Positions 1 through 38,651 of a stretch of 38,651 nt of DNA are shown piece after piece. Each line of letters begins with the position of its first letter. The first letter of the stretch is position 1. The stretch covers positions 62,001-100,651 of the forward strand of contig JBEKXF010000022.1 in NCBI GenBank assembly GCA_049512315.1, written 5' to 3'. A program made the translations under genes and the position numbers. Source of the stretch: Candidatus Aminicenantales bacterium (GTDB taxonomy: Bacteria; Acidobacteriota; Aminicenantia; Aminicenantales; Saccharicenantaceae). The notes below the pieces were generated by a model. That model had not been told where the DNA came from and searched no databases. It was given only the letters and a program-made list of their open reading frames with translations.

Positions 1-277
1 AGAGGGGGTGGATCTCCGGGTCCATCGTGCCGATATTCTGGAGGCCCACGGCGTCCATCCCGTCCACGACGTCGGAGACCCGCAATCCCTTGAACAGGGC
101 CAGGATCTTCCCGTCCTCGGCTTCGGTATAGACCGGAGTCGCGATCAGGTTCCTGCCGGCCTGGAGCGAAACGGCCGCCTCTTTTTCCTTGGCGACCTGG
201 CCGGTTCCTGGCAAGCCCATGAGCAAAACGAGAACGACCGATAAGGTCATGATCTGACGGATTCTCGCCGATGTCAT
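1..277 (-). CDS. RraA/HMG-aldolase family protein with N-terminal signal peptide (5' part only; runs off the window)
   Basis: Not in the ORF track. ATG at 277 with AGGAGG upstream. Manual translation: MTSARIRQIMTLSVVLVLLMGLPGTGQ...LFKGLRVSDVVDGMDAVGLQNIGTMDPEIHPL. The LRVSDVVDGMD..G segment resembles the RraA-family N-terminus. Confidence 0.65.
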   Translation of the reverse strand, partial: MTSARIRQIMTLSVVLVLLMGLPGTGQVAKEKEAAVSLQAGRNLIATPVYTEAEDGKILALFKGLRVSDVVDGMDAVGLQNIGTMDPEIHPL

Positions 278-324
278 TGCGTCCTCCTTATTTGTCTCAG
301 GCGATGGCCACGGGGCTCTTCCGC

Positions 325-353
325 CTTATATAATGGCCCAGGAGGGGTGTCAA
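325..353 (-). promoter_or_regulatory. sigma70-type promoter for the RraA-like gene
   Basis: TTGACA (353-348), 17 bp, TATAAG (330-325) on the minus strand. Confidence 0.5.
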
Positions 354-417
354 GCCGAATCGGTCCGCGCCATCGGCTTCTCCACAAAGAGGCCCCGGAG
401 TCCCGTAAGTAAATAGA

Positions 418-446
418 TGAACTTCCGACCCCTTTTCCCGTATAAT
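418..446 (+). promoter_or_regulatory. ECF-sigma-type promoter overlapping a TATAAT box
   Basis: TGAAC (418-422), 16 bp, CGTATAAT (439-446). AAC-N16-CGT is the canonical ECF spacing. No good sigma70 -35 pairs with TATAAT (441-446). Confidence 0.5.
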
Positions 447-516
447 AAAGCAAAAGACAGCGGGCTTTTATTTGTCATGAGCCGATAGACCAAATTTCGA
501 CGATTCGAGGGAGGCC

Positions 517-1923
517 ATGCTTAGAGACATCATCAAAAAAGAGATCCTGGACAACATCACCAGTCCGAAATTCGTTTTCACCTTCCTCCTCTGCGCCGTC
601 CTCATCCTGCTCTCGGTCTACACCGGAGTCGCGAACTACGGCTCGGAGAAGAAGGAGTTCACGGCGGCGGTGGCCCTGAACAAGAAGAACATGGAGAACC
701 AGCCGAACTACTCATCGCTGGCCGGGATCGGCATCAAGGTCAACAAGCCGCCCCAGGTCCTGGGGACCGTGGTCAACGGCATCGAAGAAGCGGTCGGCCG
801 GGTCGCGCCGGTCAACATCGCCTCCGACCCCAACCTGGTCGACTCCAAGTACGGCAGCAACCCCGTCTTCGCCGTCTTCGGCGCCCTGGATCTGATGTTC
901 ATCGTCAAGATTGTCCTCAGCCTCTTCGCCATCCTCTTCACCTACGACACGATCGTCGGCGAGAAGGAGAAAGGGACGCTGAAGCTGGCCCTTTCGAACG
1001 ACGTCCCCCGGGACCGTCTGATCCTGGGCAAGGCCATCGGCGGCTACATCAGCCTGCTCATCCCCCTGCTCATCCCCTTGGTCCTGAGCCTCATCATCCT
1101 GATCATCGCCCCCAACCTCGCCCTGAACGGCGGGGACTGGGCCCGGCTCTTTCTCATCTTTCTGATGTTCTTCCTCTACCTCTCGGTCTTCTTCAGCCTG
1201 GGCCTGTTCGTCTCGGCCAGGACGTCGCGCTCCTCGACGAGCTTCCTCGTCCTGCTTTTCCTCTGGGTGGTCTTCGTCATGGTCATCCCCAAGGTCGCGG
1301 TCATCACGGCCAGCCAGATCAAGCCCATCCCGTCAGTCCACGAGATCACGGCTAAAAAGGACGCTTTCCTTCAGCAGGTCCAAGTGGAAGGCCAGAAGGG
1401 CGTCCAGGACTGGGCCCGGAAGAACGCGGCCGACGCGGCCAAGGACGTCAAGGCCTACCAGGAGAAATTCCGCCAGTTCATCCAGGACTACCAGCAGCAG
1501 CTGACGTCCAAGATCGACGAGAACAACGCCGCCCTCGAACGGGATTACCAGCTGAAAAAGAAAGTCCAGCAGAACCTAGCGGTGAACCTATCCCGGATCT
1601 CGCCTGCCTCGGCCTTGACCTTCGGCTCCATGACCTTGGCCCGGACGGGCGTCGACGAATACGACCGCTTCCTAGCCTCGGTCCGGGCCTACAAGCCGAT
1701 CTACACGAAGTGGCTGAACTCGAAGCTCGGCCAGAGCATCAATTTTCAGACGGGGGAGCAGACCAAGATCAAGCTCGACGACATGCCCCTGCATTCGATC
1801 GCCCCGGAAAGCCTGGGCAAATCGCTTGTCCGGACCCTACCGGATTATGTCCTGATGGTCGTCATGATCATCATCTTCTTCGTCGGCGCCTATGTCTCCT
1901 TCCTCCGCTACGATGTCCGTTAA
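517..1923 (+). CDS. ABC-2 type transporter permease with large extracytoplasmic loops
   Basis: GGAGG RBS; multiple TM helices; motif YDTIVGEKEKGTLKLALSNDVPR..LILGK; C-terminal FLRYDVR. Confidence 0.9.
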   Translation: MLRDIIKKEILDNITSPKFVFTFLLCAVLILLSVYTGVANYGSEKKEFTAAVALNKKNMENQPNYSSLAGIGIKVNKPPQVLGTVVNGIEEAVGRVAPVNIASDPNLVDSKYGSNPVFAVFGALDLMFIVKIVLSLFAILFTYDTIVGEKEKGTLKLALSNDVPRDRLILGKAIGGYISLLIPLLIPLVLSLIILIIAPNLALNGGDWARLFLIFLMFFLYLSVFFSLGLFVSARTSRSSTSFLVLLFLWVVFVMVIPKVAVITASQIKPIPSVHEITAKKDAFLQQVQVEGQKGVQDWARKNAADAAKDVKAYQEKFRQFIQDYQQQLTSKIDENNAALERDYQLKKKVQQNLAVNLSRISPASALTFGSMTLARTGVDEYDRFLASVRAYKPIYTKWLNSKLGQSINFQTGEQTKIKLDDMPLHSIAPESLGKSLVRTLPDYVLMVVMIIIFFVGAYVSFLRYDVR

Positions 1924-1934
1924 GGAGTGTCCCA

Positions 1935-2672
1935 ATGCTCGAAGCCATCAACCTGACCAAGAGATATGAAGATGGGCAGCTCGCCCTGGACGATCTGACT
2001 TTCAAAGTTGCCCCGGGCGAGATCTTCTGCATGTTCGGGGCCAACGGGGCGGGGAAGACGACGACGATCAACCTTTTCCTGAACTTCATCCCCCCGACCT
2101 CGGGCACGGCCCTGATCGAGGGGATCGATGTCGTCAAGGACCCGCTCAAGGCCAAGAAGAACGTCTCCTTTGTCTCGGAAAACGTCATGCTCTACGGCAA
2201 CTTTTCGGCCATCCAGAACCTGGACTACTTCAGCCGCCTGGCGGGGAAACGCACCCTGACGAAAAAGGATTACGCTGATGTCCTGGGCCGGGTCGGACTC
2301 CACAAGGAGGCCTTCGACAAGCGCATCAAGAATTTCTCGAAGGGCATGCGCCAGAAGCTCGGCATCGCCATCGCCCTGCTGAAGGACGCTCCCAACGTCC
2401 TCCTCGACGAGCCGACCTCTGGACTCGACCCCCAATCGGGGCGAGAGTTCCTCGAGATCCTCGTCCAGATGCGCGACGCGGGGAAGTCAGTTTTCATGTC
2501 GACCCACGACATTTTCCGGGCCAAGCTGATGGCCGACCGGATCGGGTTCATGAGAAAAGGCAAGTTAGTTATGCTGAAGACCGCCAAGGAGCTCGCCCAC
2601 GAGGACCTGACGGAGCTTTACATCCAGTACATGGAAGAGCAGCCCGGGCAGACGGCCCCGGCCGCCGTCTGA
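1935..2672 (+). CDS. ABC transporter ATP-binding protein
   Basis: ATG 1935 after AAGGAG; Walker A GANGAGKTT, signature FSKGMRQK, Walker B LLDEPT, H-loop STH. Confidence 0.95.
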   Translation: MLEAINLTKRYEDGQLALDDLTFKVAPGEIFCMFGANGAGKTTTINLFLNFIPPTSGTALIEGIDVVKDPLKAKKNVSFVSENVMLYGNFSAIQNLDYFSRLAGKRTLTKKDYADVLGRVGLHKEAFDKRIKNFSKGMRQKLGIAIALLKDAPNVLLDEPTSGLDPQSGREFLEILVQMRDAGKSVFMSTHDIFRAKLMADRIGFMRKGKLVMLKTAKELAHEDLTELYIQYMEEQPGQTAPAAV

Positions 2673-2760
2673 ACCGAGGTTCATAGAGGAAAGCACCGTC
2701 CGGCCGTTCATTAGCCGTCGGGAGATCCCTCCCGCCCTGTGACCCGAGGGCAAAAGAAAC

Positions 2761-2788
2761 TTGACAAGGCCACCTGTTGGCCTATAAT
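2761..2788 (+). promoter_or_regulatory. consensus sigma70 promoter of the TetR efflux operon
   Basis: TTGACA (2761-2766), 16 bp, TATAAT (2783-2788). Confidence 0.8.
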
Positions 2789-2789
2789 A

Positions 2790-2822
2790 AAACTGTGAAA
2801 ACCAAAAGAGTTTTTATAGTTT
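2790..2822. promoter_or_regulatory. probable TetR operator (imperfect inverted repeat)
   Basis: AAACTGTGAAAAC-N7-GTTTTTATAGTTT, arms match 11/13, AT-rich, covering the predicted TSS. Confidence 0.7.
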
Positions 2823-3481
2823 CTAAACCCCACAATGACCAGGCCCCCGCCCTGCGGGCCAGGATCCTCGGCGCCGGAAAAGAGCTGTTCTTCAGCCGGG
2901 GCTTCGTCCGGGTCACGGCCGATGAGATTGCCGCCCAGATCGGCATCAGCAAGGCCACCCTCTACAAGGAATTCGAGAGCAAGGAGGAGATCCTCAGAGC
3001 GGTGGTCCGGGACTTCATGAACGAGATCATCGGCCGGGTCGAGGCTCTCATCCATGACGATACGCTGAGCTTCGTCGAAAGGCTGGTCGCCCTCTTCGCC
3101 TTCGTCGGCGGCCGCATCTCCCAGTTCGGGCCGCTTCTCGTCCGCGACCTCCAAAAAAGCGCGCCCCTCGTCTGGAAAGAGATCGACGACTTCCGCAGGG
3201 ACAAGATCCTGACGAACTTCAAGATCATCCTCGCGGCCGGGCACAAGCAGGGCCTTTTCCGCAGCGACATCGACATGGACCTTCTTCTCAGGATGTTCCT
3301 CAAGCTCGTCGAAGAATTCGTCAACCCCGCGGAGATCCTCCGTTCGGGGCGAACGCCTGCCGAGACGTTCGAATCGGTCATCAAGGTCTTTTTCCAGGGG
3401 ATCCTGACGGACCGGGGCCGGCTGGATTTTTCGTCCAGAACCCCGGCCCTTTTTGAGCCCCGCAAGGAGGGCGCGTTATGA
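2795..3481 (+). CDS. TetR/AcrR family transcriptional regulator (probably leaderless, GTG start)
   Basis: HTH RILGAGKELFFSRGF..VTADEIAAQIGISKATLYKEFESKEEI. The track start (TTG 2777) lies inside the promoter, so GTG 2795 is preferred. Confidence 0.9.
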   Translation: MKTKRVFIVSKPHNDQAPALRARILGAGKELFFSRGFVRVTADEIAAQIGISKATLYKEFESKEEILRAVVRDFMNEIIGRVEALIHDDTLSFVERLVALFAFVGGRISQFGPLLVRDLQKSAPLVWKEIDDFRRDKILTNFKIILAAGHKQGLFRSDIDMDLLLRMFLKLVEEFVNPAEILRSGRTPAETFESVIKVFFQGILTDRGRLDFSSRTPALFEPRKEGAL

Positions 3482-4476
3482 AAACCAAGATCCTTTCGGT
3501 CTCGTTCGTCCTGCTGGCTTTCCTCTCCTGCTCCGGGAACGGCGCCAAGGACGTGATTTCTGCGTCGGGAACAATCGAGGCGATCGAGGTCAACGTCGCT
3601 TCCAAGGTTGCCGGCGAGCTCGAGGAGCGCACGGTCGATGAAGGAGCGAGGGTCCGGGCGGGCGACAAGCTCGCGGAGATCGACCACGCGACCCTCGAGA
3701 TCCAGCTCCGCCAGGCCGATGCCGGTGTCGACCTGGCCCAGGCCCAGCTCGTCCTCCTCCGGAACGGCGCTCGCCAGGAGGATATCCAGCAGGCCGAGGC
3801 GGCCCTCCAGCAGGCCGAAGCGTCCCTCACGGTCGCCGAAAACGATGCTTTGAGGATGCGCGAGCTCGTGAAAACCGGGAGTGTCACGCCGAAACAGAGG
3901 GAGGACGCCGAGGCCCGCCTGACGGTCGCCCACGCCCAGCGCAGCGCCGCCGCCGAGGTTTTGAAAAAGACCCGGACGCTCGCCCGTCCCGAAGAGATCC
4001 AGGCCGCCGAGGCCCGCCTCGCTCAGGCTCAGGCCGCCGTCGATCTCCTGAAAAAAACGATCGCCGACTGCACGATTACGGCGCCGGTCGGCGGGCTCGT
4101 GACTCACAAGGCCGTCGAGGCCGGGGAGCTCGTGAGCCAGGGCGCGACCATCGTGACCATCTCCGAGCTGGACAGCGTGTATGTCATGATCTACGTCACC
4201 GAGAAGGAGCTGGGCCGAGTCCGTCTCGGCGATGCCGCCGATATCAAGATCGACGCCTTTCCGGATAAGGTTTTTTCCGGGAAAGTCACCTACATTTCGT
4301 CCGAAGCCGAGTTCACGCCCAAGAACGTCCAAACGAAAGAAGACCGGGTCAAGCTCGTCTTCGGGGTCAAGGTCGAGATTGAAAACAGGGAAGGGCTGCT
4401 CAAACCCGGGCTCCCGGCCGACGCTACGATCCGGGTCCGTCCCTCGGCCAAGGTCCCGAGTCCGGAAACCTCATGA
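3478..4476 (+). CDS. HlyD/YbhG-like periplasmic adaptor (membrane fusion protein), lipoprotein signal
   Basis: N-terminal LLAFLSC lipobox-like motif; ASGTIEA..VASKVAG; coiled coil; AEFTPKNVQTKEDRVKLVF; LKPGLPAD. Confidence 0.93.
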   Translation: MKTKILSVSFVLLAFLSCSGNGAKDVISASGTIEAIEVNVASKVAGELEERTVDEGARVRAGDKLAEIDHATLEIQLRQADAGVDLAQAQLVLLRNGARQEDIQQAEAALQQAEASLTVAENDALRMRELVKTGSVTPKQREDAEARLTVAHAQRSAAAEVLKKTRTLARPEEIQAAEARLAQAQAAVDLLKKTIADCTITAPVGGLVTHKAVEAGELVSQGATIVTISELDSVYVMIYVTEKELGRVRLGDAADIKIDAFPDKVFSGKVTYISSEAEFTPKNVQTKEDRVKLVFGVKVEIENREGLLKPGLPADATIRVRPSAKVPSPETS

Positions 4477-5411
4477 CCGCTTTCGCCGTCGAAACGCAGG
4501 GCCTCGGCAAGGCCTTTGGACTCATCGAGGCCGTCCGCTCGCTGGACCTGACCGTCCGCGAGGGGGAGATGTTCGGTCTCGTCGGGCCCGACGGGGCCGG
4601 CAAAACGACGACGATCCGGATGCTCTGCGGCATCCTCCATCCGACGTCCGGTCGGGCCTCGGTCCTCGGCTACGACCTCGAGAAGGAAAGCGACCAGATC
4701 AAGGACCACATCGGTTATTTTTCCCAGAAGTTCAGCCTTTACGGCGACCTGACCGTCGACGAGAACATCGAGTTTTTCGCCGAGATCCACCTGGTCAGGG
4801 ATTTCCGGAAGCGGCGCGAGGAGCTCCTCGAGTTCACCCGGCTCGGACCCTTCCGCAAGCGTTTGGCCGACAGGCTCTCGGGCGGGATGCGCCAGAAGCT
4901 GGCCTTGGCCTGCACCCTCATCCACACACCCCGGCTCATTTTCCTTGATGAGCCGACGACGGGCGTCGATCCCGTCTCGCGGCGGGACTTCTGGAAAATC
5001 CTCTCGAGCCTTCTTCGGTCCGGGATCACGATCGTCATGACCACCCCCTACATGGACGAGGCCGAGCGCTGCTCGCGGGTCGGCCTGCTCAGCGGAGGGA
5101 GGCTCCTGGCCGCGGACACGCCCCAGGCCGTCAAGGCCCTGATGCGGGGCGTGGTCGTCGAGATCCTCTGCCCCGAGATCCGCCGGGCCTTCGCCGTGCT
5201 GAAGAAGCTTCCCGACGTCCGCGAGGTTCAGCTTTTCGGCGACCGGCTGAACGTGGTCGTCGAGGCGCCGGAGAAAGAGGTCCCTCTCATCGAAGCGGCG
5301 TTGGCCGGCGAGGGCATCCCCGTCGTCCAGAAACGCGTCCTCCCGCCGACGCTCGAAAATGTCTTCATTTCCGTCACCCAATCCGCCCCAACGGAGGCCG
5401 CCCATGCCTAA
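4473..5411 (+). CDS. ABC transporter ATP-binding protein (YbhF N-half-like)
   Basis: GPDGAGKTT, LSGGMRQK, FLDEPTTGVDP, and TTPYMDEAE (H-loop replaced by P as in the first YbhF domain). Confidence 0.93.
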   Translation: MTAFAVETQGLGKAFGLIEAVRSLDLTVREGEMFGLVGPDGAGKTTTIRMLCGILHPTSGRASVLGYDLEKESDQIKDHIGYFSQKFSLYGDLTVDENIEFFAEIHLVRDFRKRREELLEFTRLGPFRKRLADRLSGGMRQKLALACTLIHTPRLIFLDEPTTGVDPVSRRDFWKILSSLLRSGITIVMTTPYMDEAERCSRVGLLSGGRLLAADTPQAVKALMRGVVVEILCPEIRRAFAVLKKLPDVREVQLFGDRLNVVVEAPEKEVPLIEAALAGEGIPVVQKRVLPPTLENVFISVTQSAPTEAAHA

Positions 5412-6750
5412 AAAACCAACTATCTTCCTGGCCCTTTGGCTTATCCCGCTCGCGACCTGGGCCCAGAAAAAACCCCTTTCGCTCGACGAGGCTGTCGCGG
5501 CCGGGCTCCAGGCGAGCCCCGGACTCCACGCCTCTCGGCTGAAGGTCGAATCCTCGGCCTCGAAAACGAGGGAGATCTTGGCCGGCCGGCTGCCTGCGCT
5601 CAAGCTCGGCGCGGGGTACACCCGGCTGAGCGAGGTCCCCCCCTTCGAGGTGACCCTCCCGATCTCCCCGAACCCGATCGTCGTTTCTCAGAATTATTTC
5701 AACAGCTACAACCTTCGGATCGGCGTCCAGCAGCCCCTGTTCACCGGCTTCCGTCTCGAGGCCGGCACGGAATCGGCCAGGTTCCTCGAAAAGGCCGCGG
5801 GCCTGGACCTCGAGAAGGACAGGGCGGAGTTCATTTTCGCCGTCAAGTGCGCCTACTGGGGTCTGGCCAGGGCCGGGGAATTGGAGAAGGTCGTTGCGGA
5901 GAATATCAACCAGGTCACGGAGCACCTCAAGGACGTCCGGGCCTTCTTCAGCCAGGGCCTCCTCACGAATAACGAGGTCCTCCGGGCCGAGCTCCAGCTC
6001 TCGAACGCGGAGATGATGAGGATCGACGCCCGGAATGCCGTCGAGGTCGCCCGGACCTCGCTCAACAGCCTCATCGGCCTGCCGCTCGAGACCGAAGTGG
6101 AATTGACCACTTCGGCCGAAAGCCTGGCCGTGACCCTTCCTCCGGCCGGGGAGAAGGAAGGCGAGGACGAAGCAGCGGCCCGGTCGCTCATCCAGACGGC
6201 TCTTGCCGACCGCCCCGAGCTCAAGTCCGCCGATTTCAGGATCAGGGCTTCTGAAGCCGGGGTGAAGGCGGCCAGGTCCGGCTGGTACCCTCAGATTTTT
6301 CTTTCCGGAAATTACTATGACCTCAGGCCCAACCCAAGGCTCATGCCCGCCAAGGACGAGTTTTACGGAACGTGGGATGTCGGCATCTCCCTGTCCTTTG
6401 ACCTTTGGAACTGGGGGCAGACGAAGAGCCAGACCGAACAGGCCCGGGCCCAGCTGGACCAGGCCCGGGACGCCCGAAAGCTCCTGAATGACCAGGCCGT
6501 CCTAGAAGTCACTCAGAGCCGGCTGACCCTCGGTCAGGCGTGGCAGAAGACCGGGGTTGCCGGGCAAGCGGTCGCCCAGGCGGAGGAGAACCTTCGCGTC
6601 ACCCGGGAGAGGTTCAAGCAGGGCCTGGCCTTGAACATCGAAGTCCTGGACGCCGAGGTCTCCCTGCTCCAGGCGAAAATCAACCGGACCCAGGCGGCCA
6701 TCGATCTGGTCCTGGCCCAGGCCAGGCTTCAGAAGGCCCTGGGACATTGA
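5404..6750 (+). CDS. TolC family outer membrane efflux protein
   Basis: ATG 5404 after GGAGG; signal peptide ending ATWA-Q; duplicated OEP repeats (QQPLFTG, ARSGWYP, SFDLWNWG). Confidence 0.93.
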   Translation: MPKKPTIFLALWLIPLATWAQKKPLSLDEAVAAGLQASPGLHASRLKVESSASKTREILAGRLPALKLGAGYTRLSEVPPFEVTLPISPNPIVVSQNYFNSYNLRIGVQQPLFTGFRLEAGTESARFLEKAAGLDLEKDRAEFIFAVKCAYWGLARAGELEKVVAENINQVTEHLKDVRAFFSQGLLTNNEVLRAELQLSNAEMMRIDARNAVEVARTSLNSLIGLPLETEVELTTSAESLAVTLPPAGEKEGEDEAAARSLIQTALADRPELKSADFRIRASEAGVKAARSGWYPQIFLSGNYYDLRPNPRLMPAKDEFYGTWDVGISLSFDLWNWGQTKSQTEQARAQLDQARDARKLLNDQAVLEVTQSRLTLGQAWQKTGVAGQAVAQAEENLRVTRERFKQGLALNIEVLDAEVSLLQAKINRTQAAIDLVLAQARLQKALGH

Positions 6751-6775
6751 GCGGGGACCGAGGGGAGCGCCCGCC

Positions 6776-7735
6776 GTGCCCGAATATTCCATCGAAGTGA
6801 AGTCCCTGACCAAGAGGTTCGGCGCCTTCACCGCCGTCGATGGGATTTCGTTCGCGGTCGGCCGCGGCGCGATCTTCGGCTTTCTCGGGGCCAACGGGGC
6901 CGGCAAATCCACGACCATCCGGATGCTCTGCGGCCTTCTGAGCCCGACATCGGGGACGGCCTCGGTCGGCGGCTTCGACATCGACCGGCAGCCGGAACGG
7001 GTCAAGAGGGTCATCGGCTACATGTCCCAGAAGTTCTCTCTCTACGAAGACCTGACCGTCGCCGAGAACATCCGCTTCTTCGGCGGCGTCTACGGTCTTG
7101 CAAAAAGGGCCATCGATTCGAGGATGCCCTGGGTCCTGGAGATGGCCGGCCTCAAGGGACGCGAGCGGAGCCTGACGCGGACCCTCTCCGTGGGCTGGAA
7201 GCAGAGACTGGCCCTGGGCTGCGCCGTCCTCCACGAGCCCGAGATCGTCTTTCTCGACGAGCCGACGGGCGGGGTCGACCCGGCCTCGCGCCGGCGGTTC
7301 TGGGAGCTCATCAACGAGCTGTCCGAGCGGAAGGTCACGGTCTTCGTCACCACCCACTATTTGGATGAGGCGGAATACTGCAACGACATCCGGCTCATCC
7401 ACGCCGGGCGGATCGTCGCCGGCGGCAGCCCCCGCGAGCTCAAGGACGAGGTCATCCGCAATCCCATCCTCGAGGTCGCGAGCGACAGGGCCGTCGACGC
7501 CCTGGAGATCCTTCAGAAGGAGCCCTGGGTCCTGGAGACATCGATCTTCGGGACGTCCCTCCACGTCAGCGTCGCCGACGAGGAGGAAGGCCGGCGGCTC
7601 ATCCGGGAGCGGCTGGCCGGCGCGGGCATCGTGCCGGAGCGCATCGACCGGATCGTCCCGTCGCTCGAGGACGTTTTCATCCACAAGATCGAGGAGCAGT
7701 CCGGAAGCCGGGGGAGCGGGGAGGCGGCGCCGTGA
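6776..7735 (+). CDS. ABC transporter ATP-binding protein (YbhF C-half-like)
   Basis: GANGAGKST, LSVGWKQR, FLDEPTGGVDP, TTHYLDEAEYC. Confidence 0.93.
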   Translation: MPEYSIEVKSLTKRFGAFTAVDGISFAVGRGAIFGFLGANGAGKSTTIRMLCGLLSPTSGTASVGGFDIDRQPERVKRVIGYMSQKFSLYEDLTVAENIRFFGGVYGLAKRAIDSRMPWVLEMAGLKGRERSLTRTLSVGWKQRLALGCAVLHEPEIVFLDEPTGGVDPASRRRFWELINELSERKVTVFVTTHYLDEAEYCNDIRLIHAGRIVAGGSPRELKDEVIRNPILEVASDRAVDALEILQKEPWVLETSIFGTSLHVSVADEEEGRRLIRERLAGAGIVPERIDRIVPSLEDVFIHKIEEQSGSRGSGEAAP

Positions 7736-8904
7736 AGTCCCTGCCGATCGCTTCCGTCGGGCCGGTCATGCGGAAAGAGTTCCGCCAGATCAGGCGGGAC
7801 AGCCGGTCGCTCATCTTCATGATCTTCCTCCCGGCCTTCCTGCTCCTCATGTTCGGGTTCGCCCTGAACTTCGACGTCAAGCATATCCCCCTCGCCATCG
7901 TGGATCAGGACGGGAGCCGCACCAGCCGTGAGCTCGCCGAGAAGTTCCGGACGACGGAGTATTTCGACGTCCAAGCGCAGCTCGACCGGACTGGCGATAT
8001 CGACGGCCTCATGGCCCGTGAGAAGATCAAGGCCGCTCTGGTCATCCCCGAGACATTCTCGGAGGACCTCCTGGCCGGGCGCAGTCCCTCCGTCCAGTTC
8101 CTCATCGACGGCGCGAACGCCATGAGCGGGACGACGGCCGCCGGCTATGCCGCCGCCATCCTGCAGAGCTATTCGCAAAAGGTCACGCTCGCGGCCATGG
8201 AGCGCCGCGGGTTCGGGGGCCTGACGCTCCCCCTCAACACCGAAGTCCGGGTCTGGTACAACCCGGAGCTCAAGAGCGCCCGCTTCCTCCTGCCCGGGCT
8301 GATGGCCTTCATCCTCATGGTCATCCTGACGACGTCGACGGCTTTCTCCATCGTCCGCGAGAAGGAGCGGGGGACCATGGAGCAAATCAACGTTTCGCCC
8401 CTCCGTCCCGCGGCGCTCATCATCGGCAAGATGATCCCCTACGTCCTGATCTCTCTGGCCTCGGCCCACCTTGTTCTCGGGCTGGGCTGGGTCCTTTTCG
8501 GCGTGGCCGTCAAGGGGAACTACTTCCTTCTCCTCCTGACCATGATCCTGTTCCTCATCTGCGGGGTGGGGCAGGGGATCCTCGTTTCGGCGATCACCCG
8601 GACGCAACAGGTGGCCTTCCTCATCTCCATCCTGACGACGATCCTGCCGACCTTCATCCTGTCCGGATTCGTCTTCCCGGTGAGGAACATGCCAGCTGTC
8701 ATCCAGGCTATAACCTACCTCATCCCGGCCAAATATTTCCTGGTCGCCCTCCGGGCCATCATCCTCAAGGGGGCGGGACTTGGCGCCTTTTGGGACCAGG
8801 TCCTGTCCCTGGCCGGCTTCGGCGTCCTGACCCTCGCCCTGAGCGTCATCATGCTCCGGTCGGGCGGCGAGGACGGGCAGCGAGGGGGGAGGAGGGCGCG
8901 GTGA
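7732..8904 (+). CDS. ABC-2 type permease (YbhS-like)
   Basis: KEFRQIRRD, VWYNPEL, IVREKERGTMEQ, LSGFVFP..NMP. Confidence 0.93.
   Translation: MKSLPIASVGPVMRKEFRQIRRDSRSLIFMIFLPAFLLLMFGFALNFDVKHIPLAIVDQDGSRTSRELAEKFRTTEYFDVQAQLDRTGDIDGLMAREKIKAALVIPETFSEDLLAGRSPSVQFLIDGANAMSGTTAAGYAAAILQSYSQKVTLAAMERRGFGGLTLPLNTEVRVWYNPELKSARFLLPGLMAFILMVILTTSTAFSIVREKERGTMEQINVSPLRPAALIIGKMIPYVLISLASAHLVLGLGWVLFGVAVKGNYFLLLLTMILFLICGVGQGILVSAITRTQQVAFLISILTTILPTFILSGFVFPVRNMPAVIQAITYLIPAKYFLVALRAIILKGAGLGAFWDQVLSLAGFGVLTLALSVIMLRSGGEDGQRGGRRAR
8245..8277 (+). repeat. 33-bp exact direct repeat, copy 1 (copy 2 at 9402-9434)
   Basis: GTCCGGGTCTGGTACAACCCGGAGCTCAAGAGC occurs in both permease genes and encodes VRVWYNPELKS. 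Confidence 0.9.
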
Positions 8905-10028
8905 AGGCCATCCTGTCCATCCTCCGGAAGGAATTCCTCCAACTCCGGCGGGACCCGAAGCTGTTCCCGGTCATTTTCATTTCCCCGATCCTCCAGCTTC
9001 TCCTCCTGGGGTATGCCGCGAACCTCGACGTCAAGAACATCCCTTCGGTCATTTGCGACATGGACCGCTCGGCGGCCAGCCGCGCCTTCCTCGACGACTT
9101 CGTCAACTCCGGATATTTCTCGGTCGAGGCCCGAGTCGGGCGGATGGACGAGATCGACCGCTACCTCAATCACGGCGATGCGGCCATGGCCTTCGTCATC
9201 CCCCGGGGGTTCGGCGACAAGGTCGCCGCGCGGCGGGAGGCCTCGGTCATGATCATCGCCGACGGGTCGGAGAGCCAGTCGGCGTCGATCGGCGTTAATT
9301 ACGCGACGATGATCGCGGCCAGGTTCACGCAGAAGATCATTTTCGAGACCTTCGAGCGGGCCAGGGGCCTCGGCCTGAAGCCCGTCCTTGTCAACGCCGA
9401 GGTCCGGGTCTGGTACAACCCGGAGCTCAAGAGCCGGAATTTCATGGTCCCCGGCGTCCTGGGACTCATCCTGATGATCATAACCACGTCGCTGGCTTCC
9501 CTGGGGATCGTCCGGGAGAGGGAGACGGGGACAATGGAGCAGCTCATCGTGACTCCGATCCGGCCATACCAGCTCATTATCGGCAAACTCCTGCCATTCG
9601 TCCTCATCGGGCTCGTCGACGCGACCTTCGTCATCGCCGTGGCCAGAGGCTGGTTCGGCATCCCCGTCCGGGGCAGCGTCGCGCTGTTGTTCGCCCTTTG
9701 CCTGGCCTTCATGCTCAACACGCTCGGCACGGGCCTGTTCATCTCGACCATCTCCAAAACGCAACAACAGGCCATGCTGACGTCCCTGTTCTTCATCATG
9801 CCCCAGATCATGCTCAGCGGCTTCGTCTTTCCCATCGAGAACATGCCCAAGGTCTTTCAATACCTGACGACGATCATCCCGATCCGCTATTTCTTCGTCA
9901 TCATCCGGGGGATCATGCTCAAGGGCGCGGGCTGGCCCGAGCTCTGGAGCCAGGCCGCGGCCCTCCTGGCTCTAGGGACGGTAATCCTTGGCCTGAGCGT
10001 CGCCCGCTTCCACAAGAAGCTGGATTAG
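8901..10028 (+). CDS. ABC-2 type permease (YbhR-like)
   Basis: GTG 8901 overlaps the previous stop, after GGAGG; KEFLQLRRD, VWYNPEL, VRERETGTMEQL, LSGFVFPIENMP. Confidence 0.93.
   Translation: MKAILSILRKEFLQLRRDPKLFPVIFISPILQLLLLGYAANLDVKNIPSVICDMDRSAASRAFLDDFVNSGYFSVEARVGRMDEIDRYLNHGDAAMAFVIPRGFGDKVAARREASVMIIADGSESQSASIGVNYATMIAARFTQKIIFETFERARGLGLKPVLVNAEVRVWYNPELKSRNFMVPGVLGLILMIITTSLASLGIVRERETGTMEQLIVTPIRPYQLIIGKLLPFVLIGLVDATFVIAVARGWFGIPVRGSVALLFALCLAFMLNTLGTGLFISTISKTQQQAMLTSLFFIMPQIMLSGFVFPIENMPKVFQYLTTIIPIRYFFVIIRGIMLKGAGWPELWSQAAALLALGTVILGLSVARFHKKLD
9402..9434 (+). repeat. 33-bp exact direct repeat, copy 2
   Basis: Identical to 8245-8277. Confidence 0.9.
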
Positions 10029-10154
10029 AGGGCGGCGGAAAAGTTCAGCCGCGGGCTTCGACTTCGCCGGAGAAGAGGTTGAAGTCATCGGAAACCCTCT
10101 CATCGACGGGGGGGGCGGCTTCTCGTCCCAGGCTGTTTCCGCAGATAAATGGCG

Positions 10155-11408
10155 TTAGGGGTGGGCCGGGTGGGCTGCGTCCGGCGGAGCCGGTCTGAGG
10201 ATGTCAGGCGGCAGCGTCCGACCTTTTTCAGCGTTCACGTAGATCCCGGCGACCGCCAGGTAAAGGACGATGGGAATGAACTGGGATCTCGGAATGGGGG
10301 CCACGAGCAGAAACGTAGAGGCCGAGGCCAGCATGGCCGAGAAGGGGCGCAGTCTGGGGGCCGCCAGGACCGACAAAGCGAGAAGGGCCAGCGCGATGGC
10401 GGGATAGAGACCGCTCGCGCCGACCCAGCTGAAGAATCCCGAGAGGACATTGGGGAAAAACGTCGTCATGGTGTCCCGGCTCTTGAGAATGAGGTTGAAG
10501 AGGATGGTGCTCTTGAAAACGGCCCTGACCCCATACGGAACCATGATCAAAACCGCCGTCGCCACAGCGAGGCCCGCGTCGGCCGCGATATCGATGAGCG
10601 ACTGGAGCCTCTTCGCCTCGAACTTGTTCCAGTAGTAGGCGGCCATGATGGGGGCGATCAGGAACTTGGTCATCAAGCCGATCCCGAAAAGAACGGCGAT
10701 GATGACCCGGTATTTCGTTTGAGGCCGGTCCTTTTCTTTCCTGATGGCCCAGAGGATCAGAGCCAGGGCGAGGAACGTCATGGCCGAATTGATATGGATT
10801 TCGGCGAACAGAAAAATCGGGAAAAAAGGCCACAGATATTTCCGCCGGATCTCGGGGAATGTCCGGATGAAAACCCAACAAACGAGACCGCGGAGAAGAA
10901 GGAAGACGATCGTCAGGATCCCAATATTCCAGCGCCCCGCGAAGAGACGGGCCAGGAAGTAGGGATAGATTTCCATGGGAGGGTAGTTGAAATTCCCGTA
11001 AACGGTCTGCGAAGACTCCCCCCGGTGGAAGATCGTCCCGCTCGTGTAGGGGTTCTGCCCGTTCCGCATCGCGACGAAAGCCGTGTCGTAATGATAGACG
11101 ATTTCGGCATCGGGATGGATCGTCAAGAATCCCAAGACGCCGAGGCCAAGGCCGACAAGCACGACGGCCGCCAGGAATCCCTTCCGGAACACCCACTCCG
11201 GCCTGACGCGATAAAGAAACCAAACGAAAAGCAAGGAAAACGTCAAGTTGACCATGAGATGATATGCATGCCCATGGGGAATAGGCTTGAGGATCGCCAT
11301 CAACAGGGAAAACAAGAAACAAAGGATGAGCGCGGTGGGGACGAGATAGTTTTTTCCGATGATCCTCAGCCGCTCCTGGAGCGCCGAATGCCGAGGTCCT
11401 TGATTCAC
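10155..11408 (-). CDS. polytopic membrane protein, probable GT-C fold (GT87/DUF2029-like) glycosyltransferase
   Basis: About 10-11 TM helices; first external loop with G.NPY ... FNYPP; GIGLMTKF lysine motif. Start codon uncertain. Confidence 0.6.
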   Translation of the reverse strand: MNQGPRHSALQERLRIIGKNYLVPTALILCFLFSLLMAILKPIPHGHAYHLMVNLTFSLLFVWFLYRVRPEWVFRKGFLAAVVLVGLGLGVLGFLTIHPDAEIVYHYDTAFVAMRNGQNPYTSGTIFHRGESSQTVYGNFNYPPMEIYPYFLARLFAGRWNIGILTIVFLLLRGLVCWVFIRTFPEIRRKYLWPFFPIFLFAEIHINSAMTFLALALILWAIRKEKDRPQTKYRVIIAVLFGIGLMTKFLIAPIMAAYYWNKFEAKRLQSLIDIAADAGLAVATAVLIMVPYGVRAVFKSTILFNLILKSRDTMTTFFPNVLSGFFSWVGASGLYPAIALALLALSVLAAPRLRPFSAMLASASTFLLVAPIPRSQFIPIVLYLAVAGIYVNAEKGRTLPPDILRPAPPDAAHPAHP

Positions 11409-11435
11409 GGGATTCCTGCCCCAGCGCCAGGCCTG

Positions 11436-11984
11436 CTAGCGCTGACTCTCTTTTCTTTGTCGCCGGCGGAGAAGCCAGAAGACGAGGAGAAGGGCCAGGG
11501 CCGCGAGAACGGCCGGGGCGACGACGGCGATGAAGGTCGTCACTCCGGAAACGACATCTTCGGCCAGACTGACGGCCGGATTGGCCGTGCCCAGAGTGCC
11601 GGCCGTGACGGCGGGACGGGCCGTGGCCTTGACCGTATGGACGCCGCCTGCGATGAGCAGGCCGCAGACCATGGCCAGCACCGGGCTCAGGTTGCTGATC
11701 ACGTTCCCGCTCGCGGCGAAGAGGACGGCCCCGGCGGCGGGCCGGATGACGGTCTGGATCACGTCGTTGACGGTGTCGACCGCCGGGATCTTATCGACGG
11801 TGATCTCGATCGCCAGCAGGACGGCGAGGATGACGAGCACCTCCGGATGGGTCAGAGCGCTCCAGGGCGTCTTGAGAGCGATGAAGTGGGTGTACCGGGC
11901 CAGCAGGCCGACGATCAGCAGGGGCAGATAGGCGTTCAATCCCGTCGCGGCGGCCAGGCCGAAAGCCGCTAGTAACCCCGTCAT
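11436..11984 (-). CDS. DUF4126 family membrane protein
   Basis: GLAAATGLNAYLPLL, EITVDKIPAVDTVND, IRPAAGA, NPAVSLAED motifs. Confidence 0.9.
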   Translation of the reverse strand: MTGLLAAFGLAAATGLNAYLPLLIVGLLARYTHFIALKTPWSALTHPEVLVILAVLLAIEITVDKIPAVDTVNDVIQTVIRPAAGAVLFAASGNVISNLSPVLAMVCGLLIAGGVHTVKATARPAVTAGTLGTANPAVSLAEDVVSGVTTFIAVVAPAVLAALALLLVFWLLRRRQRKESQR

Positions 11985-12036
11985 TTCGTATAACCCCCAG
12001 CTCTTGATACGGGATAATCCAAAACAGGCCGCAGGA

Positions 12037-12459
12037 TTATTTCGGGATCTTCAGCTTCTGGCCGACCTTGATGAGGTCCGGGTTGCTCAGGATATCCCTG
12101 TTGGCGTCGAAGATCTTCGGATAGAGGCTCGCCTTCCCATAGAAGCGCTGAGCGATGGCGCTGAGCGTATCACCCGGTTTGACGTCGTAGAGCGTCTCCG
12201 GCGCCGCAGCCGCGGCCGGCGGCGCGGCCGGGGTTTCCAGAATCCGGATCCTGTTGATGGTGTTTTCTGTAACGACCATTTTGTTGAATTCGACCATGAT
12301 CCGGCCTTTGGCGTCCAGGCTGTCGGCCTGTCCCTCCAATGTCACGACCTTCCCCTCGACCGTGGCCTGAAGGTCCCGGACGCCGGGGACGGCGCCGCGG
12401 ACAGCCATCACCGCGTCCTGGACTTTCTCGTTGAAAGACTTCCCGAAGAGACCCATCAT
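12037..12459 (-). CDS. BON + LysM domain protein (Kbp/YgaU-like)
   Basis: GGAGG RBS; N-terminal BON-like VTLEGQA; C-terminal LysM YDVKPGDTLSAIAQRFYG...IFDANRDILSNPDLIKVGQKLKIP; no signal peptide. Confidence 0.9.
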   Translation of the reverse strand: MMGLFGKSFNEKVQDAVMAVRGAVPGVRDLQATVEGKVVTLEGQADSLDAKGRIMVEFNKMVVTENTINRIRILETPAAPPAAAAAPETLYDVKPGDTLSAIAQRFYGKASLYPKIFDANRDILSNPDLIKVGQKLKIPK

Positions 12460-12526
12460 GCTCCTCCTTTAATCGAATGGTGCCTCCGGAGATCAGGTCC
12501 TGCCCGGTTCTCAGGATGGCGCGCTT

Positions 12527-12555
12527 ATTATCTCATTAAAGCAGGTCAGAATCAA
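12527..12555 (-). promoter_or_regulatory. sigma70-type promoter of the BON-LysM gene
   Basis: TTGATT (12555-12550), 17 bp, GATAAT (12532-12527) with an extended TGn. Confidence 0.5.
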
Positions 12556-12623
12556 AACCGTTCGGCCTCCGCGGATCCGAACGCCCAGGCGGACGACAGG
12601 CCCGGATGCGGGTCTCCAGCACC

Positions 12624-12652
12624 TTGACAGCCCCGGGCCCCGGGGCTATGAT
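12624..12652 (+). promoter_or_regulatory. sigma70 promoter of the GH5 gene with a palindromic spacer
   Basis: TTGACA (12624-12629), 17 bp, TATGAT (12647-12652). The stretch 12629-12647 is AGCCCCGGG-C-CCCGGGGCT. Confidence 0.75.
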
Positions 12653-12686
12653 TTTTGGAAAGCGGCTTCGGAAGGAAACCAATGCC

Positions 12687-14006
12687 ATGAGACGAACCCT
12701 TCTCCCCATTTTGGTCATCTGTCTGCTCATCATGGGCTGCCGCCAACGACAGGAGCCCGGCCCCGCGGCCAAGCCGGCTGCCACGGCGGTCTCATCGGGT
12801 TTGCAAGCCGGTCCGGCTGATCCCGGAAAGTTCGTGACCGTCCGGGACGGGAAATTTATTTTGGACGGTCAGCCCTACCGTTTCGTCGGTGCCAATTTCT
12901 GGCAGGGAATGAATTTGGCCTCGAGCGGCCCGGGCGGCGACAGGACCCGGCTCCTTCAGGAGCTGGATCGCCTTCGCGAGCTCGGCGTGATCAACCTGCG
13001 CGTCGTGGCCGCCTCCGAGGGGCCCAATACCGAACCCCATCGGATCGTCCCCGCCCTGATGCTCTCCCCGGGAGTCTACGACGAGAAGCTCCTCGACGGC
13101 CTGGATTTTCTCCTGGCCGAGATGGGCAAGCGCGGGATGCGGGCCGTGATGGTTCTCAATAATTTCTGGCAGTGGTCCGGCGGCATGGCCCAGTACGTTT
13201 CGTGGCACGAGAAGACGCCCATCCCGTATCCGGGAGACTATGAGGTCTTCATCAACTTTTCGGCGAAATTCTACGCCTGTGCCGAGTGCCAGAGGTGGTT
13301 CCGCAACCACATCGCGATGCTCGTCGCCCGCACCAATCCGTATGCCGCCTTGAAATACCGGGACGACCCCGCAATTTTTTCTTGGGAGCTGGGGAATGAG
13401 CCGAGGCGATATCCCCAGAGCTGGATCGATGGGACAGCCTCCTACATCAAGTCTCTCGACCCTCATCATATGGTCACGACGGGGTCCGAAGGGGCTCCGC
13501 CGGAGGAGCCGACCCAGGATTTCGTCAAGACCCACGGCGGCCCCGATATCGATTACGTCACCATCCACATCTGGCCGCAGAATTGGGGCTGGTTCGATCC
13601 TCAAAACCCGTCGATGTACAAATCGGCGGAAGCCAAGGCGATGGCCTATTTTCAAAAGCATGCCAAGGAGGCCGCGGCCCTGCGGAAACCGCTCGTCCTC
13701 GAAGAATTCGGGTTGGCCCGCGATTGGGAGCCGGTCCACGACAACTACAACCCGGCTTCTCCGACAACCTACAAGGATCTCTTTTACGCGGCCCTCTATA
13801 AACAGGTCGAAGATTCGATAGCGGCCGGCGGCCCGGCGGCGGGCGACAACTTCTGGGCCTGGGCGGGGAAGGCGCGGCCGGGCCTCCCGTGGGTCGGCGA
13901 CCCGCCGCACGAACCCGCCGGCTGGTATTCCGTCTATGACACCGATGCCTCGACCCTAGCTATCGTCTCGGCCCATGCCAAAGACATGGCCAGGCGTTCA
14001 AAATAG
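12687..14006 (+). CDS. GH5 beta-mannosidase/mannanase (GH5_7-like), lipoprotein
   Basis: ATG 12687 after AAGGA; signal MRRTLLPILVICLLIMG-C; acid/base WELGNEP, nucleophile LEEFG; GDRTRLLQELDRL and GDPPHEPAGWYSVYD resemble Cellvibrio mixtus Man5A. Confidence 0.88.
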   Translation: MRRTLLPILVICLLIMGCRQRQEPGPAAKPAATAVSSGLQAGPADPGKFVTVRDGKFILDGQPYRFVGANFWQGMNLASSGPGGDRTRLLQELDRLRELGVINLRVVAASEGPNTEPHRIVPALMLSPGVYDEKLLDGLDFLLAEMGKRGMRAVMVLNNFWQWSGGMAQYVSWHEKTPIPYPGDYEVFINFSAKFYACAECQRWFRNHIAMLVARTNPYAALKYRDDPAIFSWELGNEPRRYPQSWIDGTASYIKSLDPHHMVTTGSEGAPPEEPTQDFVKTHGGPDIDYVTIHIWPQNWGWFDPQNPSMYKSAEAKAMAYFQKHAKEAAALRKPLVLEEFGLARDWEPVHDNYNPASPTTYKDLFYAALYKQVEDSIAAGGPAAGDNFWAWAGKARPGLPWVGDPPHEPAGWYSVYDTDASTLAIVSAHAKDMARRSK

Positions 14007-14090
14007 GGGACAAGCATTGAGCTGCACCCAGCCCGGGATCAAAGGACGAGCGTCGGGCCGCCTAAGGAAAGGCAGAGGAAGACAGTCGGG

Positions 14091-15320
14091 ATGATCATGA
14101 CTCATCACGCGTCCCCGAGGCATAGGCAGGATGGGGCGAAAAGCGACGGGATTTCGATTGTCATCGCGGCCGACTGGGCGCCGATCAGAGCCCTGGAGCC
14201 CGTGGTCCGCTCGGCCCCCGATACCGTCTACGGAGATATGCTGCCCGTCCTTCGCGGCGCCGACCTCAGGGTCGTCAACTGCGAATGTGCACTGACGGCG
14301 GCCCGGAAGCCCGTCTGGAAGAGCGGCGCGGTCTTCAAGGGCCTGCCCGCCCATCTCGCCGGCTTGACCCGGGTTCCGTTCGAGGTCGCCTGCCTGGCGA
14401 ACAACCATGTTTTCGACTACGGGGTCAGGGGTTTCCGGGATACGCTGGATCTCCTCCGTCGGAACGGGATCCGGACGGTCGGCGCGGGCCTCAGCTTTAA
14501 AGAGGCCTTATCGCCGCTGACCGTCCACGTGAGGGGGACGAGGGTCACGATCTTGAACTTCAGCGAGGGGGAGGACCTCACGGCCTCCCGGGGCGGGCCT
14601 GGCGTGTGCGGCTGGGAGATCGACCGGCTTCTTCCGCTCGCCCGGAGATCCAAAAAGCGGGGGGACTTCGTCATCGCCGTGGGGCACGCCGGCCTCGAAT
14701 ACATTCCTTTTCCTCCTCCTTACGTTGTCGAAGCCTACCGGGCCCTGGCCGAGGCCGGGGCGGACTGCGTCATCGGCCACCACCCCCATGTCCCGCAGGG
14801 CCTGGAAGTCCGGGGCGGACGGCTGATCCTCTACAGCCTGGGCAATTTCGTTTTTTACCAGCCGTCCGAACTGTATTATCGAAGGACCGGATTCTGCCTC
14901 CAGATCAACGTCCGGGGGAATTGCCTGTCCTCCTACGGATTGCACCCTTACAGGATCACGGAACGGGGGCTACGCAAGCTCGGCCGTCGTGAGGAGACAG
15001 AGCTTCTCGGCAAGCTCGGCCGCATCTCGGAACCCCTGAGATCCGCTTCAGGGATCGCCGAAGCCTGGCAGGCCTACCTCGCCTACTACGGGCCCGGCGG
15101 CTTCAAGAAAGAAGTCCTCGGCATCCTGGAGAAGATGGAATCCGAACCGCGGAAAGGCGCGGCGATGTTCCGGAACAGAATCACGACGCTCCAGCATTCC
15201 GAACTGTGGCGGGACGTCCTGACTCGGTTCATGGCTGAGAAGGAAAGCCCTGTCCCGGCCGGGATGACACGGCTCATCGAGGAGTGGTTCACGAAAACTA
15301 CGCCCTCCGGAAGCGTCTAA
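14091..15320 (+). CDS. CapA/PgsA family metallophosphoesterase-fold protein, cytoplasmic
   Basis: Motifs IAADW, VVNCE, LANNHVFDYG, HAGLEY, IGHHPHVPQG, YSLGNF; no signal peptide or TM anchor. Start could be 14091 or 14097. Confidence 0.88.
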   Translation: MIMTHHASPRHRQDGAKSDGISIVIAADWAPIRALEPVVRSAPDTVYGDMLPVLRGADLRVVNCECALTAARKPVWKSGAVFKGLPAHLAGLTRVPFEVACLANNHVFDYGVRGFRDTLDLLRRNGIRTVGAGLSFKEALSPLTVHVRGTRVTILNFSEGEDLTASRGGPGVCGWEIDRLLPLARRSKKRGDFVIAVGHAGLEYIPFPPPYVVEAYRALAEAGADCVIGHHPHVPQGLEVRGGRLILYSLGNFVFYQPSELYYRRTGFCLQINVRGNCLSSYGLHPYRITERGLRKLGRREETELLGKLGRISEPLRSASGIAEAWQAYLAYYGPGGFKKEVLGILEKMESEPRKGAAMFRNRITTLQHSELWRDVLTRFMAEKESPVPAGMTRLIEEWFTKTTPSGSV

Positions 15321-16297
15321 AGGCCGCAGCGTCGGCGGGCGGATTCGATGATCGCGCCGATGAGCCGGCGATAGTCCTCCTCTTCCCCTAGCGGCGACGC
15401 GTGGTAGAGCGTGTAGATCTGTGGGGCCCAGCTCTTGTGGGGCTTGAGCCCGGGGATGCCGTTGACTTCGATGATCCGGAGTCGGCCGGCCGCGTCGACC
15501 CTCATGTCGATGCGGACGTGATCCAGGCACCTCATTGTCTCGGCGGCCTTGTCGCACAGCCGCCGCGCTTCCTCCGTTCTCTCCCCCGCCAGACTGATCC
15601 TCGTCAGGCCGACGCCCCGGAGGTCCGTCCGGAGAATCCGATAGTTCTTGTAGTGCTTCTCTTCGACCGAGACCAGCCCGGGCAGGCATTCCCGGGTTTC
15701 CCCGTTGCCCAGAACCAGGGCCGTGTATTCGGCGCCAGGCAGGAATTCCTCGACCAGAGCGGGCTGGTCGAACTCCCGCTCGACGTAGCCCACGCGCCGT
15801 CCGAGCTCCTCTTCGTTGTGGACGACGCTCTCGTCTGAGATGCCGACCGACCGGGATTCGCAGATGGGCTTGACGAAAGCCGGGTAGGTGACCGGAGTGA
15901 CGTCGTCTCCCGTCTGGAGCAGGATATGGGCGGGGACGGCGACACCGCCGGCGGCCAGGATCTCGTGGGTCTGGAACTTGTCGATCATGGCCTTCATGGT
16001 CCGGCTGTCCGAACCGATGTAGGGGATCTTCCGGGCGTCCAGCTCATCGGCCACCCATATCCCGGCCGAATTCCTGCCGATGAACTTCTCGTTGGGCGTG
16101 ATGTGGTAGAGGGCGCTCCAGACGATGTCGAAGTCGGGCCGGTCGATGAGGCGGAAGAATTCCGCTTCATCGGCGATATAGGCGATCCGCGTCGGGCAGC
16201 CCCAGGACTCGGCGGCTTCCCGGACGGACTCCGTGACCTTCATGTCCCCCCAGCCCTGGGCATCTCCTCCGGGGCCTGTCAACAGGACGATTCTCAT
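15317..16297 (-). CDS. ATP-grasp ligase, D-Ala-D-Ala ligase-like with divergent substrate site
   Basis: IPYIGS, MIDK, FVKP..ESRSVGI, VEEFLPG, RIDMR, IEVNGIPGL are present. The Ddl motifs GGxSxE, LHGxxGEDG and the omega-loop KY are absent. Confidence 0.85.
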   Translation of the reverse strand: MRIVLLTGPGGDAQGWGDMKVTESVREAAESWGCPTRIAYIADEAEFFRLIDRPDFDIVWSALYHITPNEKFIGRNSAGIWVADELDARKIPYIGSDSRTMKAMIDKFQTHEILAAGGVAVPAHILLQTGDDVTPVTYPAFVKPICESRSVGISDESVVHNEEELGRRVGYVEREFDQPALVEEFLPGAEYTALVLGNGETRECLPGLVSVEEKHYKNYRILRTDLRGVGLTRISLAGERTEEARRLCDKAAETMRCLDHVRIDMRVDAAGRLRIIEVNGIPGLKPHKSWAPQIYTLYHASPLGEEEDYRRLIGAIIESARRRCGL

Positions 16298-16309
16298 GGC
16301 GCTTCTCCG

Positions 16310-17239
16310 TCAAAAAAGTTCGGGGATCAGAGTGTATTCGATCAGGGCGCGGGCCGTCCGGGCGGACACGGGCTCAAGCCGCCGGGCCACGGCCCTTCGC
16401 TGGGCTTCGGCGAGCTCAACCTTGGAAATGACTTTCACCGCGATATCCGCCTCGGTGCCCTCCGGCCTCCGGTCTCCCAGTCCGGCCGTCAGGCTCCTGA
16501 CGAGATGCTCGTTGGGATCGAGGACCTCGATCTTGGCCCCGGTCCGCCGTTCGAGCGATGCCCGGAAGATATCCGCGATATAGGAATAATGGGTGCAGCA
16601 AAGACCCGCGTAAAGGGTGCCGTCGACCTTTATTCCTTGAATGGCCCGGGAGACGCACTCCTCGACCAGGCCGGCCAAGCCGGGGGAATCGGGATCTTTG
16701 TCGATGGCCCCCGCCAGCCCGTGACAGGCGGCCGCGAGGACGCGCCGGGCGTCGATCCCTCTCCGGATCAACCTGCGGACGTGTTCCCCCGACTCGATCG
16801 TCGTCCGCGTCCCGAAAAGCACGAGGATGCCCTTGGGGTCCCGCGTCAGGGCTTCGTGAAAGAGGTCGATTCCCTCCTCGATGATGCCGGCCACGGGGAC
16901 CGTTGGCGCCCGGCTGAATTCGGTCAGGTCATAGAGGATGGACAGGGTATTGCAGGCGATGAGGATGAGGCCGGGCCGGAAGGCCGTCATCGCGGCGAGG
17001 GCCTTGTCGAGAACGGCGGCGCGGGAGGCGATGTCCGAAAGATCGTTATATCCGCCCCGGGAGTCTGGCCAGGCATTCACGTAGACGAGGCGGTTGGCCC
17101 AGTTCCCGGGGGCGCCGCGCAGACGCTTCTCCAGCTCGGAGCATATGGACAACCCGCCCAGGCCCGAGTCGGTGATCACGATGCGCCAATCGCTTTTCCC
17201 GCCGAGGAGGTCAGGGAGGCTTCTCATCGGCGCCGGCAT
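16310..17239 (-). CDS. Asp/Glu racemase family protein (MurI-like, two catalytic Cys)
   Basis: TDSGLGGLS, IACNT, LCCTHY. The MurI D...PYG loop is replaced by NAWPDSRGGYN. Confidence 0.85.
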   Translation of the reverse strand: MPAPMRSLPDLLGGKSDWRIVITDSGLGGLSICSELEKRLRGAPGNWANRLVYVNAWPDSRGGYNDLSDIASRAAVLDKALAAMTAFRPGLILIACNTLSILYDLTEFSRAPTVPVAGIIEEGIDLFHEALTRDPKGILVLFGTRTTIESGEHVRRLIRRGIDARRVLAAACHGLAGAIDKDPDSPGLAGLVEECVSRAIQGIKVDGTLYAGLCCTHYSYIADIFRASLERRTGAKIEVLDPNEHLVRSLTAGLGDRRPEGTEADIAVKVISKVELAEAQRRAVARRLEPVSARTARALIEYTLIPELF

Positions 17240-17240
17240 C

Positions 17241-18428
17241 TCATTCGGCCGCGTTCGGCGCGGCGTTCGGGTCTTCGAGGAAATCCTGGCGGATCCGGTC
17301 GAGGAGGCGCGGCTCGGTCAAGATGCGGAAGCCCGCGCAAGCCAGGAAGAAGACGCCGTCGAGGAGGGCGCGCTCGCCGCTGGCCCCCACGGCGTCCCGG
17401 GCGAATTCCTCGGTGTGGATAAGGAAATCACTGGCTTTGACCATTGGCTCGATCGTCGGGACGACCTGGGACACGTTGGCCAGGTCGGTCGAACCATAGG
17501 ATTCCCGTGTTTTCCTGGGCTCAGACCGCCCGCGGTCCTCGAACAGCCCCGCGAACAGGTCCTCCAAGGCGGGGTTTCGCCGGAAGGTCGTCACGCCGGG
17601 CCCGGGCTCGGTGACCTGGCACCGGCATCCGGTGGCCGCCGCGGCCGCCTGAGCCAGGGCCGTGACCTGTTCGAAGAGCCCCTCGAGCTTCGGCAAGGTG
17701 TCCGCCCGGAGCGAGAACCTGCCGCGGGAATAGTCAGGGATGATGTTCGGCGCCTGCCCTCCCTCCTCGATGATGCCGTGGAAGAGGCAGCCCGCGGGAA
17801 GCTTGGTTCGGGGCAGAGCCGCCGAATGGTAAAAGAGGACGAGCGCGTCCAGGGCATTGATCCCTTCCCGCGGCGCGGCCGCGGCATGAGCCTTCTTGCC
17901 GAAGTATTCGACGACGAGCGTGCGCCGGGCCATGGCCTGGCCGACGACCGTGTCCAGCGCGTGCGGGTGGACCTGGAGGACAACGTCGGAATTCTCGAAG
18001 ACGCCGTCCTGGATCATCCGGACTTTGCCGCTGCCCCTTTCCTCGGCGGGCGTTCCGACGACCTCGATCGTGCCGCCGACCTCGGGGCCGATGACGGATT
18101 TGAGGACGACGGCGGCGTACGTCCCGGCGGCGGCGATGATGTTGTGTCCGCAGGCGTGGCCGAGGCCGGGCAGAGCGTCCATTTCGGCCGTGAACGTCAC
18201 CCGGGGCCGGCCGGCGGCGAGCCTGGTAACGGCCCGGAACGAGGTCGGGAGGGAACTCGTCGCCGGGGATACGGTGAAGCCCTCGGCCGAGAGGACGGAC
18301 TGGAGCAGGTGCGACGTCCGGACTTCCTGGAAAGCCAGCTCGGGGTCGGCATGGATGCGCCGGCTCAGGCCCAGGATGTCGGCCCGGCGGCGTTCGATCT
18401 CCTTCGCGATGTCGGCGCACGTCATCAT
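17241..18428 (-). CDS. M20D amidohydrolase (ACY1L2/PM20D2/HmrA-like)
   Basis: HADPELAFQE, AEMDALPGLGHACGHN, GTPAEE, VHP, GKKAHAAAAP, GSTDLANVS. Confidence 0.92.
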   Translation of the reverse strand: MMTCADIAKEIERRRADILGLSRRIHADPELAFQEVRTSHLLQSVLSAEGFTVSPATSSLPTSFRAVTRLAAGRPRVTFTAEMDALPGLGHACGHNIIAAAGTYAAVVLKSVIGPEVGGTIEVVGTPAEERGSGKVRMIQDGVFENSDVVLQVHPHALDTVVGQAMARRTLVVEYFGKKAHAAAAPREGINALDALVLFYHSAALPRTKLPAGCLFHGIIEEGGQAPNIIPDYSRGRFSLRADTLPKLEGLFEQVTALAQAAAAATGCRCQVTEPGPGVTTFRRNPALEDLFAGLFEDRGRSEPRKTRESYGSTDLANVSQVVPTIEPMVKASDFLIHTEEFARDAVGASGERALLDGVFFLACAGFRILTEPRLLDRIRQDFLEDPNAAPNAAE

Positions 18429-18442
18429 GTTTTTTTCGCCTT

Positions 18443-18472
18443 ATGATAATTCAAAATGAAAAACCAAGTCAA
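18443..18472 (-). promoter_or_regulatory. sigma70-type promoter of the M20-racemase-ligase operon
   Basis: TTGACT (18472-18467), 18 bp AT-rich spacer, TATCAT (18448-18443). ATG follows 14 nt later with no SD. Confidence 0.6.
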
Positions 18473-18479
18473 AGCCGGA

Positions 18480-19511
18480 TCAGACGACGAGCATGCAGTC
18501 GCCGTAGGAAAAGAAGCGATAGCTTTCATGGACGGCTTCCCGGTAGGCGCGCATGATCAGATCGTGTCCGGCGAAGGCCGCGACGAGCATCAGGAGGGTG
18601 GATCTCGGCAGGTGGAAGTTCGTCAGCAGCCGGTCGACGACGTGGAATTCATAACCCGGATAGATGAATAAGGATGTCGAGCCGCGGCCGGGGCGGAGCT
18701 CCCCGTCGCGCCAGGCGCTTTCGAGGGTCCGGACGACCGTCGTCCCGACCGCGGTGACCGGCCGCTCGTCCGCTTTGGCGGCCTTGATGCCCCGCGCCGC
18801 GGCGGGCGATATCGAATACCATTCCTCGAGCATCCTGTGCTCGGCCACGACCTCTGCCCGGACTGGCTGGAAGGTCGCCAGGCCCACCTCGAGGGTCACT
18901 CGCCGGACTCCGATGCCTTTGGCTTCGAGCTTCCTGAACAGATCCTTCGTGAAATGGAGCCCGGCCGTGGGCGCCGCGATGGCCCCTTCTCTCCGGGCGA
19001 AGACGGTCTGGTACCTGTCGAGATCCTCAGGCCGAAGCCGGCGGTCCTCCGGGCCCCGCTTGATGTACGGTGGCAGGGGAGCGTAGCCGATCGTTTCGAG
19101 CTCGGCCCGGACATCCGGCCTCTCGAAGCGGAGGACCCGTTTCCCTTCTTCCCCGACCTCCTCGACAAAGGCCTCGAAGCCCGGGGCGAAGCGGATCTTA
19201 TGTCCTTTTTCGAGCTTGCGGGCCGGCCGGCACAGCACTTCCCAAAGGCCGGGCCCGCGTTCCTTAAGGAACAGGAACTCGATCTTTGCCCCGCCGTGTT
19301 CGCCCCAGGCCCTTGCGGGAATGACTTTCGTATCGTTGAGGACGAAAAGGTCGCAGGCCGCGAAGAAACCGGGGAGTTCCTTGAAAAGGCCGTGGCGGAT
19401 CCGGCCGGTCGTCCTTTCGACGATCATCATCCGCGAGTCGTCCCGATGGGGGAGGGGGTGCTGGGCGATGAGCCCCGGCGGCAGGTCGTAGTCGAAATCC
19501 GAGACCCGCAT
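18480..19511 (-). CDS. queA: tRNA preQ1 S-adenosylmethionine ribosyltransferase-isomerase
   Basis: DFDYDLP..LIAQHP, NDTKVIPAR, PLPPYIKR, YQTVFA, AAPTAGLHF, LTNFHLPRSTL, YRFFSYGDCML. Confidence 0.98.
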   Translation of the reverse strand: MRVSDFDYDLPPGLIAQHPLPHRDDSRMMIVERTTGRIRHGLFKELPGFFAACDLFVLNDTKVIPARAWGEHGGAKIEFLFLKERGPGLWEVLCRPARKLEKGHKIRFAPGFEAFVEEVGEEGKRVLRFERPDVRAELETIGYAPLPPYIKRGPEDRRLRPEDLDRYQTVFARREGAIAAPTAGLHFTKDLFRKLEAKGIGVRRVTLEVGLATFQPVRAEVVAEHRMLEEWYSISPAAARGIKAAKADERPVTAVGTTVVRTLESAWRDGELRPGRGSTSLFIYPGYEFHVVDRLLTNFHLPRSTLLMLVAAFAGHDLIMRAYREAVHESYRFFSYGDCMLVV

Positions 19512-19513
19512 CC

Positions 19514-20581
19514 TCAGTCTTTGAACAGCTTCTTCTGGCCGGCGGGCCGCGCCTTCCCGTCGGCCTTTCCGGCCGCGTGCGCCCGGGAACCTTCGAATTC
19601 GTAGCCTAGGTGGGCGTAGGCCCGCGGGGTGATCACCCGGCCGCGGATCGTCCGGTCAAGGAAGCCGATGCGCATGAGGAAGGGTTCGTAGATGGACTCG
19701 ATCGTGTCCTTCTCCTCGTCGATGGCCGCGGCGATGGTGGCGATCCCGACCGGCCCGCCGCCGAAGTTCTCGATGATGGTCGTGAGGATCTTCCGGTCGA
19801 CGTCGTCGAGGCCCAACGAATCGACCTCCATCATGTCCAGGGCCTTCCGGGCCTCCTTGGCGGTGATGACGCCGTCGCCCTTGACGTCGACGTAATCGCG
19901 GACCCGCCGCAGCAGGCGGTTGGCCACGCGCGGCGTCCCCCGCGACCTGAGGGCGATCTCGCCGGCGCCGTCGCCGTCGATCTTGACCTTGAGGATCTTG
20001 GCCGACCGCTGGATGACCTGCTTCAGGTCATCGTCCTTGTAGTAGTCGAGGCGGTGGATGATGCCGAACCGGCCCCGGAGAGGCGCCGTGATCCGGCCCG
20101 CCCGGGTCGTCGCCCCGATCAGGGTGAACTTCTTGATCTTGAGCTTGTGACTCCTGGCGCCGGGGCCCTGGCCGATGACGATGTCCAGGCTGAAGTCCTC
20201 CATGGCCGAATAAAGGATCTCCTCGACCGAGGGCTGGAGGCGATGGATCTCGTCGATGAACAGGACCTCTTTCGTCTGCATGTTGGTCAGGATGGCCGAC
20301 AGGTCGCCGGTCCGCTCGATGACCGGGCCCGCGGTCGGCTTGATGGTGACACCCATCTCTTTGGCGATGAGGTAGGCCAAGCTGGTCTTGCCCAGCCCCG
20401 GGGGACCGTAGAGAAGGACGTGATCGAGCTGCTCGCCGCGCTTCTTCGCCGCCTCGATGAAGACCCTGAGGTTGGCCTTGACGGTCAGCTGGCCGACGAA
20501 CTCATCAAAGGTCCGGGGCCTGAGGCTGTCCTCGAAAAGGACGTCCTCCTTGGTCCGGATGGGGCTGAGGATCGCGGGCAT
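19514..20581 (-). CDS. ruvB: Holliday junction branch migration helicase RuvB
   Basis: [55 protein letters not shown]. Confidence 0.98.
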
Positions 20582-20593
20582 GGCTATTAATTA

Positions 20594-21181
20594 CTATATT
20601 TTCGCCAGGCGCTTCAAGCAGTCTCTGAGGAGCTTTTCGAATCCCGCGCCGGATTTCTGGGCGCCCATGGCCTGATCCGCGACCTGTTCGACCTCCTTGC
20701 GCCGGAAGCCCATGTTAAGGAGGGCGGAAACGAGGTCCTCCCTCTCCGGCGATCCCTTGGCCGCCAGGAGCTTCTCCTTCTTTTCGAGCTTGTCCTGGAG
20801 TTCCATGGTGATCCGGAGGGCCGTCTTCTTCCCGATGCCGGGGACGAGCGCGATCCGGGCGACGTCGCTCTTGCGGATCGCCTCCTCGAGGTCCCCGGGC
20901 TCGATGCCGGAGAGGATGTTCATGGCCAGCTTCGGCCCGATCCCGGAGATCCCGATTAGCTTGAGGAACATATCCTTCTCTTCTTCCGCGGCGAAGCCGA
21001 AAAGGGAGAGGGAATCATCGGTCATGTGGGTGTAGATGAGGAGCTCGGCCGGTTCCCGGACCTCGCCGAGCTTGAAATAGGTGCTGAGGGGAATCGTGGC
21101 GCGGTAGCCTACGCCGCCGGTCTCGATGATGACCTGGCCGGGGGATTTGGAGATGAGGATCCCTTTGAGATAGGCGATCAT
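20594..21181 (-). CDS. ruvA: Holliday junction DNA-binding protein RuvA
   Basis: MIAYLKG, GGVGY, ISGIGPKLA, VPGIGKKTA; lies between ruvC and ruvB. Confidence 0.97.
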   Translation of the reverse strand: MIAYLKGILISKSPGQVIIETGGVGYRATIPLSTYFKLGEVREPAELLIYTHMTDDSLSLFGFAAEEEKDMFLKLIGISGIGPKLAMNILSGIEPGDLEEAIRKSDVARIALVPGIGKKTALRITMELQDKLEKKEKLLAAKGSPEREDLVSALLNMGFRRKEVEQVADQAMGAQKSGAGFEKLLRDCLKRLAKI

Positions 21182-21681
21182 GACGGGTCCGGTCCCTCCA
21201 TTTTGATCTGGGAGAGCCGGCAGTTGAGGTGGCAGATCGCGGCGGCCAGGGCGTCGGAGGCGTCGAGCGGGATCCTGTCGTCATCGAGGCCGAGGAGCGC
21301 CTGGACCATGGTCTGGACCTGCTCTTTGTCCGCCTGGCCGTAGCCGGTCACGGCCTTCTTGATCTCCAGGGCCGAGTATTCGTAGAAGCCGCAATCCGTC
21401 CCGGCGATGGCGACGAGGACCGCCCCCCGGACCTGTCCGAGGAGCATGGCCGTCTTCACGTTCTTGGCGTAGAAAGGGTTCTCGATGGCCGCCTCGTCCG
21501 GCCCGTAGTCCCGGATGAGCTTCTCGATCTCCTCACGGATCTCGTTCAGCTTCCTGAAAAAGGGGAGGCCGGAGATGGGCTTGATGACGCCGTAGGCGAC
21601 GGGCCTGGCCCGGTCGCCGTCGTTCTCGATGATCCCGAACCCCGAGGACTGAAGGCTTGGATCGATCCCGAGAACCCGCAT
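21178..21681 (-). CDS. ruvC: crossover junction endodeoxyribonuclease RuvC
   Basis: LGIDP, AIENPF, LGQVRGA, KKAVTGYGQADKEQV, DASDALAAAICH. Confidence 0.98.
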   Translation of the reverse strand: MRVLGIDPSLQSSGFGIIENDGDRARPVAYGVIKPISGLPFFRKLNEIREEIEKLIRDYGPDEAAIENPFYAKNVKTAMLLGQVRGAVLVAIAGTDCGFYEYSALEIKKAVTGYGQADKEQVQTMVQALLGLDDDRIPLDASDALAAAICHLNCRLSQIKMEGPDPS

Positions 21682-21697
21682 GGACCTTGAACGGCCG

Positions 21698-22453
21698 TCA
21701 GCCGGCTTGGGAGAAGCTGGCGATCTCCTCTTCGGAAATGTCGAAATTGGACGAGACGTTCTGGACGTCGTCGTGGTCCTCGAGCTCCTCCATCAGCCGG
21801 AGGACCTGATGGGCTTCCTTGCCCTCGACCTTGATGTAATTCTGGGGAAGGTAGCCGACGTCGGACGAGGAAATCTCGATATTGTTCTTCTTGAGGGCCT
21901 CGAAAACGGCCTCATATTTTTCGGGGGAGGTCGTGATCTCGAAGAGTGAACCGTCGTCCCTGAGGTCGTCGGCGCCGTTCGACAGGGCGATATCCATGAG
22001 CTGGTCCTCATCGGCCTTGCCTTTTTCGACGTCGATGTAGCCCATGCGCTTGAACATCCAGGCGACGCATCCGGTTTCTCCGATCCGTCCGCCGTTCTTG
22101 GCGAAGACATGCCGGAGCTCGGAGACCGTCCGGTTCTTGTTGTCGGTCACGGCCTGGATGAAGATGGCGACCCCGCTCGGACCGTAGCCCTCGTAGGTGA
22201 CTTCCTCGTACGCGGCGCCCTCGAGCTGGCCGGTGCCCTTCTGGATGGCCCGCTTAATGTTGTCGGCGGGCATGTTCATGGCCCGGGCGTCGTTGACGGC
22301 TTTGCGGAGGCGGGGGTTCTTGTCGGAGTCCCCTCCGGCGGCCCGGGCGGCCATGCTGATCTCGCGGATCAACTTGGTAAAGACTTTGCCCCGCTTGGAG
22401 TCAGCCGCGGCCTTTTTATGCTTGATGGAAGCCCATTTGGAATGTCCGGACAT
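21698..22453 (-). CDS. yebC: YebC/PmpR family protein
   Basis: MSGHSKWASIKHKK, YEGYGPSG, TDNKNRT, LEDHDDVQNV. Confidence 0.97.
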   Translation of the reverse strand: MSGHSKWASIKHKKAAADSKRGKVFTKLIREISMAARAAGGDSDKNPRLRKAVNDARAMNMPADNIKRAIQKGTGQLEGAAYEEVTYEGYGPSGVAIFIQAVTDNKNRTVSELRHVFAKNGGRIGETGCVAWMFKRMGYIDVEKGKADEDQLMDIALSNGADDLRDDGSLFEITTSPEKYEAVFEALKKNNIEISSSDVGYLPQNYIKVEGKEAHQVLRLMEELEDHDDVQNVSSNFDISEEEIASFSQAG

Positions 22454-22483
22454 CGTCCTCTCCTTAATCTTTCGAGCCTCAAA

Positions 22484-22512
22484 ATCTTAACATAAATAAC
22501 GGACCGGTGCAA
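22484..22512 (-). promoter_or_regulatory. sigma70 promoter of yebC-ruvCAB-queA
   Basis: TTGCAC (22512-22507), 17 bp, TAAGAT (22489-22484) with an extended TGn. Confidence 0.6.
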
Positions 22513-22593
22513 ACGGCCGGGCAAGGCGGGCCTTTTCGAATAAAAGCGGATTTTTCTTGGTTGGACGTCCGCCGGTCGGGGCCTGCCGGAAAC

Positions 22594-22620
22594 CAAATAA
22601 TATAAAATATATAGGAATTG
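22594..22620. promoter_or_regulatory. candidate Rrf2-family operator overlapping the -35 of the DUF2892-copA promoter
   Basis: CAAATAATATA-N5-TATAGGAATTG imperfect palindrome (8/11). TATAGGAATT recurs at 30036-30045 upstream of rrf2. Confidence 0.45.
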
Positions 22621-22646
22621 TAAAGTATTGGCCGGCATGCTATAAT
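22618..22646 (+). promoter_or_regulatory. sigma70 promoter of DUF2892-copA
   Basis: TTGTAA (22618-22623), 17 bp, TATAAT (22641-22646) with an extended TGn. Confidence 0.75.
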
Positions 22647-22668
22647 CCTTCCGTTGAAGGAGGTTGGC

Positions 22669-22878
22669 ATGAAAACCAACATGGGCGGCTTGGACCGTAT
22701 CCTGTGCCTGATCTTGGTGATCGTCGTGGGCGTTCTGTTCTTCACCAAGCAGATCACGGGAACCGCGGCCATCATTCTGGGCGTCCTCGCCGTCGTCTTT
22801 GTCCTGACCAGCCTCGTCGGCTTCTGCCCGATCTACGTTCCGCTGGGCATCTCGACGAAGAAGAAGGTCCGGAGCTGA
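22669..22878 (+). CDS. DUF2892 (YgaP-like) small membrane protein
   Basis: [20 protein letters not shown]...[17 protein letters not shown] pattern with two TM helices. Confidence 0.9.
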
Positions 22879-22894
22879 GGCCCGGCGGCGACGG

Positions 22895-25120
22895 ATGTCC
22901 GACAAAGAGGGATCCCGCCGAGTTGACCTCCCCATCCTTGGGATGAGCTGCGCCGGGTGCGCCGCCAACGTCGAGCGCGGCCTGCGGGACGTCCCCGGCG
23001 TCCAGGAGGCCAACGTCAACTTCGCCACGGCCCGGGCGGCCGTTTTTTTCGACCCGGCGCGCGCCAACACGGAAATCCTTGTTAAAGCGGTCAGGGAAGC
23101 CGGGTACGACGTGGCTGCGAGCATCGATACGGAGAAGCTCCTCAGGGAAAAAGAGTATACATCCGTCCGGAACAAGGTCATCGCTGGAGGGATCCTGGCT
23201 GCCCTGATCTTCCTGGGCAGCATGAGGCACTGGTTCCCCTGGGTGCCGGCCTTCCTCCAGAATTTCTTCGTCCTCTGGGCCCTGGCGACCCCCGTCCAGT
23301 TCGTCATCGGCGCCCAGTTCTACCGCGGCGCCTGGGGCGCTTTCCGGCACCGGACCGCGGACATGAACACCCTCATCGCCGTCGGCACGTCCGCCGCTTA
23401 TTTTTACAGCGCGGCGGCGACCCTTTTTCCCTCGCTTTTCCGCTCGGCCGGAGTCGCTGCGGACGTCTACTTCGACACGTCGGCGGTCATCATCGTCCTC
23501 ATCCTCTTCGGCCGGATGCTCGAGGCCCGGGCCAAGGACCGGACGTCGGAGGCCATCAAGAGGCTCATGGGACTTCAGCCCAATACGGCCCGCGTCCTGA
23601 GGGACGGCGCCGAAGGGGATATCCCGATCGATGAGGTCCTCGTGGGCGACTCCGTCATCGTCCGCCCGGGAGAGAAAATCCCCGTGGACGGGACCGTTCT
23701 CGAAGGCCGGTCGGCCGTCGACGAATCGATGATCACCGGGGAGAGCCTGCCGGTGGACAAGGGGCCGGGAGACGCGGTCATCGGGGCCACCCTCAACAAG
23801 CTGGGGAGCTTCACCTTCCGGGCCGCGAAGGTCGGCAAGGACACGGCCCTGGCCCAGATCATCAAGCTCGTGGAGGATGCCCAGGGGACCAAGGCTCCGA
23901 TCCAGCGGCTCGCCGACCGGATCGCCGGCTATTTCGTCCCGGTCGTGATCTCCATCGCCATCGCTACCTTCGTCATTTGGTTCGACTTCGGGCCGTCCCC
24001 CCGCCTGACCTTCGCCCTCCTGAATTTCGTGGCCGTTATGATCATCGCCTGTCCCTGCGCCTTGGGCCTGGCAACCCCGACGGCCGTCATGGTCGGGACG
24101 GGAAAGGGGGCCGAGCGAGGAATCCTCATCAAGAGCGGCGAAAGCCTGGAAACGGCCCATCAGATTGACACCGTCATCTTCGACAAGACCGGGACCCTGA
24201 CCAAGGGCGAGCCCGAAGTCACGGACGTCATCCCCGCCGCGGGATACCTCCCCGATAAGGTCCTGGCCTTGGCCGGGAGCGCCGAGCGAATGTCGGAGCA
24301 TCCCCTGGGCCAGGCCATCGCCCACAGGGCCCGGGAAACGGGCATCTCCCTTGACGCGCCGTCCGAATTCCGGGCCCTGGAAGGCCTGGGCGTCGAGGCC
24401 CTGGTTTCTGGGCAGAGGGTCGTGGTCGGAAGCCTCAAGCTGGCCCTCCAGGCGGGGGCCGATCCGGGCAGCCTCGTTATCCGGGCCGAGGAGCTGGCCC
24501 TCGAAGGAAAGACGAGCGCTTACGTCATCGCCGGCGGGAAGCCTGCCGGGCTCCTGGCCGTCGCCGACACTCTCAAGGGAAGTGCCGCGCCCGCCGTCGG
24601 CAAGCTCATAAAAATGGGGCTCAACGTCGTCATGCTCACGGGTGACGGCCGCGGGGCGGCCCAGGCGATGGCCCGGAAAGCCGGCATCGCCACCGTCATC
24701 TCTGAGGTCCTGCCGGGCGAGAAGGCCGGTGTCGTCAGGAAGCTCCAGTCGGAGGGCCGGAAGGTGGCCATGGTGGGCGACGGGATCAACGACGCACCGG
24801 CCCTGGTCCAGGCCGATCTCGGGATCGCCATCGGCACCGGGACCGACGTGGCCATGGAATCGTCCGACATCACCCTGATCTCGGGCGATCTCGGGGGCGT
24901 CCCCGCGGCCATCGAGCTCAGCCGCCGGACGATCCGGACCATCCGGCAGAACCTCTTCTGGGCCTTCTTCTACAACGTTATCGGGATTCCCGTCGCGGCC
25001 GGGGCCCTGTACCCCTTTTTCGGTGTCCTCCTCAACCCCATGATCGCTTCGGCGGCCATGGCCTTCAGCTCCGTTTCGGTCGTCTCCAATTCCTTGCGGC
25101 TCAGGCGCGCCAGGATCTGA
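22895..25120 (+). CDS. copA: Cu(I)-translocating P1B-type ATPase
   Basis: One HMA domain [40 protein letters not shown] in TM7, MAFSS in TM8. Confidence 0.95.
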
Positions 25121-25134
25121 ACGGGAGGGAAGTC

Positions 25135-25236
25135 ATGGCGGAGAAGATCATCGTCACGGCGGCCGGACTCCTCCTCATCGCGGGAGTCAACTGGTATTTT
25201 CTTATCTCCGGCCGGAAGAGGCTGGGCCGCCGCTGA
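25135..25236 (+). CDS. 33-aa single-TM peptide resembling the N-terminal anchor of copA-linked cupredoxin proteins
   Basis: Below the ORF-track cutoff. GGGAGG RBS, 14 nt after the copA stop; MAEKIIVTAAGLLLIAGVNWYFLISGRKRLGRR; host-like codon usage. Confidence 0.7.
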   Translation: MAEKIIVTAAGLLLIAGVNWYFLISGRKRLGRR

Positions 25237-26092
25237 TCAGAATTTGAACCGGAGCGTCAGGCTCAGCCTGAGATAGGACGGGTCGATCCTGATCGTGCCC
25301 AGGCTGAGGGCGCTCTCGATCGGCTCGACGGGGTCGGTCAGCCCCCGGTTCGGCGAGACCTGCATCCTGAAGTCCGTCCTGGAGTTCAGGAAATAGCGGA
25401 CGTTCAGGGCGAGGATGACGGTCCGCATCACGGTGTAGGCAAGTTCGCCCCCCAGGTTGATCCCGAAGGTCGTCTTGGACCCGAAATCATAAACCAGCTG
25501 GTAGGTCTTGATATAGAGGGTATAAACGTCGGCGTCCTGCGCGAGCCGGAAGCTCCAGAAGCCCATCGGCGTGGCCTCGCCCTGGAGATAAAAGGCGGTC
25601 GCGCCGCCCGACAGGCTGAAGGCCAGGTCCAGGGACAGCGGAAAGCGGACGAGACCGTTCAGGCTGTAGGTCGTCTCGGTGAAGTCGCCCTTCGAACCGG
25701 GCCAGGCGTCCTGCCGGGTGTAGCTGCGGGCGCCGGTCGTCGTATAGCTCAGGTTCACGTCGTAATCCGAATTGCTTCCCCAGAGGCTCGGCCGGAAATA
25801 GTCCACCAGGACCTGGACTCCGGCGGTGTCGCCGACGAGGATGTTGAAAAACCCCGACATGCCATAGCCGATCTTTCCCCTCAGGCGGACCGTCTGCGAC
25901 GCGGAGCTGCCGACATAGTTGGCTAGGGGGTCATCGGCGGGGCGAACTGATTCACATACGACGTGCTGAGCGCCGGGGCGACCAGCGACCAGCCGAAGCC
26001 CAGCTCGGCCTTGACGGCGGCCCCCAGGGGGGGGCGGTCACGGCCAAGACCGTCAAAAATAGAGAAACCCCTAACGCGCGGAAATCTCTCAT
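25237..26092 (-). pseudogene. outer membrane beta-barrel protein gene with two frameshifts in poly-G/C tracts (pseudogene, phase-OFF allele or sequencing error)
   Basis: ATG 26092 after AGGAAGGAGG gives signal peptide MRDFRALGVSLFLTVLAVTAP. The frame shifts at G8 (26027-26034) and G5 (25926-25930). Adding one base to each tract joins the pieces into a 285-aa protein with amphipathic strands ending LSLTLRFKF. Confidence 0.75.
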
Positions 26093-26119
26093 GAGCGCCG
26101 CCTCCTTCCTCGGGGAAAA

Positions 26120-26148
26120 AGGTTATCACGGCGGGGAGGGAGAGTCAA
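26120..26148 (-). promoter_or_regulatory. sigma70 promoter of the beta-barrel gene
   Basis: TTGACT (26148-26143), 17 bp, TAACCT (26125-26120) with an extended TGn. Confidence 0.6.
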
Positions 26149-26149
26149 C

Positions 26150-27178
26150 TTATCCGAAGAAAACCTTGGCCGTGGCGTAGAGGTCTTCGTCGACGGTTTT
26201 GGTCTTGGCCAGGGCCTCGGCCAGCGGGACGGAGACGATCTTGTTCCCCTGGAGCGCGGCCATCCGGCCGAATTCCTCTTTCTTGACCATGTCGATGGCC
26301 GCGATGCCGAGCCGCGTCGCGAGGACGCGGTCGAAGGCCGTCGGGGTGCCGCCGCGCTGGATGTGGCCGAGGACCGTCACCCGGGTCTCGATCCCCGTGC
26401 GCCTCTCGATCTCCTTGGCGAGGACATTGCCGATCCCGCCGAGCCGGACATGGCCGAAGGCGTCTTTCTCTTCCGTCTGCGTGATCAGGGTGGCATCCTT
26501 GGGCTGGGCGCCCTCCGCGACGACGACGATGCTGAAGAGCTTACCCCGCTCCCGGCGCTTGAGGATCTGGGAGCAGATCTCCGGCATGTCGAAGGGGAAT
26601 TCGGGGATGAGGATGATGTCGGCCCCGCCGGCGAGGCCGCCCTCGACGGCGATCCACCCGGCGTGCCGGCCCATGACCTCGACGACCATGACCCGGTGAT
26701 GGGCCTCGGCCGTCGTGTGGAGCCGGTCCAGGGCTTCCGTGACCACAGTGATGGCCGTGTCGAAACCGAACGTGTAATCCGTGCCGGCGAGGTCGTTGTC
26801 GATCGTTTTCGGGACGCCGACCAAGCGCAGCCCGCGCTCGTGGAGCTTGAGGGCGACGCCGAGCGTGTCCTCGCCGCCGACGGCGATGACGGCGTCCATT
26901 TCGAACTTCTCGACCTGGGAAAAGATCTTCCCGACCCCGTCCTCGACCTTGAATGGGTTCGCCCGGGACGTGCCGAGGATGGTCCCGCCGCGGGGTAGGA
27001 TCCCCGAGATGGCGCCGAGGTCCAGGGGAATGACATTGCCTTCGATGAGTCCCTGCCAGCCGTTCTTGATGCCGAGGATGTCGTAGCCGTGGACGGTGAT
27101 GCCCTTGCGGACGACGGCCCGGATGACGGCGTTGAGGCCGGGGCAATCTCCGCCGCCGGTCAGGATTCCTACTCGCAT
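26150..27178 (-). CDS. pfkA: 6-phosphofructokinase, group III, probably PPi-dependent
   Basis: ATG 27178 after GGAGG; TGGGDCPGLN, GGEDT, PKTIDND, EVMGRHAG, LGHIQRGG. Confidence 0.95.
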   Translation of the reverse strand: MRVGILTGGGDCPGLNAVIRAVVRKGITVHGYDILGIKNGWQGLIEGNVIPLDLGAISGILPRGGTILGTSRANPFKVEDGVGKIFSQVEKFEMDAVIAVGGEDTLGVALKLHERGLRLVGVPKTIDNDLAGTDYTFGFDTAITVVTEALDRLHTTAEAHHRVMVVEVMGRHAGWIAVEGGLAGGADIILIPEFPFDMPEICSQILKRRERGKLFSIVVVAEGAQPKDATLITQTEEKDAFGHVRLGGIGNVLAKEIERRTGIETRVTVLGHIQRGGTPTAFDRVLATRLGIAAIDMVKKEEFGRMAALQGNKIVSVPLAEALAKTKTVDEDLYATAKVFFG

Positions 27179-27230
27179 GTCCTTCTCCTCCCTTGGGATG
27201 TGTCGGTTCTCCAGGAGAAAAACCGCGGGA

Positions 27231-27259
27231 ATTATACTCTTTGCCCGGGCCCGTATCAA
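27231..27259 (-). promoter_or_regulatory. sigma70 promoter of pfk
   Basis: TTGATA (27259-27254), 17 bp, TATAAT (27236-27231). Confidence 0.75.
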
Positions 27260-27289
27260 GCGCCAAGGACGCTAAGATCATCCAGGGCG

Positions 27290-27329
27290 CAAAAGGGTCA
27301 GTCCATTTGCGAGAGGACTGTCCCTCTTG
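27290..27329. repeat. long imperfect inverted repeat between the divergent pfk and folD promoters (REP-like or operator)
   Basis: CAAAAGGGTCAGTCC-N10-GGACTGTCCCTCTTG, arms match 13/15. Confidence 0.7.
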
Positions 27330-27451
27330 TCCGGGCTTCGGCATCACGGGGCTTGACCATCCCGTCGGATTCATCTATATCATAGGCGTTCAGCCGCCAT
27401 CAGGGGCCGGCGACCCGGCGGCTCCGGGCCAAGCTTCGAGTGGAGGAAAAG

Positions 27452-28342
27452 ATGCCAGCCAAGATCATCAGCGGCAAGGATGTCTCCAGCCAGATCCGTG
27501 AAGAGCTCAAGGGCCGTGCTGCCCGGCTCAAGGTGAAGGGGGTTGTCCCGGGACTGGCGGTCGTCCTCGTCGGGGAAGACCCGGCGTCGGTCTCGTACGT
27601 GATGGCCAAGGCCAAGGCCGCCGAGGAGATCGGCATCTTCGAGACGACGATCCGGATGCCCGCCACCTCCTCCGAAGCGGAGATCCTGAAGACGGTCGAC
27701 GAGCTGAACAGGGATGATCGCTACAACGGTTTTCTCGTCCAGCTCCCCCTGCCGAAGTATGTCAGCTCCGATCAGGTCATCAACCTGATCTCCCCGGAAA
27801 AGGACGTCGACGGTTTCCATCCGGTCAACGTCGGTAAGATGCTGCGCGGCGAGCCGTGCCCTCTGCCGTGCACTCCTTACGGCGTCGTCCAGCTCCTCAA
27901 CCGGAGCGGCTACAGCCCAGAAGGAAAGCACGTCGTCATCTGCGGCCGGAGCAACATCGTCGGCAAGCCGCTGGCCGCTCTTCTTATCCAGAAAAGAAAG
28001 GGCGCCAACGCCACGGTCACGGTCTGCCACACAGGGACCCCGAACCTGCCGCGGTTCACCCTCCAGGCGGATATCCTCGTCGCGGCCATGGGCGTCCCGC
28101 GAATGATCAAGGCCGACATGGTCCGCGACGGCGCGGTCGTCGTCGATGTCGGGGTCAACCGGGTGGCGGACCCGGCCGCGGCCAAGGGTTTCCGGCTGGT
28201 CGGCGACTGCGATTTCGAGCCGATCAAAGAGAAGGCCGAGGCCATCACCCCCGTTCCCGGAGGGGTCGGCCCCATGACCGTGACCATGTTGATGATGAAT
28301 ACGATCGAGGCTGCGGAAAGGAAAGCCGGCCTCGTTCTTTAG
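27452..28342 (+). CDS. folD: bifunctional methylenetetrahydrofolate dehydrogenase/cyclohydrolase
   Basis: ATG 27452 after GGAGG; PGLAVVLVGEDPAS, LVQLPLP, KDVDGFHP, PCTP, GRSNIVGKP, ITPVPGGVGPMT. Confidence 0.98.
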   Translation: MPAKIISGKDVSSQIREELKGRAARLKVKGVVPGLAVVLVGEDPASVSYVMAKAKAAEEIGIFETTIRMPATSSEAEILKTVDELNRDDRYNGFLVQLPLPKYVSSDQVINLISPEKDVDGFHPVNVGKMLRGEPCPLPCTPYGVVQLLNRSGYSPEGKHVVICGRSNIVGKPLAALLIQKRKGANATVTVCHTGTPNLPRFTLQADILVAAMGVPRMIKADMVRDGAVVVDVGVNRVADPAAAKGFRLVGDCDFEPIKEKAEAITPVPGGVGPMTVTMLMMNTIEAAERKAGLVL

Positions 28343-28356
28343 GACTTCGGAGCTTT

Positions 28357-29391
28357 ATGAGGATCGGTAAAATCGACGACGCGACCTTCCGCGCCCTCAT
28401 CCTGCGGCGGCTCGGCAAGAAGGACCCGACGGTCATCGTCCCTCCGATGGCCGGCGTCGACGCGGGCGTCATCGACCTGGGCGGGGGGAAGGTCCTGGTG
28501 GTCGCCGAGGACCCGATCTTCACCATGCCCCGGCTTCCCCTCGAGACCTTCGGCTGGTTCACCGTCCACATCGGGGCGAGCGACGTGGCCGTCATGGGGG
28601 TCAAGCCCAGGTACATGACCTACTCGCTGCTTCTGCCGCCCGAGACGGGACCTGGGGATTTCACGGGCATCGTCGATTCCATCCACAAAGCGGCCCTCGA
28701 CCTGGGGATCGCCATCGTCGGGGGGCACACGGGGTTTTACCCGGGGTTCGCCGCGCCGACCATCGGGGGGATCACGGTCTTCGCCGTGGCCCGCAAGGGC
28801 GAATACATCACGCCCGCCGGAGCGAAGCCCGGGGACGACGTCATCCTGACGAAGGGACCGGCCATCGAGACGGCCGGGTTGCTCGCCGCCCTGCGCGAAG
28901 AGGAGCTCCTCGCGGCGCACCCGGCGGCGCTCGTGGAGAAGGCCAAGGGCCTCTGTTTTAAGATGAGTGTCGTTTCGGACGCCCTAACGGCCAAGGCCGC
29001 CGGCGGGGTGACGGCCATGCATGACGCCACCGAAGGCGGGGTCATCGGCGGGCTCTTCGAGATCGCCGCGGCCAGCCGCGTCGGCATGGAGGTCGACGAG
29101 GCGCTCTTCGTCTATCCCGACGAGGTCCGGATGGTCTGCGAAACGTTCGGGATCGACCCCGTGCGGGCCATCGCCGAGGGCAGCCTTCTCATCACCGCCC
29201 GGCCCGGCGCCTCCGGCAGGATCATCGCCCGCCTGAAAAGAAAAAAGATCGCGGCGTCGCTCATCGGGAAGGTCGTCGCCGACCCCCGGCGCCGGACGCT
29301 CAAACGACAAGACGGCCGCGTCGTCCCCCTGGCCATCCCTGACCAAGATCCTTTCTGGCCGGCCTTTTTCAAGGGATTGGAAAAAGCCTGA
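28357..29391 (+). CDS. AIR synthase-related (PurM/HypE/ThiL superfamily) protein of unknown function
   Basis: ATG 28357 after GGAG; GK, GVDAGV, AEDPI, ASDVAVMG, IVGGHT, GAKPGDDVILTK, AMHDATEGG. Confidence 0.88.
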   Translation: MRIGKIDDATFRALILRRLGKKDPTVIVPPMAGVDAGVIDLGGGKVLVVAEDPIFTMPRLPLETFGWFTVHIGASDVAVMGVKPRYMTYSLLLPPETGPGDFTGIVDSIHKAALDLGIAIVGGHTGFYPGFAAPTIGGITVFAVARKGEYITPAGAKPGDDVILTKGPAIETAGLLAALREEELLAAHPAALVEKAKGLCFKMSVVSDALTAKAAGGVTAMHDATEGGVIGGLFEIAAASRVGMEVDEALFVYPDEVRMVCETFGIDPVRAIAEGSLLITARPGASGRIIARLKRKKIAASLIGKVVADPRRRTLKRQDGRVVPLAIPDQDPFWPAFFKGLEKA

Positions 29392-29414
29392 CTCCGGAAA
29401 CTGGTGGGCCCGGA

Positions 29415-29445
29415 AAAAGGAAACGTTTCCATATGGTTCCCTTTT
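29415..29445. terminator. possible bidirectional terminator between convergent genes
   Basis: AAAAGGAAAC-N11-GTTCCCTTTT (9/10) with A and T runs at the ends. The stem is weak. Confidence 0.35.
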
Positions 29446-29489
29446 GGGGTTGGAGCGGGACGAAAGGCGAGGACGGGCGGGGGGACGGG

Positions 29490-29951
29490 TCAGCGGGCTC
29501 TGGCTTTGGCCTTGTCCCTGGGCTTTTTTTTCTTCTTCTCGGCCATCTCGACGACGTCGCGGAGGGTGATGTTGTTGAAGTAACTCTTCAGCATCTCCGA
29601 GGCCCCCTTCCAGATGTCGAAGGTCGGGCAGGTCTCGAGCCGGTCGCAGAAGTCGACGTCCTCGATGCACTCGACCAGGCAGCAGCTTCCCTCGAGGGCG
29701 TGGAGGATCTCGCTGAGCTTGATCTCCTTGGGGTCGCGGGCGAGCTTGTAGCCGCCGCCGGCGCCCCGGATGCTCTTGACCAGGCGGTCGATCTTGAGGG
29801 GGATGATGATCTGTTCGAGGTAACGGAGGGAGATGTCCTCGTCGGTCGCGACGTTCTTGAGAATGACCGTCCGGCTGCCGTTCCCGTAGTGCTGGGCCAG
29901 GTTGAGCATCAGGCGGGTCCCGTAACGCCCCTTGGTCGAGAGCCTGATCAT
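29490..29951 (-). CDS. Rrf2 family transcriptional regulator with three-Cys Fe-S motif (IscR/CymR-like)
   Basis: LSTKGRYG, ISLRYLEQI, KSIRGAGGGYKLA, and C-x6-C-x5-C (ECIEDVDFCDRLETC) preceded by an extra CC. Confidence 0.95.
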   Translation of the reverse strand: MIRLSTKGRYGTRLMLNLAQHYGNGSRTVILKNVATDEDISLRYLEQIIIPLKIDRLVKSIRGAGGGYKLARDPKEIKLSEILHALEGSCCLVECIEDVDFCDRLETCPTFDIWKGASEMLKSYFNNITLRDVVEMAEKKKKKPRDKAKARAR

Positions 29952-29998
29952 GATGGACTCCTTGGGGTCAGATCGAAAGTATCTATCATTCCACTTTT

Positions 29999-30027
29999 AT
30001 CTTAGTCCTTCGGCCCCTCGATTTCAA
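29999..30027 (-). promoter_or_regulatory. sigma70 promoter of rrf2
   Basis: TTGAAA (30027-30022), 17 bp, TAAGAT (30004-29999). Confidence 0.6.
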
Positions 30028-30046
30028 CATGAATTTATAGGAATTA
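30020..30046. promoter_or_regulatory. candidate Rrf2 autoregulatory operator
   Basis: GATTTCAACATGAATTTATAGGAATTA overlaps the rrf2 -35 and ends in ATAGGAATT, like CymR-type half sites. Confidence 0.5.
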
Positions 30047-30147
30047 TCTGTTTACTAAATTCAGCGCTACCATGGACGCGCCATCCCCTTCATGAGGCGC
30101 CGGGGTCACCCGCAGCATCCGGACGCGGGTGATCCGGACCCCGCGGC

Positions 30148-30176
30148 TTGACACTCCGTGGGGCGGATTGTATCCT
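30148..30176 (+). promoter_or_regulatory. sigma70 promoter of the ior operon
   Basis: TTGACA (30148-30153), 17 bp, TATCCT (30171-30176). Confidence 0.7.
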
Positions 30177-30256
30177 AGTCCTTCAACCCATGTTCGATAC
30201 GCCCGCTCTCTCCATCGTCGGGGCCGTCCGGAACAATCTCAAAACGGGGGATGCCC

Positions 30257-31849
30257 ATGGCACGACAAGTTTTGCTCGGTGACGAAGCGGTGGCTTTGGG
30301 GGCCGTCCACGCCGGCCTGTCCGCCGGATACTCCTATCCTGGGACGCCGGCCTCTGAGATCATGGAATACCTGGTCGGTCTCGCCGGCAAGGGCGGGGGA
30401 TTCAAGGCCGCCTGGTCCGTGAACGAGAAAGTGGCCTACGAGGAAGCCCTGGGGGCGTCCTACGCCGGCAAGCGGGCCCTGGTCTCCTTCAAGCACGTGG
30501 GGCTCAACGTGGCCGCGGACCCGTTCATGAACTCGGCCATGACCGGGGCCAACGGCGGCCTGGTCGTCGTCAGCGCCGACGACCCCGGGATGCACAGCTC
30601 CCAGAACGAGCAGGACAGCCGCTTCTACGCCCAGTTCGCCCAGATCTTCTGCTACGAGCCCTCGGACCACCAGGAATGCTACGACATGGCCCGGGAAGCC
30701 TTTGATGTCTCGGAAAAGCTGGGGCTTCCCGTTCTCCTCAGGCTCGTGACGCGGCTCTCCCACAGCCGGTCGTCGGTCGAGACCCGAGAGCCGAGGGCCC
30801 AGAACGGCCTCAGCATCGGGGACTGGAAGGACTGGACGCTCCTCCCGGCCAACGCCCGGAGGAGGTTCGACCTCCTCCTCAGCCGGCAGGCCGAGATCGC
30901 CCGCCTCGCTCAGGCCTCGCCCGCGAACGCCCTGACCTTGAACGACAAGGACCGTTCCCTCGGCGTCATCGCCTCGGGCATCGCCGCGAACTATTTCCGA
31001 GAGGCCGTCGCGAAAGGGGGAATCTCGCCTTCGTTCCTCAAGGTCTCGACATACCCTCTGCCCGATAAGCTCGTCCGCGAGCTCGTGGCTCACGTGGACG
31101 CGGTCCTGGTCCTTGAAGACGGATATCCCCTGATCGAAAAGACGATCCGGGGGTTTTTCGGCATCCCCGGGAAGAGGGTCCTGGGCCGGACGAGCGGAGC
31201 GCTCCCGGCCGCAGGCGAGCTCTCTCCGGACATCGTCCGCCAGGCCCTCGGCCTCGCGCCGCTCCCGGCCCAAGGCCTGAGCGACGTCGCCCTGGCCGGC
31301 CGCCCGCCCCAGCTCTGCGTCGGCTGCCCCCACGCCGACACGTTCAAGGCCCTGAACAAGGCCCGGGAGGGCTACGCCCAGTCCAATGTCTTCAGCGATA
31401 TCGGCTGCTATACGCTTGGCGCCCTGCCGCCATATAATGCCATCCAGAGTTGCGTCTGCATGGGCGCGAGCATCGGCATGGCCCGGGGGGCCTCCGATGT
31501 CGGCCTCCGGCCCGCCGTGGCCGTCATCGGCGATTCGACCTTCGCCCACTCCGGGATCACCTCTCTCCTCGGCGCGGCCGCCGCCGACGCGGATATGACC
31601 GTCATCATCCTCGACAACGGGACCGTGGCCATGACCGGCTGCCAGCCGAGCTACGGCTCGGGCGAGCGTCTCCTCAGGATCATCGAGGGCGTCGGGGTCC
31701 CGAAGGAACACATCCGGACGATCGAGCCCCTCCCCAAGAACCACGAGAAGAATGTCCAGGTCATCAAGGAGGAAATGGACCACCGCGGCCTGTCCGTCAT
31801 CGTGGCCGTCCGGGCATGCATCCAGGAATCGAGGAAGAAAAGGAGCTAG
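30257..31849 (+). CDS. iorA: indolepyruvate:ferredoxin oxidoreductase alpha subunit (short form, no C-terminal ferredoxin domain)
   Basis: LGDEAVALGA, YPGTPASEI, NEKVAYE, KHVGLNVAADP, DDPGMHSSQNEQD, RPPQLCVGCPH, DIGCY, TPP motif GDSTFAHSG..LDN. Start 30251 or 30257. Confidence 0.95.
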   Translation: MARQVLLGDEAVALGAVHAGLSAGYSYPGTPASEIMEYLVGLAGKGGGFKAAWSVNEKVAYEEALGASYAGKRALVSFKHVGLNVAADPFMNSAMTGANGGLVVVSADDPGMHSSQNEQDSRFYAQFAQIFCYEPSDHQECYDMAREAFDVSEKLGLPVLLRLVTRLSHSRSSVETREPRAQNGLSIGDWKDWTLLPANARRRFDLLLSRQAEIARLAQASPANALTLNDKDRSLGVIASGIAANYFREAVAKGGISPSFLKVSTYPLPDKLVRELVAHVDAVLVLEDGYPLIEKTIRGFFGIPGKRVLGRTSGALPAAGELSPDIVRQALGLAPLPAQGLSDVALAGRPPQLCVGCPHADTFKALNKAREGYAQSNVFSDIGCYTLGALPPYNAIQSCVCMGASIGMARGASDVGLRPAVAVIGDSTFAHSGITSLLGAAAADADMTVIILDNGTVAMTGCQPSYGSGERLLRIIEGVGVPKEHIRTIEPLPKNHEKNVQVIKEEMDHRGLSVIVAVRACIQESRKKRS

Positions 31850-31852
31850 GCC

Positions 31853-32431
31853 ATGAAGCAGGACATCATTCTCGCGGGAGTGGGCGGCCAGGGGATCCTG
31901 TCCATCGCCTTCGTCATCGATAACGCGGCCCTGGCCGACGGCCTCCAGTTCAAGCAGGCCGAGGTCCACGGCATGGCCCAGCGCGGAGGCGCCGTCCAGT
32001 CCCATCTGCGGCTCTCGAGCGAGAGGATCTGGAGCGACCTCATCCCCAAGGGAGAGGCCGACATGATCCTGAGCGTCGAGCCCCTCGAGGCCCTCCGCTA
32101 TTTCGATTACCTCAAGCCCGGCGGGACCGTGGTGACAAGCTCGACACCCTATAAGAACATCCCCGACTATCCCGACCTGGACAAGGTCCTCGGGGCCGTG
32201 CGGAAGGCCGGGCGGAGCGTCATCGTCGATTCCGAAAAGGTCGCCAAGGAGGCCGGGACGTCCAAGGCCCAGAACATCGTCATGCTCGGCGCCGCCTCGC
32301 CTTTCCTCGCGCTCAAGGAGGCGACCCTCCGCTCCCTCATCGAAGCCTTGTTCAAGCCGCGCGGGCCGGCCATGGTCGAGGCCAACCTCAAGGCCTTCGA
32401 ACTTGGCCGGGCCGCGGCAGGGCCGTCCTGA
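31853..32431 (+). CDS. iorB: indolepyruvate oxidoreductase beta subunit
   Basis: GVGGQG, AEVHGMAQRGGAVQSHLR, EPLEALRY, NIVMLGA, NLKAFELG. Confidence 0.95.
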   Translation: MKQDIILAGVGGQGILSIAFVIDNAALADGLQFKQAEVHGMAQRGGAVQSHLRLSSERIWSDLIPKGEADMILSVEPLEALRYFDYLKPGGTVVTSSTPYKNIPDYPDLDKVLGAVRKAGRSVIVDSEKVAKEAGTSKAQNIVMLGAASPFLALKEATLRSLIEALFKPRGPAMVEANLKAFELGRAAAGPS

Positions 32432-32445
32432 GCCGGGAGCCGCCC

Positions 32446-34791
32446 ATGAAAATCAACATCCGCAGGATCGACCGCGTTTTCGCGGCCGCGGAGAAAGACG
32501 GGCGCAGCTTCCTCCTGGAGCCCGAAGTCTACGAAGTCCTCAGGCTGGCCGGGGTCGCCGGGCCCCGGTTCTTCTTCATCCCCGCGGGAACGAAAGCCGC
32601 CCGAAAAGACCTGGCTGCCCTCGGCTCGGACTCGGCCGTCGTCAAGATCGTTTCTCCCCTGATCATCCACAAGTCGGACGTGGGTGGGGTGGAGTTCGTC
32701 CAGGCGGACGCGGCCGCTGTCAACCGGGCCTGCGCCCAGATGCTCCGGACCGTCCCGCCGCGCTATCTCCGGTGGGAGAAAAAAACCCCCAAGGCCGGCT
32801 CCGGCGACTCCCCGGACCTCAAGTCGGTCAGGGCGTCTGTCCGCGGCTTCCTGGTCATGGAAAAGGTCAGGTTCGAGAATGTCGGCTTCGGCTCCGAGCT
32901 CCTCCTCGGCGCCAGGAACTCGCGCGACTTCGGCCCGATCCTCACGATGGGCGGCGGCGGCCTGGACGTCGAGTACATGAACGAGCGCCTCCGCGAGGGG
33001 CGGGCGGCGGCCACGAGCTCCGTCCATCTCGTGGCGGATGACGCGGTCCCGGGCCTTCTCGAGCCCTTGGCCTTCTTCGGTAAGCTGGCCTCTGAATTCC
33101 GGGGCCGCAAGCCCCTCGTTGCGCCCAGGACCCTGGCCGAAACGTTCCTCCGTTTCAGGGACCTGGCCGCGGCCTTCTCTCCATATTCGGACCTTTCGCC
33201 CTTCGTCATCGAGGAAGCCGAGGTCAATCCGTTCGTTGCTCGGGGAGGGAAGCTCGTCCCGCTCGACGGGGTCTGCCGGTTTTCGCGCGAAAAAAGGGAC
33301 GTGACGGGCCGCCCCGCGGCGGATATCCGGGCGCTTCTGCGGCCGGCGTCCATCGGCATCATCGGCGTCTCGGAAAAGATGAACATCGGCCACATCATCC
33401 TCAACAACGTCCTGAAGAACGGCTTCCCCCGGGAGAGTGTCATTGTCGTCAAGCCCGGCCTTCTCGAGATCGAAGGCTGCCGCTGCGTCTCCTCGATCAA
33501 GGACATGCCCCAGACGGTCGATCTTTTCGTCCTGACCCTGGCCGCCGAGCAGTGTTCCGAAATCATGAAGGAGCTCGTCGAGAACGGCCGGGCGCGCTCG
33601 GTCATCCTCATCGCCGGGGGAATGGGGGAGAAGGAGGGCGGGGGGTCGATCGAAGAGGAGATCCGCGGGCTCTTGGCCAGGGGCCGGGCCGAGGGCCAGA
33701 TCACGCCCATCGTCAACGGCGGAAACTGCCTGGGTGTTTATTCGAAGCCTGGCCGCTACGACACGCTCTTCATCCCCGACCACAAGCTTCCCCGGCCGCA
33801 AGGCCCGGGATCGGGCCTGGCCGTGGTCAGCCAGAGCGGCGCTTTCATGATCTGCCGGATGAGCAAGCTGCCCATGATCGTGCCGGTCTACGCGGTTTCT
33901 TTGGGCAACCAGCTCGACCTGACGGTTTCGGATTACATGAAGTATCTCCGGGACGACCCGGAGGTCAAGAGCCTCGCCGTCTACATGGAAGGCTTCAAGC
34001 CAGGGGACGGCCTCGCTTTCGCCCGGGCCGTCCGTGAGATCACCGCCGACGGTCACCGGACGGTCCTCGTCTACAAGGCGGGCCGGAGTCCCGAGGGGCG
34101 GGCCGCGACCTCGAGCCACACGGCTTCTGTCGCGGGCGATTACGCCATCTTCCGCTCTGTCCTCGAACAGGCGGGCGCGATCGTTGCCGCCGACCTTTTT
34201 GAGTTCGAGAGCTTCATGAAGGGCCTCGTTTTCCTCGACGCAAAAAAGGTCCGGGGCCGCCGGGCGGGTCTCATCAGCAACGCCGGGTTCGAGTGCGTCG
34301 TCCTGGCCGACAACCTGAAGGACGGCGCCGGCCTCGAGCTGGCCGCGTTCGCGCCCGAAACTCGGCAAAAGATCATCTCGGCCCTCCACCCCCTCGGCAT
34401 CGACCGGCTCCAGGACGTCCACAACCCCCTCGACGTCACGCCCGTCGCCGACGACGCCGTCTTCTCCGAATGCGCTCGGGCCGTCATCGAGGACCCGGGG
34501 GTGGACTGCGCCGTCGTTTCCAACGTCCCCCTGACGCCGGCCGAGCAGACTCTTCCGGCCGGCGAGGGACATCGCGAAGATTTCTTGAGGCCGGAGAGCT
34601 TCGCCCGCCGGACGGTCGAGATCTTCCGGACCACGGACAAGCCGCTCGTCGCGTGCATCGATGCCGGCGAGCTCTACACTCCCCTGGCCGCCTTCCTCGA
34701 AAGCTCGGGAATTCCCGTGTTCCGGCGGGCCGACGAGGCCGTCCGTTTCCTGAGGGCTTACGTGGGGCACAAGCTCGGGCCGGGGAAATAG
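32446..34791 (+). CDS. ADP-forming acyl-CoA synthetase (ACD family), fused with beta-alpha domain order
   Basis: N-terminal ATP-grasp (LLEPEVYEVL, VVKIVSP.IIHKSDVGGV, EAEVNP), then CoA-binding domain (SIGIIGVS, GGNCLG, VSQSGA, SLGNQLD), phospho-His SSHTAS, SNAG, HNPLDVT. Confidence 0.9.
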   Translation: MKINIRRIDRVFAAAEKDGRSFLLEPEVYEVLRLAGVAGPRFFFIPAGTKAARKDLAALGSDSAVVKIVSPLIIHKSDVGGVEFVQADAAAVNRACAQMLRTVPPRYLRWEKKTPKAGSGDSPDLKSVRASVRGFLVMEKVRFENVGFGSELLLGARNSRDFGPILTMGGGGLDVEYMNERLREGRAAATSSVHLVADDAVPGLLEPLAFFGKLASEFRGRKPLVAPRTLAETFLRFRDLAAAFSPYSDLSPFVIEEAEVNPFVARGGKLVPLDGVCRFSREKRDVTGRPAADIRALLRPASIGIIGVSEKMNIGHIILNNVLKNGFPRESVIVVKPGLLEIEGCRCVSSIKDMPQTVDLFVLTLAAEQCSEIMKELVENGRARSVILIAGGMGEKEGGGSIEEEIRGLLARGRAEGQITPIVNGGNCLGVYSKPGRYDTLFIPDHKLPRPQGPGSGLAVVSQSGAFMICRMSKLPMIVPVYAVSLGNQLDLTVSDYMKYLRDDPEVKSLAVYMEGFKPGDGLAFARAVREITADGHRTVLVYKAGRSPEGRAATSSHTASVAGDYAIFRSVLEQAGAIVAADLFEFESFMKGLVFLDAKKVRGRRAGLISNAGFECVVLADNLKDGAGLELAAFAPETRQKIISALHPLGIDRLQDVHNPLDVTPVADDAVFSECARAVIEDPGVDCAVVSNVPLTPAEQTLPAGEGHREDFLRPESFARRTVEIFRTTDKPLVACIDAGELYTPLAAFLESSGIPVFRRADEAVRFLRAYVGHKLGPGK

Positions 34792-34851
34792 GCTCAAGCC
34801 GTCCCGGCGGCCGCAGCGGACGTCCGGAACCGGATCGTGGAGGAGGTTCGC

Positions 34852-35607
34852 ATGGACATTCGGTTCAAGACGACTTTTCTCGCCCTCTGGGAGAAATATT
34901 TCCCCCAGGTCGAGCTCCCGGTCGCGTTTTACTACACGGACGAAGAGACGGCGGGCCGGCGCGTTTCCGCCGATTCGTCCAACCGATGTTTGGTCGCGAA
35001 CCTGATCAGAGTCCGGAAAGGAGAAGCGCTCCGCTTCGACGGGGATTCCGTCGGCTGCCCGGGCGGGAAGAGGTACGTCGGGTTCTCGGACACGATCCGG
35101 CCCGGGTTCGAATATTTCTTGTCCTGCGGGATCCCCGGCAAGATGGCGGGCGAGCGCTATAAAAAATCGCCCGAGCTCGTCCGCGAGGTCATGGCCAGGA
35201 CGCCCGCCTTCAAGGCCCCGGCGAGATTCATCGTCTTCAAGCGCTGGGACCTCCTCGAGGAACCCGACGACCCGGACGCGGTCATCTTCTTCGCCCGGGC
35301 CGACGTCCTCTCCGGCCTGTTCACCCTGGCGAGCTTCGACGAGGCGGAAACGAGCGGGGTCATCGCCCCGTTCTCGGCCGGCTGCGGCTCGGTTGTTGAA
35401 TACCCTTACCTCGAGAAAGCCTCGAAGGCGCCCCGCTGCGTCATCGGGATGTTCGACCCCTCCGCTCGCCCCTACGTCGAACCGGACCGCCTGTCTTTCG
35501 CCGCCCCGATGGAGAAGTTCGTCCGGATGGTCTGGAACATGGACGAAAGCTTCCTCGCGACACCGACCTGGAGCAAGATCCGCGACCGGATCGCTCGGGC
35601 GAAATAG
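34852..35607 (+). CDS. DUF169 family protein
   Basis: ATG 34852 after GGAGG; ELPVAFYY, GCPGGKRYVGF, LSCGIPG..GERYKKSPE, DVLSGLFTLA, PFSAGC, GMFDPSARP. Confidence 0.8.
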   Translation: MDIRFKTTFLALWEKYFPQVELPVAFYYTDEETAGRRVSADSSNRCLVANLIRVRKGEALRFDGDSVGCPGGKRYVGFSDTIRPGFEYFLSCGIPGKMAGERYKKSPELVREVMARTPAFKAPARFIVFKRWDLLEEPDDPDAVIFFARADVLSGLFTLASFDEAETSGVIAPFSAGCGSVVEYPYLEKASKAPRCVIGMFDPSARPYVEPDRLSFAAPMEKFVRMVWNMDESFLATPTWSKIRDRIARAK

Positions 35608-35636
35608 CCGCCCGAAACCCTCCGGCCGGGGCCGTC

Positions 35637-35665
35637 TTGCCTCCCGGCCGGGCGCGTGGTACAAT
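35637..35665 (+). promoter_or_regulatory. sigma70 promoter of the DUF6599-DUF362 operon (leaderless)
   Basis: TTGCCT (35637-35642), 17 bp, TACAAT (35660-35665) with an extended TGn; 7 nt separate it from the ATG. Confidence 0.7.
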
Positions 35666-35672
35666 CGCTTCA

Positions 35673-36593
35673 ATGAAACGGGCGTCCGTCCTCGTCGCGC
35701 TCGCGATCGTTGTCGCTGGAGGTGCCGGCTTGATGACCGCGCAGAGCCGCCCGGCCGCCGGGCGCATGGCCTCGTTCATCCCCAAAACGATCGGCCCCTG
35801 GCTCTCGGAGGCGGACCACGTCTATGACGCCGAGACGATCTTCCAGTACGTCGACGGCGCCGGCGAGGTCTACCGTTCCTACAACATGAAGCTCCTCGTC
35901 TCCCGCCGCTTCCACAAGGACGGCCGCCCCGACATCGTCGTCGACCTCTTCGACATGGGCTCGTCCGGGGACGCCTTCGGCGTTTTCACTCACGACCTTG
36001 ACGGGGAGGCCACCGGCGTCGGCCAGGGATCCATCTACAAGGCGGGGCTCCTGTCCTTCTGGAAAGACCGCTATTTCGGCTCCGTGTCCACCGAAGAAGA
36101 GAACCAAGACACCAAAGCCGCCGTCCTCGAGCTAGGACGCCTGATCGCCTCGGCCATCCCGAAGGAAGGGCCGAAGCCGAAGCTGCTGTCCTATCTCCCG
36201 GCCGACGGCCTCGATGCCGGCCGCGTCTCCTATTTCCACAATCATTCCGTCCTCAACTACCATTTCTTCGTCGCCGACGGCGACATCCTCCTCCTCGAGC
36301 AGACGGCCTCGGCAGTCCTGGCTCCGTACACCACGGCCGGAGGCAAGAGCTTCCTGCTCGTCGTCGGCTACCCGGACGAAGCCAAAGCCGCCCGGGCCTA
36401 TGAGTCCTTCGCCAAGAACTATATGCCGGACGCCAAGAGAGCGGGAATCGTCCGGACCGAGGACAAGAAATATACTGCTTCCGCGCGGGCCGGAGATATC
36501 GTCATCGTCGTGTTCAACGCGGATTCGGACCAGTTCGCCATGAACCAGCTAACCTCGGTTCAAGAGCTGATCGAGGCCGCGAACAAAAAATAG
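35673..36593 (+). CDS. exported DUF6599-like protein
   Basis: Signal peptide MKRASVLVALAIVVAGGAG; YDAETIFQYVDGAGEVYRSY and DLFDMGS..DAFGVF motifs. Confidence 0.7.
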   Translation: MKRASVLVALAIVVAGGAGLMTAQSRPAAGRMASFIPKTIGPWLSEADHVYDAETIFQYVDGAGEVYRSYNMKLLVSRRFHKDGRPDIVVDLFDMGSSGDAFGVFTHDLDGEATGVGQGSIYKAGLLSFWKDRYFGSVSTEEENQDTKAAVLELGRLIASAIPKEGPKPKLLSYLPADGLDAGRVSYFHNHSVLNYHFFVADGDILLLEQTASAVLAPYTTAGGKSFLLVVGYPDEAKAARAYESFAKNYMPDAKRAGIVRTEDKKYTASARAGDIVIVVFNADSDQFAMNQLTSVQELIEAANKK

Positions 36594-36659
36594 GACGGCC
36601 CGGACCGGCCATTCGGCGGCCGGGCCGCCGGGCATCCCCGACAAGGAGGACTTTGAATC

Positions 36660-37553
36660 ATGAGCCGGAACATGATCACCCGCAGGGATTTCCTGAAGGT
36701 CGCTTCGGTCGCCCCCCTGGCCGGGACTCTCCTACCGGCGCTCAAGGCCGGGACGGCGGGGGCCGGAGAGAAGGTCAAGGTCGTCCTCGTCCGGGACCCG
36801 AACGCGCTCGACGCTTCGGGAGCGCCCGACGCCGAGGTCATCCAGCGGATGCTGGACGAGGCGGTCCGCACCCTTTTCGGCGAAAAAGACACGGTCAAGG
36901 CTTGGAAAAAGATCATCAAACCGTCCGATGTCGTCGGCATCAAGACCAACGTCTGGAACCAGCTGCCCACGACGTCCCAGGTGGAGCAGGCCATCAAGCG
37001 CCGGGTGATGGACGCCGGCGTCCCGGAAGACAAGGTTTCCATCGACGACCGGGGCGTGCTCAGGAACCCGATCTTCCAAAATGCGACGGCCCTGATCAAC
37101 GCCCGGCCGGCCCGGGTGCACCAATGGGCGGGCATGGGGAGCTGTCTTAAGAACTATATCCAGTTCGTGCCCAAGCCCCCCGACTACCACGCCGACTCGT
37201 GCGCGGACCTGGCCAAGATCTGGCTCCTGCCGAACATCAAGGGGAAGACCAGGCTCAATATCCTGGTCATGCTCACCCCTCTTTTCTATGTACCCGGCAG
37301 CAAGACACAATACGATAAACAGTATGTTTGGCCCTACAAGGGGCTGATCGTCAGTCCGGACCCCGTGGCGGCGGACGCCACCGGACTCCGCGTGATCATG
37401 GCCAAGGGACGCGAAGTTTTCGGCCAGGACCAGCCCCCGCGGATGTCGCCTCACCACATCCAACTGGCCGACACGAGGCATCACCTCGGTGTGAGCGACC
37501 CGGCCCGGATCGAGCTCGTCAAGCTCGGCTGGGAAGAGGGGATCCTGATCTAG
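36660..37553 (+). CDS. Tat-exported DUF362 family protein
   Basis: AGGAGG RBS; twin-arginine TRRDFLK; DVVGIKTN, LKNY, SPDPVAAD, HIQLA...LG motifs. Confidence 0.85.
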   Translation: MSRNMITRRDFLKVASVAPLAGTLLPALKAGTAGAGEKVKVVLVRDPNALDASGAPDAEVIQRMLDEAVRTLFGEKDTVKAWKKIIKPSDVVGIKTNVWNQLPTTSQVEQAIKRRVMDAGVPEDKVSIDDRGVLRNPIFQNATALINARPARVHQWAGMGSCLKNYIQFVPKPPDYHADSCADLAKIWLLPNIKGKTRLNILVMLTPLFYVPGSKTQYDKQYVWPYKGLIVSPDPVAADATGLRVIMAKGREVFGQDQPPRMSPHHIQLADTRHHLGVSDPARIELVKLGWEEGILI

Positions 37554-37931
37554 ATGCCGATCTACGAATATCGCTGTTCAGATTGCGGCAAAAAGACGCA
37601 GGTCCTGACCCTGTCCGTCAAGTCGGCCGTGGAGCCGAAGTGTAGGCACTGCGGCGGCCTGAACCTCCGCAAGCTCGTTTCCCGGGTCGCCGTCCTGCGG
37701 TCCGAGGAAAGCCGCCTCGAGAGTTTGGCCGACCCCTCTTCGCTCTCCGGCCTGGACGAAAACGATCCCAAGAGCGTGGCCCGCTGGATGAAGAAAATGG
37801 GAAAAGAGATGGGCGAGGAGACGGGCGAGGATTTCGACCAAGAGGTCGAAAAAGCTATGGAAGAGACCGAAGGAGGAGGGGGGGAAGGCGCTGCCGGCGG
37901 GGGAGCGGGAGGCGATGACGATGTCTATTGA
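37554..37931 (+). CDS. FmdB family zinc-ribbon protein with acidic C-terminal extension
   Basis: MPIYEYRCSDCG...CRHCGG; DENDPKSVARWMKKMG. Confidence 0.9.
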   Translation: MPIYEYRCSDCGKKTQVLTLSVKSAVEPKCRHCGGLNLRKLVSRVAVLRSEESRLESLADPSSLSGLDENDPKSVARWMKKMGKEMGEETGEDFDQEVEKAMEETEGGGGEGAAGGGAGGDDDVY

Positions 37932-37961
37932 AAGGCTCGCCGCGGGCGAAGGAGGCGGAAG

Positions 37962-38651
37962 ATGACAGGGCTCACGGGCATCTTTTTATTCATCGGGGGG
38001 GGCGTCTTCGGTGCCGCGGTCGTCCTCATCATCCAGCTCGTGAAGAGGAAGGAGGCGAAAGAGATCGCCCGTGAGCTTGTCAGCGAGACGGAGAACGAGA
38101 AGGTCAAGGACCTCGAGGTCATCCTCGGCCGGGTCAAGGATTCCTTTGGCGCGCTATCCCGGGACGTGCTCAACGCGAACACGGGAGAGCTTCTCAAACT
38201 GGCCCGGGAACAGTTGACCAGCCAGGTCCAGTCCGGCGAGAAGGACCTGGAAGGCAAGAAAAAGCTTATCGACCAGAGCCTCGAATCCATGCGGGGGGAC
38301 CTCCAGAAAATGCAGGACCTCGTCGCCAGTTTCGAGAAGGACCGGGTCCAGAAGTACGGCGAGCTCTCCGCCCACCTGAAGACCGCCGCCGAGCAGACGG
38401 CCAAGCTCCAGGACACGGCGAACCATCTGCGCCAGGCTCTGGTCAGCACCAAGGCCCGGGGCCTGTGGGGGGAGCGGATGGCCGAAGACGTCCTCCAGCT
38501 GGCCGGGTTCGTCGAGGGCGTCAACTACTTCAAACAGAAGGCCCTCGAGGGGGCGGGGTCACGGCCCGACTACACCTTCCAGCTTCCCCAGGGACGGAAG
38601 GTCAACATGGACGTCAAGTTCCCCATGAACAGCTACCTCCGCTACCTTGAG
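37962..38651 (+). CDS. rmuC: DNA recombination protein RmuC (5' part; runs off the window)
   Basis: Not in the ORF track. ATG 37962 after AGGAGG; N-terminal TM, coiled coil, KARGLWGE, RPDYTFQLP, DVKFP. Confidence 0.92.
   Translation, partial: MTGLTGIFLFIGGGVFGAAVVLIIQLVKRKEAKEIARELVSETENEKVKDLEVILGRVKDSFGALSRDVLNANTGELLKLAREQLTSQVQSGEKDLEGKKKLIDQSLESMRGDLQKMQDLVASFEKDRVQKYGELSAHLKTAAEQTAKLQDTANHLRQALVSTKARGLWGERMAEDVLQLAGFVEGVNYFKQKALEGAGSRPDYTFQLPQGRKVNMDVKFPMNSYLRYLE

Follow-up and report, generated by a model that had tools for sequence, protein, structure and literature searches.

Four adjacent genes for soluble enzymes lie within the 38,651-nucleotide stretch of Candidatus Aminicenantales bacterium DNA analysed here (the window; contig JBEKXF010000022.1). 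Our analysis confirms that they form a real, uncharacterised set, common to several other bacterial groups. The family assignments in Table 1 are based on Pfam and NCBIfam profile searches; only the M20 protein passes an NCBIfam cut-off (TIGR01891), the ligase and the racemase scoring far under those for Ddl and MurI. As described in the first-pass annotation, the M20, racemase and ligase open reading frames are tightly packed on the minus strand (gaps of 1 and 12 nt), and the CapA gene meets them head-on, its stop overlapping that of the ligase by 4 nt. The minus-strand genes had also been credited with their own promoter. This is supported by a candidate site within the 51-nt gap that follows queA, and by a promoter-like pattern that recurs ahead of the M20 orthologue in 30 of 33 upstream regions but in only 32 of 6400 control windows chosen at random, the genomes concerned being kin. 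None of the 35 open reading frames scanned in the window was recognised as a capB, capC or mur gene, again in agreement with the earlier description.

Table 1. Genes and promoter-like site of the cassette, with positions counted from the first letter of the window
Feature	Position	Strand	Basis or remark
CapA/PgsA-family calcineurin-like enzyme, 409 aa	14091..15320	+	PGA_cap; start codon uncertain
Ddl-fold ATP-grasp ligase, 326 aa	15317..16297	-	Pfam Dala_Dala_lig_C; structure model
MurI-like two-cysteine racemase, 309 aa	16310..17239	-	Pfam Asp_Glu_race; motif alignments
M20D amidohydrolase, 395 aa	17241..18428	-	TIGR01891 above cut-off; HmrA and Xaa-Arg dipeptidase matches
Sigma70-type promoter-like site TTGACT-N18-TATCAT	18443..18472	-	14 nt upstream of the M20 start codon

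The core of the cassette is CapA, racemase and ligase. When only loci flanked on each side by 2.5 kb or more of sequence are counted, 60 of the 63 from genomes, across four phylum-level groups, and 21 of the 22 from metagenomes have the racemase gene as well as the CapA gene no more than 8 kb from the ligase gene. Gene order varies: of 79 loci, 52 have the convergent arrangement Rac-Lig><CapA, 19 the co-directional order CapA-Rac-Lig and one Lig-CapA-Rac, a co-directional layout being present in 20. In the order itself, the identical 11 of 60 relatives carry orthologues of the ligase, CapA and M20. The co-occurrence in related genomes on which the earlier proposal depended was thus found, with counts that overstate independence because the carriers are kin. 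Trees were compared for 55 sequences with all three core genes full-length, the query and 54 of the 79 loci. The distances correlated at 0.84-0.93, but the trees shared only 15/31, 16/31 and 17/29 well-supported splits in a comparison that had no control gene; this congruence is weak and was not taken as co-evolution. A search of a plasmid collection gave no match at 1e-30. Two further genes, queA and a GH5-like one upstream of CapA, accompany the cassette only in Aminicenantes-labelled loci and were therefore excluded from the system. No description of the cassette was found in the literature searched.

The ligase matches Pfam Dala_Dala_lig_C (2e-19), with 83.4 bits for TIGR01205 (cut-off 245.65) and 92 bits for PRK01372 (cut-off 243). 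Its predicted structure (pLDDT 92) is closest to Ddl enzymes, with a TM score of about 0.7 and 18-24% identity; model and alignments place in it the ATP-grasp fold and the ATP/Mg and oxyanion-hole residues, with K107, K143, E183, R262, D264, E277, N279, G283 and S289 retained. It differs from the Ddl of its own genome at motifs that we take to be functional in Ddl, having Y64 for the donor-site His, no GEDG, SRS for the P-loop GSS and LRG for the omega-loop KY. The donor pocket is aromatic (W16, W60, Y64, W81), R149, R227, K285 and K288 are invariant, and D12, invariant in 35/35 ligases, occupies the position of the amino-binding Glu of Ddl. To judge from sequence and model, the enzyme is a member of an uncharacterised QGWG subfamily in which the catalytic residues appear to be retained and both donor and acceptor pockets rebuilt; its more distant members lack D12, R149 and W290. 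The ESM Atlas gives only generic Ddl-family names for the ligase, and a cluster look-up of 10 distant ligases returned neither informative names nor informative gene contexts. The ligase is distinct from the housekeeping Ddl: the separate canonical enzyme that the first-pass annotation had proposed to look for is present in this genome and in 21/21 distant carriers. Operation of the ligase in reverse for ATP production was rejected on thermodynamic grounds.

The Ddl fold brings to mind remodelling of the cell-wall stem. In VanC/VanT/VanXY clusters an alternative-dipeptide ligase is combined with a racemase and a hydrolase; by analogy, the racemase and ligase would make D-Ala-D-Xaa (e.g. D-Ala-D-Glu) for MurF, with the hydrolase and CapA removing or recycling stem dipeptides. 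The shared triad of racemase, ligase and dipeptidase, the alanine racemase and D-transaminase-like genes of some operons and the complete murCDEF set of the genome would all be in keeping with this. We nevertheless regard it as unlikely, given the loss of the donor-site His, GEDG and omega-loop KY, the retention of canonical Ddl by every distant carrier and the absence of both mur and D,D-peptidase genes among the neighbours scanned. Moreover, Van clusters differ from the cassette, whose racemase is of the Cys type, and offer no role for CapA.

The racemase (Pfam Asp_Glu_race, 1.6e-11) shares with MurI the DSG, CNT and CTH motifs, and its catalytic set D24 S25, C96 N97 T98 and C215 T216 H217 is invariant in 39/39 aligned sequences. 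Nearly all of its hits in the PDB are to glutamate racemases. It differs from MurI in scoring 49.6 bits for TIGR00067 (cut-off 146.65) and in having WP-x4-GYN in place of the PYG loop, which in MurI binds the Glu side chain. It is a divergent MurI-like two-cysteine racemase that may act on glutamate. Proteins of a sister clade have mostly signal-peptide-like N-termini.

The separate canonical murI that the first-pass annotation had also proposed to look for exists in 12/21 distant carriers, apart from the cassette, but no gene above the cut-off was found in this genome or its 60 relatives (61 genomes of the order). The query genome does have murD. Since no canonical murI was found here, the cassette racemase may moonlight as MurI. 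A stronger version of this idea would make the racemase simply the organism's murI and the remaining genes loosely linked stand-ins for housekeeping functions; the genome also yielded no D-transaminase orthologue and no match to the MurL model, for which the controls were equally blank. We consider this very improbable: 49 of the 60 relatives lack both the cassette and a canonical MurI, Asp-racemase-family genes are present in 59/61 genomes, and more than half of the distant carriers have a MurI of their own. Loose linkage is refuted by the persistence of the association through gene-order rearrangement.

CapA matches Pfam PGA_cap (PF09587; 6.7e-56, 190 bits against a gathering score of 27) and 60.3 bits for NF038314 (cut-off 700). 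Its top structural match is the peptide epimerase MslH (PDB 8GQ9/8ITG; 4.8e-21, 18% identity), some ten orders of magnitude better than the next one. Seven residues, D28, E65, N105, H106, D109, H199 and H233, are invariant in 34/34 sequences. According to PMC10406935, epimerisation by MslH requires the pairs His88/Asp91 and His295/Asp11, and the catalytic residues largely coincide with those of metallophosphoesterases. Both pairs are kept in CapA, as H106/D109 and H233 by alignment and, beyond the aligned region, D28 by its place in the motif. Three of the four metal ligands are also shared (Glu44, Asn87 and His259, corresponding to E65, N105 and H199), whereas His261 is replaced by G201 in an HxGxE motif, with the invariant E203 nearby. 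The cassette further differs from the MslH system in its ligase and racemase partners, and no lasso-peptide genes were found among the neighbours scanned. Because of the residue overlap, the Gly at H261 and the low identity, CapA could be a hydrolase.

In another reading the ligase joins a D-amino acid to a non-peptide partner, which might be a cofactor, an acyl compound or a solute, and CapA acts in this route as a metal-dependent phosphoesterase or other hydrolase instead of an epimerase. The presence of 5'-nucleotidases and YmdB-type phosphoesterases next to MslH among the structural neighbours of CapA, the aromatic donor pocket and the acyl-amino-acid amidase folds (FGase, GATase, CbiZ) of hydrolases swapped into the cassette speak in its favour; the lead of MslH over those neighbours, the acidic D12 of the ligase and the lack of any recurrent cofactor pathway gene near the cassette make it quite doubtful.

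The first-pass annotation had called CapA an orphan. This holds for the window but not for the genome, in which pgsB, pgsC and a TIGR04332 gene lie on another contig; the cassette CapA is the sole PGA_cap match of the genome. CapA of PgsBCA/CapBCA systems carries a membrane anchor. The cassette protein shares their PGA_cap domain but is unlinked to pgsBC and shows no signal or membrane segment, and 70/70 CapA sequences lack a hydrophobic N-terminus, in line with the cytoplasmic location first suggested. The cassette could be an optional accessory to poly-gamma-glutamate, supplying D-Glu, editing or recycling PgsBC-made gamma-glutamyl oligomers or making a CapBC-independent polymer. A role for CapA as epimerase of this polymer has been proposed (PMC8179263), and capC is present in 61/61 genomes of the order and in 16/20 other Acidobacteriota carriers. 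Yet only 1/21 carriers of the co-directional clade (genome completeness not given) has capC, most capC-bearing relatives have no such CapA, and the ligase has the fold of a Ddl dipeptide ligase. We find this explanation improbable; of the three roles originally put forward, the glutamyl polymer has the weakest support.

The hydrolase is the exchangeable part. In Aminicenantes-labelled genomes it is an M20 protein (Pfam Peptidase_M20; TIGR01891, 178.6 bits against a cut-off of 153.75) that matches HmrA (9e-70) and Xaa-Arg dipeptidase (1e-57) over its full length, including the GHACGHN metal motif. It is of the HmrA/PM20D2 type, a putative Xaa-Arg dipeptidase, and is the cassette hydrolase specific to this lineage. 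In other lineages unrelated hydrolases take its place: the 79 loci have M20 neighbours in 36 cases, FGase-fold in 13 and GATase-fold in seven. The inclusion of M20 in the unit therefore stands for this lineage, where it shares the same 11 relatives, and not for the others. Some of these other lineages also carry a D-transaminase-like gene in the operon, at 6/79 loci, five of which have an alanine racemase as well. It retains R27, F32 and R90 of the non-canonical DAAT motif as defined in Table 2 of PMC10003956, with Phe in 5/6 proteins where the motif has Thr/Tyr; the transaminase treated in PMC11673721 is a different one and was not used for comparison. An enolase-superfamily epimerase is present in 60/61 genomes, and is thus uninformative as a complementary gene.

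The reading that we tentatively favour, at somewhat less than even confidence, is an accessory and mobile pathway in the cytoplasm for the synthesis and turnover of a small non-ribosomal peptide. This peptide would contain an acidic D-amino acid and would most likely be Xaa-D-Glu, in which Xaa is possibly D-Ala. The core genes travel together, usually with a gene for a hydrolase alongside, and their products are soluble with catalytic residues kept; the substrates are inferred from sequence. The racemase would supply the acidic D-amino acid, either D-Glu or a relative of it. The ligase would convert a donor that has a free amino group into its acyl-phosphate and couple it to the D-acidic acceptor, received in a rebuilt pocket that contains basic residues. 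The D-configuration would protect the product against ordinary peptidases until CapA epimerised the C-terminal residue in the MslH fashion, whereupon M20, or elsewhere the FGase-fold or class I GATase-fold hydrolase, would cleave it. A store, a solute or a signal is a possible use. Counting against this pathway are the partial redundancy of racemase, epimerase and D-transaminase, the changed racemase loop, the Phe of most of the transaminases, the loss of D12, R149 and W290 in the more distant QGWG ligases and the possible hydrolase nature of CapA.

A more specific form of the pathway, which we offer as a speculation and think rather unlikely, is a stereochemical lock-and-release cycle in anaerobes: the Ddl-derived ligase would store nitrogen or an osmolyte as peptidase-resistant Xaa-D-Glu, and the soluble CapA-family epimerase would unlock it for an L-specific hydrolase. 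If true, this previously unknown cycle would bring together a Ddl-fold ligase that accepts D-Glu and an epimerase of the CapA family that works on a small dipeptide, independent of capsule and RiPP synthesis; such a ligase would also be a new biocatalyst for D-peptides. The analysis defines an uncharacterised subfamily of Ddl-like ligases with fixed racemase and CapA partners in several bacterial phyla, and the cassette provides a small, all-soluble test bed for the function of CapA/PGA_cap proteins outside capsule loci.

The cassette genes form a real conserved unit. A genome scan confirmed 101 relatives of the ligase and returned 79 loci, with the racemase in 77 and CapA in 74. The first-pass annotation had made its proposal depend on co-occurrence in related genomes. 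Of the 63 genome loci whose flanks both reach 2.5 kb or more, 60 contain racemase and CapA together; 22 of the 80 metagenome loci are flanked equally well, and 21 of these contain both. The titles of ligase-locus records include Aminicenantes, Terriglobia, Vicinamibacterales, Holophaga, Syntrophales, Desulfobacterales, Kiritimatiellia, Lentisphaerae and Spirochaetota. Because CapA is co-directional in 20 of the 79 loci, it is part of the unit despite its convergence in Acidobacteriota, where the stops overlap or lie at most 30 nt apart in 35 of 51 loci. Within the order, the set of relatives with a ligase orthologue (11 of 60) is identical to the sets with CapA and with M20 orthologues; the carriers are kin and cannot be counted as independent. 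The cassette is rare: it was seen in 4 of 400 genomes sampled from its own phylum and in none of 400 from the phylum to which genome G094 belongs. Its GC content does not differ from that of its flanks. It is a real, conserved and undescribed combination of known families; no title or abstract opening in the literature covered, which takes in few subscription journals, describes it.

Features of the cassette and its surroundings (window positions unless a locus, L, is named)
Feature	Position	Strand	Remark
607-aa ORF	10149-11972		no Pfam match
466-aa gene	12606-14006		no Pfam match
Promoter-like site	12624-12652		11/12 positions
CapA	14091-15320	+	409 aa
Ligase	15317-16297	-	326 aa
Racemase	16310-17239	-	309 aa
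M20 hydrolase	17241-18428	-	395 aa
-10 hexamer to M20 start codon	18428-18443		8-17 nt, mostly 15, across orthologues
Promoter-like site	18443-18472	-	TTGACT-N18-TATCAT
Tandem Ddl-like ligases, contig C6	L056:6310-11587		adjoin KamA-family aminomutase gene
Region with a TRAP-type transporter	L134:1371-5738		directly upstream of CapA
Region with alanine dehydrogenase	L137:1267-5700		then transaminase and alanine racemase genes
pgsB-pgsC-TIGR04332, contig C7	L180:9877-12475		without capA
Sister-clade racemase	L191:7982-9010		example from L185-L199

The four reading frames, with gaps of 1 and 12 nt and a 4-nt stop overlap, were confirmed on re-checking the coordinates, and our family assignments for all four agree with the earlier ones. 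The labels carried by homologues put the source organism within Aminicenantes. The minus-strand trio, as had been claimed, probably has its own promoter, since the pattern recurs in 30 of 33 regions upstream of M20 orthologues versus 32 of 6400 random windows; the sigma70-like site lies inside the 51-nt gap following queA. Its distance from the M20 start predicts a very short leader. The 466-aa gene, which by its motifs looks like a GH5 mannanase, lies ahead of CapA in 22 of the 79 loci. Its true start is probably downstream, as its first codons coincide with a promoter-like site. Of the 80 metagenome loci, 2 also have the 607-aa ORF as a neighbour of the cassette.

The predicted ligase model (pLDDT 92) has the Ddl fold, and the catalytic residues are invariant across 35 sequences. 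Compared with the Ddl of the query genome itself, Y64 takes the place of the donor-site His, the GEDG motif is gone, and SRS and LRG stand where Ddl has GSS and the KY loop; D12 lies near the position of the amino-binding Glu. The functional roles named here are those of the residues in Ddl. The invariance of R149, R227, K285 and K288 suggests an anionic acceptor. Several of these residues are missing from the wider QGWG subfamily found by profile search. That the cassette serves to make a Van-like cell-wall stem variant seems doubtful to us.

A canonical ddl separate from the cassette, which the first-pass annotation had proposed to look for, is present on contig C3 of the query genome, which also has a tandem Ddl-like pair on C6 (similar pairs occur in most relatives) and murCDEF on C18; Ddl exceeds the cut-off in all 21 co-directional-clade carriers. 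The parallel check for murI gave a mixed outcome: in the order, no genome among the 61, which include the query, passes the MurI cut-off, and a separate MurI occurs in 12 of the 21 distant carriers and in 0 of 20 other Acidobacteriota carriers. Since those 12 own a separate MurI, the cassette racemase is not in every case the cell-wall enzyme, and we judge it highly improbable that the cassette genes are housekeeping stand-ins. The racemase may nevertheless moonlight as MurI in the query genome. This genome has murD and gave no MurL match, though controls were equally blank, and no D-transaminase orthologue was found. Its remaining two racemases belong to the Asp-racemase family, which 59 of the 61 genomes contain; genes of this family are candidate sources of cell-wall D-Glu.

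Both Cys motifs of the racemase are invariant and its PYG loop is altered. A sister clade (32-40% identity), with no ligase or CapA alongside, has a hydrophobic N-terminal segment in 14 of 15 members, some lipoprotein-like, and is possibly an exported MurI-like racemase; several members adjoin gamma-glutamyltranspeptidase, amidohydrolase, penicillin amidase or hydantoinase genes. No signal-like N-terminus was found among module racemases, ligases or CapAs.

The top structural match of CapA is MslH. PMC10406935 describes two His/Asp pairs as required by MslH; both are kept in CapA, and one metal ligand differs. The MslH-type catalytic residues largely coincide with general phosphoesterase residues. 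The reading in which the product is a non-peptide conjugate and CapA a hydrolase seems unlikely to us. CapA has itself been proposed as an epimerase (PMC8179263). The occurrence of capC in all 61 genomes of the order suggests lineage-wide poly-gamma-glutamate synthesis. PgsA is reportedly an epimerase, according to a later report. Because capC was detected in only 1 of 21 distant carriers, whose completeness is not given, the cassette does not need it, and a role as an accessory of poly-glutamate metabolism is quite improbable.

M20, of the HmrA/PM20D2 type, occurs in 36 of 79 loci (matches below 45% identity excluded). In other lineages an FGase-fold hydrolase follows the ligase (13 loci), a class I GATase/C26-fold gene adjoins CapA (7) or a CbiZ-family amidohydrolase is present (1). 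Six loci also contain a class IV aminotransferase, in five cases alongside alanine racemase. The aminotransferase retains R27, F32 and R90 of the non-canonical D-amino-acid transaminase motif (PMC10003956, Table 2), but where that motif has Thr/Tyr it mostly carries Phe. These accessory genes suggest chemistry on D-Ala and D-Glu. Canonical MurI is missing from 4 of 6 transaminase carriers versus 5 of the 15 remaining carriers, which is no more than suggestive.

The best supported reading, to which we give somewhat less than an even chance, is a cycle of synthesis, inversion and release. The racemase would supply D-Glu, the ligase would make Xaa-D-Glu, CapA would invert its C-terminal residue and the hydrolase would release the amino acids. 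Murein-peptide recycling likewise includes a dipeptide epimerase and dipeptidase step, to which the proposed pathway would add a synthetic arm.
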